Source of the DNA: Thermotogota bacterium
Lineage (GTDB): Bacteria; Thermotogota; Thermotogae; Petrotogales; Petrotogaceae
NCBI GenBank assembly: GCA_051748045.1
Contig: JBNJGY010000002.1
Location: forward strand, 55,498-119,497
DNA: 64,000 bases
Reading direction: 5' to 3'
In this document: one piece after another, positions 1 through 64,000 of the stretch
Position numbering within the stretch: position 1 is the first letter of the stretch
Layout of the letters: each line of letters opens with the position of its first letter
Position numbers and translations under genes: made by a program
The notes under the pieces: model-generated
Seen by the model: the letters and a program-made list of their open reading frames with translations, nothing else
Told to the model about the DNA's origin: nothing
The model's database searches: none

Positions 1-2711
1 TAGCTTTAGATACAATTTACGCTGAAGGCCAAAGAAGATATTTAGAATCCGTTTCTTCTTATGCCAGACAGTTTCTAGGAGATTTAAAAAAACCAGATGT
101 TGAAATGATAGAAGGTTTATCACCAGCTATAGCAATTGAACAAAAAACAGTTTCTAATAATCCTAGGTCAACTGTAGGTACAGTTACAGAAATTTATGAT
201 TATATGAGGGTTTTATATGCTAGAGTGGGCAAAGCTTATTGTCCTAAATGTGGTACAGAGCTTAAAAGTTCAACAGTTGATGAAATTATAGATAATATTT
301 ATAAAGAATTTAAAGATGATTCAAGAATTTATATTTTTTCTCCAATAGCAAAAGAGAAAAAAGGAGAATTCAAAAAAGAAATTAAAAATTTAAAAGTTTC
401 AGGGTTCAGAGTTTTGGAAATTGATGGTGAAATGATGGATTTGGAAGATATTGAATCTTTGAGGAAAAGCTATAGACATAATATAAATCTTTTGGTAGAT
501 AGATTAAAACTTAGAAAAGATAATTTTGAAAGACTTTATGAAGCAATCGAAATAGCTTTGAAAGAGTCTGGTGGTTTTGTTGATATTAGAGAAATGGATA
601 GAAACAATAAAGTTTTAAAAGAACAACAATTTTCTGAAATACTTGCTTGTCCTGAAGATGGCTATAGTTTCCCTGAAATAAATCCAAAATTATTTTCTTT
701 TAACAGTCCATATGGAGCTTGCGAAGATTGTCATGGCTTAGGATTCAAACTTGAAGTTCAACCTGAATATATCTTTGATTTAGAAAAACCACTTAATAAT
801 GGCGGAGTATTGAATATGGGTAAAGATACTTATATGGTAAAAGTGATGACTCAGATTTTAGAAGAATATGATGAAAGTCCATCTAAACCTATGAAAGAAT
901 TACCAGATAAAATAATAAATGTTTTATTATATGGAAGTAGTAAAGAAATTGATTTTGAAGTTGAATCAAAAGAAGGTCGACTTCATAAATTTTCAAAAGC
1001 TTTTGAAGGTATGGTTAATTGGTATAACAGAAGATATTATGAGACAAATTCAAGAGATATTAGAGAATGGATAGAAAGAAATTTTATGCTTCAAACAACA
1101 TGTCAATCATGTGGAGGTCATAGGTTAAGAGAAGAAGCTCTATCGGTAAAAATCAACGATCAAAATATTTTTGAAATAACAGATGAACCAATAGATGATA
1201 CTTCTAGTTTTTTTGAAAAATTAGTATTAAATGATTTTAATAAAGAAGTTGCAAAAGAATTATTGAGAGAAATAAAACTTCGATTACAATTTTTAAAAGA
1301 CGTTGGCTTAGGATATCTATCTCTTTCTAGAACCTCTGGAACATTATCTGGAGGAGAATCTCAGAGAGTTAGACTTGCTACTCAAATTGGATCAGGATTA
1401 ACAGGGGTTACATATGTTTTAGACGAACCTACTATTGGTTTGCATTCTAGAGACAATGATAGGTTGATTGGAACTTTACATAAATTAAAAGATTTAGGAA
1501 ACACTGTTATCATTGTAGAACATGATGAAGAAATTATTAAGAATTCTGATTATATTGTCGATCTAGGTCCTGCTGCTGGTATCAATGGTGGGGAAGTTAT
1601 GTTTGAAGGGACTGTTAAAGATATTTTGAAAAAACCAGGTAAATCTTTAACGGGACAATATTTAACTGGAAGAGCTAAGATTGAATTTTTAGATAAAAAA
1701 AGAGAAAAAAATAAAAAGAAAATATCCATAAAAGGTGCCGCACATAATAATTTAAAAAATATCAATATAGATTTTCCTTTAGGTAAGTTTATAGTAGTTA
1801 CAGGAGTCTCTGGCTCAGGGAAATCTTCGTTGGTTATGGATACTTTGTATCCAGCATTACAAAAAGAAATAAATAGGTCTCGAGTCGTTCCAGGATATTA
1901 TAAAGAAATGAAAGGTTTAGAACATGTTGATAAAATTATTTCAATTGATCAAAGTCCAATAGGAAGAACACCTAGAAGTAATCCTGCTACATATACAGGT
2001 GTTTTTGATTTTATAAGAGATATTTTTTCACAAACAAAAGAATCAAAAATTAGAGGATATGACAAAGGAAGATTTAGTTTTAATGTAAAAGGTGGAAGAT
2101 GTGAATCTTGTAAAGGACATGGTGTGAAAAAAATAGAGATGCAGTTTTTACCTGATGTTTATGTGACATGTGATGTTTGTAAAGGGCAAAGATATAATAA
2201 AGAAACTCTAAAAGTTAAATATAAGGGAAAAACAATTTCTGATGTTTTAGAGATGAGCATCGATGAATCTTCAGAATTTTTCAAGAATGTTTCTTTTATA
2301 AGTAGGATTTTAGAACTATTAAAAGAAGTTGGATTAGGTTATCTAAAACTTGGACAGCCAGCAACAACTTTGTCAGGAGGAGAAGCACAGAGAATTAAAT
2401 TAACTTCAGAACTGAGAAAAAGGTCTACTGGCAAAACTTTTTATATTTTAGATGAGCCTACTACAGGATTACATTTTGAAGACGTAAGGAAATTATTAGC
2501 TGTTTTAGATATGTTAGTTGAAAAAGGAAATACAGTAGTGGTTATTGAGCACAATATGGATGTGATAAAAAATGCAGATCATATTATTGATTTAGGACCA
2601 GACGGTGGTAAAAATGGAGGGAAAATTATAGCAGAAGGTACTCCTGAAGACATTGTAAGACAAGGTGGTTTTACTTCAGACTACTTGAAGGATTATTTGA
2701 ATTATAAATAA
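1..2711 (+). CDS. uvrA: Excinuclease ABC subunit A (5' end outside window)
   Basis: Frame is open from base 3 ([16 protein letters not shown]); Walker A GVSGSGKS, two LSGGE signatures, CxxC zinc fingers. Confidence 0.98.
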
Positions 2712-3229
2712 TTATTAGTTAACCAATCTATAGGTTCTTCGCCAGCGATTTCATAAAGTGTTTTCAACACTCCATCGTTGGAGAACCCATTTATTATATT
2801 TTCTAAAAGAAACAAAAGTTTTTTAAGCTCTATTTCATTTATTTTTTGATTTTCATAAGACTCAAATAATTCATCCATATCTAATATTTCAAAGGAAAAA
2901 TCTTTTTTTATCAAAATATCTAATTCCAAATCATGAAATAATATATAGTTTTTTGTTTGTTTGTATTTACCAAAATCAATATAAATTAAATAATCAGCTT
3001 TTTCACCATATTCATCTTGAAAATAAGAAAGCATCAAATTGGTTTGAGGTATTAAAAGTCTTTTTACAAATTTTATAGAGTTGTGAGTAGATAATTTTTC
3101 CCAAGAGCGTTTATATCCAAAGACATGTTGGTTGAATTCTCTATATTCTGTGAAATCAAACTTAGTATCGTTTATATGAGTTTTGATTTTTTCAAATTTA
3201 TTTTTCAGATCGAATTTATATTTTTTCAT
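2702..3229 (-). CDS. DUF402-like protein
   Basis: DLELDIL...ILDMDEL motif resembles DUF402; ATG at 3229 follows GGAGGA. Confidence 0.55.
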
Positions 3230-3252
3230 ACTTTCCTCCAACAGATGATATT

Positions 3253-3284
3253 AAAAAAAGGTGACTCTACAATAGAGTCACCTT
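3253..3284 (-). terminator. Intrinsic terminator after DUF1015 gene
   Basis: AAGGTGACTCTA-caa-TAGAGTCACCTT hairpin with minus-strand U tract. Confidence 0.85.
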
Positions 3285-3301
3285 CAATTATATCATAAGG
3301 C

Positions 3302-4546
3302 TTATATTTTATGAACTACAAGACCTGATCTTAATTTTGGTTCAAACCAAGTTGATTTAGGTGGCATTATTTTTCCAGCATCAGCAACATTTATTAGTTG
3401 TTCTAGTGGAGTAGGATACATCGAGAAAGCAACTCCCCAATCTTTTGTATCTATCCATTTTGATAATGCTCCTACACCTCTAATTCCTCCTAAGAAGTGT
3501 ATTCTTGAATCTTTTCTTGGATCTTTAATGTTTAATATTGGGTCTAATAAATGATTTTGTAAGATATAAACATCCAGTTCTTTAACAGGATCATTTTTAT
3601 CTATAATTTCATCTTTTGCTTTTAAAAGATACCATTCTTTGTCAATATACATTCCAAAATTATGAATATTTTCTGGAGAATAAGGTGATTCAGGTGCTAT
3701 TTGTACTTCAAATTTATCTTTTATTGAAGCTAAAAAATCATCTTTGGATAAACCATTTAAATCTTTTACTACTCTGTTATAGTCTAAAACTCTAAGCTCA
3801 TCATGCGGAAAAATTGCTGCTAAGAAATAATTATATTCTTCATCTCCTGTGTGATTAGAATTTTCATCTTTTTTTATTTTTCTAGTTCTAGAGGCTGCAG
3901 CGGCTCTATGGTGTCCGTCTGCTATGTAAAGGTTATCTATCCCTTTAAAAGCTTCTTTTATTTCATTTACTTTATTTTCATCATCAATTAACCATAGTTC
4001 TTGTCGTACTTCGTTATCGTCAATAAAATCAGAAATTTTATTTGTATCATTAATAGAATTTTCCAACAAATTTTTGATTTCATCTTTAGATTTAAAAGTC
4101 AAGAAAACAGGACCTGATTGAGCTCCTAATAATGTTATGTGCCTTGTTCTATCGTCTTCTTTTTCTTCTCTAGTTAATTCATGTTTTTTAATTTTTCCTT
4201 CATCATATTCATCAACAGAAACTGTTGCGAATAATCCTAATTGGGTTTTCCCTTTCCATGTTTCTCTATAAATGTAATAAGATGGTTTCTCATCATTTAT
4301 TAAGATTCCTTCTTCCTCAAATTTTCTGAGGTTTTCACCAGCTTTTTTATAAACTTCGTCAGAATGAGGATCAGTTCCATCTGAGAAATCTACTTCCGCT
4401 CTAGTTACTCTCAAAAAACTATTTGGATGTTCAGATACTATTTTTTCTACTTCATCACTTTCTAGAACATCATATGGTGGACATGAAAATTCTTCTATAT
4501 GTTCTTTTTTAGGTCTTAATCCTTTAAACGGTCTCACTAAAGACAA
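3302..4546 (-). CDS. DUF1015 family protein
   Basis: PPYDV, IKKHELT, YIADGHHR and MPPKSTWFEPKLRSGL motifs; TTG start with GGAGG RBS. Confidence 0.9.
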   Translation of the reverse strand: MSLVRPFKGLRPKKEHIEEFSCPPYDVLESDEVEKIVSEHPNSFLRVTRAEVDFSDGTDPHSDEVYKKAGENLRKFEEEGILINDEKPSYYIYRETWKGKTQLGLFATVSVDEYDEGKIKKHELTREEKEDDRTRHITLLGAQSGPVFLTFKSKDEIKNLLENSINDTNKISDFIDDNEVRQELWLIDDENKVNEIKEAFKGIDNLYIADGHHRAAAASRTRKIKKDENSNHTGDEEYNYFLAAIFPHDELRVLDYNRVVKDLNGLSKDDFLASIKDKFEVQIAPESPYSPENIHNFGMYIDKEWYLLKAKDEIIDKNDPVKELDVYILQNHLLDPILNIKDPRKDSRIHFLGGIRGVGALSKWIDTKDWGVAFSMYPTPLEQLINVADAGKIMPPKSTWFEPKLRSGLVVHKI

Positions 4547-4548
4547 GG

Positions 4549-4974
4549 TTATCCCTCCTCATAATACTTTTTAAAATATTTATTTTGAATTTCAAACATT
4601 TTTTCTTCTTTTTCATCTGTATCGTTATGGTTGTAACCAAGGATGTGTAGTACACCATGTATTAGGATATAAAAAAATTCTTCTTCAAAACTGTTGTTGA
4701 AGTTTTTTGCTTGTTTTTTGATTCTTTCGATCGATATAACTATATCACCAATGATTTTCTCTTTCAAACCGTATTCAAAGGAAAGAACGTCAGTTGGCGT
4801 TGATTTTCCTCGGAAATTTGAATTATACTCTTGAATTGTCTCATTATCGCTCAAAAGAATATTCAATTCAAAGTCTCCATCCTGATATTCTTCTAAAATA
4901 ACTTTTTCGCAAATATATTCAATTTTTTTTATATTTATCTTTTCTTCAGATTGATTGTTTATATTTATAATCAA
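4549..4974 (-). CDS. ybeY: rRNA maturation endoribonuclease YbeY
   Basis: PTDVLSF, GDIVIS, HGVLHILGYNH; phoH-HD-ybeY synteny. Confidence 0.95.
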   Translation of the reverse strand: MIININNQSEEKINIKKIEYICEKVILEEYQDGDFELNILLSDNETIQEYNSNFRGKSTPTDVLSFEYGLKEKIIGDIVISIERIKKQAKNFNNSFEEEFFYILIHGVLHILGYNHNDTDEKEEKMFEIQNKYFKKYYEEG

Positions 4975-4980
4975 ATTTAA

Positions 4981-6372
4981 TCACCTTTTTAATTCTTTAG
5001 AATCTATTTTTGGATATTTAATTCTCTTATGATTCATTTCCATTATTGTTCTAATTATTTTCCCCTTTATCATTTGTAATTCTCTTAAAGATAATCCCGC
5101 ATCATCTAATTGACCTTCGAAAAAAAGAGATTCGATTAGGTCATCTAATTTTTCATTTAGATCAGAAGCATTATAATCTTTCATAGAACGTGTTATAGCT
5201 TCCGTTACATCACATATCATGAGTATAGCAGATTCTTTAAATTGAGGGATTGGCCCTGGATATTTGAAAAGATCTGTATTTTGAATTCCAGTTTCATCAT
5301 AATATTTCTTATAAAAAAATTGTTTGATTCTAGTTCCTTGATGTTGAACAATCATATCTTCTATTAATATAGGTAATCTATGTTCTTTTGCCATTTGTTT
5401 TCCATAATTTACATGATTATCTAAAATTAATGAACTCATTTTTGGACTTATATTGTTATGTGGATTAACTCCTTTTTGATTTTCAGTAAAGAATTGAGGT
5501 CTCCATGTTTTACCAATATCGTGAAAATATGAGCCTACTCTTGCCAATATAGAATTTCCTTTTATGTGTTCCGTGGCACTTTCTGCAATATTTGAAATTA
5601 TCATACTATGGTAATAAGTACCAGCAGCATGTAAAGTCATCTTTTTAAGGACAGGATGATTTAAATTTCCCAGTTCCAATAAACCCAAATCAGAATAAAC
5701 TCTTGTTATGTACTCAAAAAATGGTAATATCCCCATTGAAATAAGCATTGTAAAAAAGTTTATCAAGAAAATTGACAATAATTGATTTGTATCTCTAGTA
5801 TAACTAAATACAACCATCAAACCTATTTGTAAAACACTTGAAATTATAAAAGGTAAAAATATTTCAATTCTTCTAATAATCTTTTTAGATACCCAAGCAA
5901 CAAATGTTGAAGGTAAAAAAATAATCATCATATAAGTAATATCAAATCCATATATTATTCCAAAAAATAAAGAAAAAGATAAAGAAGATAAAATACCTAT
6001 ATCAAAATCAATAAGCATTGTAATAAGCATAGTCGTTAAAAGAGCTGTTACTGTATAAACACTTACATATTTATATATAAACGCATTTAATAATATTGCT
6101 GAAACTAAAGGGATCATAAAAGCTGCCCAATAATTTGTTGGATGAAGTTGAAACATCTTTTTCTTTTTTATGTATAATTCTACTATAAAAAACCAATATG
6201 TTTGGAAGACTATATTGAATTTTACTTGAAAATCAAAAGATAACCTTCTCCAAATTATGAATTCAACAATAAAACTTAATATTGCGAAAATAAGCATTCT
6301 AATTATTATGGATTCTAAATTCTGTGGTTTTTCTTTTAAAACCTCTTCTTTTAATTTTTTCTTTCTTTTCAT
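4981..6372 (-). CDS. 7TM-HDIG phosphohydrolase (PgpH-like)
   Basis: About 7 hydrophobic segments followed by GTYYHS, YFHDIGK, FFTENQ, YPGPIPQ; ATG 6372 after GGAGTGA. Confidence 0.85.
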   Translation of the reverse strand: MKRKKKLKEEVLKEKPQNLESIIIRMLIFAILSFIVEFIIWRRLSFDFQVKFNIVFQTYWFFIVELYIKKKKMFQLHPTNYWAAFMIPLVSAILLNAFIYKYVSVYTVTALLTTMLITMLIDFDIGILSSLSFSLFFGIIYGFDITYMMIIFLPSTFVAWVSKKIIRRIEIFLPFIISSVLQIGLMVVFSYTRDTNQLLSIFLINFFTMLISMGILPFFEYITRVYSDLGLLELGNLNHPVLKKMTLHAAGTYYHSMIISNIAESATEHIKGNSILARVGSYFHDIGKTWRPQFFTENQKGVNPHNNISPKMSSLILDNHVNYGKQMAKEHRLPILIEDMIVQHQGTRIKQFFYKKYYDETGIQNTDLFKYPGPIPQFKESAILMICDVTEAITRSMKDYNASDLNEKLDDLIESLFFEGQLDDAGLSLRELQMIKGKIIRTIMEMNHKRIKYPKIDSKELKR

Positions 6373-6376
6373 ATTA

Positions 6377-7342
6377 TCACTCCGAGTCTTTTTCGAAAAT
6401 CTCGTAAGCATTTATAATCTCTTTCACAAGAGGATTTCTTACAACATCCGATTTTTTTAATTCGTTAAATTTAATTCCTTTTATATTGGTCAAAAAATGG
6501 CTCACAGCCAATAACCCTGAATCTTTTTTCTTTTCCAAATCAATTTGGGTGATGTCTCCAGTTACTACAACTTGAGAGTTAAACCCAATTCTTGTTAAAA
6601 ACATTTTCATTTGTTGATAAGTACTGTTTTGTGCTTCATCTAAAATAATAAAGGAGTTATTTAGCGTTCGACCTCTCATATAAGCTAAAGGAACTATTTC
6701 GATAATTCCTTTTTCCTTATAAAAATTAACTTTTTCTACTCCTAAAAAGTCTATAAGCGAATCATATAAAGGTTTTAGATAAGGATCAACTTTTTCATAA
6801 AGAGTTCCTGGTAAAAAACCAAGCTTTTCTCCTGCTTCGACAGCAGGTCTTGTTAAAATAAGTCTTTGGACTTTTCCTTTCTTTAAATAATCAACAGCCA
6901 TTGCAACTGCTAAATAAGTTTTACCAGTACCAGCGGGACCAATCGAAAAAACTATTTCGTTGTTTTTTAAATCTTCAATGTATTTTGCTTGACCATCTGT
7001 TTTTGCTGATATTTTAACTCCATTAATTGTAGTGTTTATTACTTCTTTCATGGATTTAGAAGTATCGATATCTTCACCGGTATTTCTTGAAATCAAATAT
7101 AGAAATTGATTCCATTCTGGTAAATGCCCTTCCTCCAATATATCAATTAATTCTTTAAAAACATTTTTGACTATTTTATTATTTCTATCTGATTCAGAAT
7201 TTATTGTAATTTTATTGTCTTTTAAATAAATGTCAACATTGAATTTTTTAGATAAATATTTCGCCCTTTTATTATAAGCTCCAAAAACCTCTACTGGTTC
7301 TAGATCTTTAGGCATGTTTATATAAGCTTTCAGTAGAATCAT
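6377..7342 (-). CDS. phoH: PhoH family ATPase
   Basis: GPAGTGKTYLA, RPAVEAGEKLGFLPG, YMRGRT, DEAQN. Confidence 0.96.
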   Translation of the reverse strand: MILLKAYINMPKDLEPVEVFGAYNKRAKYLSKKFNVDIYLKDNKITINSESDRNNKIVKNVFKELIDILEEGHLPEWNQFLYLISRNTGEDIDTSKSMKEVINTTINGVKISAKTDGQAKYIEDLKNNEIVFSIGPAGTGKTYLAVAMAVDYLKKGKVQRLILTRPAVEAGEKLGFLPGTLYEKVDPYLKPLYDSLIDFLGVEKVNFYKEKGIIEIVPLAYMRGRTLNNSFIILDEAQNSTYQQMKMFLTRIGFNSQVVVTGDITQIDLEKKKDSGLLAVSHFLTNIKGIKFNELKKSDVVRNPLVKEIINAYEIFEKDSE

Positions 7343-7443
7343 CTCCTTATTTATGATAAAATCTAAATGTTGAGATATTTAGATACATCATTATCTATTT
7401 TAACATATTTTATCAATTTAAAGATAAACTTGGAGGCAAAAAT

Positions 7444-8271
7444 ATGTGGTATCCCGGTCATATTAAAAAAGCAAAAGATAGCATAAAAAAGAATTTGAAA
7501 ATTGTCGATGCAGTTATAGAACTTCTAGATGCACGAGCTCCTTATGCTTCAAGAGCTTATGAATATGAAAACTTGTTCAAAAACAAACAAAAAATACTTA
7601 TAATGAACAAATATGATATTTGTGATAAAGAAAAAACTGAGGAATGGGTAGATCTTTACAAAGAAAAAGGGTATGTTGTATTAAAAACGAATTTAAAATC
7701 TGAAAACATAAAAAAGTTTTTAGAAAATAAAGTGGCAAAACACATTCCAACAAATTATAAAGAAAAAAGAGCTATTATTGTAGGAGTACCTAATGTTGGA
7801 AAATCAACTTTTATAAATAGATTCAAAGGTAAAAAGTCTACCACTATTGGGAATATCCCTGGAGTTACTAAAGGTATTCAATGGATTAGTGTAAATAAAG
7901 AGATAAAAATATTAGATACACCTGGTATTCTTTTTCCGGAATTATACAATGAAGGAATTAAAAATAAATTAATGGCTATTGGTTCTATTAAAGGTGACGA
8001 TGTTATAAAAGACGATGCTGTATTTTATATTTTTGATTACTTGAAAAGAAAATATCCTGATTACCTTGACAATATAGTAGAAGATGGATCAAAAAAAGAA
8101 AATGCATATGAATTTATTCTTGAATTTGCAAAAAAAAGAAATTTTATAAAAAAAGGTGGAGTTGGAGATTATGATAGAGGTAGAAATACTTTTTTGAAAG
8201 ATTTTAATGATGGGGTGTTTGGTAGAGTAACGCTTGAATCACCAGATGATTATGAACAAATTAAAATATAG
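7444..8271 (+). CDS. rbgA: Ribosome biogenesis GTPase RbgA/YlqF
   Basis: MWYPGH start, DARAP, GVPNVGKST, DTPG; circularly permuted GTPase. Confidence 0.95.
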   Translation: MWYPGHIKKAKDSIKKNLKIVDAVIELLDARAPYASRAYEYENLFKNKQKILIMNKYDICDKEKTEEWVDLYKEKGYVVLKTNLKSENIKKFLENKVAKHIPTNYKEKRAIIVGVPNVGKSTFINRFKGKKSTTIGNIPGVTKGIQWISVNKEIKILDTPGILFPELYNEGIKNKLMAIGSIKGDDVIKDDAVFYIFDYLKRKYPDYLDNIVEDGSKKENAYEFILEFAKKRNFIKKGGVGDYDRGRNTFLKDFNDGVFGRVTLESPDDYEQIKI

Positions 8272-9145
8272 TATTTTGATATTGTTATTTTTTTCAAATA
8301 TTGTTTTTTCTTATAAAATATTTTCTAATGGGTTATATTTTAAAGATTTTATAGAGAATAAAATTAAATACTCTAGAGAAATAAAAATAGTTACCTATAG
8401 TATTGACGAAACAATAACGAAATCTCTTTTGAGCAAAAACCATCATATTATAGCAGATTCTTCAGGAGTGAAAACTAAAGACAAATTAAATATACAAAAA
8501 GTCACCGCCCCTAATACAGGGATACAACATGAAAAATTCTATATATTTGATGATGAATCTGTTATTTTTGGTACAGGAAATATGACATATAGTGGAATAA
8601 TTGGAGATAAAAATATTTTTGTTTATACTGAAGATAAAGAGATTGTTAATGTTTTTAAAAAAGAATTCTACAATTTGAGCTCAAAGAAATATAAACCTTC
8701 TTTAGAGAAAAAACTAAATAATACAGAAATTGGAGATTTTTCTTTTTATTCAACTCCCAATAATAAAATATACAAAGTTATTCAAAAAGAAATTCGAAAA
8801 GCAAAAAATAAAATAGATATATTTGCTTTTTCATTAACAGATCCATTTTTAGTTTATGAAATTGAAAAAGCAGCTTCTAAAGATATAGAAATTAATTTAT
8901 ATTTTGATGATTGGAATATTTATTATTCTGAAGCAGTCAATCATTTAAAAGGAATAAATAAAGTTAGCTATGATGATCTTCATGCAAAAATTATAATTTT
9001 AGATGAAAAAAGAATAATATTAGGAAGCTATAATTTTACATACAAAGCTAGAAATACAAATTATGAACTGTTAACGATTGTAGATAATAAAGCAATAAGT
9101 GAAATTGTAAAATCTATGTTAATAGAGGAGGAAATAATAAAATGA
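8252..9145 (+). CDS. Secreted phospholipase D/nuclease superfamily protein
   Basis: Signal peptide; two HxKxxxxD motifs (HEKFYIFD, HAKIIILD) followed by GTGN and GSYN; start uncertain. Confidence 0.8.
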   Translation: MNKLKYSILILLFFSNIVFSYKIFSNGLYFKDFIENKIKYSREIKIVTYSIDETITKSLLSKNHHIIADSSGVKTKDKLNIQKVTAPNTGIQHEKFYIFDDESVIFGTGNMTYSGIIGDKNIFVYTEDKEIVNVFKKEFYNLSSKKYKPSLEKKLNNTEIGDFSFYSTPNNKIYKVIQKEIRKAKNKIDIFAFSLTDPFLVYEIEKAASKDIEINLYFDDWNIYYSEAVNHLKGINKVSYDDLHAKIIILDEKRIILGSYNFTYKARNTNYELLTIVDNKAISEIVKSMLIEEEIIK

Positions 9146-10869
9146 AAATGAGAATTTCTTTAGCTCAGATGAATGCGAGAGTTGGGGATTACAAATACAA
9201 TTATGATAAAATAATTTATTTTATCGAAAAAGCAATAAAAGAAAATTCGGATATTGTTTTGTTTCCTGAATTAACTCTAAACGGATATCCACCTGAGGAT
9301 TTGATTTTAAAAACTCAATTTTTAAGAGAATCAAAGGAATATACAAAGAAAATAATAAATTATTCAAGAGATAAAGACATAACAATAATCTTTGGGGCTG
9401 TTGATTGGGATATTGAATCATATAATAGCGCTTATGTTGTTTATGATGGGAAGGTAATAACAGATTACAGAAAAATGTTTTTACCTAATTATTCAGTGTT
9501 TGATGAAAAAAGGTATTTTACCAACGGAAAAGATGTAGAGATTTTCCAGATAGATGATGTTAAATTAGGTGTGAATATCTGTGAAGATATATGGGTTCCT
9601 AATGGTCCTGCACTTGCTTTAGCTCAAAATGGAGTGAATGTTATATTAAATTTATCTGCATCGCCTTATCATAAAAATAAAAATATTAGCAAATTAGAAA
9701 TGCTTAAAACAAGAGCATCAGAATTATCTAGTTGGCTAATATATACAAATCATGTTGGAGGGCAAGATGAAGTAGTTTTTGATGGTGGAAGTGTTATTAT
9801 CAATCCATATGGTGAGGTAAAATTAAAAGCTCCTTTGTTTGAAGAAGGTTTATATACAGCAGATATAGATCCTTATGAGACTACTAGAGCAAATTTAAGA
9901 GAAGGAAAAAGAAAACATTATAGTCACAATAATTATACAACAAATAAAATACATAAAATGGAATATAATAAAAAAAATAATAGAAGGAAAATAGAAAAAG
10001 TTGATAATTATTGGTTTGAAGAAATAGAACAAACTTACAATGCTATAAAATTAGGGTTAACTGATTATTTACAAAAAAATAATTTTGAAAAAGTTTGTTT
10101 TGGATTAAGTGGGGGTATTGATTCTGCATTAATTGCTGCAATTGCTTCTGATGCTTTAGGAAAAGAAAATGTTTTAGGTATAATGATGCCTTCAATGTAC
10201 TCATCCAAAGGAAGTGTAAATGATTCAATTAAATTGGCCAAAAATTACGGTTTTAAAACTGTAGAAATCCCTATTAAAGATATTTTTGATAATTTTTCAT
10301 CAAACTTAAAAAATGTAATGTCTGAAATAAAAAGCTTAACACAAGAAAACATTCAAGCAAGATTAAGAGGAACTATAGTTATGAGTTTTTCGAATAATTA
10401 TGGTTATTTAGCTCTTGCAACAAGTAATAAAAGTGAATCAGCTGTGGGTTATTCTACTTTATACGGAGACATGGTTGGGGGATTTTCACCTATAAAAGAT
10501 TTATATAAAACTGAAGTATATAAAATGGCAAACTTCATAAACAAGAAAAACGGATATGATATAATTCCAAGGGAAATTATTGACAAAGCTCCATCTGCGG
10601 AATTAAAACCAGATCAAAAAGACCAAGATAGCTTGCCTGAATATGATCTTTTAGATAGAATATTGTTTAATTACATCGATAGAGAAATGTCTTTTGATGA
10701 ATTAATTGAAGATTTTGATGAACCAATAGTTAGAGAAATAATAAAAAAGGTTGATATAAATGAATTTAAAAGAAGACAGTCAGCTCCTGGAATAAAATTA
10801 ACAGAAAGATCTTTTGGTAAGGATAGAAGAATGCCTATTACAAATGGGTTTAAAATTTGGATGAGATGA
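9142..10869 (+). CDS. nadE: Glutamine-dependent NAD+ synthetase
   Basis: N-terminal nitrilase-like domain (FPEL, ICEDIW) plus SGGIDSA, ENIQAR, NKSE, PSAEL. Confidence 0.96.
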   Translation: MKMRISLAQMNARVGDYKYNYDKIIYFIEKAIKENSDIVLFPELTLNGYPPEDLILKTQFLRESKEYTKKIINYSRDKDITIIFGAVDWDIESYNSAYVVYDGKVITDYRKMFLPNYSVFDEKRYFTNGKDVEIFQIDDVKLGVNICEDIWVPNGPALALAQNGVNVILNLSASPYHKNKNISKLEMLKTRASELSSWLIYTNHVGGQDEVVFDGGSVIINPYGEVKLKAPLFEEGLYTADIDPYETTRANLREGKRKHYSHNNYTTNKIHKMEYNKKNNRRKIEKVDNYWFEEIEQTYNAIKLGLTDYLQKNNFEKVCFGLSGGIDSALIAAIASDALGKENVLGIMMPSMYSSKGSVNDSIKLAKNYGFKTVEIPIKDIFDNFSSNLKNVMSEIKSLTQENIQARLRGTIVMSFSNNYGYLALATSNKSESAVGYSTLYGDMVGGFSPIKDLYKTEVYKMANFINKKNGYDIIPREIIDKAPSAELKPDQKDQDSLPEYDLLDRILFNYIDREMSFDELIEDFDEPIVREIIKKVDINEFKRRQSAPGIKLTERSFGKDRRMPITNGFKIWMR

Positions 10870-10872
10870 GGT

Positions 10873-11595
10873 ATGGCAATGGATAAAATAGATAAAAAAG
10901 AAAAATTATTTACTTTTCAAAATTTTGCTATAATATTATCATTAATGGCTTTTATATATCTTATTGCCTTTTTCTTGTGGAATACCTATGAACAAACTCT
11001 TAGAAATCAATATTATCATCCTTATATAAAAATTAACGATAGTAATTACATAAGGTTAAAAAGTACAGAGTATGAAGATAAAAATACTTCTATCTCAATT
11101 GAAAAAACAAATTTGGAATACCGATATATTTTTAAATCTGATAAAGGGCAGACAACAATAAAAACTTTTGATCCAAGATTCTATTTTTATGAAAATCAAT
11201 ATTTTTCAGCTTTAGGTTATCCTTCTTATGATTTTAGGGGGATGGAGTTTTCAATTTTATTTAAAGATGGTGAAGAAATAAAATATGTTGTAGTGCCTAA
11301 TGAGAAAATTTTAGACGAGATTGAAGAAATAACAAATAACCTTTTAAATCAAAATATTATTTTAATTAACAAAGTTTTAAAAGAAAATAATTATGTTGAA
11401 AATAAAGATAATATAATTAGTATAAAAAAAGGGAATATATCTTTCAATATAGAGAAAAAAGAAATAAAAAAAATTACTAGCTCAGATAATTATGATTATT
11501 TTTATACTTTACTTGTAGATGGCTTTGAAAAGATATACATTGTTCCAAAAAATGAAAAACATAATTTGATAGAATTGATAATCATAAAAAAATAA
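10873..11595 (+). CDS. Hypothetical single-pass membrane protein
   Basis: One N-terminal TM helix; GAGGT RBS; no recognised motif. Confidence 0.6.
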   Translation: MAMDKIDKKEKLFTFQNFAIILSLMAFIYLIAFFLWNTYEQTLRNQYYHPYIKINDSNYIRLKSTEYEDKNTSISIEKTNLEYRYIFKSDKGQTTIKTFDPRFYFYENQYFSALGYPSYDFRGMEFSILFKDGEEIKYVVVPNEKILDEIEEITNNLLNQNIILINKVLKENNYVENKDNIISIKKGNISFNIEKKEIKKITSSDNYDYFYTLLVDGFEKIYIVPKNEKHNLIELIIIKK

Positions 11596-11619
11596 CTGCT
11601 TAAACGCAGTTATTTTTTT
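11586..11619 (+). terminator. Intrinsic terminator
   Basis: AAAATAACTGC-ttaaac-GCAGTTATTTTTTT. Confidence 0.8.
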
Positions 11620-11736
11620 AATTCCTATGATTAATACAGAAATATTATGAAAATGATTAAAGGTTTAACATAAACTTGGGAAACCACAAGTATTTATGTT
11701 TGAATTTAAATAATTGAAAATGTAGAATATTATAGT

Positions 11737-11764
11737 GAAAAAAATTTCAAGAAAAAAATTTCAA
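11737..11764. repeat. Perfect 14-bp tandem duplication upstream of aspC
   Basis: GAAAAAAATTTCAA twice, directly before the GGAGGT RBS. Confidence 0.7.
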
Positions 11765-11775
11765 GGAGGTATTAT

Positions 11776-12927
11776 ATGAATTTATCAGAAAAAATAAAAT
11801 CCGTAGAACCATCAATAACATTAGCATTAAATGCAAAGGCAATAGAATTAGAACAAAAAGGTGAAGACATAATAAAACTAACTGCAGGAGAACCGGATTT
11901 CAATACACCTGAAGAAATAGTAGAAGCTGCTTATACTGCATTGAAGGAAGGAAAAACAAAATATACTGCATCAAGTGGAATAATAGAATTGAGAGAAAAG
12001 ATAGCAAAATATATTTCAAAAAGGACAAATAATGAATATGGACCTAAAAATGTTGTTGCAACAAACGGAGGTAAACAAGCACTTTTTAATGTACTTATGG
12101 CTATAACTAATCCTGGAGATGAAATAATGGTTTTAGACCCATCATGGGTTAGTTATGAAGCTCAAATAAAAATGACAGGAGGAGAACCAGTTCATGTTCC
12201 ACTTGATTTTGAAAATGGATTCCAACCAGATAAAAATAAAATAGAAAGATATATAACTCCAAGGACAAAAGCAATTTTAATAAATTCTCCTAACAATCCA
12301 ACTGGAATGATATATAGCAAAGAAGCATTAAAAGATATCGCTGATATTGCAAAAGCAAATGAATTATTAGTTATAAGTGATGAAGTCTATGAACTTTTGG
12401 TATATGATGGAACACATTATTCAATCTCTTCATTTGAAGGAATGAAAGAAAGAACAGTTATAATAAATGCTTTTTCTAAAACTTGGGCTATGACAGGTTG
12501 GAGAATTGGTTATGCAGTGGGGCCCGAAGAATTAATGTCACAAATAGGCAAAATACAATCACACTCTACATCAAATGTTTCTACTCCAACTCAATATGCA
12601 GCGTTAAAAGCTTTTGATGTTGATGTTTACCCTATGTTCCAAGAGTTTAAAAAGAGAAGAGATTATGTAGCAAGTAGACTAGATAAAATGACTCTTAAAT
12701 TCAATAAGCCTAAAGGAGCTTTTTATTTCTTTATATCGGTCGATGAATTTGGTTACAATGATAAAGAATTTGCTGAAAAATTATTATCAGATGTTGGACT
12801 GGCTGTAGTACCAGGATCTGGATTTTACAAAAAAGGATTCATAAGAATTTCTTTTGCAACCTCTCAAGAAAATTTAGAAAAAGCTTTAAATAGATTAGAA
12901 AAATTTATAGAAAAATTCAGAGGGTGA
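11776..12927 (+). CDS. aspC: Aspartate aminotransferase (class I, PLP-dependent)
   Basis: GEPDF, NSPNNPTG, SDEVY, SKTWAMTGWRIG. Confidence 0.92.
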   Translation: MNLSEKIKSVEPSITLALNAKAIELEQKGEDIIKLTAGEPDFNTPEEIVEAAYTALKEGKTKYTASSGIIELREKIAKYISKRTNNEYGPKNVVATNGGKQALFNVLMAITNPGDEIMVLDPSWVSYEAQIKMTGGEPVHVPLDFENGFQPDKNKIERYITPRTKAILINSPNNPTGMIYSKEALKDIADIAKANELLVISDEVYELLVYDGTHYSISSFEGMKERTVIINAFSKTWAMTGWRIGYAVGPEELMSQIGKIQSHSTSNVSTPTQYAALKAFDVDVYPMFQEFKKRRDYVASRLDKMTLKFNKPKGAFYFFISVDEFGYNDKEFAEKLLSDVGLAVVPGSGFYKKGFIRISFATSQENLEKALNRLEKFIEKFRG

Positions 12928-12932
12928 TTTAA

Positions 12933-14288
12933 TTGAAATTTGATTTACTGGTTGCTGAAATTGGAAGTACCACTACAGTTGTTACTGCTTTTGATAATAT
13001 AACAACTAAAACTCCTAAAGTTATCGGCCAAGCTGAACATTATACTACTGTAAAAGAAGGCGATGTAACTATAGGAATTTTTAATGCTATAAAAAGGTTG
13101 GAAAACAAATTAAAAGAAAAAATAAAGTGGGAAAAGTTTATAGCTAGTTCATCAGCAGCTGGTGGGTTAAAAATAACAGTACATGGTTTAGTTTATGATA
13201 TGACAGTTAGAGCTGCGAGAGAAGCTGCTTTAGGAGCTGGCGGGGTTCTGAAATATGTCACTTCAGGTAAAATGAGAAAAAGACATTTAGATAATATACA
13301 AAAATTCGATCCTAAAATGATTCTTTTGGCTGGAGGAGTCGATTATGGAGAAGAAGATACAATACTTCATAATGCTGAACTAATATCTGATATGGATATA
13401 AATGTTCCGATTGTGTATGCTGGTAATTCTAATGTTGCAGAAGAAGCTAAAGAAATATTAGAAGAAAAAGGAAAACAGGTAATTATTACAGAAAATGTAT
13501 ATCCAAAGGTAGATCAATTAAATGTACAACCTGCGAGAAGAATAATCCAAGAGTTATTCTCAAAAAATATTATTCATGCACCTGGAATGGAAAAAATATA
13601 TGATATAGTAGATGAAGAAATAATTCCAACTCCTGGATCTGTAATGTTGACCTCTGAACTTTTAGCTGAGGAATATGATGATGTATTAGTAGTAGATATT
13701 GGTGGTGCTACAACAGATGTTGATTCAGTAACTGAAGGAGAACCAGAAATACAAAAAATACTTTTATCCCCAGAACCTGTAAGCAAAAGAACGGTTGAAG
13801 GAGATATGGGATTATTTGTAAATGCAGAAAATGTTTATGATATGTTGGATAAAAAAGAATTAGAAAATCAATTTCCAAATCATGATGAATTAATAAAAAA
13901 GATGAATCCCTATCCTGGAAATGAAGAAATGGAAAATTTTACAGCTCATATGGCTAGAAAGTGTTTTTCTGAGTCTATTATTAGGCATTCAGGTTCCATA
14001 AAATATTTATTTGGGCCAAATGGTAGACAAAAAATAGCCCAAGGAAAAGATTTAACAGCTATAAAATATATTTTTGGAACTGGTGGGATACTAACTCGAT
14101 CAAGACATAGAGATTTTATCATGAATTCAATAAAAGAATTAGATAGACCTAATAAATTAGTTCCTGGCAAAAAAGTTAAATTAGCTTATGACAAATACTA
14201 TATATTTGCTGCACTGGGAGTTTTATCCACAGTCGATAAACAAGCAGCAAAAAATATTTTACTTCAGGATATTGAATGGATAGACTAA
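12933..14288 (+). CDS. GlmL/MutL-type reactivating factor for B12 aminomutases (ASKHA fold)
   Basis: LVAEIGSTTT, SSSAAGGL, AREAALGAG, DIGGATTDV, RTVEGDMG. Confidence 0.85.
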   Translation: MKFDLLVAEIGSTTTVVTAFDNITTKTPKVIGQAEHYTTVKEGDVTIGIFNAIKRLENKLKEKIKWEKFIASSSAAGGLKITVHGLVYDMTVRAAREAALGAGGVLKYVTSGKMRKRHLDNIQKFDPKMILLAGGVDYGEEDTILHNAELISDMDINVPIVYAGNSNVAEEAKEILEEKGKQVIITENVYPKVDQLNVQPARRIIQELFSKNIIHAPGMEKIYDIVDEEIIPTPGSVMLTSELLAEEYDDVLVVDIGGATTDVDSVTEGEPEIQKILLSPEPVSKRTVEGDMGLFVNAENVYDMLDKKELENQFPNHDELIKKMNPYPGNEEMENFTAHMARKCFSESIIRHSGSIKYLFGPNGRQKIAQGKDLTAIKYIFGTGGILTRSRHRDFIMNSIKELDRPNKLVPGKKVKLAYDKYYIFAALGVLSTVDKQAAKNILLQDIEWID

Positions 14289-14316
14289 AGAAGAAGAGGC
14301 ATTCGCCTCTTCTTTT
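14287..14316. terminator. Bidirectional terminator
   Basis: AAGAAGAGGC-attc-GCCTCTTCTT between convergent genes. Confidence 0.85.
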
Positions 14317-15166
14317 ATTTTAATAATTCATTTAATTTTTTAATTTCATTTTTGTGAGTATCATCATCACCAGGTGTTTCCAGTATAAAAGGAATTTCTT
14401 TCAGCTTTTGATTATTTATTATATTTCTGATACCTTTTTCACCAATATAACCTTTCCCTATATTGGCGTGTCTATCTTTTCCTTCATTTAATTTTGACTT
14501 TGAATCGTTTAAATGAATAAATTTTAAATTATTATAACCAAAATTATCATCCATTTTTTTTAAAAGAATATCTACATCTTCTTCATTTCTCAAATCATAA
14601 TTACTATCAAACCCATGACAAGTATCGTAAACAAAACTTAAGTATTCGTTATGTTTATAACTCTCGAAAATTTTTCCAATTTGTTCTAATTTATATCCAA
14701 AATTATTTCCTTTTTCAGAAGAGTTTTCAAGGCAAATATTTAGATTCAAATCTACAGAATTATAAACTTCGTTTAATGCTTCAACAATTCTATTTAATGC
14801 ATAATCTTCGCCTTTGCCTAAATGAGAACCACAATGTATATTATAATGTTTAATTCCTAATTTTTGGACTGCATTTATTTCTTCTACCATGCTTTTAATA
14901 GATTTTTCCCAAGTATCTTCTTTTGGTGAGGCTAAATTAATTAAATAATTAGAATGAACTAATATTTTATCCATAGATATAGAGTATCTTTTCATATTTT
15001 TTTTAAAAGTGTTTACCGTACTATTGTCAATATTTGGAGATTTCCATGTTCTTGGGGATTTAACGAAAATTTGAAAAGTATTTCCATTAATATTTGAAAT
15101 TGCCTCTGGTACATTTTCAATACCATTAGATATTTTCATATGTGCTCCAAAATAAATAATCATCAT
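14315..15166 (-). CDS. nfo: Endonuclease IV
   Basis: GAH, HSNYLINLAS, DTCH, HLNDSK, DRHANIG, ILETP. Confidence 0.95.
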   Translation of the reverse strand: MMIIYFGAHMKISNGIENVPEAISNINGNTFQIFVKSPRTWKSPNIDNSTVNTFKKNMKRYSISMDKILVHSNYLINLASPKEDTWEKSIKSMVEEINAVQKLGIKHYNIHCGSHLGKGEDYALNRIVEALNEVYNSVDLNLNICLENSSEKGNNFGYKLEQIGKIFESYKHNEYLSFVYDTCHGFDSNYDLRNEEDVDILLKKMDDNFGYNNLKFIHLNDSKSKLNEGKDRHANIGKGYIGEKGIRNIINNQKLKEIPFILETPGDDDTHKNEIKKLNELLK

Positions 15167-15176
15167 CTCCTTTTAT

Positions 15177-15208
15177 ATAAAAAAACTCCAGTATATATAC
15201 TGGAGTTT
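15177..15208 (-). terminator. Terminator of the tRNA operon
   Basis: AAACTCCAGTATA/TATACTGGAGTTT inverted repeat with minus-strand U tract, right after the tRNA-Phe 3' end. Confidence 0.8.
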
Positions 15209-15209
15209 G

Positions 15210-15285
<76 letters not shown>

Positions 15286-15298
15286 ATAAATAAAAAAA

Positions 15299-15373
15299 TG
15301 GTGGGCGCTGCAGGGATTGAACCTACGACCCTCTGCTTGTAAGGCAGATGCTCTCCCGCTGAGCTAAGCGCCC
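15299..15373 (-). tRNA. tRNA-Val (TAC)
   Basis: GGGCGCTTAGCTCAGCGGGAGAGCATCTGCCT-TAC-AAGCAGAGGGTCGTAGGTTCAATCCCTGCAGCGCCCACCA. Confidence 0.98.
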
Positions 15374-15385
15374 ACTTTTAAGTGG

Positions 15386-15461
15386 TGGCGCCCCCAACCA
15401 GATTCGAACTGGTGTCTTTGGCGTGAAAGGCCAATGTCCTAGGCCTCTAGACGATGGGGGC
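15386..15461 (-). tRNA. tRNA-Glu (TTC)
   Basis: GCCCCCATCGTCTAGAGGCCTAGGACATTGGCCT-TTC-ACGCCAAAGACACCAGTTCGAATCTGGTTGGGGGCGCCA. Confidence 0.98.
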
Positions 15462-15482
15462 ATCAGTTGATAACCGAAGTAA

Positions 15483-15511
15483 ATAATACCATAGATTATC
15501 TCAGCTGTCAA
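15483..15511 (-). promoter_or_regulatory. Sigma70 promoter of the tRNA operon
   Basis: TTGACA-17 bp-TATTAT with extended -10 TG. Confidence 0.85.
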
Positions 15512-15545
15512 GCAGTTCATATTATATTAATTAAAATAATATAAT

Positions 15546-16433
15546 TTAGTAAATTAACTCTCTAGCATTTTTTAAGTCTTTATTCATTGCTTCTATTAAC
15601 TTTTTCTCATCATCAAATTTAACTTCATCTCTCATAAAATCTAAAATTTCAATTTTCACATGTTTATTATATATATCTTGATCAAAATCTAAAAAGAATA
15701 CTTCAACTTTTGGGATTTTTTTATTTTCAAAATAAGTTGGTCTTACTCCAACATTCATCAATCCCCAATATTTTTTATCCATACTTTCTATTTTTCCTTT
15801 AACTAGATAAACACCATATTTCGGGAAAATTATATCTTCTTTATATCTAATATCAATATTTGCAGTAGGGAATCCTAATTTTTTACCTATGTGTCTATCT
15901 TCATACACAGGACCTTCTAAAGTCCAAGTTTTTTCAAGCATCTTGTTAGTAAGTTGAATATCTCCTTTTTTAATAGCGTTTCTAATCATCGTAGAACTAA
16001 TTCTACTACCTTTATTTTTTAAATCGTGTAAAATATTAACATTTATCCCGTATTCATTAGCATGCTTTAATAAAAATGAAGTATTTCCGACAGCACCTCT
16101 TCCAAATTTAAAATCTTCTCCACATACAATAGATTTTACGTTTCTTTTTTTTAAAATCTCTAAATAATCATAATGAGTTATGTTCCAAACGTTCTCCATA
16201 TCTATAATTTCTACTTCTATGCCTAGTTTTTTTATAAAGTTTTTTCTTTCCCAAGAAGGATAGATTAATCCTTTAAAACCATTTACATATTGACTTATAG
16301 GGTATCTTAACATAATAGAGAGAGGTTTTAAATTATTCTTTTTTGCATTTTCTATATTTTTATTTAGTATGTATTTATGTCCCTTGTGAACTCCATCAAA
16401 AGTTCCGACAGCTACAGAATACAATTTTTTCAC
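15546..16433 (-). CDS. ribF: Bifunctional riboflavin kinase/FAD synthetase
   Basis: GTFDGVHKGH, ISSTMIR, LGFPTAN, NVGVRPT. Confidence 0.95.
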   Translation of the reverse strand: MKKLYSVAVGTFDGVHKGHKYILNKNIENAKKNNLKPLSIMLRYPISQYVNGFKGLIYPSWERKNFIKKLGIEVEIIDMENVWNITHYDYLEILKKRNVKSIVCGEDFKFGRGAVGNTSFLLKHANEYGINVNILHDLKNKGSRISSTMIRNAIKKGDIQLTNKMLEKTWTLEGPVYEDRHIGKKLGFPTANIDIRYKEDIIFPKYGVYLVKGKIESMDKKYWGLMNVGVRPTYFENKKIPKVEVFFLDFDQDIYNKHVKIEILDFMRDEVKFDDEKKLIEAMNKDLKNARELIY

Positions 16434-17365
16434 CTCTGGTTAAAAATCTTATACAGTTTTGCAACTCTTTCAAAACTCTCACTATTTTTTTTCAAAAGAG
16501 TATTCATATATTTTGAAGTTCTTTCAGTTTTAGCAAATCCAATAAACTTATCTTCTTCATTAAAAATTTTTATAAATTCACCCTTTTTGAAGTTGTACTT
16601 TGTATCCATTATATTATTAATATAAACATGAATTCCATTTTCAATTTTATAACCATATTTAACTTTTATTTCAGGCATTTCTAAATAATCAGTTGGATCT
16701 AATAACTTATCATAACTAATATTTTCTGGTTTAATAGATTTTTTTAATTCGAATTTTTCAATTGCGGTTCTTTTTAGTTTTTTAGTTACAGCACCGCAGC
16801 CAAGATTATACCCTATATCCATAATTAAACTCCTTATGTAGGTTCCTGAAGAAACTTCTACATCAAATTCGAAAGTTTGGTTATCAATATTAATGTTTTC
16901 TATTTTTTTTATATGAACTTCTTTTGGAGGTAAATTAATGATTTTACCTTGTCTTGCATATTCATACAATCTCTTACCCTTGTATCTTCTGGCGGAATAT
17001 GCGGGTGGAATTTGTTGGGAATAACCTACGAAACTATTTATTGTTTTGAAAAGTAAATTTTTTTGATTTTCAGTTACAATATTTTTTTCTTTTATGGTTC
17101 CAGTCATATCGTATGTATCTGTTATGATACCAAGCTCTGCTATTACATGGTATGTTTTATATGAATTTTGAAAAAACTCAATGAATTTAGTACCTTGATT
17201 AACTGCTAAAACCATAACTCCTTCTGCAAACGGATCTAATGTTCCTGTGTGACCTATTTTTTTTGTTTGAAGCTCTTTTCTTGCTATATCAACTAAATCA
17301 TGTGATGTAATATTCTTGGGTTTCTCAATATTCAAAAAACCTGATTTATTCATCAGTTTTATCAT
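16430..17365 (-). CDS. truB: tRNA pseudouridine(55) synthase
   Basis: KIGHTGTLDPFAEG, PPAYSA, SGTYIRSL. Confidence 0.96.
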   Translation of the reverse strand: MIKLMNKSGFLNIEKPKNITSHDLVDIARKELQTKKIGHTGTLDPFAEGVMVLAVNQGTKFIEFFQNSYKTYHVIAELGIITDTYDMTGTIKEKNIVTENQKNLLFKTINSFVGYSQQIPPAYSARRYKGKRLYEYARQGKIINLPPKEVHIKKIENINIDNQTFEFDVEVSSGTYIRSLIMDIGYNLGCGAVTKKLKRTAIEKFELKKSIKPENISYDKLLDPTDYLEMPEIKVKYGYKIENGIHVYINNIMDTKYNFKKGEFIKIFNEEDKFIGFAKTERTSKYMNTLLKKNSESFERVAKLYKIFNQR

Positions 17366-17726
17366 CCTTGTTATCCTCTTCTTGTTGACTATATTCTACT
17401 TTATCAAGCAATTCATGTACTTTAACACTGGCTTGAAGACCTTTGTCAATATGGAACCTTACTTCAGGTACTTTAAACATTCTAATATTTTCAGCTATCA
17501 CTTTTCTGAAGAAACCTTGAGCTTTATTTAATTTTTTTACAATTTTTTCAATATCTCCATCAAGAGCTGAAACATAAACATCTACATAAGATTTATCTTT
17601 TGCTAACTTAACATGATTTGTGTTAATCATATGACCACGTACTTCAGGATCTCTTAAGGAGTAATATGATTTATTGAATAATTTCATAATTTCTGATTCG
17701 ATCATTTTTTTTCTGAACTCAGACAT
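17346..17726 (-). CDS. rbfA: Ribosome-binding factor A
   Basis: LRDP, A(K)GFFR, VPEVRFHID; directly upstream of truB. Confidence 0.92.
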   Translation of the reverse strand: MSEFRKKMIESEIMKLFNKSYYSLRDPEVRGHMINTNHVKLAKDKSYVDVYVSALDGDIEKIVKKLNKAQGFFRKVIAENIRMFKVPEVRFHIDKGLQASVKVHELLDKVEYSQQEEDNKDDKTDE

Positions 17727-18612
17727 TTTCATCTACCTCCATATCATCTACTATTCCGTCTATATTCATAAATTCCTCTGATTCATCAATTTTTTTCTTC
17801 AAAGCTTCTACATAATTAAAATACTTCTTAGGATTTAATCCGAGGTTATTCCAAGAATTCGTATCAGGAACTTCTATTCCAAAATTCCCAGAATATCCAT
17901 AATAAAGGGTATTTGTTGTGATGTTTGCTATATGAATAATTTGAACTATCATTTTCGAGTTATCGTCAGTTAAATTATCTACTGAGTCATGAAACCCTGC
18001 AGAATTAATAATTAAATCAGATAATCCCCATTGTTTAAATAGTAATTTTCCTATAGATTCATGTGAATAAGATTCCAATAGTTCTTCAGCTTTTTTAAAA
18101 CTTATTTTTTTGTGATTGGCGACTTTTATAATCATTTCGAAAGATTCTGGCATAATATTAGACATTGCAATTTTCCCTAAATCATGTAACAAACCAGCTA
18201 AAAATGCTTCTTCTCTTTCTGGAAAATTAATAGTTTTAGCCAATAATTCTGCACCTATAGCTGTTGCCATGAGATGAGTCCAAAATTTTTTTGTGTTGAA
18301 AAAATCATATTCATTCCTAAAAAAGTTTTTAACAGTGAATATGCTCATTGCTAGATTTCTAACAGTTTTAAATCCTAATATATTAATTGCTTGAGATAAT
18401 TTTGTTATTTTTCTAGGTAATGCATAATATGCTGAATTAGACAGCTTTAAAATTTTTGCACTAAGAGATGGGGATTCCAAAACAGCTGCATTCAAGTCTT
18501 TTACACTCGAGTTAGGATCAGAAGCAATATTTATAATTCTTTGGACTATAAAATCTGGTGTTGGTAATTCTTCAATTTTTTTTGATATAACTGAAATTGA
18601 AACTTTACTCAT
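17719..18612 (-). CDS. HDOD domain protein
   Basis: LPTP, KILKLSNSAYY, AINILG, LAGLLHDLGK. Confidence 0.9.
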   Translation of the reverse strand: MSKVSISVISKKIEELPTPDFIVQRIINIASDPNSSVKDLNAAVLESPSLSAKILKLSNSAYYALPRKITKLSQAINILGFKTVRNLAMSIFTVKNFFRNEYDFFNTKKFWTHLMATAIGAELLAKTINFPEREEAFLAGLLHDLGKIAMSNIMPESFEMIIKVANHKKISFKKAEELLESYSHESIGKLLFKQWGLSDLIINSAGFHDSVDNLTDDNSKMIVQIIHIANITTNTLYYGYSGNFGIEVPDTNSWNNLGLNPKKYFNYVEALKKKIDESEEFMNIDGIVDDMEVDENV

Positions 18613-20077
18613 TTTCAACACCTCTTGGAATTGTTAATGTAAAAGTAGATCCTTCTCCAAGTTCTGTATCTAGCTCAATAGTTCCATCATGTAATTCAAC
18701 CATATCTTTAACTATAGATAAACCTACACCTGTCCCTTGTATTTCATAAGTTAATGAAGTATCTGATCTATAAAACTTATCAAATATTTTTTCTTTATCT
18801 TCTGATTTTATACCTATACTATTGTCTTTTATTTTAATAATTATATTATTATCATTTATTTCTGTAGTTATTTTAACGAACTTATTATTTTTTTCATTAT
18901 CAGAATATTTAATTGCATTTTGAATTAAATTAAATATTACTTGTCTCATTCTTGTTCTATCCATAAAAACTTCAATAGGTTCTTCGTTTTCAAATTCAAC
19001 ATCAACTTTGTTATTATTAGCGAATTCTTCTAAGGTATTACAGATTTCTTGTATTAATTCATTAATATTGAAATTAGTTTTTTCTAAATTTAAAGTTTTT
19101 AACTCTAATTTTGAAAAATCTAAAAGATCATTTAAAAGGCGGCTAAGATGGTTTGTTTCACTTTGTATAGTTTTAAAAAACTCTATTAATGTCTCATTGT
19201 CAAGCATCTCATAAGAGTCTATAATAGTATCAGAGTAAGCTTTTATTGCTGAGAGTGGTGTTCTCAATTCATGAGACATCATAGATAAGAATTCCATTTT
19301 CATCTTGTCAATTTTTTTCATCTTTTCTAGTTCTTTTGTGCCACTTATATCCCTTATGACTAAAAGAACATTTTTTTCATTTTCAAATTCAAGAAAATTA
19401 GAATCAATGGAATAAAACTTATCCTCAATTTCTTTTTCTTCAGATTGGTTTTTTTCTGTATCTAAAGTTCTTTGAATAATAGAGTTTAATTTTTCTTGTA
19501 ATACCTCATCAAGATTATCGTATTTCTCATTTTTAAAATTAATATCTTTGTTTTCTGAAAATACAACTATAGAATCATTAGTTGAATTCAAAATGCTATT
19601 TAGAAAATTCTTATTTTTTTCTATGATAAAATTTTTATTTAATATTTTATCATATAGAACTAAGTTCTCAAATAAATTTCCTGTCATGAAAGATATAATT
19701 CTGAAAAGCATCATCATTTCATTAGAAAAATCATCTTTTTTAGTTATTGCGGTATAAACAAAGTGTTTAGTATTTAAACTAAAAACAGGTACAAAAATGT
19801 ATGAAAAATTCTCTTCTGGGAAGATAGAGACATCCAAATTATTATTTGACCATATAACCATGTCTTCTATATCTGAGTTATAAGATGTTTTAAATATCTC
19901 ATGTACTTTTTCATCTTTAGAAATTTTAAAGAAAAACTCTTTATCAATATCAATAATTCCATTTGATATTTTTGATAAAGTTTTATAAGCTGAGTCTAAA
20001 TCATTAACTTTTGATATTTCCATTATAATATTAGATAAATTAGAATAGAAAGATGATTCTTTAACTTTTTCAACCAT
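18605..20077 (-). CDS. Sensor histidine kinase (HK853-like)
   Basis: H-box SHELRTPLSAIKAY, N-box NLIQNAIKY, FYRSDTSLTYEIQGTGVGL; degenerate PAS before the H-box. Confidence 0.93.
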   Translation of the reverse strand: MVEKVKESSFYSNLSNIIMEISKVNDLDSAYKTLSKISNGIIDIDKEFFFKISKDEKVHEIFKTSYNSDIEDMVIWSNNNLDVSIFPEENFSYIFVPVFSLNTKHFVYTAITKKDDFSNEMMMLFRIISFMTGNLFENLVLYDKILNKNFIIEKNKNFLNSILNSTNDSIVVFSENKDINFKNEKYDNLDEVLQEKLNSIIQRTLDTEKNQSEEKEIEDKFYSIDSNFLEFENEKNVLLVIRDISGTKELEKMKKIDKMKMEFLSMMSHELRTPLSAIKAYSDTIIDSYEMLDNETLIEFFKTIQSETNHLSRLLNDLLDFSKLELKTLNLEKTNFNINELIQEICNTLEEFANNNKVDVEFENEEPIEVFMDRTRMRQVIFNLIQNAIKYSDNEKNNKFVKITTEINDNNIIIKIKDNSIGIKSEDKEKIFDKFYRSDTSLTYEIQGTGVGLSIVKDMVELHDGTIELDTELGEGSTFTLTIPRGVENE

Positions 20078-20109
20078 AGTAAACCCCTTCTTATAGATTA
20101 ATCCATTTA

Positions 20110-20137
20110 ATTATACCTTATAGAATGATTAATACAA
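20110..20137 (-). promoter_or_regulatory. Putative sigma70 promoter of the kinase-rbfA operon
   Basis: TTGTAT-16 bp-TATAAT. Confidence 0.45.
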
Positions 20138-20195
20138 AATAAATTCATTTAATCATTAATTGAATTTTTTAATGAATATCACTTTCACTGTCAAA

Positions 20196-20204
20196 TGATA
20201 TAAT
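20196..20204 (+). promoter_or_regulatory. Extended -10 promoter element of mgtE
   Basis: TGATATAAT about 30 bp before the ATG. Confidence 0.5.
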
Positions 20205-20234
20205 TGTATGAGATAGAAAAAGGAGGTTCAAAAA

Positions 20235-21584
20235 ATGAAAATAGATATGAAAATTGATGTTAAAAAACTAATAGATAATAATCAACTAAAAATTTTAAAA
20301 GATATTTTAAAAGATCAAGAACCTGCTTATATTGTAGAAATGATAGAAGAAATCGAAGCAGAAGATAAAGTTATTATTTTTAGACTTTTACAAAAGGACA
20401 CTGCTGCTCTTGTATTTTCCGAACTTGAAAAAGATGATCAAAAAATATTGTTATCTCTTTTTAAGGAGGAAAAGATAAAAGAAATTGTGACCAATCTAGA
20501 TCCAGATGATAGAACAGATTTATTTGAAGAACTTCCAGCCAACGTAGTAAAAAAGCTTTTAGCCTATTTATCTCCTGAAGAAAGAAGACAAGCTCAAATT
20601 CTTTTAAACTATCCAGAAGATTCAGCAGGTAGAATAATGACACCTGACCTTTTTGATCTAAGAGAAAAATCTACCTCAGGAGCTGCCTTGAAAAAAATTA
20701 AAGAGAAAGGAAAAAGAGCAGAAACAATTTATACTCTTTTTGTTATTGATGAAAACAGAAAACTAACTGGGGTTGTTGAATTAGATGAGATAATTTTTTC
20801 TGAAGAATCTAAATTAATACAAGAAATAATGAATGATGATCCTCTTTATGTCAGTGTTTATGATACAGGAGAAGAAGCAGCGATGATTATGAGAGATTAT
20901 GATTTATTAGCTCTACCAGTAGTGGACTCAGAAAAGAGATTAGTGGGAATTATAACAGTTGACGATATTATAGACATTATTGAAGAATCTGCAACAGAAG
21001 ATATACAAAAAATGGCTGCTGTAAATGCGACAGATACTTCATATCTTCACACTTCAATATGGAAATTAGTGAAAAGTAGGGTTGTGTGGTTGATTATGCT
21101 TCTTTTACTTGAAAGTATGGCTGTATTTATTATTGATAGCTTTTCAGCTGTGTTGCAAAAAATAACAATTCTAGCAGCATTTATACCTACTATAAATGCT
21201 ATGGGAGGTAACACTGGTAGCCAAATGTCTGCTGTAATAATTAGATCTATGGCTTTAGGAGAATTAGATAAAGATGATATAAAAAAAGTGTTAAAAAAAG
21301 AAATATTTGTTGGAACAATAATAGCCTTAATATTATCAGTAGTTATGGGTTTAAGAGCTTTTGTAAACACTCAAAATACTTCTATAATATTGGCATTATC
21401 CTCTTCTTTGATTGTTGTAGTTTTGGTATCAAACTTTCTTGGTTCTGTGTTACCTTTTTTTGCAAAAAAATTTAAAGTAGACCCAGCTTTAATTTCTGGT
21501 CCTCTTATCTCAACAATCATGGATGTTATTAGTATGGCAGTTTATTTTTCTGTTTCTATGTATTTTTTAAAAGACATGCTTTAA
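20235..21584 (+). CDS. mgtE: Magnesium transporter MgtE
   Basis: N-domain, CBS pair (SAGRIMT, LPVVD), GGNTGSQ, DPALISGPLISTIMD. Confidence 0.96.
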   Translation: MKIDMKIDVKKLIDNNQLKILKDILKDQEPAYIVEMIEEIEAEDKVIIFRLLQKDTAALVFSELEKDDQKILLSLFKEEKIKEIVTNLDPDDRTDLFEELPANVVKKLLAYLSPEERRQAQILLNYPEDSAGRIMTPDLFDLREKSTSGAALKKIKEKGKRAETIYTLFVIDENRKLTGVVELDEIIFSEESKLIQEIMNDDPLYVSVYDTGEEAAMIMRDYDLLALPVVDSEKRLVGIITVDDIIDIIEESATEDIQKMAAVNATDTSYLHTSIWKLVKSRVVWLIMLLLLESMAVFIIDSFSAVLQKITILAAFIPTINAMGGNTGSQMSAVIIRSMALGELDKDDIKKVLKKEIFVGTIIALILSVVMGLRAFVNTQNTSIILALSSSLIVVVLVSNFLGSVLPFFAKKFKVDPALISGPLISTIMDVISMAVYFSVSMYFLKDML

Positions 21585-21693
21585 AATATGATGAAGAAAG
21601 ATGTAAATCTTTCTTCATTTATTATTAATTAAAGATTTTTATATTAATATATTAATAACAGAAAATAATTAAAACCATGTTTAAATAGTTAAA

Positions 21694-21711
21694 AAGTGAA
21701 AATTTTCATTA
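21694..21711. promoter_or_regulatory. Rex-like operator
   Basis: AAGTGAA-AATT-TTCATTA versus Rex consensus TTGTGAAnnnnTTCACAA, upstream of the hydrogenase operon. Confidence 0.45.
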
Positions 21712-21810
21712 AATATTTACTTTTTTAAAAATAATACATTAAAATAAAAAAGTTAAAATTTATTAGTGAAAAAAATAACCAATAATAAATTAGTCTTGGA
21801 GTTGATTCTA

Positions 21811-22086
21811 TTGATAGAAATTTATGTCTGTATGGGAAGTGCATGCTATTTAAAAGGATCTAGAGATATTGTAGATATTTTGAATCGTATGATAAAAAAA
21901 TATGAATTGAAAACAAGAGTTAAACTTAAAGGATCTTTTTGTTTGGGACCATGTAATCAGGGAGTAGTAATAAAAGTAGGAGATAGATATTTTAAAAAAA
22001 TGAATACAGAAAATACTATGAAAATATTTAAAGAGAAGATTTATCCTTATATTTTAGAAATTGAAGAGAGTGGTTATCATGAATAA
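21811..22086 (+). CDS. Thioredoxin-like [2Fe-2S] ferredoxin (HfsA-like)
   Basis: CMGSAC...FCLGPC; TTG start after GGAG. Confidence 0.85.
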   Translation: MIEIYVCMGSACYLKGSRDIVDILNRMIKKYELKTRVKLKGSFCLGPCNQGVVIKVGDRYFKKMNTENTMKIFKEKIYPYILEIEESGYHE

Positions 22087-22582
22087 TTTATCAAAAAATG
22101 TTTGGGAATTAATAATGGATTACGATCCTAATGGAATAATGGCAGTTGATGAGGAATTTACTATAAAACTTGTAAATCCATCATTTGCAAAAATGTTTTA
22201 TCTTCAAGGAAAAGATATCATAGGTAGGTCAGTTTTTGAGTTTTTTAATGATTTTGATGATTATAGAGAAATAATGGAGGATGAAGAAAAAATATTAAAA
22301 AAAATTCATACTTATAAAAATTATGGCTTAACTGTTTCTGAAGTAACTTTTAGAATTAAAGATGAAAATTTAATTGTTAAAATATTTCACGACATAACAG
22401 ACCAAGTCGAAAAAGAAAAAGAACTGAAATATTTGAAATTGCATATAATTGAAGAAGTACAAAAAATCGTTGACAAACAGATGAAAACCGGTCAAGAAAT
22501 TGCGTCTATACTAGGAGAAACAACAGCAGAAACAAAGGCTACTTTAGTAAAACTACTTGATATTTTAAAAAAAGAAAACTAA
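22079..22582 (+). CDS. Stand-alone PAS protein with HydS/HfsB-type C-terminal tail
   Basis: DPNGIMAVD...VNPSFAKMF PAS core; KQMKTGQEIASILGETTAETKATL tail; no cysteines. Confidence 0.85.
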   Translation: MNNLSKNVWELIMDYDPNGIMAVDEEFTIKLVNPSFAKMFYLQGKDIIGRSVFEFFNDFDDYREIMEDEEKILKKIHTYKNYGLTVSEVTFRIKDENLIVKIFHDITDQVEKEKELKYLKLHIIEEVQKIVDKQMKTGQEIASILGETTAETKATLVKLLDILKKEN

Positions 22583-22596
22583 AAGGAAGGTTAAAG

Positions 22597-23760
22597 ATGA
22601 TATCTTCAGTTATATATAAAAAAAGTTTAAATAAATTTGGCGAAGAAGTTTGCGGAGATAATTTTCAATTAAGTAAAACTTCAAATTCAAAAATAGCCGT
22701 TTTATCTGATGGATTAGGTAGCGGAATAAAAGCTAGTATCTTATCAATTTTAACAACAGAAATTATTTCAACAATGTTTAAAAAAGGTGTAGAAGTAGAA
22801 GAAATTTATCATACAATTGCAAAAACTCTTCCTGTTTGTAAAATAAGAGGAATGGCGTATTCAACTTTTTCAATTGTACAAGTTTTTAAAGATGGAAAAA
22901 TTAAAATAGTTAATTACGATAATCCTGTACCAATTGTAATTAGAGATGGTGAATTATACTGGCCAAAATATCAAAAAAAAGTTATTAATGGCAAGGCTGT
23001 TAATATTTCTAATTTTTATCTTGAACCAGATGATTTTGTTTTTGTTTTTTCTGATGGAATAGTTCATGCGGGTTTAGGTAATATGATGGATTTTGGTTGG
23101 GGAATAGAAAATATTTCTGCTTATATAAAAAGACTTTATAGAAGGACAAGAGATATAAAATATATGGTAGATAATCTAGTAGAGTTGACAAAAAGTTATT
23201 ATGGCTCACAGCCTGGTGATGATTCTAGTGTTGTAGGGTTTAAAATAACAGAAAAACCAACTGCAATTATTTTTACAGGGCCTCCTTTGGATCCAAAACA
23301 AGATAAGTTTTATGTTCAAAAATTTATTGAGAATGAAGGTAAGAAAATTGTTTGTGGAGGTACTACTAGTAACATAGTATCAAGAATAATAGATGAAGAA
23401 ATTGAAATAAATTTCAATATAAATTCAAAAAGTGAAATTCCTCCTTATGGGAGTATGAAAGGTGTAGACCTAGTTACAGAGGGAGTATTAACACTAAAAG
23501 GATTAAATAATTTGCTTGGTAAATGTAAAAATAATATGTTTGAGATAGATATAGAAGATAAAAACCTAGATGCTTCAGAAAAAATGTTTATAACACTAAG
23601 AGATTGTGATGAAATAACATTATTGGTAGGCAGAAAAGTAAATGTTTTTTATCATAACCCAGCATTACCTTTTGATATGTCTATTAGATCAAATCTTATA
23701 AGGGACATCAAATCAAATTTAAAAAGAGTGGGAAAAGAAGTTAAAGTAGAGTATTGTTGA
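22597..23760 (+). CDS. SpoIIE/PP2C-family Ser/Thr phosphatase (HfsC-like)
   Basis: EEVCGD, LSDGLGSG, SDGIVHAG, PGDD, VCGGTT, VTEG. Confidence 0.9.
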   Translation: MISSVIYKKSLNKFGEEVCGDNFQLSKTSNSKIAVLSDGLGSGIKASILSILTTEIISTMFKKGVEVEEIYHTIAKTLPVCKIRGMAYSTFSIVQVFKDGKIKIVNYDNPVPIVIRDGELYWPKYQKKVINGKAVNISNFYLEPDDFVFVFSDGIVHAGLGNMMDFGWGIENISAYIKRLYRRTRDIKYMVDNLVELTKSYYGSQPGDDSSVVGFKITEKPTAIIFTGPPLDPKQDKFYVQKFIENEGKKIVCGGTTSNIVSRIIDEEIEINFNINSKSEIPPYGSMKGVDLVTEGVLTLKGLNNLLGKCKNNMFEIDIEDKNLDASEKMFITLRDCDEITLLVGRKVNVFYHNPALPFDMSIRSNLIRDIKSNLKRVGKEVKVEYC

Positions 23761-23773
23761 GGAGAGTGAAAAA

Positions 23774-24016
23774 ATGAAAATAGAAATATGTGTAGGTACA
23801 ACCTGCCATTTAATGGGTTCATCTAGTATAATAGAGGCTTTGGAAGATATAGAAGAAAAAATAAAAGATAAAATTGAAATAAAATATACTACTTGTTTTG
23901 AACTATGTCATGGTCAAATGAAGCCACCAATTATAAAAATAGATAACAAATTCTATGAAGATATAAATCCTGAAAAGATAAAAATGATAGTTAGAAATAA
24001 AATAGGGAATGATTGA
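23774..24016 (+). CDS. Thioredoxin-like [2Fe-2S] ferredoxin
   Basis: CVGTTC...CFELC; GGAG RBS. Confidence 0.85.
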   Translation: MKIEICVGTTCHLMGSSSIIEALEDIEEKIKDKIEIKYTTCFELCHGQMKPPIIKIDNKFYEDINPEKIKMIVRNKIGND

Positions 24017-25443
24017 AAATGAGAAATTTTGTTTTCAATGAAATAATGAAATTAAAAAGGCAAACTTTGATAGAAATGTCTAGGTTATTAGAAAAAAATG
24101 AATTAAAAAAAAGTTTATTTTTATTACCAAAAAAAATGTTACCTGGGCCTGAAGGCACTTATAGAGATTCTGTATATCATGAAAGAGAAGTGTTAAAACA
24201 GAGGATAAAATTATTTTTAGGACTTGATTATGAGAAATCAAAAAATCTGGAACTATTTCAAATTTCGGAACATCTGGATGAAATTTTAGAAGGGAAATCA
24301 GAATTATTAGATAAAGAGAAAAAAATACACATAATAAAAGAAGGATGTGATTCTTGTCCTTCAGGTAGGTATTATATAACAGATCTTTGTAGAAACTGTG
24401 TAGCTCATTCTTGTATGAATTCTTGTCCTAAAGATGCGATCTCTTTTAATAATGGAAGAGCTTCAATAAATGCTGAAAAATGTATAGGCTGTGGATTATG
24501 TGAACAATCTTGTAATTACTTTGCCATAATGAAATTAGAGAGACCTTGTGAAGTATCTTGTTCAGTAGATGCAATAGAAAAAGATGAAACAAATGCTGCA
24601 GAAATAAATTATGAAAAATGTGTCGCTTGTGGTTCTTGTTATATCTCATGTCCATTTGGCGCAGTTGAAACAACGTCTTCTCTTATCAAAGTGTTATATA
24701 ATTTGAAAAAAACTAAAAAGAAAAATATTGCTTTAATAGCTCCTTCTATTGTTTCGCAGTTTGGACCAAAAGTAACAATTGGAAAGATAAAAAAAGCTTT
24801 AAAAAAAATAGGTTTTGATGAATCAATTGAAGTAGCGATAGGAGCAGATATGATTGCAAAAGAAGAAGCTGAATATTTAAAAAATGCTAATAATTTAATC
24901 ACAACATCATGTTGCCCAGCTTTTGTTGAATATATTAAAAAATATAAACCTGATTTTATTGACAAAATATCCCCTTCCTTATCTCCAATGACACATTTAG
25001 CAAAATATTTAAGAAAAGAGTATAAAGATTTAGAGTTGACATTTATTGGTCCTTGCATTGCAAAAGAAAAAGAAAATTATATATATGGTGAAGTTGATAA
25101 TATTTTAACCTTTGAAGAAGTTGGCATTCTTTTTATTACAAAAAATATTGAGCCATCTAATTGTGAAGAAGAAGAATTGAAAGGAAGCTATGAAGGTTGG
25201 AATTTTGCCGCAAGTGGCGGTGTAACTAAAGCGTTAAAAGAATATATAGATGATAATATTAAAGATATTCAAATGAATGGCTTAAAAGAAGCTGATAAGA
25301 TTTTTAAAGAATTAGAAAAAGAGGATTATGATTTGTTGGAAGGAATGGCATGTGAAGGTGGATGTATTTGTGGACCAGGGATAATAAACAACCCTAGAGT
25401 TGCAAAAAGGAAATTATCTAATTTAAATATAAAAATAAAATAA
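24013..25443 (+). CDS. Monomeric [FeFe]-hydrogenase with N-terminal 4Fe-4S ferredoxin domains (HfsD/group B-like)
   Basis: H-cluster motifs TSCCPAF, GPCIAKEKE, EGMACEGGC; several CxxCxxCxxxC clusters. Confidence 0.9.
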   Translation: MKMRNFVFNEIMKLKRQTLIEMSRLLEKNELKKSLFLLPKKMLPGPEGTYRDSVYHEREVLKQRIKLFLGLDYEKSKNLELFQISEHLDEILEGKSELLDKEKKIHIIKEGCDSCPSGRYYITDLCRNCVAHSCMNSCPKDAISFNNGRASINAEKCIGCGLCEQSCNYFAIMKLERPCEVSCSVDAIEKDETNAAEINYEKCVACGSCYISCPFGAVETTSSLIKVLYNLKKTKKKNIALIAPSIVSQFGPKVTIGKIKKALKKIGFDESIEVAIGADMIAKEEAEYLKNANNLITTSCCPAFVEYIKKYKPDFIDKISPSLSPMTHLAKYLRKEYKDLELTFIGPCIAKEKENYIYGEVDNILTFEEVGILFITKNIEPSNCEEEELKGSYEGWNFAASGGVTKALKEYIDDNIKDIQMNGLKEADKIFKELEKEDYDLLEGMACEGGCICGPGIINNPRVAKRKLSNLNIKIK

Positions 25444-25464
25444 GATAAGATAAGATAAGATAAG
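25441..25464. repeat. (TAAGA)n microsatellite
   Basis: TAAGA four times plus TAAG, starting at the hydrogenase stop codon. Confidence 0.85.
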
Positions 25465-25470
25465 TCCTTT

Positions 25471-25573
25471 TAATATGATACCTCCAAAGTAGAAATGTAG
25501 TTAAAAAAAATTACAAAACTGCTTTGGAGGTATAATTATTAATTCTTATGTCTATTTGATATGAAGCTGTTCA
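25471..25573. mobile_element. Possible IS3-family internally deleted remnant (MITE-like)
   Basis: Left end TAATATGATACCTCCAAAGTAGA pairs with CTGCTTTGGAGGTAT; right end TGTCTATTTGATATGAAGCTGTTCA ends in CA; no ORF. Confidence 0.35.
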
Positions 25574-25581
25574 ATAAGCTC

Positions 25582-26046
25582 TTATTTTATGTATATTTCC
25601 ATTTTTTCATTAGTAGATAAAATAACATTTCCTTTTTCCTTCATTACAAATAAATCACCTGGAGTTAGTTCAGTTGATTCACCATTAGCTGTGACATTAA
25701 TTCCTCCAGCTTGTACGTATATTTTTTCAACTTCCTTTTCAATAGTTCCTTCAGTTTTTACTAAATTCCATTCTTTAACTTTAAGTTCTCTTAAATGGTC
25801 TTCTTCTGGAAATTTTATTAAAAAGAAGTTATCAAATTCGATTTCTTTTGTTTGATCTTTAAAAAATAAATCATTAGGATTTTCTAAAGCTTTATTCAAA
25901 CCGCCTAAGGTATCTCCTAAAAGTTCATAATAATTTGAAATAGTTTTTTCATCATATTTACTACTTAAAAAATTATCTAAATCATCAAAATCAGCATCGG
26001 GATGCTGTTCTAAAAAATTCTCTACATCTTTTATAACTTTTTCCAC
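25582..26046 (-). CDS. Hypothetical protein with cupin-like C-terminus
   Basis: EKIYVQAGGINV...ELTPGDLFV resembles cupin strands; GGAGGT RBS, GTG start. Confidence 0.6.
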   Translation of the reverse strand: MEKVIKDVENFLEQHPDADFDDLDNFLSSKYDEKTISNYYELLGDTLGGLNKALENPNDLFFKDQTKEIEFDNFFLIKFPEEDHLRELKVKEWNLVKTEGTIEKEVEKIYVQAGGINVTANGESTELTPGDLFVMKEKGNVILSTNEKMEIYIK

Positions 26047-26064
26047 AAAAATACCTCCTAAAGG

Positions 26065-26367
26065 TTAAAGCTGCATTCTCATAATTTCTTTATAAGAATC
26101 TATGATTTTTCCTGTAACTTCTGATGTTAACTGTAATGATAAAGAGGCTTTTTCTGCAGCTATTATTACTTGATGAACATCATTAATCTTTCCAGTTGAA
26201 TAATCAACAGCAGCTTTATCTGCACTCTTTTGAAGGTTATTAACATCATTAATTGCATCTTTTAACATGTTTGAAAAATCAACATTTGCATTTTCTTGAG
26301 TCTTAGAAGTGGGGATACTTTTATTAACTCCTGATACATTTTGAATTCCGTTGATTTTATCTATCAA
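26065..26367 (-). CDS. fliE: Flagellar hook-basal body protein FliE
   Basis: FSNMLKDAI, VHQVIIAAEKA, YKEIMRMQL. Confidence 0.95.
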   Translation of the reverse strand: MIDKINGIQNVSGVNKSIPTSKTQENANVDFSNMLKDAINDVNNLQKSADKAAVDYSTGKINDVHQVIIAAEKASLSLQLTSEVTGKIIDSYKEIMRMQL

Positions 26368-26382
26368 TATGGTTCACCTCCA

Positions 26383-26805
26383 TTATTTCCCTATACTTAA
26401 TGCTGAATTATACATAGATTTTGCTGAGTTTATTACTGCAGCATTAGAATCATAAGCTCTTTGAGCTGACATCATATCTACCATTTCATTTAGTGCATTC
26501 ACATTAGGCATTCTAACATATCCTTCTTCATTAGCATCTGGGTGTTCAGGATTATATACTAATTTGAAAGGAGAAGAATCTTCTTGGATTGAATTGACTT
26601 TTACCCCACCAAATTCAGATTTTGTTTTTCCAAGTTCTCCATTTAATACCTCTTGAAAAGTAACGATTTTTCTTCTATATGGATCTCCATTTTCAGTTCT
26701 TGTTGTATCAGTATTAGCTAAATTTTGTGATATGACATTTAATCTAAATCTTTCTGCTGACATTCCTGAAGAGGATATATTGATACTTTTAAATAAGCCT
26801 TCCAT
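26383..26805 (-). CDS. flgC: Flagellar basal-body rod protein FlgC
   Basis: SQNLAN, PYRRK, YNPEHPDANEEGYVRMPNVN. Confidence 0.96.
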   Translation of the reverse strand: MEGLFKSINISSSGMSAERFRLNVISQNLANTDTTRTENGDPYRRKIVTFQEVLNGELGKTKSEFGGVKVNSIQEDSSPFKLVYNPEHPDANEEGYVRMPNVNALNEMVDMMSAQRAYDSNAAVINSAKSMYNSALSIGK

Positions 26806-27203
26806 TATCTAACACTCCTTATAGCTGTACTATATCTGTTTATAGCATAAGTCATCATTCTAGACAAACCATTATACTTCAATGTGTTTTGTACCATATC
26901 TGAAACCTCTGCATCGATATCAACATTATTACCATCATTTCTTAATGAAGTATTGTCTTGTGTTTTTACTTCACCTTGAACTTTTTTATAACTTAATGTA
27001 TTATTTAAATGACGATCTTTAGTTGTTTTTAATTTCAATTCATTATTGTCACCTAATGCTTTTGCTAGTTCTTCTTCAAAAGCTACTGTTTTTCTTTTAT
27101 AATTAGGGGTATTATAATTTGCGATGTTTTGGGAAATTGTTTGCTGCTTTTTTAAAGAAGCATCCATGGCTTTTGGCAAAACATCAAAATTTATATCAAA
27201 CAT
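26805..27203 (-). CDS. flgB: Flagellar basal-body rod protein FlgB
   Basis: SQNIANYNTPNYK, RNDGNNVDIDAE. Confidence 0.96.
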   Translation of the reverse strand: MFDINFDVLPKAMDASLKKQQTISQNIANYNTPNYKRKTVAFEEELAKALGDNNELKLKTTKDRHLNNTLSYKKVQGEVKTQDNTSLRNDGNNVDIDAEVSDMVQNTLKYNGLSRMMTYAINRYSTAIRSVR

Positions 27204-27268
27204 ATTTTATCCCTCCTGTTATTATTATTCTTTAAAAAATTTAAAAAATCCTTAAATGGGGGAACATT

Positions 27269-28300
27269 ATGAAAAAAATATTTTTAATTGGTTATTATGG
27301 TTTTAAAAATTATGGAGACGATTTATTATTCAAAACCTTAATTAAAGTTTTTGAAGAAATAGATTTCAAAGGTAAAATAGTTATTCCAGCAGAAGAGTTG
27401 CCAGATTATAATTCAAACAACAATTTTTTCATAGAAAAAATCAATAGGTATGATATATTGAACATCAATCATCATATTAAAAGTTCAGATCTAGTTATTT
27501 ATGGTGGGGGTAATTTATTCCAAACAGAAACATCTTTAAAAAGTTTTTTTTATTATTTTCATATTGCTAAACAAGCAATAAAAAACAATAAAAAATTGCT
27601 TTTTTTATCACAAGGATTTGGACCAGTAAAAAATAAAATAGCAAAACCAAGATTAAAAAAAGTTGTAAATTATGAAAATTTAATTGGAGTATATAGAGAT
27701 GATACATCTTATAAATATGCTAAAAATTTTAATAAAAACTCATATTTAGGCGTTGACATAGGTCCTTACTATTTTAATGATACCCCTATTAAGAAAAAAA
27801 ATAAAATATCTTTATGTTTGAAAAATGAATACTACGACATAAAGAATTTAATAAATTTTTTATCAATATTTAATGATTACGAAGTTTCCACTCTTGTGAT
27901 TAACTCAAATCAAGATGCAATTATGAACTATTATATGGTAGAAGAGATAAGAGAGAAAACAGATTTAAATGCTGTTTTCCCTTTTAAAGATTTCGAAAAA
28001 ATTATAGAAGAAATTAAAAGTTCAAAGATTGTTATATCAGATAGATTGCATTCATCTATTACAGCTGCTTATTTTGAAAGTGAGTTTTTTACTTATAATA
28101 GTTCTAAAAATAAAAGGGTTTTAAAAACTATTGACAAAAGTTATGATTTTTTTTATAGGGATCTTATGGATATACCATTCCTTTTTTCAGATAAAGAAGC
28201 TAAAAATTATAATTTTAATGAGTATGGGAAAATATATAAAAATAAGTTAGAAGAATCAATAATTATGACAAAAGAAATTATTCAAAACGCCTTACTATAA
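27269..28300 (+). CDS. Polysaccharide pyruvyl transferase (CsaB-like)
   Basis: GYYGFKNYGDD, GGGNLFQ..TS, QGFGP, RD, RLHS. Confidence 0.85.
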   Translation: MKKIFLIGYYGFKNYGDDLLFKTLIKVFEEIDFKGKIVIPAEELPDYNSNNNFFIEKINRYDILNINHHIKSSDLVIYGGGNLFQTETSLKSFFYYFHIAKQAIKNNKKLLFLSQGFGPVKNKIAKPRLKKVVNYENLIGVYRDDTSYKYAKNFNKNSYLGVDIGPYYFNDTPIKKKNKISLCLKNEYYDIKNLINFLSIFNDYEVSTLVINSNQDAIMNYYMVEEIREKTDLNAVFPFKDFEKIIEEIKSSKIVISDRLHSSITAAYFESEFFTYNSSKNKRVLKTIDKSYDFFYRDLMDIPFLFSDKEAKNYNFNEYGKIYKNKLEESIIMTKEIIQNALL

Positions 28301-29306
28301 GCAATTTTCTATCTTCAGTACTCAAAATTAAAACTACATTATTATCTGGTGCTTCAATATCTATTGGATATTTTCCCACTGACAATTCTTGGTATATTTT
28401 TTTGTCTTTTATTACATACAGTTTGTTTTCGATGTGTGAAATAGCATAGATATATTCTTTGTTAGGAGAAATAGCAAAATCTCTAATGGGAACATCTAAT
28501 AAGATTTCTTTTCTATTTTTTTCTATGTCATAAAGATATAACCCTGAATTTAAAGAATTGATCAAAAGTTTTTCTTTATAAACTTCCATATTAGTAGTAT
28601 AGTTATTAATGTGGATCAGGAATTCTTGCGTAGATAATAAATTTTTATAAATATTTCCTTCATAATAATTCAAAATATATTCAATTCCATCTTTCATTAC
28701 AATATCGATTGGATGCTTAATGTTTTTGTAATTTAATATGTAAGTATTGTTTGCTGGTTTTAAAAATAGGATATTGGAATTGAATTTTGAATTCTCGTAA
28801 TTTTCAATTAATGGTATATATAATTTTTTTTCATCTTTAATGATTAGAGGACTAACAACAGAGTGATTTATAGAATTTAATATGTTTAAATTACTATCTA
28901 ATATGTAAACTCTATTAGGGTTTGTTGAGGTTATATATATATTGCCTTCAAATAATTCAATATTTGTTGGCTTTGATTCTAATCTAATAGAGTCAATAAC
29001 TTTATCTTTTCTTAATTTATATACAGTTTTTGTGTAATTGTCAATAATGAAAAAGAAATGACCATCATAAATACCACCTAAAGGAATAACAGCATCCTTA
29101 AAAACAAATTTTTCTTCTGAATAAAAATCTATAATGTCAACTTGTCCATCGTAATCAGGTATTATCACATAATTCTGATTATAAGAAATATAATTAGTTC
29201 TGGTACCTACATCCTGCCTTCCAGTAATAATAAAAGTATCCTTTGGAAAAATAAGAGTCGTCATTAGTGCTAATATTATTGTAATTATAATTTTTTTAAG
29301 ATTTAT
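28278..29306 (-). CDS. Secreted YncE-like beta-propeller protein (probable ATA start)
   Basis: Beta-rich repeats (VGKYPIDIE, FAISPN); frame extends upstream of the ATG at 29264 to a complete signal peptide and an AAGGAGGT RBS. Confidence 0.7.
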   Translation of the reverse strand: MNLKKIIITIILALMTTLIFPKDTFIITGRQDVGTRTNYISYNQNYVIIPDYDGQVDIIDFYSEEKFVFKDAVIPLGGIYDGHFFFIIDNYTKTVYKLRKDKVIDSIRLESKPTNIELFEGNIYITSTNPNRVYILDSNLNILNSINHSVVSPLIIKDEKKLYIPLIENYENSKFNSNILFLKPANNTYILNYKNIKHPIDIVMKDGIEYILNYYEGNIYKNLLSTQEFLIHINNYTTNMEVYKEKLLINSLNSGLYLYDIEKNRKEILLDVPIRDFAISPNKEYIYAISHIENKLYVIKDKKIYQELSVGKYPIDIEAPDNNVVLILSTEDRKLLIVRRFE

Positions 29307-29385
29307 AATAATACCTCCTTTTTAGAATTTCATCATTATTTTATCACATGACCATTAAAAAATAAATAATCAGCTAAAATAAGTT

Positions 29386-29414
29386 TTGTAAAATATAACT
29401 ATATGTAGTATAAT
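29386..29414 (+). promoter_or_regulatory. Sigma70 promoter of the udk operon
   Basis: TTGTAA-17 bp-TATAAT. Confidence 0.65.
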
Positions 29415-29447
29415 ATGTCAGAAAAAGTCAAAAAGAGGTGAAGCTTA

Positions 29448-30074
29448 TTGGTCCTCGTTGCTATAGTTGGTGGAAGTGGTTCTGGGAAGACAAGTGTTAC
29501 GAAAAATATTGTAGATCATTTTGGTGAAAGAGCTTCAATGCTTAATATGGATGATTATTATAAAGATTTACCTCCACAGGTTAATCCATATGAATTTAAT
29601 TTTGATGATCCTAAAGCCTTTGATTTTTCACTTTTGAGAGATCATTTGAAAGCATTGAAAGAAGGCAAACAAATAGAAATGCCTGTTTATAATATGGTTA
29701 CATTCAGAAGAGAAGAGGGTGTTACTAGAACGTTTAAACCAAATGATTTAATTTTGGTAGAGGGTATATTTACTCTTCATGATGATAAAATAGCTAATAT
29801 GTTTGATTTTTCGGTTTATATCGATGCCCCTTCAGATGAAAGACTCATTAGAAGGATAGAAAGAGACACAATAGAAAGAGGAAGAACTGTTGAAAGCATT
29901 TTATCTCAATATAGAAAATTTGTTGCTCCATCCTTTAAATCATTTATAGAACCCCAAAAATTCAAATGTGATATAGTTTTACCAGAAGGTGTAAATAACA
30001 TAAAAGGAATGAATATTATAAAAAATGCAATAGAAAGGATGCTTGAAACAAAATCACAGGAGGGAGATCAATGA
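29448..30074 (+). CDS. udk: Uridine kinase
   Basis: GGSGSGKT, MDDYYK, NFDDPKAFD, VEGI, RRIERD. Confidence 0.93.
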   Translation: MVLVAIVGGSGSGKTSVTKNIVDHFGERASMLNMDDYYKDLPPQVNPYEFNFDDPKAFDFSLLRDHLKALKEGKQIEMPVYNMVTFRREEGVTRTFKPNDLILVEGIFTLHDDKIANMFDFSVYIDAPSDERLIRRIERDTIERGRTVESILSQYRKFVAPSFKSFIEPQKFKCDIVLPEGVNNIKGMNIIKNAIERMLETKSQEGDQ

Positions 30075-32026
30075 AAAAAAGTCTAATATTTTTGCTGATA
30101 ATATTAACAAGTATAGCCGCATTATCTTTTAATGTGAACAAGGTAAAAGATTTATATACATCTTTCATAGACGAATACTCTAATTTAGATGAATATATTT
30201 TAGAAGGAAGAGAAGGAGAATTAGAGGATTTTGCAACAAAATTAGATAATTTAGGTGCTTATAGATTCTACAGAAATATAATGATAGGAACAGCAGAATA
30301 CACAGATAGACCTTCTAATATACAAAGGTATTTATCAGATTTACATGGCTTATTAGAGTTTGAATCTCCAGAGGAAAGGTTGGCTTATGCGGGTTTTTTA
30401 GGATATATTCAATCTCAGTTATCAGGAGAAAGATTATCTAGAGAAACGATTAGATCCTTACCAGCTTATTTTACAACAGTTCAAGATTATAAGAACAATT
30501 TAGAAAATGATGCTTTAACATATATGGGGAATGTCGTTGCTTATGCTTTAGGAATATTTGATGAATCTCCATATAAAGATATAAAAAGATATGATTCTGA
30601 TGCAGAAATTTCTAATAAAGATTATTATTTCTACGAAGGAGAACCACAAGATAATTATGATGAAATAATAACAGAAAATAAAGAAACTTTAAATGAAGAA
30701 ATTCAGAAACTTTACGATGAAGAATTAACTGGCCAAGATTTAGAATTTGCAATTGATGATATTTCTTATATGTTTATAGGAGAAATAAATGATTTGGTTG
30801 ATCAACAAGTTCAAGAATCTTTAAATATGTTTGTTGAGGAAGGCGATAAGGCATTTGCTTTTGGCAATTTTAGATGGCTAATATATTTAGTGGTTATTCT
30901 TTTGGTTTTCTTTATGTTTAGAAAATTATTAACTCCAGTATTTTTAGCTATATATTCTTTTGAAATTATTTATTTAATTTTTATATTCAATCCGATACAA
31001 GATTTAATAAGTTCTTTTATTTATGGTTCTTATGTTATATTAGCAACTGCAATCTTTTTTATAGCTTCATTATTAAAAGCTTTTGGAAGAGATGTTCATA
31101 TATATGAGAGGTTTAAAAATATTGTAGTTTTCATTTCTATAATATTGATTATTACTTTACCAACATATTCATTTTATGATTTAATGATGCAGAATAACTC
31201 AGAGTTTAAAGATTCAGTATTTGAGAATCAGCTATTAAATGACACTATTGTTTATAGTCATTCTCCTTCTCAAAGAACAATAAATTCTTTGAAATCTGAT
31301 TTAGGTACTGAATATTCTGCAATTAGAGATATTTATAATTCAGAATTTAGAAACTTTCTTGAAGCATCATTTGAAAATAATATTTATCAAGAAATTTATG
31401 CTGATGATTTAGAAATAGATGTGATTATTAATAGAGAGGGTTTAAGCTATAAAAATGTAGATGATTATAGAAGCTCTGCTAATTCATATGCTAACTCTAT
31501 AAATGAAGTCCTTGACAGCGCAGAATTGAGAATTAGTAGAATTGAAGGGAATTTTAGTGCTTTAGAAGTAAATATTGAGAATGTTTTGAAATATTCAAGT
31601 GACGGATTCGAACAAAAATTTAAGAATCAAGTGGAAAATTTTTTTGAAACAAGTTCTGTTTTAAAAGATATTGATATTAGTTCTTATTTTAATGTAGAAA
31701 AACTTGAAAGCATAGATCTAAAATTATATAATACAGTTTATGGAACAATTATATTAGTTATCTTTTTATTTTCTCTACTATTATATGTTATCTTTGAAAA
31801 CAAAATTATAAAAATATTTACTACTGTAGGTATGGTAATAGCTTCGATTATGGCATTTATTACCCCTCAAATAATTACTGTTATACCTCAGTTAAAATAT
31901 CCATTATTGTATTCAGAAGATTATTCTGTTAATATGATAATAGGAGGATTAATGTTATTAATAACTATTTTAATTCAAATAAAAAAAGAAAAAGATCTCA
32001 GTGAACAATTAGATAAGGAAAATTAA
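30071..32026 (+). CDS. Hypothetical multi-pass membrane protein with two large extracytoplasmic helical domains
   Basis: Signal peptide, acidic domain, ~4 TM, second soluble domain, ~3 TM; overlaps the udk stop. Confidence 0.7.
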   Translation: MKKSLIFLLIILTSIAALSFNVNKVKDLYTSFIDEYSNLDEYILEGREGELEDFATKLDNLGAYRFYRNIMIGTAEYTDRPSNIQRYLSDLHGLLEFESPEERLAYAGFLGYIQSQLSGERLSRETIRSLPAYFTTVQDYKNNLENDALTYMGNVVAYALGIFDESPYKDIKRYDSDAEISNKDYYFYEGEPQDNYDEIITENKETLNEEIQKLYDEELTGQDLEFAIDDISYMFIGEINDLVDQQVQESLNMFVEEGDKAFAFGNFRWLIYLVVILLVFFMFRKLLTPVFLAIYSFEIIYLIFIFNPIQDLISSFIYGSYVILATAIFFIASLLKAFGRDVHIYERFKNIVVFISIILIITLPTYSFYDLMMQNNSEFKDSVFENQLLNDTIVYSHSPSQRTINSLKSDLGTEYSAIRDIYNSEFRNFLEASFENNIYQEIYADDLEIDVIINREGLSYKNVDDYRSSANSYANSINEVLDSAELRISRIEGNFSALEVNIENVLKYSSDGFEQKFKNQVENFFETSSVLKDIDISSYFNVEKLESIDLKLYNTVYGTIILVIFLFSLLLYVIFENKIIKIFTTVGMVIASIMAFITPQIITVIPQLKYPLLYSEDYSVNMIIGGLMLLITILIQIKKEKDLSEQLDKEN

Positions 32027-32067
32027 TTCCTTAATCAATTATTAATCAAAAGGGGAGGTAGTAAATT

Positions 32068-33165
32068 ATGAAAAAGTTAGCTGTTTTAGCTTTAGTTTTA
32101 ACACTTATAGTTAGTTCTTTCGCTTTAAAAGCGATCATGGTTACAGATACCGGTGGTTTAGGAGACAAATCTTTCAATGACGGTACTTGGAGAGGTATGC
32201 TTCAAGCAGAAGAAGAACTTAATGCAGAAGTTGACTACATAGTTTCAAAAGAACAAACTGATTACGTAAGTAACCTTACAAATGCTGCTCAAGAGGCAGA
32301 CGTTGTTGTTGGTGTTGGATTTTTAATGGCAGATGCATTATTTAATGTAGCTCCACAATTCCCAGATACAAGATTCATAGGAATTGATATATCTCCATCA
32401 GAAGGTCAAACAGTTCCTAGCAATTTAGCTCTTTATATCTTTAAAGAAGAACAAACAACATTCTTAGCAGGATATTTAGCAGCTTCAATGACAAAAACTG
32501 GCACATTAGGTTATGTCGGTGGAATTGAAATACCACCTGTTGTAAGATTGGAATTAGGATACAGAGCAGGGGTAAAAGCATATAACCAAATTCACAATAC
32601 AAATATAGAAGTTATTACAGGATATTCTGGCGGATTCGGAGAACCTGCAAAGGGTAAACAAATGGCCATGTCTCAATATGAACAAGGAGCAGACATTATA
32701 TTCCATGCTGCCGGCGCAACTGGAAACGGTGTTATAGATGCTTCAAGAGAAGTAGGGGCAGAACACTTAGACTTATCTACTGATGCTAATTTAAAAGAAG
32801 TTATAGATGCTTATTACAATAAAGGTTCAGGATATTTTTCAATTGGTGTTGACTCAGACCAAGATTATTTAGCTCCTGGATATGTATTAGCTTCTGCAAT
32901 GAAAAGAGTAGACCAAGCAGCTTTCTTAGGTATTAGATCAGCTAGATCAGCAAGAGCCTTTCAATCAGGTTTAAATGTACTTGGTTTTAATCAAGATGGT
33001 GTAGGTTTATCACCTATGAAATATACAAAAGGTTTAGTTCCATCAAACATTTTTGCTGAATTATCATATTTAAGATCAATTGTAGAAACAGACGAATTAG
33101 TAATTCCTGATACAAGAGATAAATTTGGTGTATTTGACGCATCAGATGTTGAATTTCCATTCTGA
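32068..33165 (+). CDS. BMP-family ABC substrate-binding protein (nucleoside type)
   Basis: GGLGDKSFND, GYLAA, GADIIFHAAG, IGVDSDQ, SAMKRVD. Confidence 0.93.
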   Translation: MKKLAVLALVLTLIVSSFALKAIMVTDTGGLGDKSFNDGTWRGMLQAEEELNAEVDYIVSKEQTDYVSNLTNAAQEADVVVGVGFLMADALFNVAPQFPDTRFIGIDISPSEGQTVPSNLALYIFKEEQTTFLAGYLAASMTKTGTLGYVGGIEIPPVVRLELGYRAGVKAYNQIHNTNIEVITGYSGGFGEPAKGKQMAMSQYEQGADIIFHAAGATGNGVIDASREVGAEHLDLSTDANLKEVIDAYYNKGSGYFSIGVDSDQDYLAPGYVLASAMKRVDQAAFLGIRSARSARAFQSGLNVLGFNQDGVGLSPMKYTKGLVPSNIFAELSYLRSIVETDELVIPDTRDKFGVFDASDVEFPF

Positions 33166-33180
33166 TAAAATATTAATTAT

Positions 33181-33208
33181 AGGGATAGGTTAGCCCTATC
33201 CCTTTTTT
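33181..33208 (+). terminator. Intra-operon stem-loop/terminator after the binding-protein gene
   Basis: AGGGATAGG-ttagc-CCTATCCCTTTTTT. Confidence 0.8.
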
Positions 33209-33263
33209 AAAATATTTTTTTGAATATTTTAAAAAAGGGATGAAATATACAGGAGGTGTAACA

Positions 33264-34847
33264 ATGTCATCAAATCCTGATGTTAATATAAAGGATTACG
33301 CTGTTTATATGGATAGCATTACAAAACAGTTTCCAAAGGTATTGGCCAATGATAAAGTTGATTTAAAAGTAAAAAAAGGAGAAATACACGCTCTTATAGG
33401 AGAAAACGGAGCAGGTAAGTCGACTTTAATGAATCAATTATATGGTCTTTTCGAACCAACTTCTGGAGAAATATATATATCTGGAGAAAAAGTAGATATT
33501 GATGGTCCAAAAGAAGCAATCAAAAAAGGTATAGGAATGGTACATCAACATTTTATGTTAGTAGATAATTTAACAGTTACTGAAAATGTTATTTTAGGTT
33601 CTGAAGAAACTAAAGCTGGAAAACTTGATTTAAAAAAAGCTAGAAAAGAAGTAAAAGAATTATCAGAGCGTTATGGTCTTAAGGTTGATGTTGATGCAAA
33701 TATTGAAGATATCCCTGTAGGTATGCAACAAAGAGTTGAAATTATAAAAACCCTTTATAGAGGAGCAGATATATTAATTCTTGATGAGCCAACTGCAGTT
33801 TTAACGCCTCAAGAAATAGACGAAATATTTGAGATAATGAACAAGTTAAGAGATGATGGAAAAACAATAATTTTTATTTCTCATAAATTAAATGAAGTTA
33901 TGAAAATATCTGATAATGTTACTGTTATGAGGCTCGGGAAAGTAACGGGGGACGTTAGTATAAAGGAAACAGATGAAAAACAACTTGCTAATATGATGGT
34001 TGGAAGAGAAGTTGTTTTAAGGGTAGATAAAAAAGAAAAAAAACCTGGGGATGTTTTTGTAAAAATTGAAAATCTTAAAGTTAGAGATAATAGAAATTTA
34101 AAAGCAGTTAGAGGAATAAATTTAGAGGTTAAAAAAGGTGAAATCTTGGGTGTTGCAGGTGTTGCAGGAAATGGTCAATCAGAGTTGGTTGAAGCTTTGA
34201 CAGGCTTAAGGCAAATAGAAAGTGGAAAATATTATTATCAAGGAATTGATGTAACAAATTATAATGTTAAAGAATTAAGAGAAATGAGAGTAACACATAT
34301 ACCTGAAGATAGATATAAATATGCAATGATTCAAGAATATCCTAATTATTATAATTTGATCATGGGAAGACATGATAAAGAACCTTTTGCTTATAGGGGG
34401 TTTTTGGATCATGATAAAATATATAATTATGCTGAAAAATTAGTTAAAAATTTTGATGTAAGGCCAGCAGATATAAACCAAAATACAGGGACTCTTTCTG
34501 GAGGAAACCAACAAAAAGTTGTTATCGCTAGAGAAGTAGCAGCTGACCCTGAATTTATTGTTATTGCTCAACCTACAAGAGGGCTAGATGTAGGAGCAAT
34601 AGAATATGTTCACAATGAAATTCTTAATTTAAGAGACAAAAATGTAGCAATTCTTTTAGTTTCAATGGAATTAGAAGAAGTTTTATCTCTAAGTGATAGA
34701 ATAATCGTGATGTATGAAGGACAAATAATGGGTGAAGTAAAACCAGAAGAAGTTACTGTTGAGGAAATGGGTTTAATGATGGCAGGAAAGAAAATCAAAG
34801 ATATAAAAATGGCTTCAGAATTAGAGTCTCATGGAGGCGATAAATGA
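33264..34847 (+). CDS. Nucleoside/sugar ABC transporter ATP-binding protein (double ABC domain)
   Basis: GENGAGKSTL, LDEPT, LSGGNQQK, QPTRGLDVGA. Confidence 0.95.
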   Translation: MSSNPDVNIKDYAVYMDSITKQFPKVLANDKVDLKVKKGEIHALIGENGAGKSTLMNQLYGLFEPTSGEIYISGEKVDIDGPKEAIKKGIGMVHQHFMLVDNLTVTENVILGSEETKAGKLDLKKARKEVKELSERYGLKVDVDANIEDIPVGMQQRVEIIKTLYRGADILILDEPTAVLTPQEIDEIFEIMNKLRDDGKTIIFISHKLNEVMKISDNVTVMRLGKVTGDVSIKETDEKQLANMMVGREVVLRVDKKEKKPGDVFVKIENLKVRDNRNLKAVRGINLEVKKGEILGVAGVAGNGQSELVEALTGLRQIESGKYYYQGIDVTNYNVKELREMRVTHIPEDRYKYAMIQEYPNYYNLIMGRHDKEPFAYRGFLDHDKIYNYAEKLVKNFDVRPADINQNTGTLSGGNQQKVVIAREVAADPEFIVIAQPTRGLDVGAIEYVHNEILNLRDKNVAILLVSMELEEVLSLSDRIIVMYEGQIMGEVKPEEVTVEEMGLMMAGKKIKDIKMASELESHGGDK

Positions 34848-35926
34848 TGGCTTCAAATATAAAAAATAATAAATGGATGCCTTTTTTAGTTCCTTTATTG
34901 GCAGTTGTATTTTCATTAGTTATTGCCGCTATAATAATATTGTTAATAGGAGAAAATCCTATAACTGCTTATATAGAAATGTTTAAAGGAGCTGTAGGTT
35001 CAAGATTATCATGGGCTGATAATATTACAAAAATGACAAGTTTGCTTCTTACTGGTTTGGCAGTAGGATTTGGCTTTAGAGCAGGTGTTTTTAATATAGG
35101 GGCTGAAGGTCAAATGGCAGTTGGAGGAATCATGGCGGTTTTTGTAGGAATCAACATGGGGAATGTTCCTTCAGTGATAGCTATTCCTTTGACTTTAGCA
35201 GCTGGTATTGTTGGTGGGGCAATTTGGGCATCAATTGCTGGGTTCTTAAAGGCAAAAACTGGTGCTCATGAAGTTATTTCAACAATTATGTTGAACTGGG
35301 TTGCTTATCATTTGAGCAATTATCTTGTAGCTGGACCTTTAGCAGTTGGTCAAGGAGTACCCAAATCACCTGAAATATCAGAAAGTGCACAATTACCACC
35401 TTTAATTACTGTGCAAGCATCTACAGTTCCGTCTGGAATTTTAGTTGCATTAGTTGCAGCTGTTATCGTTTATATTATTTTACAAAAAACAACTTTAGGT
35501 TATGAACTTAAAGCTGTTGGTTATAATCCATATGCAGCAGAATATGGTGGTATTTCAATTAGTAAAAATATTGTGTTAACTATGGGGATATCAGGTGGTT
35601 TAGCAGGTTTAGCAGGAGCAGTAGAAGTTATGGGTGTTTATCATAGAATTTTTGGAGCTTTCACGGGTGACAGAGGTTTTGATGGTATTACTATAGCTTT
35701 GATTGGTCAAAATAATCCAATTGGAATTATTTTTTCTGCCTTCTTAATTTCATCACTTAGAGCGGGGTCAAATTCAATGCAAAGTGTTGGAATACCTGAT
35801 GATATAGTAACTATCATACAAGGTATTATTATATTATTTGTTGCTGGAAATAGAATCATAAAAACTTTGATCGTTAAGATGCAAAAAAATCAAAAACCTT
35901 CTCTTGAGGGTGGTGAAGATAAATGA
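34844..35926 (+). CDS. Nucleoside ABC transporter permease
   Basis: FNIGAEGQ, HEVISTIMLN, GFDGITIALIG. Confidence 0.93.
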   Translation: MMASNIKNNKWMPFLVPLLAVVFSLVIAAIIILLIGENPITAYIEMFKGAVGSRLSWADNITKMTSLLLTGLAVGFGFRAGVFNIGAEGQMAVGGIMAVFVGINMGNVPSVIAIPLTLAAGIVGGAIWASIAGFLKAKTGAHEVISTIMLNWVAYHLSNYLVAGPLAVGQGVPKSPEISESAQLPPLITVQASTVPSGILVALVAAVIVYIILQKTTLGYELKAVGYNPYAAEYGGISISKNIVLTMGISGGLAGLAGAVEVMGVYHRIFGAFTGDRGFDGITIALIGQNNPIGIIFSAFLISSLRAGSNSMQSVGIPDDIVTIIQGIIILFVAGNRIIKTLIVKMQKNQKPSLEGGEDK

Positions 35927-36873
35927 ATTGGATAGGCGCGATATTTGAATCATTAACATCTCCTCTGTTTTATAAACTGACTATATTGTCTGCTTTACCT
36001 TTAGTTTTTGCAGCAATAGGGGGAGTATTTACAGAAAAGACAGGTGTAGTTAATATTGCATTAGAAGGTATTATCAAAATGGGAGCATTCACTTCTATTG
36101 CTTTTACTTATGCAACAGGAAATATATGGATTGGATTATTTGCTGGTATAGTATCTGGTATGATACTTGCTGGAATACATGCTTATTTTTCTATAGAATG
36201 GGCTGCAAATCAAATAGTTTCAGCGACCGCTATAATAATTCTATCCCAGGGTATTGTGGGTTTCTTGATGGAACCAGTTTTTGGACAGCAAGGACAAAGT
36301 GATTTTGTTTCAAAAATACCAAATGTGAAAATTGATTTCATAAGAGAAATACCTTTTATAGGAGATATCTTTGGAAATATATCTTTATTTTTCTACATAG
36401 CAATTGGTGTAATAATTGGATCATGGTTTTTAATATATAAAACTCCTTTAGGTCTTAGAATGAGAGCAGTTGGAGAAAATCCAAAAGCTGCTGATACATT
36501 AGGTATAAGTGTAAAAGGCATAAGATATTTCGGTGTAGTTATGTCAGGTGTTATGGCTTCACTGGGAGGTATTTACTTAGCTTTAGGTGACTTAGGGCAA
36601 TTCCAGGAAGAAATGCCTGCAGGTAAAGGTTTCATTGCTTTAGCAGCAATGATTTTAGGTAACTGGAATCCTGTTGGGGCTATGTGGGCTGCGCTTTTAT
36701 TTGGAGCCTCTGAAGCTATGAATATTCAACTTCAGACATTATTAGAATTACCTTCAGCAGCAAAAGCTTTATTGAATTTATTACCGTTTGTATTAACTCT
36801 AATAGTCGTCGGTGGATTTGTTGGAAAAACAAGACCTCCAGCAGCAAGTGGAGAACCATACGAAAAAGAATAA
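35923..36873 (+). CDS. Nucleoside ABC transporter permease
   Basis: GVVNIALEG, RAVGENP, GKGFIALAAMILG. Confidence 0.93.
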   Translation: MNWIGAIFESLTSPLFYKLTILSALPLVFAAIGGVFTEKTGVVNIALEGIIKMGAFTSIAFTYATGNIWIGLFAGIVSGMILAGIHAYFSIEWAANQIVSATAIIILSQGIVGFLMEPVFGQQGQSDFVSKIPNVKIDFIREIPFIGDIFGNISLFFYIAIGVIIGSWFLIYKTPLGLRMRAVGENPKAADTLGISVKGIRYFGVVMSGVMASLGGIYLALGDLGQFQEEMPAGKGFIALAAMILGNWNPVGAMWAALLFGASEAMNIQLQTLLELPSAAKALLNLLPFVLTLIVVGGFVGKTRPPAASGEPYEKE

Positions 36874-36879
36874 TTATAT

Positions 36880-36906
36880 GCCCGCTTTTATATAAGCGGG
36901 TTTTTT
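36880..36906 (+). terminator. Intrinsic terminator
   Basis: CCCGCTT-ttatat-AAGCGGG followed by TTTTTT. Confidence 0.85.
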
Positions 36907-36941
36907 AAATTTATATATATTTTTAAGGTTTCAATGATAAA

Positions 36942-37628
36942 GTGAAGTTGGTGAGAAAAGTGATTGATTTTGATTTATACTATTATAATAAATTCAAAAA
37001 CATTATAGGTCTAGATGAAGCTGGAAGAGGACCTTTAGCAGGACCAGTTTTTACAGCTGGAGTTTTTATAGATAGTCTAGATGATTTAAAATTGATATCA
37101 AAAGTTGGGTCTGACTCAAAAAGAATATCAGAAAAAGAAAGAGAAAAAAGATTTGATTTTATAATTTCCAATTTTCAATACGATATTTATTATTCAGATG
37201 AATCTATTATAGATGAAATAAATATTTTTAAAGCGACGAATTTATCAATGATAAAAAATATAAAAAATATTAACATAAATGACCCTTTTATAATGGTTGA
37301 TGGCAAGAATTTTAACTTTAATGAGAGTTTTGAATGTATCATAAAAGGAGATGAAAAGTCGCATTTGATAGGTAGTGCATCTATTCTTGCTAAGGTATCA
37401 AGAGATAAATATATGAAAAAGTTAGATGAAAAATATCCTAAATATGAGTTTGAGAGGCATAAAGGTTATCCAACTAAAAAGCATATAGAAAACATTTTAA
37501 AGAATGGAATAATAAAAGATCACAGAATAACTTTTAATCCTATAAAAAGATTTCTTTTAGAGGATAAAATATATTATAATAGAGATGTTTTTTCTAAATA
37601 TAGGTTACTTAAAATAGGTATATTATAA
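36942..37628 (+). CDS. rnhB: Ribonuclease HII
   Basis: GLDEAGRGPLAGPV, DSK, ASILAKVSRD, HKGYPT. Confidence 0.95.
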   Translation: MKLVRKVIDFDLYYYNKFKNIIGLDEAGRGPLAGPVFTAGVFIDSLDDLKLISKVGSDSKRISEKEREKRFDFIISNFQYDIYYSDESIIDEINIFKATNLSMIKNIKNININDPFIMVDGKNFNFNESFECIIKGDEKSHLIGSASILAKVSRDKYMKKLDEKYPKYEFERHKGYPTKKHIENILKNGIIKDHRITFNPIKRFLLEDKIYYNRDVFSKYRLLKIGIL

Positions 37629-37645
37629 GGAGGCATTTTTTAAAA

Positions 37646-38347
37646 GTGAATGATAATTATTCAAAAAAATTTTTAGAGTTGCTTAAAATAATGCAGACAC
37701 TACGTGGTGAGAATGGTTGTCCATGGGATAAAAAACAAACTCATAAAACCTTGAGACCTTATGTGATAGAGGAAGCATATGAAGTTGCACATACAATTGA
37801 TAAGGAAGATTTAGATGAACTAACTGACGAATTAGGAGATTTGCTCTTACAGGTAATTTTTCATTCACAAATCGCAAAAGAAAATAATGAGTTTGATATT
37901 GGAGATGTTTTAGATAAAATAAATTCAAAAATGGTAAGAAGACATCCGCATGTTTTTAAAGAAGATGGAGAATATAGCTATGAAAGATGGGAAGAAATAA
38001 AAGCAAAAGAAAAGAAGAAAAAATCGTTTTCTATGATTGGAGAAATAAAAAAAAGTCAACCTTCCTTAATACAGTTAAGAAGGTTATTAGAAAATATTCA
38101 AGAAAATGGGATCAAACTTTTTAGTGATTCAGAAAAATTAAAAAAACTTTTTATAGAATCTATAAAAAACGAAGACACGGATAAAATTATATTATATTTT
38201 TATATATATTTTATGAACAAAGATCTAGATTTAGAAAAAGAAATTTCACAAACAACAAAAAAACTTTATAATAGTTTTACAGATTTGGAAAATAAAGAAA
38301 AAAAAGAATTATATTTTTTTGAAAAAATTATAGAAGAAAATTTTTAA
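37646..38347 (+). CDS. mazG: MazG-family nucleoside triphosphate pyrophosphohydrolase
   Basis: LRGENGCPWD, EEAYE, ELGDLLLQ, RRHPHVF; second domain degenerate. Confidence 0.9.
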   Translation: MNDNYSKKFLELLKIMQTLRGENGCPWDKKQTHKTLRPYVIEEAYEVAHTIDKEDLDELTDELGDLLLQVIFHSQIAKENNEFDIGDVLDKINSKMVRRHPHVFKEDGEYSYERWEEIKAKEKKKKSFSMIGEIKKSQPSLIQLRRLLENIQENGIKLFSDSEKLKKLFIESIKNEDTDKIILYFYIYFMNKDLDLEKEISQTTKKLYNSFTDLENKEKKELYFFEKIIEENF

Positions 38348-38366
38348 TAAACAAGGAGGAAGTATT

Positions 38367-39377
38367 GTGAGAAAAATTCTATTAATATTTTTACTATTAA
38401 CAATGTCTATTTTTTTATTTTCTTTAGATGTTCAACATGAAGAACTATCTGAAGATTTATCAATGATTGTGAATGAAGATGAAATTTCTTCAGAGGTTTT
38501 TAAGGCTAAGACAGGTGTTGTTTCCTTATTGAGCACAATAAAAAATACTAATGAAGATTTTTTTCAAACTTTAACAAATACAGCTACAGGATTAGATTTA
38601 TTGAATACCTACAATAAAAGAAAGGCACTTGAATTTTCTGGTAATGTTCTTTTTATTCAGTTTGTTGAAGAAAAAGGCATTGAATTGAATAGAGAAACAC
38701 TAAAGGAAAGTATAAATTCTCAATTTAATAATATTTTAAATGAAAGTGAATTATCAGAAGAAGATTTATCAAATTATTTAGGATCAAAGGGTTATACATC
38801 TAAAAAGGCTTATTTAGATGAACAGTATTATAATGCTCTTTATGAGAAGGCTATTCAAAGTTATTATGAACAAAAATCAAAAGAATATGATATTACAGAA
38901 GAGGAAATTCAGAAAGAATATAATGAAAATGAGAATTTATATGTAAGACCTCCTCAAGCGGAAATATCAATTATTAGATTTTCTAACTCAGATGAAGCAA
39001 GTCTCACATATAACAAAATCAGTCAAGGTTATTATAGCTTTGAAGAAGTTTTTGAGCAAAAACAATCTGAAGGTAATTCTGATAACATTAATATTAAACT
39101 TAATGTTCAGCAAAATGAATTTATAGATGAAGTTAAAAATAATGCTCCTGGTTATATATCAAAACCACAAGAGATAAGTGAAAATGAATGGATTCTTATT
39201 AAAATATTAAAAAAATCTCCCGAGAAAGAGTTGGATTTAGAAGAAGCAAAAAATCAAATAATATTTAACCTAAGAGATAAAAAGGCTAAAGATTATTTTG
39301 ATAAAATATTACCAGAAGAGTTTGAAGAATTTAAAAATAATTCAACTCTTATTCTAAATAAGAGTTTATTCTATTAA
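38367..39377 (+). CDS. PrsA/SurA-like exported foldase (degenerate parvulin domain)
   Basis: Signal peptide, ITEEEIQKEYNEN, GYISKPQE...WILIK, LEEAKNQI. Confidence 0.75.
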   Translation: MRKILLIFLLLTMSIFLFSLDVQHEELSEDLSMIVNEDEISSEVFKAKTGVVSLLSTIKNTNEDFFQTLTNTATGLDLLNTYNKRKALEFSGNVLFIQFVEEKGIELNRETLKESINSQFNNILNESELSEEDLSNYLGSKGYTSKKAYLDEQYYNALYEKAIQSYYEQKSKEYDITEEEIQKEYNENENLYVRPPQAEISIIRFSNSDEASLTYNKISQGYYSFEEVFEQKQSEGNSDNINIKLNVQQNEFIDEVKNNAPGYISKPQEISENEWILIKILKKSPEKELDLEEAKNQIIFNLRDKKAKDYFDKILPEEFEEFKNNSTLILNKSLFY

Positions 39378-39390
39378 GGAGGTTTTTTGA

Positions 39391-39696
39391 ATGCCAAAGG
39401 TAACAGAAGAACAAGTTATAAAAGCTCTAGAAAATGTTTACGATATGGAAATAGGATTTGATGTTGTTTCATTAGGCCTAATATATAACGTTGATATAGA
39501 TGATAATAATAACGTTCATGTTGATATGACTTTAACAACACCAATGTGTCCTTTAGCTGGGATGATGGTTGAAGATGCAAAAAGCAAGGTAAGCCAAGTA
39601 GAAGGTATAAATGAAGTAGATGTTGAACTAACTTTTGATCCTCCATGGGATCCTTCTAAAGCAAGTGAAGAAGTTAGAAGATTATTAGGGATATAA
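39391..39696 (+). CDS. DUF59/SufT Fe-S cluster assembly protein
   Basis: VSLGLIY, MTLTTPMCP, FDPPW. Confidence 0.92.
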   Translation: MPKVTEEQVIKALENVYDMEIGFDVVSLGLIYNVDIDDNNNVHVDMTLTTPMCPLAGMMVEDAKSKVSQVEGINEVDVELTFDPPWDPSKASEEVRRLLGI

Positions 39697-40493
39697 TGAA
39701 CTCAATAGAATATATAAATAAAATTAGAAGGGATTATAACATTCCTTCTAATTTTATTTTAAAAACAATTTCTAATTATTTGTCTAAAGATTTTTTAGAT
39801 ATAAAATATAATAAATATGATTTATTGGAAAAAGATGTTATTTTATTAAATAAAGTTTTAATAGATGATTTTCCAATTGAATATGCTATAAATAAAACAA
39901 ACTTTTTGGGTCATGAGTTTTATGTAGATGAAAATGTTTTAATTCCAAGAACAGAAACAGAAGATCTGGTTTTAATTTCTGAAAGAATAATTAAACAAAA
40001 AGAATTTAAAAATATTTTAGATTTAGCAACTGGTAGTGGAGTCATTGGGATATCATTAAAACTCAGAAACCCTAGCCTAAATGTTCATATTTCAGATATA
40101 TCACAAAAGGCATTAAAAGTAGCAATAAAGAATTTTCAAAAATATAATTTAATTATTAATCATTATAAAGCTAATATATTAGAAGGCTTAGAACATTTAA
40201 TTTATAAAATAGATTTTTTCGTTTGTAATCCACCATATGTAGAAAGAAAAAAAGAGTTTTTGAATTCTTCTATTAGATATGAGCCTGAAATAGCTCTTTA
40301 TGCTGGCGAAGAAGGTCAAGACTTTTTTAAAGAATTTGTAAAATTTAAAGATATACTAATTAACAAAACAATGATATTTGAAACAACTGAATTTAATTAT
40401 GAGAAAACTTCAAGAATTTTATCAGAATTGGGTAAAATAGAAATTATAAAAGATTCTTTTGGTAAAAATAGATTTATTTTAGTCAAAACTTAA
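39696..40493 (+). CDS. prmC: Release factor glutamine methyltransferase
   Basis: VLIPRTETE, DLATGSG, NPPY, YEPEIALYAG. Confidence 0.9.
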   Translation: MNSIEYINKIRRDYNIPSNFILKTISNYLSKDFLDIKYNKYDLLEKDVILLNKVLIDDFPIEYAINKTNFLGHEFYVDENVLIPRTETEDLVLISERIIKQKEFKNILDLATGSGVIGISLKLRNPSLNVHISDISQKALKVAIKNFQKYNLIINHYKANILEGLEHLIYKIDFFVCNPPYVERKKEFLNSSIRYEPEIALYAGEEGQDFFKEFVKFKDILINKTMIFETTEFNYEKTSRILSELGKIEIIKDSFGKNRFILVKT

Positions 40494-41779
40494 ATAGGTT
40501 TTTTTATATTGAAATGGTTATGATAATCAGGAGCAGGAGAAATAAATGATGCTATAAATCCTAATATTGGGAAAATCATCATCAAAAGCATAATTTGTGT
40601 ATATCCATTGAAAATATCAAAAGCAAACCCAAAAGGAAGAGGACCTAATGAAGAACCTATTACCATTGTAGTCATAGCTACTCCTCTTATACTACCCAAA
40701 TGCTTTCTTCCGAAATAATTAGGCCATAATACCCCTGTACTAACAGAATCAAAAGCCATAAATATTCCATGAGAAAGTGAATAAAATAATAAAATCATTT
40801 GAGATTCACTAAAAGTTATGATAATCATTGCTATTAATAAAAAAAGATAATTAAAAGCTTTCACGATATTTATTTTAAATTTATCTGATATATATCCTGC
40901 TAGAAAAGTGAAAGGGAATTGTATCATAGCAGCTAAACTCAAAAGAAAAGCAGCATATGTTGAACTGAATCCTTTTTCTTGTATAATTGAAACAATATGA
41001 AAAGTAATTCCTGTATTAATCATAGAAGGAATAATCATACAAAATAACATGAACCAAAAGACTCTTGTTTTCATAGATTCTTTCAAAGTCCAAGAGTGTT
41101 CATCTTTAAAATCATCAGTTTTTTTCTCTTTTAATTTTTTTAGTTTTTGTTTTGAATGCATATTATCTGGTAGATAACCAACATTTTCAGGTTTATTTCT
41201 GATTAAAAACCAACCTAATGGTGCCATTAATACTATTAACAATATACTCCAAAATCTCCAAGTAAAATTAGCTCCAGAAGTTAATATAAGTTGATTGTTT
41301 AGAGAAGGTATCAAAGCTGAACCAATTACTCCTCCTAAACCCATTAACGATAAAGCAAGTCCTCTTCTTTTAATAAACCATTGAGGTATTAATGTTTGAG
41401 GTAATAAGGTCATAGAACCTTGCCCAAATAATCTTAAAAAGAAAAATCCAATAACTAACATTATTGGATTAAAAACAAAACTCATCCATAAACTTGTTAA
41501 ACCTAATGCAGATGCTATAATTACCACCATAGTTCTATGCCCTTTTTTGTCTATCAATCTACCTATAAAAGGTAAAACAAATCCAGCAGCTAGTGTAGCT
41601 GAAGAATAAAACGTAGAAATTAGAGACCTGCTCCAACCAAACTTTTCAATATAATAGTTTATAAAAATAGATACGCTGAATGTTTGACCAGGACCTGAAA
41701 AAAACAATCCCATACCACCAATAAAAACAATAAACCATCCATAAAAAAATGGAGTTTTTAAAATAAACTTATTTTTCAT
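40490..41779 (-). CDS. MFS transporter
   Basis: About 12 TM; GRLIDKKGHR motif A; YFGRKHLGSIRG. Confidence 0.9.
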   Translation of the reverse strand: MKNKFILKTPFFYGWFIVFIGGMGLFFSGPGQTFSVSIFINYYIEKFGWSRSLISTFYSSATLAAGFVLPFIGRLIDKKGHRTMVVIIASALGLTSLWMSFVFNPIMLVIGFFFLRLFGQGSMTLLPQTLIPQWFIKRRGLALSLMGLGGVIGSALIPSLNNQLILTSGANFTWRFWSILLIVLMAPLGWFLIRNKPENVGYLPDNMHSKQKLKKLKEKKTDDFKDEHSWTLKESMKTRVFWFMLFCMIIPSMINTGITFHIVSIIQEKGFSSTYAAFLLSLAAMIQFPFTFLAGYISDKFKINIVKAFNYLFLLIAMIIITFSESQMILLFYSLSHGIFMAFDSVSTGVLWPNYFGRKHLGSIRGVAMTTMVIGSSLGPLPFGFAFDIFNGYTQIMLLMMIFPILGFIASFISPAPDYHNHFNIKKPI

Positions 41780-41800
41780 AAAAACCTCCCATAGCATATT

Positions 41801-41836
41801 AAAAAAATATTTACAGAATAAACTGTAAATATTTTT
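41801..41836 (-). terminator. AT-rich terminator-like hairpin
   Basis: AAAAATATTTACAG-aataaa-CTGTAAATATTTTT at the stop of the upstream gene. Confidence 0.6.
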
Positions 41837-42431
41837 ATTTGTTATATAAATTTTTAACTAGAATGACTTCTCCAATACCAATTTTCATATTTTTTGCTAT
41901 TTCATCTGGAGTTTTTCCTTGGTTCAACAGTCTTCTAATTTTTTCTGTTTTTGTTTCTTCTTTTTTTGAAAACAATTCTTGGGTCTCAGGGCTTTCTTGA
42001 TCAAGAATTTCCTCATTTTCATTTTTTGTGATATTTTCTTCTTCATCAATCTTTTCTATAAATTCTACTTTTTCAGGAATATTCTCTTTATTTTTTTTGT
42101 TATTTTTTGATACATTGTAATTTATGTTCATTTTTTGAATATTATTTATTTTATCTTCGATTGCATTTAGTTGTGAATAAGCGTTATCAATTGAACTTTC
42201 TAAATCATGTAAAACATCATCGGCAATTTTTATTTTATTATCAAGCAATCTCATTTTATCAGTAGTAATTTTTCTAAATTTAGTCATTATATTTGTAGTA
42301 TCTTCATCAATATTTAATAATTTCTCATCTTGTATATCGTTAGTTTTTTTTGCAATTTTAATCATATAAATTAGATTAATCAAACCAATAAAAATTGCTA
42401 AAATTGATATGATTATAAATGGCAAGGTCAT
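41835..42431 (-). CDS. Membrane-anchored coiled-coil protein with C-terminal HTH (DUF6115-like)
   Basis: N-terminal TM, coiled coil, GKTPDEIAKNMKIGIGEV. Confidence 0.7.
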   Translation of the reverse strand: MTLPFIIISILAIFIGLINLIYMIKIAKKTNDIQDEKLLNIDEDTTNIMTKFRKITTDKMRLLDNKIKIADDVLHDLESSIDNAYSQLNAIEDKINNIQKMNINYNVSKNNKKNKENIPEKVEFIEKIDEEENITKNENEEILDQESPETQELFSKKEETKTEKIRRLLNQGKTPDEIAKNMKIGIGEVILVKNLYNK

Positions 42432-42444
42432 TTTAAAATCCCCT

Positions 42445-43053
42445 TTAGTAAGTTATATCAAACACAATTCTTGGGAAGTCAATTTGTTCTTCTTGTTCAT
42501 AAATAACAAAATTTTCTCCTCGTTGAGATGGTTGAGGCACTATAGAACGTATTGTCCAATTTTCAGGATATTCAATAACAATACTATCTTTAACATTTAA
42601 AGGTTGACCAGGTAGAGAAAATTCTATTGTAGAACTATTTAATCTTTCAGTGAATCCCATAACTGTAACGGTTTCTTCTATAGATAAATTTGGATTTGCA
42701 GTTGACATAGTGGACTCATAAGATATGACTTCAAATTCTCTATTTACATTTTGCATTATTTCAGAAAAATTATCTACATATGCTTCCTCTTTTTCTTGAT
42801 CAGGAGTGTTAAAGTTATCAATTAATTTATCAAAAGAATTTTCATCTTCTGCTTTCATAGTTATGTTTGTATTAATAGCTACAGATTGATCATCGTTAAT
42901 TTGGAATATCGTGTTTGAGCTTTGAATATCATATTTAGCTCTTAAAGAATTTGCCATAAAGAATTGAAATATCGTCAATCCTCCTAAAAATATCAGTGTG
43001 ATAAGAATAAAATTTGAATTAGTTTTTCTTTTTGGTCCTTTGTTTTCTGGCAT
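42445..43053 (-). CDS. Hypothetical membrane-anchored protein (DUF4897-like)
   Basis: One TM, beta-rich extracytoplasmic domain (IEYPENWTIRSIVPQP); ATG 43053 after GAGGAGG. Confidence 0.55.
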   Translation of the reverse strand: MPENKGPKRKTNSNFILITLIFLGGLTIFQFFMANSLRAKYDIQSSNTIFQINDDQSVAINTNITMKAEDENSFDKLIDNFNTPDQEKEEAYVDNFSEIMQNVNREFEVISYESTMSTANPNLSIEETVTVMGFTERLNSSTIEFSLPGQPLNVKDSIVIEYPENWTIRSIVPQPSQRGENFVIYEQEEQIDFPRIVFDITY

Positions 43054-43172
43054 TAAAATCCTCCTCAAAATTATGATTATATTAATTCTATGATATTATA
43101 CCATATAAGATAAAAAATGTGATAGAATATTCATTGATAGCAGTTTACAATATTTCGTATAGGGGGATTCGT

Positions 43173-43838
43173 ATGGAAATACAAGAAAATTCAATGATGA
43201 TATCATTTGACCTGTTTTCCGGGCCATTTGAAAAGCTTGTTGAACTCATAAAAGAAAAGGAAATTCCCATAAGGAGTATACCACTAGCAAATATATGTAA
43301 AATATTCAATAAATATATGCATGAAAATTTAGAAAAACTTAATAATATTTCTGAATACATGCATTTATCAGGCTATCTAACTTATTTAAAGTCAAAAGAT
43401 CTTTTACCTAACTCAGATAAAAGTCAAAAGTTTAAAAGAGAGAAAAATATGTTTTACTCTTTAGTAGAAGATTTTGATCTTATTAAAAAGACTAAAAAAA
43501 TTATAAAAAATGATTTTGGCACACCTTCAAAAAAATATGTTAGGATAAAAAATCATGCTGATTTTAATAAAGAAAAAGTTCAAGACCAACTAGATATTTT
43601 TTTGAAAGATTTTATAAATGAACATAAAACTTTGGAAATTATAAAAGAATTATATTCTGTAGAAGAAGCTATGCAGAGGATTAATGAAGAAAAACAATTC
43701 GATTTATTAAAACTGTATACAATTTCTCAAAAGAATAAATTAAAATTTATAGTTATGTTTTTAGCCGCGTTAACTTTAGTTAGAAATGATATGTATGTAT
43801 ATGAGAATGGTTATTTTATAAGGAATGTGGAGGAATAA
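43173..43838 (+). CDS. scpA: Segregation/condensation protein A
   Basis: FSGPFEKLVELI, YLKSKDLLP, IVMFLAALTL; adjacent to scpB-rluB. Confidence 0.85.
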   Translation: MEIQENSMMISFDLFSGPFEKLVELIKEKEIPIRSIPLANICKIFNKYMHENLEKLNNISEYMHLSGYLTYLKSKDLLPNSDKSQKFKREKNMFYSLVEDFDLIKKTKKIIKNDFGTPSKKYVRIKNHADFNKEKVQDQLDIFLKDFINEHKTLEIIKELYSVEEAMQRINEEKQFDLLKLYTISQKNKLKFIVMFLAALTLVRNDMYVYENGYFIRNVEE

Positions 43839-43840
43839 AG

Positions 43841-44386
43841 ATGGATATGAAATTTCAAATTGTTGAAGCTTTAATTCTTTCTAAAAATAATGGAATTAGT
43901 TTGAATGAAATAATAAAAAGAACAAATTATGAAGAAGATGAAATAAAAAAAATAATCAATGAGATTCAACTACATTATATAAATGAAGAACACGGAATTG
44001 AATTAGGGAGATTTCAAAATAAATTTAGATTTGAAATAAAAACCGAAATAAAAAAACTAATTACTGCAAAACCTAAAAAAATGGAATTAACAGATACTCA
44101 ATTTGAAGTATTGACTATTTTATTTTTAAATGGAGCGTCAAGAGGAGTTGAAATAGAAAAATCAAGAGGAAAGAACTCATATTCTCAAATAAAAAAACTT
44201 AGAGAATACGGATTAGTTAAAAAAGTAAAAAGAAAAAATACTCAGAATAGCTATTTGTATGATTTATCCGATAAATTTTATGAATGGATACCTGAAACAA
44301 CTTTGAAGAAATTGGAGGAAATTAAGAATGCTAACAGTACAGAAAGCACTACAGACATTGGGGATGAGCAGAAGGAAAGCAGCTGA
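43841..44386 (+). CDS. scpB: Segregation/condensation protein B
   Basis: VEALIL, EVLTI, IEKSRG, winged-helix pattern; synteny. Confidence 0.82.
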   Translation: MDMKFQIVEALILSKNNGISLNEIIKRTNYEEDEIKKIINEIQLHYINEEHGIELGRFQNKFRFEIKTEIKKLITAKPKKMELTDTQFEVLTILFLNGASRGVEIEKSRGKNSYSQIKKLREYGLVKKVKRKNTQNSYLYDLSDKFYEWIPETTLKKLEEIKNANSTESTTDIGDEQKESS

Positions 44387-45068
44387 TTATATAAAAGATA
44401 AAGGTGTAAAAGTAAATGGAAAACTTGTAAAAGAACCTTGGTTTGAAATAGAATATGGTGATGATTTAGAATTTGATGGGCTAAAACATAAATTTGAAAA
44501 AATAAAAGAAAAAAAAGAAGATAAGGTTTATTATTTGTTGAATAAACCAAAAGAAGTTTTGTGTGCTATGGAAGATCCATTTGGGAGAAAAACAATAAAA
44601 GATATGATAAAAAATAAAATTCGAGAAAAAAATGTTTTTCATGTTGGAAGACTTGACTATAATACATCAGGGATAATATTATTGACAAATGATGGTGATT
44701 TAGCAAATTACTTGCTTCATCCAAAATACAAAGTTGAGAAAATATACGATGTATTAGTAATGGGACATCCAAAAAAAGAAGAGTTAAAACAATTAGAAAG
44801 TGGCATTGAAATAGAAGGTGGAGTTAAAACTCAACCAGCAAAAATAGAAAAAGTAAAGAAAAAAGGTAATAATCATCAAGTTGTCATTAAAATTACTGAA
44901 GGTAGAAAAAGACAAGTAAGACTTATGTTTAAAGCTTTAGGATATACTGTTCTGAACTTAAAAAGATTGGCTTTTGGCCCATGGGAAATAAAAAGAGTGC
45001 CCAAAGAAGGAGATATTGTAAAATTAGATAATTTTGAAGTAAATAAACTTTTTAAAAAATTAAAATAA
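44328..45068 (+). CDS. rluB: rRNA pseudouridine synthase (RluB/RsuA family)
   Basis: S4 domain, NKP, VGRLDYNTSG, EGRKRQVR. Confidence 0.88.
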   Translation: MLTVQKALQTLGMSRRKAADYIKDKGVKVNGKLVKEPWFEIEYGDDLEFDGLKHKFEKIKEKKEDKVYYLLNKPKEVLCAMEDPFGRKTIKDMIKNKIREKNVFHVGRLDYNTSGIILLTNDGDLANYLLHPKYKVEKIYDVLVMGHPKKEELKQLESGIEIEGGVKTQPAKIEKVKKKGNNHQVVIKITEGRKRQVRLMFKALGYTVLNLKRLAFGPWEIKRVPKEGDIVKLDNFEVNKLFKKLK

Positions 45069-45139
45069 AAAAAGGGGCGATTTTACTCGCCCCAGGTGGA
45101 TGGGCCGAAAATATTTTCATATTTTCGGGGGGATGGGTA
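45067..45139 (-). ncRNA. Candidate small regulatory RNA (~73 nt)
   Basis: GC-rich island with own promoter, 10-bp hairpin with GAAA loop, two CCCAUCC motifs and GGGGCGA/TCGCCCC-U7 terminator. Confidence 0.65.
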
Positions 45140-45144
45140 CTTTT

Positions 45145-45173
45145 ATTATAACTCACAATTATTAAATAATCAA
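45145..45173 (-). promoter_or_regulatory. Sigma70 promoter of the candidate sRNA
   Basis: TTGATT-17 bp-TATAAT. Confidence 0.7.
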
Positions 45174-45228
45174 CAATTTTTATTTAATAAAAGTTTCAAA
45201 ATAACGTTTAATGTTAAGGAGACTTAGT

Positions 45229-45987
45229 ATGTTTAAAGATGCAGAAAGAATAGTAAAAAACGCAGGAACTATACTAATTGATAATTTGAACAAAAATTAT
45301 AATACTTATTCAAAAAAAAATAAGCATGACATAGTTACAGAAATAGATATGAAAATACAAGATTATTTAAAAGAGAATTTATCAAAATTAGATTCTACCT
45401 CAGGATTTTTAGCAGAAGAAAGAGGGCTAACAGATAAGCCTAAAGAAAAAAACTATTGGGCTATAGACCCTATAGATGGAACTGTAAATTTTTCAAGAGG
45501 ATTTCCTGAAAATTGTATTTCTGTTGCTTATTTACAAGATAATATTCCTGTTTTTGGGATGATTTATTCACCTCAAATGTCTATTAGTTTTACATGTTCA
45601 AAAAATAATGGTCTTTTCATAAATGGGAAAAAACAAATACCGAAATGGTCTGAAACTATAAACGACGCGATGATTACTATAGGCGCTAATAAGAAAGAAA
45701 TGAACAAATTTATAAACGTTTTATCTGAAAAAGTCATGCGTATTAGATTAATTGGATCCGCTGCAATTATGGGAGCTTATGTAGCTTCTGGTTATGCTGA
45801 TGCCTTTATTTTTTCCAAATCAAACCCTTGGGATATAGCTGCTGCTTATAGTATGATAAAAGAAACAGGTGGAGAGGTTATTGATTTTCAAGGAAATGAT
45901 GTTGATATTTTTTCAAAAAGAATAATTTTTACCTCAAAATATATTAAAAAAGATATCTTACAATTACTAAAAAACATGGAGGAGTGA
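45229..45987 (+). CDS. suhB: Inositol monophosphatase family protein
   Basis: WAIDPIDGTVNF, PWDIAAA, GG. Confidence 0.88.
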   Translation: MFKDAERIVKNAGTILIDNLNKNYNTYSKKNKHDIVTEIDMKIQDYLKENLSKLDSTSGFLAEERGLTDKPKEKNYWAIDPIDGTVNFSRGFPENCISVAYLQDNIPVFGMIYSPQMSISFTCSKNNGLFINGKKQIPKWSETINDAMITIGANKKEMNKFINVLSEKVMRIRLIGSAAIMGAYVASGYADAFIFSKSNPWDIAAAYSMIKETGGEVIDFQGNDVDIFSKRIIFTSKYIKKDILQLLKNMEE

Positions 45988-45991
45988 TTAA

Positions 45992-47065
45992 ATGAAAGCA
46001 ATTGTTTTATGTGCAGGGAAAGGAACTAGATTAAGACCTTTAACTTTTACTAATGCAAAACCTTTAATACCAATAGCAAACAAACCAACAATAATGTATT
46101 CTTTAGAAAAAATTAAATCCGCTGGAATTACAGAAATTGGTATTATCGTTAACCCAGATAATAAAAAAGACTTCGAAAATGTTCTTGGTAATGGAAATGA
46201 CGTAGGAATGGAAATCACTTATATTGTACAAGAAAATCCAAAAGGACTTGCACATGCTGTAGCAATTTCTGAGGAATTTATAGGTGGCGATGATTTTCTA
46301 ATGTATCTAGGAGATAATTTAGTTAATGCTGATTTAGAAGGTTTTATCCATGAGTTTAAAAACCAAAAACATGATTCTTTTGTTTTATTAACCCCTGTTG
46401 AAGATCCAACTAGATTTGGAATCGCAGTGATGGATGATTCTAAAATTGTAAATGTTGTAGAAAAACCAAAAGATCCTCCATCAAATCTAGCTATTATAGG
46501 CGTTTATATATTTAATTCAAATGTGTTCGAAGCAATTAAAAATATAAAACCTTCTTGGCGTGGAGAATTAGAAATAACTGATGCAATTCAATGGTTAATT
46601 TCAAATAATAAGAATGTTGGTGCGCATGTAATATATGGATGGTGGAAAGATACAGGAAAACCGGAAGATTTAATTGAAGCAAATAGAACGATATTAGAGA
46701 AAATCAAATCCAAGTCAATTGAAGGAAACGTTTATGAAAATTCAACTGTAAGAGGTAATGTAGTTATAGGTAAAGGGTCAAAAATAATTGATTCTATTAT
46801 TAGAGGTCCTGCTATAATAGGAGAAAATACGACTATATCAAATGCTTATATAGGACCTTATACTTCCATAGGTAAAGAAGTTAATATTGAAGATTCCGAA
46901 ATTGAAAATTCCATAATTTTAGATAGAGCTTCAATCACTTCTATTCATCCAAGAATAGACTATTCCATTATAGGTACTAATGCTAATATAATGTCAATGA
47001 AGAAAAAACCTAAGTCTATGAGGCTTGTTATAGGAGATTATGGAAAAATTGAAATCCCAAAATGA
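45992..47065 (+). CDS. Glucose-1-phosphate thymidylyltransferase, long form with C-terminal beta-helix
   Basis: AGKGTRLRPLT, LGDN, EKP, RGELEITDA, WWKDTG, hexapeptide repeats. Confidence 0.9.
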   Translation: MKAIVLCAGKGTRLRPLTFTNAKPLIPIANKPTIMYSLEKIKSAGITEIGIIVNPDNKKDFENVLGNGNDVGMEITYIVQENPKGLAHAVAISEEFIGGDDFLMYLGDNLVNADLEGFIHEFKNQKHDSFVLLTPVEDPTRFGIAVMDDSKIVNVVEKPKDPPSNLAIIGVYIFNSNVFEAIKNIKPSWRGELEITDAIQWLISNNKNVGAHVIYGWWKDTGKPEDLIEANRTILEKIKSKSIEGNVYENSTVRGNVVIGKGSKIIDSIIRGPAIIGENTTISNAYIGPYTSIGKEVNIEDSEIENSIILDRASITSIHPRIDYSIIGTNANIMSMKKKPKSMRLVIGDYGKIEIPK

Positions 47066-47075
47066 GGTGATTTTC

Positions 47076-48671
47076 ATGAATGATATCAAAAATCTTTGGG
47101 AAAAAATTTATGGTAAGAATGAATATGAAAAATTGAATGATTTGATAAAATTAATAGAAAATAAAAAAAACAAAATTAAATACGTACCTAAAGATAAAAA
47201 TTGGCTTGAAAAGGGGATAATATACTCACTTTATGTAGACCATTTTGCAAAAAATTTTAAAGGTATGAAAGATAAAATTTATTATTTAAAAGATTTAGGT
47301 GTTAAAACAATTTGGCTACTTCCAATTTTAGAATCACCTATGCAGGATCAGGGTTTTGATATTTCTGATTATTATAAAGTAAGATCTGATTTGGGAACAA
47401 ATGAAGAATTTTATGATTTGATTAATGAAATTCATAAAAATGGAATGAAGATAATATTTGATGTAGCAGTTAACCACACATCGGTTGAACATGAATATTT
47501 TAAAAATTCAAGAGAATCAAAAAATAATCCTTATAGAAATTGGTATATTTGGAATAAAGACAGGAACAAATACGACTCTACTAGAATACTCTTTAAAGGT
47601 ATGATGGAGAGTAATTGGGAATACGATGAAAAAACTGGAGAGTACTACTTTCATAGGTTTTATGATATTCAACCTGATTTAAATTATAAGAATCCAGAAG
47701 TTTTAATAGAAATGATAAATATTCTCTCTTTTTGGAAAATGAAAGGTGTAGATGGATTTAGAATGGATGCAGCTCCATTTTTATGGAAAGAAGAAGGAAC
47801 TAGTTCAGAAAATCTTGAAAAAACACATCTTATTTTAAAAATTTTTAGAAAAGTTTTAGATTATATTGGTGAAGGCACAGTTTTAATCGCTGAAGCAAAT
47901 CAACCTCCAAAAGAAGTGGTTGAATACTTTGGTAAAGGAGATGAATGCCACGCAGCTTATCATTTCCCATTAATGCCTAAGGTTTATTTATCTATATCAG
48001 AAAAAAAACCAGAATATATAATGGAAGCTATATCAGAAAAAAATACTCCAAGGATTCCAGAAGGAACTCAATGGTTGGTATTTCTTAGATGTCATGATGA
48101 ATTAACTCTAGAATTTGTAAAAGAAGAAGAAAGAGAGAAAATGCTAAAATATTATTTACATGATAAAAGGTGGATTTTCAGAGAAGGAGAAGGAATTTCT
48201 GGAAGATTGATGAATCTTTTTGAATTTGATATAAGAAAAATATTGTTAGCTTATTCAGCTATGTTTTCATTAAAAGGAACATTCATCAATTATTTTGGTG
48301 ATGAATTTGGAATGACTAATAATGATGATTATTATAAAAGGATGAAAGAAATAACAGGTTATACTGATTCAAGATACTTCAATAGAGGTCCTTTTGATTG
48401 GATACTTCTAGAAAAAGCTAAAAAAGATGAAAATTCAAGAAATCATAAACTTTATAAAAATATTAAAGCCATGATTAAATCTAAAAATGAAAATGAGAAT
48501 CTATTTAATCAAAATATGCATTTAATAATAGAAGATAATGTTCTTATTTCTAAAAGAAAAACAGATAAGAAAGAAATTACTATATATAATAATTTTGATG
48601 ATAAAGAAAAAAATATAGATAATTTACATTTAGACCCATATGAGTACAGATGGATAATCAAGGAGGTATAA
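47076..48671 (+). CDS. GH13 trehalose synthase (TreS)-like alpha-glucosyltransferase
   Basis: VNHTS, QPDLN, GFRMDAAPFLWKEEGT, AEANQ, FLRCHDELTLE. Confidence 0.8.
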   Translation: MNDIKNLWEKIYGKNEYEKLNDLIKLIENKKNKIKYVPKDKNWLEKGIIYSLYVDHFAKNFKGMKDKIYYLKDLGVKTIWLLPILESPMQDQGFDISDYYKVRSDLGTNEEFYDLINEIHKNGMKIIFDVAVNHTSVEHEYFKNSRESKNNPYRNWYIWNKDRNKYDSTRILFKGMMESNWEYDEKTGEYYFHRFYDIQPDLNYKNPEVLIEMINILSFWKMKGVDGFRMDAAPFLWKEEGTSSENLEKTHLILKIFRKVLDYIGEGTVLIAEANQPPKEVVEYFGKGDECHAAYHFPLMPKVYLSISEKKPEYIMEAISEKNTPRIPEGTQWLVFLRCHDELTLEFVKEEEREKMLKYYLHDKRWIFREGEGISGRLMNLFEFDIRKILLAYSAMFSLKGTFINYFGDEFGMTNNDDYYKRMKEITGYTDSRYFNRGPFDWILLEKAKKDENSRNHKLYKNIKAMIKSKNENENLFNQNMHLIIEDNVLISKRKTDKKEITIYNNFDDKEKNIDNLHLDPYEYRWIIKEV

Positions 48672-48672
48672 A

Positions 48673-48996
48673 ATGCCATATATAAATATGAAAGGTATGA
48701 AAGAAGATAAAGAGATTACAGCAAAAATTATAAATAAGATAAGCGAATTAACTGATAAGCCAAAAAAATATATTATGTTTTCAAATGAAGAATTAAAAGT
48801 TCAATTCAATGATAAACCAGGTTTTATTTTTGAATATAAACAAATTGGGGAATTAGAATATGATAAAAAAATAGAAATCATCAATGAGGTTACAAAAATA
48901 TTAGTAGAGAAAAACTTAAAACCTGAAGATATATATTTTACTTTTGATTTTTATTCGAGAGAAAATTGGGGTTGGAATAATAAGTTATTTGGATAA
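48673..48996 (+). CDS. MIF/tautomerase superfamily protein
   Basis: Pro at position 2, KPKKYIM, C-terminal NWGWN. Confidence 0.7.
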   Translation: MPYINMKGMKEDKEITAKIINKISELTDKPKKYIMFSNEELKVQFNDKPGFIFEYKQIGELEYDKKIEIINEVTKILVEKNLKPEDIYFTFDFYSRENWGWNNKLFG

Positions 48997-49027
48997 AAAA
49001 TGAAGCTTTTTAAAGCTTCATTTTTTT
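48995..49027. terminator. Bidirectional terminator
   Basis: AAAAAATGAAGCTTT-tt-AAAGCTTCATTTTTTT between convergent genes. Confidence 0.88.
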
Positions 49028-50391
49028 CATTCAACTCTTTTATATTTCCATTTACCTTTTTTATAGAAAACAATTCCAATAAATGTTTCCATCAAGTCTC
49101 CAAATACATATGATAACCATATCCAAATAATAGGAAGTTCAAAAATGGAAATTGCTATAAAAAGACACGGTATTTGAACGGCCCATCTAGATATAATACT
49201 CGATACAAATATTGGAAAATTGTATCCAGAACCTGAAAACGCAGTTGTAATTCCAAAATAATACCCAAGAAAAACAAGTCCTATAGAACCATAAATCAAA
49301 AATTCTGTTCCATATCTTATGACTTCAACATCTTCTGTAAACAATGATAGAATATTGTCTCCAAAAAATATTACAATTATAGTAAAAATTATCATGAAAA
49401 AAGATGATACTAAAGAAGCTATTTTTGTAGTTTTTACTGACCTTTTAATCATGTTAGCTCCTAATGATTGACCTACTACTGTACTCCCTCCCATAGAAAA
49501 TCCTAATAAAGGCATAAAGGCAAATCCAAAAATTCTACCTGCAATGCCATTTGCAGCTATAGCAGAATTTCCAAAGATTGCAACAAAACTTAAAACTAAA
49601 GTATTAGAAATATTTCTTAAAAAAACTTCAATTCCATTCGGTAGGCCTATAGTAATTAACTCTTTATCAATGTGTAAGTTTAATTTAAATAAACCTTTTA
49701 AAGAGGGTTTAATTCCTCTGATACCTGAAAAGAGTATATAAAAACCTACTAAAAAAGCAATTGATTGTGAAATTATTGTTGCTATTGCAGCTCCAAAAAT
49801 TCCAAGATTAAAGCCAGGGATATTTAATAAAGGAACAGTTTCAAACATCATCAAAGGGTCTAAAATAATATTTAAAATACTAACAAAAATCATTATAAGC
49901 ATAGGTGTGTAAGAATCACCAATACATCTTAGTGCTGTATTTACAGAGTAAGAAGAAAACATAATTGGTAAAAAGAATAATCTTATGTATCCATATTCTA
50001 ACCCAAAATCTACTACCACATTGCTACCAAAAAGTCCCATTAATGGTTCTAGAAATATAGATAAAATAATTGCTGCCAAAGTAGCCATTATAAATTTAAA
50101 AGTAATTGTTTGCTCTATAGCTAATTTTGTTTCTTTAATATCTTTTCTTCCAAAAGCTTGAGATATTAATGAAATAGAACTAACCCCAATAATCTCGTTC
50201 AAAGATTCTATAACCCAAAATAAAGTTGTGAAAATAGTAACACCAGCTATTGCTTCGGAAGAAATTTTGCCTATCCAAAAAATATCAACTAAGTCATAAA
50301 CCATTTGAGCTGAAAATCCTATCATTGTTGGAACTGACATCATAATAAGATTTTTAAAAATATTACCTTTCGTTAAATCCCTTGTCATCAT
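49027..50391 (-). CDS. MATE-family transporter
   Basis: DLTKGNI, VDIFWIG, GDSYTP, NIILDP, GAAIAT; 12 TM. Confidence 0.92.
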   Translation of the reverse strand: MMTRDLTKGNIFKNLIMMSVPTMIGFSAQMVYDLVDIFWIGKISSEAIAGVTIFTTLFWVIESLNEIIGVSSISLISQAFGRKDIKETKLAIEQTITFKFIMATLAAIILSIFLEPLMGLFGSNVVVDFGLEYGYIRLFFLPIMFSSYSVNTALRCIGDSYTPMLIMIFVSILNIILDPLMMFETVPLLNIPGFNLGIFGAAIATIISQSIAFLVGFYILFSGIRGIKPSLKGLFKLNLHIDKELITIGLPNGIEVFLRNISNTLVLSFVAIFGNSAIAANGIAGRIFGFAFMPLLGFSMGGSTVVGQSLGANMIKRSVKTTKIASLVSSFFMIIFTIIVIFFGDNILSLFTEDVEVIRYGTEFLIYGSIGLVFLGYYFGITTAFSGSGYNFPIFVSSIISRWAVQIPCLFIAISIFELPIIWIWLSYVFGDLMETFIGIVFYKKGKWKYKRVE

Positions 50392-50409
50392 CCACCTCTA
50401 ACTAGATAG

Positions 50410-50841
50410 TTACCAATTTTCAATTTCATGATTAATTGTATCTCTATCATAGTTGAATTTATAAGATCTTGGAGATACTTCATCCCCAAAAAAATCCTTT
50501 TCAATAGTATCGTAAGTCCCAGCATTAAACTGATACTCAATTGTTTTACCTTTTGGCATTTCTAAAGTAATTGTCCACTCGTTAAAATTATTTTTTTTCA
50601 TTCTGTATTCTTCATCTCCTGGGACCCAATCATTAAAATCTCCCATAACATAAATAGCACTTGAAGATATTTCAGGGTAATCACTAACTACAAAGGTAAC
50701 TGAATAAATAATATCACTTTCACCATTCTCTTCATTGTTTGAAGGGAGATCAACAGTGTTATTGTTCCCTTCCAATGCTGAACAAGATACAAATAATAGA
50801 CTTGTGATAATCAAAAAAATTAAAAAAAAGGATTTTTTCAC
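50410..50841 (-). CDS. Lipoprotein with starch/glycogen-binding (CBM20/48-like) domain
   Basis: Lipobox LFVSC; IYVMGDFNDW, W, IEYQF. Confidence 0.8.
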   Translation of the reverse strand: MKKSFFLIFLIITSLLFVSCSALEGNNNTVDLPSNNEENGESDIIYSVTFVVSDYPEISSSAIYVMGDFNDWVPGDEEYRMKKNNFNEWTITLEMPKGKTIEYQFNAGTYDTIEKDFFGDEVSPRSYKFNYDRDTINHEIENW

Positions 50842-50886
50842 AAAACCCACCTCCTATATAAATTAAAGCAGATAAAAAATATTTAA

Positions 50887-52212
50887 TCAAGTTAAATTTT
50901 TCATCCATTTTTCTTTTTTATATCTAATAAAAAACAACAAACCTTTTGAAGATTCAGATATTATCATTGCAACTATTATTCCATATAAACCATAAGATAA
51001 TTTCAATCCAAGAAAATATGTTAAAGGTAATTGGATACCCCAAAAACCTATAATAGTAATCAATAAATTTGCCCAGGTGTCTCCACCAGTTCTTAAAATA
51101 AATGGAAGAATTATATTAAATGTTTGAGCATAAATTAATACAATAATAAAATTAAGGCTATTCAATCCAAGTTTTAATGTAGACTCATCTATTTTGAATA
51201 ATAAAAAAATCTGATTCTTGAATACTAATACTACAACTATGAATATTGTTGTCAAAGAAATTGACATTATAATAGCATTAACAGATTTTGCTCTTGCTTC
51301 ATTAAACTTTTTCTTACCCAATTCATTTCCTAAGATTCCTACTGAAGCAGCTGCAATTGCAGTGATTGGAGTTAAAACTATCTGTTGAAAGACTTTCATG
51401 ATTTCAAAAACAGCAACCTCTGATACGCCGATTAAAAAAACTAGACTAGTATGAACTACCATTGCAAATTGCCAAACAGCTCCATCAATGGACATTGGAA
51501 GTGAAATGTTCATTAATTTTTTAAATTTTGAAATATCAAAAGAAAAAATAAAAGGAATTTCTTTTTTCTTAAAATATATTATTAAAAAAGCTGTTATAAA
51601 AATAAATTCTGATATTCTCGCTATTAAAGTTGCATAAGCTACACCTTTTACTCCCATATCAGCGACAAAAATGAAATACCAGTCACCTAAAGCATTAATA
51701 CTAAGAGAAATAAAAGTCGCCAACATTGGGAAAATATTTTTTTTAATAGAAATAAAAAAGGATGACATATTCGATGATAAAAGACTGAATAAAAATGTAG
51801 GTATTATAATCGAGAAGTATAAATTAGCTATATTAAGCGCTTCATTTTTTATGTTCATCAAACTAAGAAAATTTTTTGAATATAAATTAAAAATAATTAT
51901 TAAACTAAAACCTATTAAAACTGAAAAAGCAATAACAGTAGAAAACATTTTTGAGAAATCTTTTTTTTTCTCAGACCCTAAATACTGTGAAGAAAGAACA
52001 GTTAGACCTGCTGAAAAAGAAAAAAAGATAGTTAGAAATAAACCAAATAATTGATTTGCCCCTCCGACTCCTGCAATGGAGTTTTCTCCTAGCTGTCCAA
52101 CAAAGATTTTATCTGCAATACCAAGAAACATTCTGAAAGAATTCTGAATGATTAGTGGAAAAGCTACTATTAATAGCTCTTTCATTCTTGTAAAAGATAA
52201 ATATTTATTCAT
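50887..52212 (-). CDS. MATE-family transporter
   Basis: DKIFVGQLG, GVKGVAYAT, LRTGGDT; 12 TM. Confidence 0.9.
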   Translation of the reverse strand: MNKYLSFTRMKELLIVAFPLIIQNSFRMFLGIADKIFVGQLGENSIAGVGGANQLFGLFLTIFFSFSAGLTVLSSQYLGSEKKKDFSKMFSTVIAFSVLIGFSLIIIFNLYSKNFLSLMNIKNEALNIANLYFSIIIPTFLFSLLSSNMSSFFISIKKNIFPMLATFISLSINALGDWYFIFVADMGVKGVAYATLIARISEFIFITAFLIIYFKKKEIPFIFSFDISKFKKLMNISLPMSIDGAVWQFAMVVHTSLVFLIGVSEVAVFEIMKVFQQIVLTPITAIAAASVGILGNELGKKKFNEARAKSVNAIIMSISLTTIFIVVVLVFKNQIFLLFKIDESTLKLGLNSLNFIIVLIYAQTFNIILPFILRTGGDTWANLLITIIGFWGIQLPLTYFLGLKLSYGLYGIIVAMIISESSKGLLFFIRYKKEKWMKNLT

Positions 52213-52220
52213 AAAATCAC

Positions 52221-53543
52221 CTAATTATAAAAAAAATATACTCCTGAACTCAAATAATCCTTCTTACTATATTTTTTATCATCAATTAAATTAATGAATT
52301 CTTTATTTATTATGTTACTAATTTTTTCTTTAACAAATAAAATATTTAGTTCATTATCATCAAAAATTTTAGAAAAATATAAAAAATTATTAGAAGAATT
52401 TAAATATTTAAATTTTCCGTGTTTCATTATATCTTCTTTTTTTCTCAAATCGATTAGTTTTTTTGTATAATTATATGTATATCTATTTTCTTCATCCCAT
52501 TCATCTTCAAATTTCATAGGGATTCTTCCGCTTTCATTAAAATATTTATAAGATTTATCACCCTTGATACAAATTTCATTTCCATATTCAAGCATGAGAT
52601 TACCATTCATAACAAAAATGGTAGAAAGAGCAATTTTGAAAGCATTAAAATCATCATTATAATCAATAAATCTGGGTAAATCGTGATTTTCTATGAAATA
52701 AGTCATTTTTGCATTATCAAAATTCAACCTATCTGATTCAATTATTGCCTTATATAATAATTTGAGATCTTGTTTTTTTGTTAAGATAGCAACCAACTTT
52801 GAATAAAAAGAAAAATCAAATAAAGATGTAAAAATGTTTTCATTTTTAAAAAATAAAAAATTTTTTATTAAGTTATGGTTTTCTTCATCATTTCCCTGAT
52901 CATCCCATATTTCTCCTAATAAAATAACATCTTTTTTTATAGTTTTCATTCTTTTGGAAAAATCAAACCAAAAAGAAGTAGGAAGCCCTAGGGCATGATC
53001 TAATCTATATCCATCTATATTAAACTTTTTTAACCAATATTCTCCAATTTTAATTAAAAACTCCTTTGTTTGAGGGTCTGATACATCCCAAAAAAGAAAT
53101 AAAGATTTCCATCTTTTTTCTTGAGGCGATTGAGGTAATTCTGTTTTTGGTTTCAGATTAAATGGAATATTTTCAAACTTATAATTTTTAGACGCATGGT
53201 TAAGTACTAAATCTAATATTACTTTTATTCCATTTTCATGAAATTTATAAATTAATTTATGTAATAAATCTTCAGATTTGTTTTTATCTTTATAGGCAAT
53301 ATTTTCAGAGATACTAAAATAATCTTTTGTATCATATGCATGTGTTGTTTCTGCATCATAAATAGGGCCTAGATAAACCAAATCAATACCTAATTCTTTC
53401 AAATAATCAATTTTCTCCAAAATACCTTGCAAGTCTCCTTCTATAGAGTGTTTTTCGTGGTGAAGATAATCTTCTTTTTTATAATCATTACCCTTGAATC
53501 CATTTTTAAAAAACTTTAAAAGAATATGATAACCGTTAAACAT
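52221..53543 (-). CDS. GH13 alpha-amylase/cyclomaltodextrinase-like glycoside hydrolase
   Basis: GDLQGI, HAYDTKDY, DLVLNH, GYRLDHA, GEIW, ENHD. Confidence 0.9.
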   Translation of the reverse strand: MFNGYHILLKFFKNGFKGNDYKKEDYLHHEKHSIEGDLQGILEKIDYLKELGIDLVYLGPIYDAETTHAYDTKDYFSISENIAYKDKNKSEDLLHKLIYKFHENGIKVILDLVLNHASKNYKFENIPFNLKPKTELPQSPQEKRWKSLFLFWDVSDPQTKEFLIKIGEYWLKKFNIDGYRLDHALGLPTSFWFDFSKRMKTIKKDVILLGEIWDDQGNDEENHNLIKNFLFFKNENIFTSLFDFSFYSKLVAILTKKQDLKLLYKAIIESDRLNFDNAKMTYFIENHDLPRFIDYNDDFNAFKIALSTIFVMNGNLMLEYGNEICIKGDKSYKYFNESGRIPMKFEDEWDEENRYTYNYTKKLIDLRKKEDIMKHGKFKYLNSSNNFLYFSKIFDDNELNILFVKEKISNIINKEFINLIDDKKYSKKDYLSSGVYFFYN

Positions 53544-53546
53544 ATA

Positions 53547-54032
53547 CTATAGCTCCTTTCTTAACCTATCTAAATACTTGTATCTAATATAATTCTGAAC
53601 GTTTTTAAAACTATATTTTAAAGTAAAAAATATAATAAAACCTATGATGTACCATATATTCTTAAAGAATAACTCTAATTCTGAACCATCAACAATCATA
53701 ACAGAATAAAGAATGTAAGTACCAAATAGTACAGGGATAATTAATAAATATGATAATAATTTGTTTTTAATAAAATTTGAAACAGTACTTGGTACTAAAA
53801 GAAGAATAAAAAAAATCCAACCAAAAGGATCGTTCAAAAAAACAATTATAACTGAAGAAGATATTATACTCATAATTGTGTATCTTTTTTCTGTCAACAT
53901 ATTTATCATCATTATTGGAATTGTCGAAAAAAAAGCTATAGCAACACCAATAAATGGTATATATAGCTGTGAACTGAATAAAATAACAGTGAGAACTGTT
54001 AAAAAAGCTGTAATTGATATTTGTCTTGTCAT
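53547..54032 (-). CDS. Hypothetical multi-pass membrane protein
   Basis: About 5 hydrophobic segments. Confidence 0.65.
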   Translation of the reverse strand: MTRQISITAFLTVLTVILFSSQLYIPFIGVAIAFFSTIPIMMINMLTEKRYTIMSIISSSVIIVFLNDPFGWIFFILLLVPSTVSNFIKNKLLSYLLIIPVLFGTYILYSVMIVDGSELELFFKNIWYIIGFIIFFTLKYSFKNVQNYIRYKYLDRLRKEL

Positions 54033-54060
54033 TTGATACCCCTTCTTTTTATGGTAAAAT
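54033..54060 (+). promoter_or_regulatory. Putative promoter of the marR operon
   Basis: TTGATA-16 bp-TAAAAT with TG extension. Confidence 0.5.
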
Positions 54061-54092
54061 AATAACGTGAATACGAAAAGGAGGAAACTAAA

Positions 54093-54533
54093 TTGAAAAA
54101 AACTTCGACGGATTTAGAAAAAACATTAAGAGATATTTGTTTCAAAATTAAAATAGAAGGAAGAAAAGTTTTGAAGAGATTTGATATTTCTTCAGCTCAA
54201 TTCGATCTTCTTCAACTATTATACTTTAAAGGTGAAAAAAAGTTAAGTGATATAAGTAAGATTTTGGGTGTAACAAAAAGTACAACTACAGGTTTAATAA
54301 AAAGATTATTAAATCAAGGTTTAATTGAAAAAAAACAATCTGATGAAGATAAAAGAGTTTTTCATGTAAAGATATCTAAAAAAGGTAGTGGCATAATAGA
54401 AGAAGTTATAGAGAGACGTGTAGGATTAATTGAAAAAATAACACAAAAAATGGGAAAAGATAAAGAGTTTGTAGAAAAACTAATAGAACTAGAAAAAACA
54501 CTCAATGAGGTGGTAGAAGGTGATGAACTATAA
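54093..54533 (+). CDS. MarR family transcriptional regulator
   Basis: AQFDLL, TKSTTTGLIKRL, DKR. Confidence 0.92.
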   Translation: MKKTSTDLEKTLRDICFKIKIEGRKVLKRFDISSAQFDLLQLLYFKGEKKLSDISKILGVTKSTTTGLIKRLLNQGLIEKKQSDEDKRVFHVKISKKGSGIIEEVIERRVGLIEKITQKMGKDKEFVEKLIELEKTLNEVVEGDEL

Positions 54534-56157
54534 AAAATCAAGTCTATTAATTTTTTTACTTATGATATTTATTGTCAGTTTTTCTGCTACAGTAAATATT
54601 AATGCTTTGAATGGATCAACAGTTTTTTTGAACGGTAGCATGAATAAAATAGTTTCTGGAAATGAAGTTCAGTTGGATTTAAATGAGGGTTCTTATACCA
54701 TAAAAGTATCAAAAAATGGTTATACTGATTATATAGAAACTATTAACATTTCAGAGGATCAAAATTATATATTAAAAGTAGAACAAAATCCTTTGAGTAG
54801 AATCAAGTTTAACAACAAAACTGATATTAAAGTTACATATGAATATCAAAACAAAACTTTTTCTGAAGAATTGAATTATAATAATGCATATATTGATGTT
54901 CCATCCTCTATTACTGAAATAGATATATTTTCTGATGGTTATCAAGATGAAACTTTAGAACTAGACTTATTACCTTTTGACGAGAAAAATATAGAATTAT
55001 CTTTGTTAAAAGATAATTATTTTATTTTAAAATCAAATCCTTCAAATGCAAATATTTATTCAGATAACAAGCTAATAGGAAAAACACCAATGGAAATTAG
55101 TGATCAAATTGCTGATTCATTAACCTTGAAAAAAGAAGGTTTTATTCCTTTAGACATTGTTTATAACGGAGAAAAAACATTAGATGTTGATTTAACTAAT
55201 GGTGTGAATCTTTCCATAGAAAGTGTTCCTTCAGGTGCTGCAATATATAATGGTGAAGATTTTATTGGTGTAACCCCATTTAATTCAACAGTTGAATCTG
55301 GGAAATATAATTTGAAAGTAACCTATTTAGGGTTTAATACAAAAGATTTAAATATTGATATAAACCATTCAACTTATAATAATTATAAGGTAATTTTAGA
55401 AAATAAAATGAAGAAAATAGAGTTATTTAATTCAGAAGATGTAGAATTGAACATAGATGGAAATTATTTAGGCTCCGATATAGATATTCTATATTTAAAT
55501 AATTCTGAACATATAATGAAGATAAAAAATTCTGATAAAGTTTATTCAATAATATTATCAAAAGATATTGGCGATCATATAGATTTTAAAAATAATACGT
55601 TCATCAATGTTATTAGTGGTGAACGAAAAACTTTTAGCATAAATTCAAAAACATATAATACACCAAAAACAATAAAACTTGACATGCTAGCCGATACTCA
55701 GTATTTCACTTTAAATACTGTTAATAAATCATATAATCTGAAATTAAAATCAGGTAATGGTTATGATATTTTCTTAGACAACTCGTCTGCTATCTTTTTT
55801 AGTTCGAATATCAAAAATGCAAATCTCTATGTAGATGGGAATTTGTTAATGGATAAAATAATAGTTCCTACTAGAAATAAATCAGTGGCTTTAAAAAGTT
55901 CTTTTGAAAATAAAACATCTAATGAGAGTGTATCTTTAAAAGAAAATGAAACTATTATTCAAAATTTCAACATAAATAGAACTTATCCTGTAAGAATAGA
56001 TAGCTCACAACCTTTTATTATAAATGATAAAAATTACACATCAACACCTTATTATGTTTATTTAAAATCAGGAGCGAATGTTGTTGAGTATAAAGGACTA
56101 AAAGTTGTATTCTTTATAGATGGACCTGAATATTTAAACTTAGATTCAATATTTTAA
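54520..56157 (+). CDS. Secreted PEGA-domain protein
   Basis: Signal peptide; repeats SNPSNANIY...IGKTP, SVPSGAAIY...IGVTP, G.Y.IKVSKNGY. Confidence 0.88.
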   Translation: MMNYKKSSLLIFLLMIFIVSFSATVNINALNGSTVFLNGSMNKIVSGNEVQLDLNEGSYTIKVSKNGYTDYIETINISEDQNYILKVEQNPLSRIKFNNKTDIKVTYEYQNKTFSEELNYNNAYIDVPSSITEIDIFSDGYQDETLELDLLPFDEKNIELSLLKDNYFILKSNPSNANIYSDNKLIGKTPMEISDQIADSLTLKKEGFIPLDIVYNGEKTLDVDLTNGVNLSIESVPSGAAIYNGEDFIGVTPFNSTVESGKYNLKVTYLGFNTKDLNIDINHSTYNNYKVILENKMKKIELFNSEDVELNIDGNYLGSDIDILYLNNSEHIMKIKNSDKVYSIILSKDIGDHIDFKNNTFINVISGERKTFSINSKTYNTPKTIKLDMLADTQYFTLNTVNKSYNLKLKSGNGYDIFLDNSSAIFFSSNIKNANLYVDGNLLMDKIIVPTRNKSVALKSSFENKTSNESVSLKENETIIQNFNINRTYPVRIDSSQPFIINDKNYTSTPYYVYLKSGANVVEYKGLKVVFFIDGPEYLNLDSIF

Positions 56158-56172
56158 CCGGGGGTGTATTTA

Positions 56173-58206
56173 ATGAAAAAAGTATTAGTCTTACTAATAA
56201 TTACTATTAATATATTAGCCTTTTCTCAAGTTAATATAGTAGATTTGAAAACATCATCACCAGCTTATCCACATGTAGTAAGAATGGTAGATAATAATAT
56301 AATGGATATAGATAATCAAAATAGATTTAATGGTGGTACAACTGTACCAAAATACGATTTGGCGATTTTTGGCTCTAAAATGTTAGACCATTTAGAAAAT
56401 AAATATGGTGAAAAAATTTTTGAATTTGAAAATCGATTAGCAAATTTTGAAAACCAAAATTTACCTTCTAGAATAGAAAATTTAGAAAATAGTTTTTTTA
56501 ATTATGATGAAGTTATAACAAAACTTAATAATAATTATACAGATTTAAATAAAAAGGTAAACGACTTGGTAGAGATTATTACTCCAGGTACAGAAATAAA
56601 TAAAGATAATGTTGCATTCAATAATATTGTAAAAAATGCTGAAAGAGTTGCTGAAGAAGCAGCAATTGATCAATTAGAAAATTTAAGGAAACAAACATTA
56701 TCTACAGTAATAGAATTTGAAAATAAATTACAAAATTTCCAAGAAGAAGTAAACAATTTAAACAGTAAATATGATAAAAGTATAGAGTATTTAAACACTA
56801 TAATAGTTTCTCGAGAAGAAGAAAGTAGAGAAGAATTGAGAAACTATGTAGATAATAAATTTTCCAATGAAATGGATGCTTTAAAAACTTCATTGAGAAA
56901 TATAGCAAATTCTGAAGTTGGTTATTTGAGAGAAGACATGCAAGATGAATTTAATGATGTTAATGGAAGGATTTCAGATATTGAAAATAATCAAGATCAA
57001 TTCAATAATAATAGAATGAATTCTCTAGAATCTATGATCAATGACCTTAAAGACAAGATAAATTATCTTGAAGATTATACAGTTCCTTCTTCTCCTGTTC
57101 AAAATGAAGAAAACTTAGAATTAAACGCTAAATATCAGTATTTAAATACACAATTAGAAAGAGTTAAAAATAATATAGATTTATTAGATGATCAAGTTTC
57201 TTTTAATAAATCATATATAGATTCATTTTCTAATAGAGAAGAAATAATTAATTCAAAAATGAGTAGTTTAAATGAAAAATATAATAATTTAGAATCTGAA
57301 ATAATTTTTATTGGTAAAAAAGTAGATAATGTTCTATATCAAATGGCCAATTTAGAAACTCCAGAATTAAATAACGAAGAACTAACTAATATGAGTGAAA
57401 GAATTTCATCTTTAGAAAGATATATAAGTAATTTTTCTGATGAGATAAGCCAATTAAGTGTGTATTCAAAAGGATTTGAATCCATTAACAATGAAATTAG
57501 TACTATAGAAGACCAGCTGAATAAAAACCAAGCTCAGATGAAAAATATTGAAGACACTTTTGAAACATTCAAAGCTCAAATGAACTCTATTTCTTCAATA
57601 ACAGATTTTGATGAAGAATCATTAGAAAAACTTGGAGATTTGGGCAACATAGGTGTTAGAGTTTCTAATAATCAAGAAAAAATTGATAGTTTAAATAAAG
57701 AAGTTTTCCAAAATGAAAATGAAATAACTGTGTTGGAAAACAAATTAGGAGAATTAACTTCTTCTATTGAAAGTTTTGATATAAACTCTACTGAAATAAA
57801 TAATTTAAAGTCTGATATTGAAGAATTGTTTGATGAATATTATAGTATGAAAAATGAAATGCAAGATGACATCAATAAACAAGAATTTAAAAACGAAATA
57901 AAAAATGAACTTCGGTCAGAGGTTTCTAATGAGCTAATAGCAAGAGATAGAAGGATTAACAACTTAGAAAATCAATTAAATCAAATTAAACAAAATGAAG
58001 GAAATACAAGTGATACTTCAGAAACAAGCTATTCAGATTCTGGTCTTTCAAGAAGTAATGCTGATAAAATTCAGGATTTAAACAATAAGATAGAAGAACT
58101 AGAAAAACCAGAACAATTTAAATTATGGTCAACAATAACAACTGGTTTAATAGGAGTTGGGGTTGGAGCCTTTATAACTTGGTTTGTATTATCAAGCGGT
58201 ATTTAG
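56173..58206 (+). CDS. Omp-alpha-like protein: SLH-like domain, long coiled coil, C-terminal hydrophobic anchor
   Basis: Signal peptide; DLKTSSPAYPHV...FNGGTTVPKYDLA; ~550 aa of heptads; GLIGVGVGAFITWFVL tail. Confidence 0.8.
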   Translation: MKKVLVLLIITINILAFSQVNIVDLKTSSPAYPHVVRMVDNNIMDIDNQNRFNGGTTVPKYDLAIFGSKMLDHLENKYGEKIFEFENRLANFENQNLPSRIENLENSFFNYDEVITKLNNNYTDLNKKVNDLVEIITPGTEINKDNVAFNNIVKNAERVAEEAAIDQLENLRKQTLSTVIEFENKLQNFQEEVNNLNSKYDKSIEYLNTIIVSREEESREELRNYVDNKFSNEMDALKTSLRNIANSEVGYLREDMQDEFNDVNGRISDIENNQDQFNNNRMNSLESMINDLKDKINYLEDYTVPSSPVQNEENLELNAKYQYLNTQLERVKNNIDLLDDQVSFNKSYIDSFSNREEIINSKMSSLNEKYNNLESEIIFIGKKVDNVLYQMANLETPELNNEELTNMSERISSLERYISNFSDEISQLSVYSKGFESINNEISTIEDQLNKNQAQMKNIEDTFETFKAQMNSISSITDFDEESLEKLGDLGNIGVRVSNNQEKIDSLNKEVFQNENEITVLENKLGELTSSIESFDINSTEINNLKSDIEELFDEYYSMKNEMQDDINKQEFKNEIKNELRSEVSNELIARDRRINNLENQLNQIKQNEGNTSDTSETSYSDSGLSRSNADKIQDLNNKIEELEKPEQFKLWSTITTGLIGVGVGAFITWFVLSSGI

Positions 58207-58230
58207 TAATTAAAGTGAGTTGAAATAAAT

Positions 58231-59028
58231 ATGAAAAAAGCATTGGTATTAGGAAGTGGTGGAATAAGGGGAATGGCTCATGTAGCCTTCCTGGAAGTTA
58301 TGAAAGAAAAAGGTAAAAATAATTATGATATAATTACAGGTTGTTCAATAGGAGCTATGATTGGAGGGGTTTATGCATTAGATCCCTCTGTTGATTTATA
58401 TAAAATTGCAGAAGAAACAATCGAGAAAAATTTGCAAAAATTGGATAAAGTATCAAAATCTATGAATTCAAAAGCCATGAATTATAGATTTCAAAGTTTT
58501 ACAGGTCTTTTATCGAATTCTGGAGTTAACCCAAATGAACTAATATATGAAATATCCAAAGAATTATTTGGTAGTAAAAGATTTAGTGATTGTAAAATAC
58601 CTTTTGGTGTTTTAAGCTATGATGTAGAGAGTTGTAAAAATATCGAAATAGACGAAGGGTTTTTAACGGACTCTATTATGGCTTCTGCAAATGTTCCTGG
58701 TGCTTTTGACCCTGTAAGGCTTGGTGGAATGAAATTAGTCGATGGAGGAGTTTTATCATCGCTACCTATTAATTTAGCAATAAAAATGGGGGGAGAATAT
58801 ATCATAACAAATGATATTTCACCTTTAATAAAAAAAGAAGATTTTGAAAATGGTATGGAATATATGAATTATATAGATCTTTTCAAAATAAATAAAATTA
58901 ATAAGATTGAAAAACAAAAATCAGATGAGAACTACAAGTTTAATATTGAAGTACCTTGGGATAATTTTGATTCTTATAAAGATATTTATAAAAAAGCTAA
59001 AGATTATTATGGAAGTGAAATTAAATGA
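58231..59028 (+). CDS. Patatin-like phospholipase
   Basis: GSGGIRG oxyanion loop, GCSIG nucleophile, DGG. Confidence 0.92.
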   Translation: MKKALVLGSGGIRGMAHVAFLEVMKEKGKNNYDIITGCSIGAMIGGVYALDPSVDLYKIAEETIEKNLQKLDKVSKSMNSKAMNYRFQSFTGLLSNSGVNPNELIYEISKELFGSKRFSDCKIPFGVLSYDVESCKNIEIDEGFLTDSIMASANVPGAFDPVRLGGMKLVDGGVLSSLPINLAIKMGGEYIITNDISPLIKKEDFENGMEYMNYIDLFKINKINKIEKQKSDENYKFNIEVPWDNFDSYKDIYKKAKDYYGSEIK

Positions 59029-59801
59029 AAATACATATAGGAGGAACATTAGAAGGTATATATTGGACTTCTGGTGTAGTAGATAATCTAATAAAAAACA
59101 ACATAGACCTAGAAATATATGCAACAGGAGCTTCTTCTTTGATTGCTGTATTCTATTCAATATATAATAAAAATTTTTTTGCTAAATTAAAAGCTTTTAT
59201 AAATGATAAAGATAATCCATTACAAAATCTTATGAATACTTCAGATATGTATAAAAACAGATATTCTCAAGCGACGACATTATTTAAAATTGGAAGAAGT
59301 AAAGATGCTCTATACAAACATGATGAATTAAGAGAATTCTTTGAAGATAATTTTAATGAGTTGAAAATTTCTGATATGGATGAAAATATAAACTTTGAAT
59401 TATTCAATGTTACAAAAGAATCACCAGAATGGGCATCAAAAGATACAAAAATTGTGGATATGCTCTTAGCACAATTTTCTTATCCTCCATTTTATAAATA
59501 TTACGTTATTAATGAGGAAAAATATATACCAACATCTTATGTATCTTTCATTCCATGGAAAAATATTGAGAATTCTATTATAATAAATTTTGACATGAAA
59601 ATTGATTATCCTGTACCAAATAACGGATTAGAAATTTTGTTAAATGCTTCTCATAATAGAACGAAAAAATTATTTACCTTGTTAACAAATAATAATACAG
59701 TTCTTCTTCCTGAGAACATATCTAAAGAACCATTTATGATTAATTGTTTTTTCAAGGGTCAAAAAGAGTCAGAAATTATATTGGAGGATAAAAATGAATA
59801 A
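59025..59801 (+). CDS. Degenerate patatin-like protein
   Basis: Colinear with the preceding gene, but ATGAS and PTS replace GxSxG and DGG. Confidence 0.6.
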   Translation: MKIHIGGTLEGIYWTSGVVDNLIKNNIDLEIYATGASSLIAVFYSIYNKNFFAKLKAFINDKDNPLQNLMNTSDMYKNRYSQATTLFKIGRSKDALYKHDELREFFEDNFNELKISDMDENINFELFNVTKESPEWASKDTKIVDMLLAQFSYPPFYKYYVINEEKYIPTSYVSFIPWKNIENSIIINFDMKIDYPVPNNGLEILLNASHNRTKKLFTLLTNNNTVLLPENISKEPFMINCFFKGQKESEIILEDKNE

Positions 59802-60414
59802 AATTTTTCTTGTTATACTTTTAACTGTATTAGCAACAATTTCTTTTAGTGAATTAATAAATGTTAAAGCTGGAGATTTTATTGGTGGAGAAGATTATAA
59901 TGTCTTAAAAAATGAAGTTATGATAAAAAAAGGAGATCTTATAATTGAAACTGATTCAGCTACGATAACTTTAGTAAATGATGAATGGAGAAATCTAACC
60001 AGTTCAGAAATGAAAATATCTTCTGATACCTATAAAGCATCATCTACATCAACAGAGTTTGATTTACAAACTGAAAAAGGGACTTTAGAAGGCAACGTTG
60101 TTGCAAATATATATCTAGATGATTCAGAATTAATTATAACTACAGATGTACTTGAAATAGATAATAAAAATAAAAGTTATTCTGGGAAATCAGAAGAAAT
60201 AACAACAATATTAAAAGACAATTATGTTATAAAAGCAAAACAATTTGAATATAGCGAAAGTGAAAAAATACTTTATTTATCGGGGAACGTTTCCATTATT
60301 AACGAAGAGAAAAAAATAGAACTGTTATCTGATAATGCTACATTCAATACTGAAACTGATGAAATGAAGGCAGAAAAAGTTGATTTAACGCTTGAAATAG
60401 AAGATGAAGAATAG
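59794..60414 (+). CDS. LptA/OstA-like beta-jellyroll exported protein
   Basis: Signal peptide; repeated strands LEGNVV, LYLSGNVSI, FEYSESEK. Confidence 0.7.
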   Translation: MNKIFLVILLTVLATISFSELINVKAGDFIGGEDYNVLKNEVMIKKGDLIIETDSATITLVNDEWRNLTSSEMKISSDTYKASSTSTEFDLQTEKGTLEGNVVANIYLDDSELIITTDVLEIDNKNKSYSGKSEEITTILKDNYVIKAKQFEYSESEKILYLSGNVSIINEEKKIELLSDNATFNTETDEMKAEKVDLTLEIEDEE

Positions 60415-60425
60415 GAGGATATACA

Positions 60426-61700
60426 ATGCTAGATATAAAATATGTTAGAAGTAATATAGATGATGTTAAAAAGGCATTAGAAAAAAGAAATAGTGACACT
60501 AAAATTCTTGATGAATTAATAAAATTGGATGAAAAAAGAAGAGAAATAATGCAAAAAGTTCAAGATTTAAGATCTGAAAGAAATAATATATCTAAAAATA
60601 TAGCTAAATTAAAATCTGAAGGAAGACATGGTGAAGCTGATGAAATAATTAAAAGAGGGAAAATTATAGCAGATGACGTCAAAGAATTAGATTCACAATT
60701 AAAAAAAATTGAAGTTGATTACGAAATGAAATTATTATATATACCAAATATCCCTGCTCAAGAGGTTCCTTTTGGGAAAGATGAAAGTGAAAACCAAGAG
60801 ATAAAAAAATGGGGAGAACCAATAAATTTCAAATTCGAGCCAAAAGCCCATTGGGATCTAGGGACAGATTTAGATATGTTAGATTTTGACAGAGGAGCAA
60901 AATTATCAGGAGCTAGATTTACTGTAATTAAAAAAGATATTGCTAAGTTATCAAGAGCTATAAAAAACTTCATGTTGGATTTTCATACTGAAGAAAATGG
61001 ATATGTTGAGATTAATCCTCCTCATTTAGTAACAAGAGATACAATCACAGCAACAGGCCAATTACCGAAATTTGAAGAAGATCTATATAACACAAATCCA
61101 GATGATATGTTTTTAATACCAACAGCAGAGGTAACCCTAGTTGGTTTACATAAAGATGAAGTCTTAAATAGAAGTGAACTTCCACTTAAATATACTGCAT
61201 ATACCCCGTGTTACAGAAGAGAAGCAGGAAGTTATGGAAGAGATGTTAGAGGTATAATACGTCAGCATCAATTTGATAAAGTTGAGTTAGTTTGGCACGT
61301 AAGACCTGAAGAATCAGAAAAAGCTTTAGAAAAATTGACAAAAGATGCTGAAAAAGTTTTACAGTTATTAGGACTTCCTTATAGAATGGTAAGTTTATGT
61401 ACTGGTGATTTGGGTTTTGCTGCAAAAAAAACTTATGATTTAGAAGTATGGTTACCATCCTATGAAGATTACAAAGAAATTTCTTCTTGTTCAAATACAG
61501 GTGATTTTCAAGCAAGAAGAGCTAATATAAGGTTTAGAGATGAAAAAAATAAAATGCAATTTGTTCATACATTGAATGGCTCAGGGTTAGCAGTTGGAAG
61601 AACTCTTGTAGCCATTATGGAAAATTATCAAATGGAAGACGGTAGAATTAGAGTACCTGAAAAATTAATCCCATATATGGGTAAGGAGATTATTGGTTAA
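60426..61700 (+). CDS. serS: Serine-tRNA ligase
   Basis: MLDIKYVR, LIPTAEV, RQHQFDKVE, EISSCSN, HTLNGSGLA. Confidence 0.98.
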   Translation: MLDIKYVRSNIDDVKKALEKRNSDTKILDELIKLDEKRREIMQKVQDLRSERNNISKNIAKLKSEGRHGEADEIIKRGKIIADDVKELDSQLKKIEVDYEMKLLYIPNIPAQEVPFGKDESENQEIKKWGEPINFKFEPKAHWDLGTDLDMLDFDRGAKLSGARFTVIKKDIAKLSRAIKNFMLDFHTEENGYVEINPPHLVTRDTITATGQLPKFEEDLYNTNPDDMFLIPTAEVTLVGLHKDEVLNRSELPLKYTAYTPCYRREAGSYGRDVRGIIRQHQFDKVELVWHVRPEESEKALEKLTKDAEKVLQLLGLPYRMVSLCTGDLGFAAKKTYDLEVWLPSYEDYKEISSCSNTGDFQARRANIRFRDEKNKMQFVHTLNGSGLAVGRTLVAIMENYQMEDGRIRVPEKLIPYMGKEIIG

Positions 61701-62386
61701 TGCCTAATTACTTTTTTGGTAACAAAAAAGAAGACAATATAATTTTAGGAAAAGATGAAACAGCTCATTTAAAAGTTGTAAAAAAAGAACCAGGAAATAT
61801 AATAGACGTAATAACTGGTGATGGTTATTTTTATAAAGCTGTTATAGAAAAAATTGGTAAAAAAGAATCAATTCTAAAAATAACTGAAAAAACAAAAGAT
61901 GAATCAGAATATAAACCAGAAATTTCTCTTTACTTAGGTATGAGTAAATGGGATAGAATGAGAATAATAATAGAAAAATCTGCAGAACTGCGTGTCCAAA
62001 AATTATTTGTGTTTAAAGGACAGAAATCTCATCAAAATTATAAAAATTTAGATAAGTTTTACAAATATATAATAGAATCAATGAAGCAAACTGGATATTC
62101 GAAAACACCTCATGTAGAATTTATAGAGTTCAAAAAAATTCCTGTAAAAAATTCTTTAGTACTTGATTTTGAAGCCAACAATGATTTTAGAGAATCTATA
62201 ATCAGGTTAAAAAAAAATATAAACTTGATTATAGGACCAGATGTAGGTTTTTCTAAAGATGAGAAATTATTTTTTGCTAATAATAACTTTTCAATAATTT
62301 CTCCTGGAAACACTATAATGAGATTTGAAACTGCTGCAATATATACATTAAGTGCTATAAATTTTATAAATGACAGATTAATATAA
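61700..62386 (+). CDS. rsmE: 16S rRNA m3U1498 methyltransferase
   Basis: HLKVVK, EKSAEL, IGPDVGFS, IMRFETA (SPOUT fold). Confidence 0.88.
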   Translation: MPNYFFGNKKEDNIILGKDETAHLKVVKKEPGNIIDVITGDGYFYKAVIEKIGKKESILKITEKTKDESEYKPEISLYLGMSKWDRMRIIIEKSAELRVQKLFVFKGQKSHQNYKNLDKFYKYIIESMKQTGYSKTPHVEFIEFKKIPVKNSLVLDFEANNDFRESIIRLKKNINLIIGPDVGFSKDEKLFFANNNFSIISPGNTIMRFETAAIYTLSAINFINDRLI

Positions 62387-62387
62387 T

Positions 62388-62420
62388 TCGGAGCGTATAA
62401 TGCTCCGATTTTATTTTTTT
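62388..62420 (+). terminator. Intrinsic terminator
   Basis: TCGGAGCG-tataa-TGCTCCGA followed by T-rich tract. Confidence 0.8.
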
Positions 62421-62528
62421 AAATCTCTTAGTATAATGTATAATTAAATGATAAAAAGAAAACAAAAAACATTGAAATTAGGATAAAATAAAATATTTAT
62501 AGAATTATTAATCATGAGGAGGAAGATC

Positions 62529-63194
62529 ATGGCTGACAAAAAAGAAAAAAAGAAGAAGTCTTCTCTAAAAACTATTTTTACTTTCTTTGTAGTAGGGTTA
62601 ATAATAGCGATTGGGTTATTAAGTATAGGGTATATTGCTTTTGAATTCAATAGAATTTCTTATTATAATTTGGATTTAAGAAATGATTGGAGAAGTTATT
62701 TAGCTTTTTTAACAAAAGATATTCCTTACTTAAATGATTTTGTGGAGTATGAATACCTTGAAATTGGGAATCCTTTAGAAAACCAGAAACAATTAGTTGA
62801 CTCAAGGCTATCTGCTCTGGACAGCATGAAAGATGAAATAGAAAAAAACAAAAACGAATTAGACAAAATACAATCACAAATTTCTGAGAGCTCAGAAGAG
62901 TTAATAACAAAACAAAGAGAAATTGACCTATTAGAAGCTGAATATCAAGAAAAAATAGCTCAATATAACGATTATCAAAATAGAATTGAGAAATTAGCTT
63001 CATGGTTAAATTCTTCAACACCACAACAAATTGCAAATGCTTTGATACGTGATGAGGTAAGTGTTGAATTAATAGTAGACTCTTTTTATGTGATGGAGTC
63101 TAAAACAGTAGCAGAAATATTGCAAGCATTAGCAAACTTAAATCCTGAAAAAGCAGCAAAAATTATAGCTACTCTTGGTAATAGGGGAGGATAA
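62529..63194 (+). CDS. Flagellar MotE/FlbB-like membrane-anchored protein
   Basis: One TM, coiled coil, C-terminal MgtE_N-like helices (VAEILQAL...PEKAAKII). Confidence 0.65.
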   Translation: MADKKEKKKKSSLKTIFTFFVVGLIIAIGLLSIGYIAFEFNRISYYNLDLRNDWRSYLAFLTKDIPYLNDFVEYEYLEIGNPLENQKQLVDSRLSALDSMKDEIEKNKNELDKIQSQISESSEELITKQREIDLLEAEYQEKIAQYNDYQNRIEKLASWLNSSTPQQIANALIRDEVSVELIVDSFYVMESKTVAEILQALANLNPEKAAKIIATLGNRGG

Positions 63195-63195
63195 T

Positions 63196-64000
63196 ATGAA
63201 AGCTAGTTCTATTGTAGATAATGTTATTAACATTAAAAAAGATATTTCACAAGTTAATAAAAAATCAGATAATTCATTTAACAAGTTAATTGATTCAGAA
63301 ACAAAGAATATAAGTAATAATTATAATAATGAAAAGAAATATGTATCTGAAGAAAAAGTTGAAGAATCAAAAACAGTTTTTAATAAAATTGATAATATAA
63401 AAAAGAGTGAAGTAAAACCAGAAGAAGTAAAAGAAATGTTATCTGAAAAATTACCTAAAAAATTAGAAAAGTTAATTAGTTTTTTGGGTTCTACTGATAA
63501 GGAAGAGATAACTGAAGAAAAGTTATCTGAATTGAAAAATTTGATTCAAAATTTAATAAAAACTCTTAAAAAAGTAAAAGAAGACGATAATCCACCACTC
63601 AAAGAACAACTAATTTCTGATTTAAAAGAAATAAATAAAAAGTTAAAAGAATTATTTCCTGATAAAGATATTAAAGTCAATTTAGTAAATTTCAAAGATA
63701 ATCTATTAGTTGACATAAAAATAGATGATAAAAGTCTTGTTTTTGCTTTAGACAACAAAAAATTTAATATATATAAATATATACATAAAGAAGATATAAA
63801 TAATACTCAAAGTACTGATAAATCTAAAAAAAATAAAAATACTAAAGATTTAAGTAATATAGTAAAAGACGATAAAAAAATCGAAGATAATTCAAAAACA
63901 GAAGAAAATAACATAAAGAACAAAACTATTTTATCCTTAGTTCACGATGAAAAAAAATCTGGTGAAAACAAATCATTTGAAAATAATGACTTAGCTTTTT
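63196..64000 (+). CDS. 3'-truncated low-complexity protein, possibly flagellar hook-length control FliK
   Basis: ATG after GGGGAGG, frame open to the window end (MKASSIVDNV...), K/E/N-rich; follows a MotE-like gene; absent from the ORF track. Confidence 0.55.
   Translation, partial: MKASSIVDNVINIKKDISQVNKKSDNSFNKLIDSETKNISNNYNNEKKYVSEEKVEESKTVFNKIDNIKKSEVKPEEVKEMLSEKLPKKLEKLISFLGSTDKEEITEEKLSELKNLIQNLIKTLKKVKEDDNPPLKEQLISDLKEINKKLKELFPDKDIKVNLVNFKDNLLVDIKIDDKSLVFALDNKKFNIYKYIHKEDINNTQSTDKSKKNKNTKDLSNIVKDDKKIEDNSKTEENNIKNKTILSLVHDEKKSGENKSFENNDLAF

What the first reader, a model, noticed from the sequence alone, without database searches (positions are those of the whole stretch)
45067..45173. 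Unannotated C-rich small RNA with its own promoter and terminator
Seen: on the minus strand, TTGATT-17 bp-TATAAT is followed by ~GUACCCAUCCCC-CCGAAAAUAU-GAAA-AUAUUUUCGG-CCCAUCCACCU-GGGGCGA-GUAAAA-UCGCCCC-UUUUUUU. This is a complete ~73-nt unit in an otherwise very AT-rich spacer, with no ORF. It has a perfect 10-bp stem capped by a GNRA loop and two single-stranded CCCAUCC copies. Known: C-rich single-stranded motifs are used by sRNAs such as RsaE/RoxS and FsrA to pair with Shine-Dalgarno regions. Inference: a trans-acting sRNA that I cannot assign to a family. Its CAUCCACCU is perfectly complementary to AGGUGGAUG covering the RBS and start codon of the MATE gene (50397-50389), although this may be chance.
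Basis: partly seen in the sequence, partly recalled or inferred. Interest (0 to 1): 0.75.

Follow-up and report, generated by a model that had tools for sequence, protein, structure and literature searches.

The report
C-rich small RNA of Thermotogota
A short gene for a cytosine-rich RNA, kept in five related genera, looks like a diverged member of a small-RNA family found across almost a whole bacterial phylum, for which no description was found; such RNAs probably switch genes off by covering their ribosome-binding sites.

Summary
Real. A ~71-nt minus-strand unit (+1 about 45138, end about 45068) has a -10 box, a single-stranded C-rich 5' end, a hairpin, a second CCCAUCC and a terminator (fold z -6.1). 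It is single-copy, has no Rfam match, and occurs in 13 of 151 genomes of the phylum (5 genera), always antisense just behind rluB. The -35, the GNRA loop and the MATE target are not conserved.

Following it exposed a wider family: units with the core CCCCUAUCCCCC plus terminator, in 138 of 151 genomes, often two or more copies (three further candidates in this genome). In three other families a copy sits at the same rluB position. The window RNA matches the family model only weakly (E 0.16), so its membership rests on position and layout. A published Thermotoga maritima ncRNA in a sibling's gene context rises 47-fold under carbon limitation.

Most likely mechanism: base-pairing with G-rich ribosome-binding sites, like 6C or RsaE RNAs. 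Best target lead, for the siblings only: hfq, whose RBS holds a G-run in 65 of 66 genes (background 23%). No target is established for the window RNA, and its transcription was not shown.

The parts
45168..45173 (-). -35-like hexamer TTGATT; not conserved at this spacing outside two genera
45159..45165 (-). TTAATAA, invariant 8 bp upstream of the -10; possible regulator or sigma contact (TAAY-N10-TAYAAT also precedes the rluB-linked copies of family f2)
   Evidence: 13 of 13; the spacing is not enriched genome-wide
45145..45150 (-). -10 box TATAAT
   Evidence: invariant in 13 of 13
45068..45138 (-). predicted small RNA, about 71 nt, +1 at the invariant A
   Evidence: 7-bp distance from -10 to start site as measured in T. 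maritima (PMC3636130 section 11); transcript itself not observed
45129..45138 (-). single-stranded 5' seed ACCCAUCCCC
   Evidence: +1..+16 identical (16 of 16) between G000 and G017 while -60..-31 is 11 of 30; opening cost about 0
45105..45128 (-). hairpin; base CCGAAA/UUUCGG invariant, top and loop vary
45094..45104 (-). single-stranded linker with the second CCCAUCC
   Evidence: exact in 11 of 13, one change in G014, lost in G006
45067..45093 (-). intrinsic terminator and U-tract; three different stem sequences among homologues, all pairing
44328..45068 (+). rluB-like pseudouridine synthase, convergent neighbour, last gene of scpA-scpB-rluB
   Evidence: TIGR00093 above cut-off, best named hit RluB below its cut-off
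45229..45987 (+). inositol monophosphatase family gene (suhB-like), divergent neighbour; not conserved next to the RNA outside genus g1

Best explanation
An independently transcribed ~71-nt trans-acting sRNA (inferred, about 0.9). It is probably the diverged local form of the rluB-linked copy of a phylum-wide family of C-rich sRNAs (inferred, about 0.7). It most likely works by pairing its two exposed C-rich stretches with G-rich ribosome-binding sites (GGGGGGAUGG, GGAUGG) of several mRNAs and blocking translation; the hairpin spaces the seeds, and the U-tail could load it on Hfq (inferred). Shown: sequence, structure prediction, conservation, position, accessibility of the seeds, and that complementary sites lie mostly at translation starts. 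Not shown: the transcript, any target, Hfq binding.
For: 13 of 151 genomes, one copy each, model scores 101-55 bits then 26. 23 of 79 metagenome pattern hits are true homologues, 21 of them with rluB in the fetched stretch. Conservation peaks on the unpaired C-rich part and the -10, while the terminator changes sequence and keeps pairing. Seed 1 pairs at -15 kcal/mol or better with 105 of 2104 start regions but 2 of 1483 coding windows. The family core is followed by a terminator in 89 of 103 occurrences examined. 29 of 29 rluB-linked copies in four families are antisense to rluB. Hfq is found in 143 of 151 genomes including G000. A T. maritima ncRNA with a mapped start lies in the gene context of a sibling. 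6C RNA of Actinobacteria works this way (PMC6486639 abstract).
Against: No transcript data for this unit: only contigs were available. No conserved target: exact G-rich sites in 5 carrier genomes shared no gene, and radC, the top hit in G000, pairs well in 1 of 8 other carriers. Any C-rich seed hits start regions: 5 of 30 shuffled seeds did as well or better. Family models built without this RNA do not detect it significantly: not among hits at E<50 in G000; 9.4 bits, E 0.16 in the window, part of it from the terminator. It pairs poorly with hfq (0 of 6 in the top 10%). The invariant stem base shows no covariation.
Confidence: 0.55

Rival explanations
1. A protein-binding (sponge) RNA: repeated A(U/C)CCCC units titrate a conserved C-tract-binding protein, as CsrB does with GGA repeats.
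For: 12 core columns are invariant across 37 diverse family members; B-type copies carry three similar C-runs; no conserved mRNA target was found for the window RNA.
Against: The units are complementary to the G-run RBS variants these genomes use (247 of 2108 G000 genes have GGGGG at the start). The hfq RBS keeps a G-run in 65 of 66 genes. No candidate protein was identified.
Confidence: 0.22
2. A cis-acting antisense RNA or convergent terminator that limits read-through from scpA-scpB-rluB into downstream genes.
For: The antisense position behind rluB is kept in 29 of 29 linked copies. The + strand has no U-tract after the hairpin in G000, and rluB abuts suhB in 3 relatives without the RNA.
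Against: An antisense RNA needs no invariant seed. Downstream genes differ between genera. Family copies persist away from rluB in most lineages, and in genus g9 only a terminator remains behind rluB while an A-like RNA sits elsewhere.
Confidence: 0.12
3. Not an RNA gene: a DNA-level site, or a plus-strand GGAUG-containing element, next to an ordinary terminator.
For: No transcript was seen here; the plus strand also folds (z -3.1).
Against: Fixed -10 to +1 spacing and the U-tract both point to the minus strand in 13 of 13. The published ncRNA in a sibling's context is on the strand expected for the C-rich RNA.
Confidence: 0.06

Closest known systems
6C RNA of Actinobacteria (PMC6486639, abstract seen)
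   Same: Short, phylum-level conserved sRNA with two C-rich single-stranded regions that pair with several mRNAs.
   Different: No Rfam match to it at the thresholds used. In 6C the C-runs are hairpin loops; here they are the 5' end and a linker. 6C acts without RNA chaperones, whereas Thermotogota carry Hfq.
RsaE/RoxS and FsrA of Bacillales; RepG of Helicobacter (all recalled, not read)
   Same: Repeated C-rich motifs that pair with SD or G-repeat leaders; own promoter and terminator.
   Different: No Rfam match; different core, length and phylum; no Rex or Fur box conserved upstream (judged by eye).
T. maritima putative ncRNA RTS_M_934685_934868 (PMC3636130, Table S5 read whole)
   Same: Lies between a DUF114 gene and a phosphate-transporter gene, as B-type siblings do in G137 and G140; start site mapped; FPKM 243 log, 689 heat shock, 11438 carbon-limited, 434 hydrogen-inhibited.
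   Different: It corresponds to a sibling, not to the window RNA; it was listed without structure, family or function; at 184 nt it is about twice the unit predicted here.

Membership tests
Any Rfam 15 family (6C, RsaE, FsrA included if curated) | covariance-model score at or near the gathering threshold | tested here: not met
   best hit over the unit 18.3 bits against 80 needed, E 8.6; none over the motif in 35 further loci
C-rich SD-pairing sRNAs (works like 6C/RsaE) | own promoter and intrinsic terminator, non-coding | tested here: met
   by sequence and conservation
C-rich SD-pairing sRNAs (works like 6C/RsaE) | repeated, conserved, unpaired C-rich motifs | tested here: met
C-rich SD-pairing sRNAs (works like 6C/RsaE) | conserved complementary target at a translation start | tested here: inconclusive
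   MATE, radC, comM and four competence genes fail; hfq fits the siblings (22 of 29 B copies in the top 10%) but not this RNA (0 of 6)
C-rich SD-pairing sRNAs (works like 6C/RsaE) | transcript detected and seed-dependent repression | not testable with these tools
   only contigs on hand
Phylum-wide CCCCUAUCCCCC family (defined here) | exact 12-nt core | tested here: not met
   window has ACCC-AUCCCCCC, a shortened core (alignment)
Phylum-wide CCCCUAUCCCCC family (defined here) | significant score with a family model built without it | tested here: inconclusive
   best full-length match in the window but E 0.16; missed by nhmmer
Phylum-wide CCCCUAUCCCCC family (defined here) | antisense position behind rluB, core near the 5' end, terminator | tested here: met
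   13 copies in f1, 6 in f2, 2 in f5, 8 in f7
Dispersed repeat | many copies per genome | tested here: not met
   one copy in G000 and in each carrier

The most novel reading that the evidence does not exclude
Thermotogota share an ancient, multi-copy family of C-rich sRNAs, induced by carbon starvation, that pair with the G-run RBS kept at hfq across the phylum. That would be a feedback loop in which sRNAs set the level of their own chaperone. The window RNA would be a paralogue at the ancestral rluB locus whose seed has shifted to GGAUGG-type sites.
Probability: 0.3. Interest if true: 0.85.

Novelty: new variant of a known kind. Interest (0 to 1): 0.7.

Why it matters
Thermotogota are described as poor in ncRNAs (PMC3636130 abstract), yet Hfq is in 143 of 151 genomes. 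This gives a candidate sRNA family spanning nearly the whole phylum, with a 12-nt invariant core, an expression clue from a model organism, and one concrete, testable target (hfq). Such depth of seed conservation is unusual for bacterial sRNAs (own knowledge). The window RNA on its own is a more modest find: a new sRNA of five genera.

Tried and rejected
MATE target: not conserved.

Competence regulon (RocR-like idea, recalled): comM start regions fall in the top 5% of 631 background starts in 8 of 50 genomes, radC in 9 of 30; dprA, comEC, comEA and comF in 1 of 19 scored of 20. The radC site often overlaps the upstream coding end. Rejected as a regulon.

Pairing with the 16S rRNA G-run near position 140: present in 2 of 5 genes; rejected.

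First reading that two structural types exclude each other: overturned when the pattern search for targets found the second type in type-I genomes.

RNA evidence: 4 of 23 listed runs laid on a homologue (L237), all contigs. Two span the stretch, one breaks inside the unit, one has no cover over 977-1168; uninformative. The K. olearia transcriptome paper selected against RNA under 200 nt (PMC5674127, two passages seen; its three supplements listed, not read).

Rex or Fur box in the promoter: suggestive in G000 only, not conserved (by eye). TTAATAA-N8-TAYAAT occurs 12 times in G000 with no common theme.

Viral contigs: 2, 2 and 0 pattern hits, none resembling the unit. An exact 20-mer of the K form across the species-genome collection gave 6 hits, all titled Thermotogae-type MAGs; the other forms were not scanned outside the phylum.

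A generic scan for C-run plus -10 plus terminator gave 11 of 580 sites against 9 of 624 for G-runs, so that scan alone proves nothing. Model R2 came out without base pairs and was not used.

Literature: 10 searches showed no description of the family in their listings; subscription journals are largely not covered. Earlier scan notes: 4 look-ups, nothing relevant.

Full report
Observation. The minus strand reads TTGATT-17-TATAAT, then a C-rich 5' end, a 10-bp hairpin, CCCAUCCACCU, a 7-bp terminator and U7. It folds far better than shuffles (z -6.13, 0 of 200), has no Rfam match and one copy in the genome. Neighbours are an rluB-like gene, convergent, and a suhB-like gene, divergent. T. maritima start sites lie 7 bp after the -10 (PMC3636130 section 11), which puts +1 on A45138, an invariant base.

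Direct homologues (RNA-A). BLAST of 41 relatives, an exact pattern and a covariance model over 151 genomes of the phylum all give the same 13 genomes in 5 genera of the window's own family f1 (model gap 54.8 to 26.3 bits; 12 of the 13 built the model). All 13 lie antisense behind rluB, while the gene on the other side changes. Of 79 metagenome pattern hits, 23 are true homologues. The -10, an upstream TTAATAA, the 5' C-run and the stem base are invariant. The loop, the -35 and the terminator sequence are not; three different terminator stems all pair. On the MAFFT alignment 84% of cells pair against 36-47% for slid controls, but the six base pairs of the stem never vary and so say nothing on structure.

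The wider family. Reading behind rluB in relatives without RNA-A showed another C-rich unit at the same place in two genera of family f2. A search for G-rich target sites then returned a second conserved C-rich RNA in RNA-A carriers, also in G000 at C22:30656-30727. Its 15-mer, with one mismatch allowed, is in 124 of 151 genomes. Of 103 occurrences examined, 89 have a terminator within 95 nt; most of the rest are start regions read backwards or cut contigs. A model from 37 members hits 147 of 151 genomes at E<=0.05 and 138 at E<=1e-4, training genomes included. Two forms recur: B, with three C-runs, and K, with the core in or before a hairpin; many genomes hold both. None matches Rfam. G000 holds up to three siblings: B (68 bits), C at C8 about 29385-29456 (27.8 bits) and a weak A-like unit at C13 about 9147.

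Is the window RNA a member? For: family copies sit antisense behind rluB in f2 (6), f5 (2) and f7 (8), exactly as the 13 RNA-A copies do. The f2 copies share the TAAT-N10-TATAAT promoter layout. K copies of f9 share the layout core, hairpin, terminator. Genus g9 has an intermediate core, AUCCCCAUCCCCC, in 4 genomes seen. Against: profiles built without RNA-A miss it or give E 0.16. I put membership at about 0.7.

Expression. No reads were available for RNA-A. For the B form, Table S5 of PMC3636130 (read whole) lists an intergenic ncRNA with a mapped start, 184 nt, FPKM 243 in log phase and 11438 in carbon-limited late exponential phase. Tables S1 and S2 (matching rows only) place it between TM0916 (DUF114) and TM0917 (phosphate transporter), on the TM0916 strand and outside that gene's transcription unit. 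B copies in G137 and G140 lie between a PF01384 and a PF01972 gene in the same arrangement (PF01972 = DUF114 is recalled). That the published RNA holds the motif is inferred, since its sequence is not in the table. Its length is unexplained.

Targets. On 2104 starts from a home-made gene caller, seed 1 pairs strongly with 105, against 2 of 1483 coding windows; shuffled seeds give 9-131, so this reflects C-richness. Top G000 candidates, named by eye, are radC, cheD and cheW; radC fails in other carriers, and cheD and cheW were not tested. MATE, comM, four competence genes and 16S rRNA fail. One gene stands out, noticed after the fact in 5 genomes and then tested on more: hfq has GGGG in its RBS in 65 of 66 parsed starts (74 loci, 8 not parsed), GGGGG in 54 and six G in 40, against 22.5%, 13.9% and 5.4% of 631 background starts, across 10 of 11 families. 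It ranks first among 18 gene clusters with 8 or more members. Genomes are related and the control set is small. With each genome's own RNA, hfq falls in the top 10% of 250 background starts for 22 of 29 B and 6 of 9 K copies, but 0 of 6 RNA-A copies. The G-run is also kept in some genomes where the family model finds little or nothing, so another cause is possible. In E. coli, Hfq represses its own translation as a protein (PMC6348989 abstract); repression of hfq by a trans-pairing sRNA did not show in the listing of my one search.

Mechanism and verdict. Most likely a trans-acting sRNA that covers G-rich ribosome-binding sites, like 6C RNA (PMC6486639 abstract), at 0.55; protein sponge 0.22; cis effect on the rluB operon 0.12; not an RNA 0.06. 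It works like the C-rich SD-pairing sRNAs but is not a member of any curated family. Ten literature searches found no description of it in an open-access library. The finding is real; its main value is the phylum-wide family and the hfq lead it uncovers. Interest 0.7.

Noticed in passing
G000 C22:30656-30727 (+), L583:2357-2428: Sibling RNA-B with the full family core and terminator, conserved in every other RNA-A genus (5 genomes examined) and in g8 and g9.
   Followed up: yes
G000 C8 about 29385-29456 (+), L584:885-956: Sibling RNA-C, divergent from an OmpH/Skp-like gene (named by eye); family copies at the same place in g3 and g9.
   Followed up: partly
G000 C13 about 9085-9147 (-), L585:1180-1252; G001 L281: A-like unit ACCCAUCCCCCC, hairpin with C-rich loop, terminator, convergent with a peptidase-like gene; no nearby -10 and fold z only -1.7.
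   Followed up: partly
G000 C66 about 3735 (-), L586:975-1038: Further weak candidate with -10, C-runs and terminator, 16.4 bits with the family model.
   Followed up: no
hfq start regions, L578-L582, L587-L655: G-run RBS kept across the phylum although the 16S tail ends in CACCUCCUUUCU, which favours GGAGG.
   Followed up: yes
L324-L333 (f6) and L334-L346, L381-L386 (f7): Family copies here are preceded by GAACTT or GAACC, 16 bp, then GTCTAA or GTCAAA, resembling an ECF (sigma-E) promoter consensus (recalled); f8 and g14 copies show GGAAC-N17-GTWAAC.
   Followed up: no
L056, L057, L060, L087-L089 upstream of the K copy: Imperfect inverted repeat about 50 bp upstream of the start, same spacing in two genera; possible activator site.
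   Followed up: no
L132:2831-2932 (G006): Purine riboswitch, 88.9 bits, about 1.3 kb from the RNA.
   Followed up: no
L157 about 1190-1215 (G131): C-run/G-run inverted repeat before a heavy-metal ATPase-like gene, like a CsoR operator (recalled).
   Followed up: no
window 45211-45229: The suhB-like gene probably starts at 45229 (AAGGAG upstream), not at the first ATG at 45211.
   Followed up: partly
G000 assembly: No 16S 3' end was found in the assembly, so this genome's own anti-SD could not be read.
   Followed up: no
L206 (metagenome contig): A homologue whose terminator stem is largely missing; deletion or misassembly.
   Followed up: no
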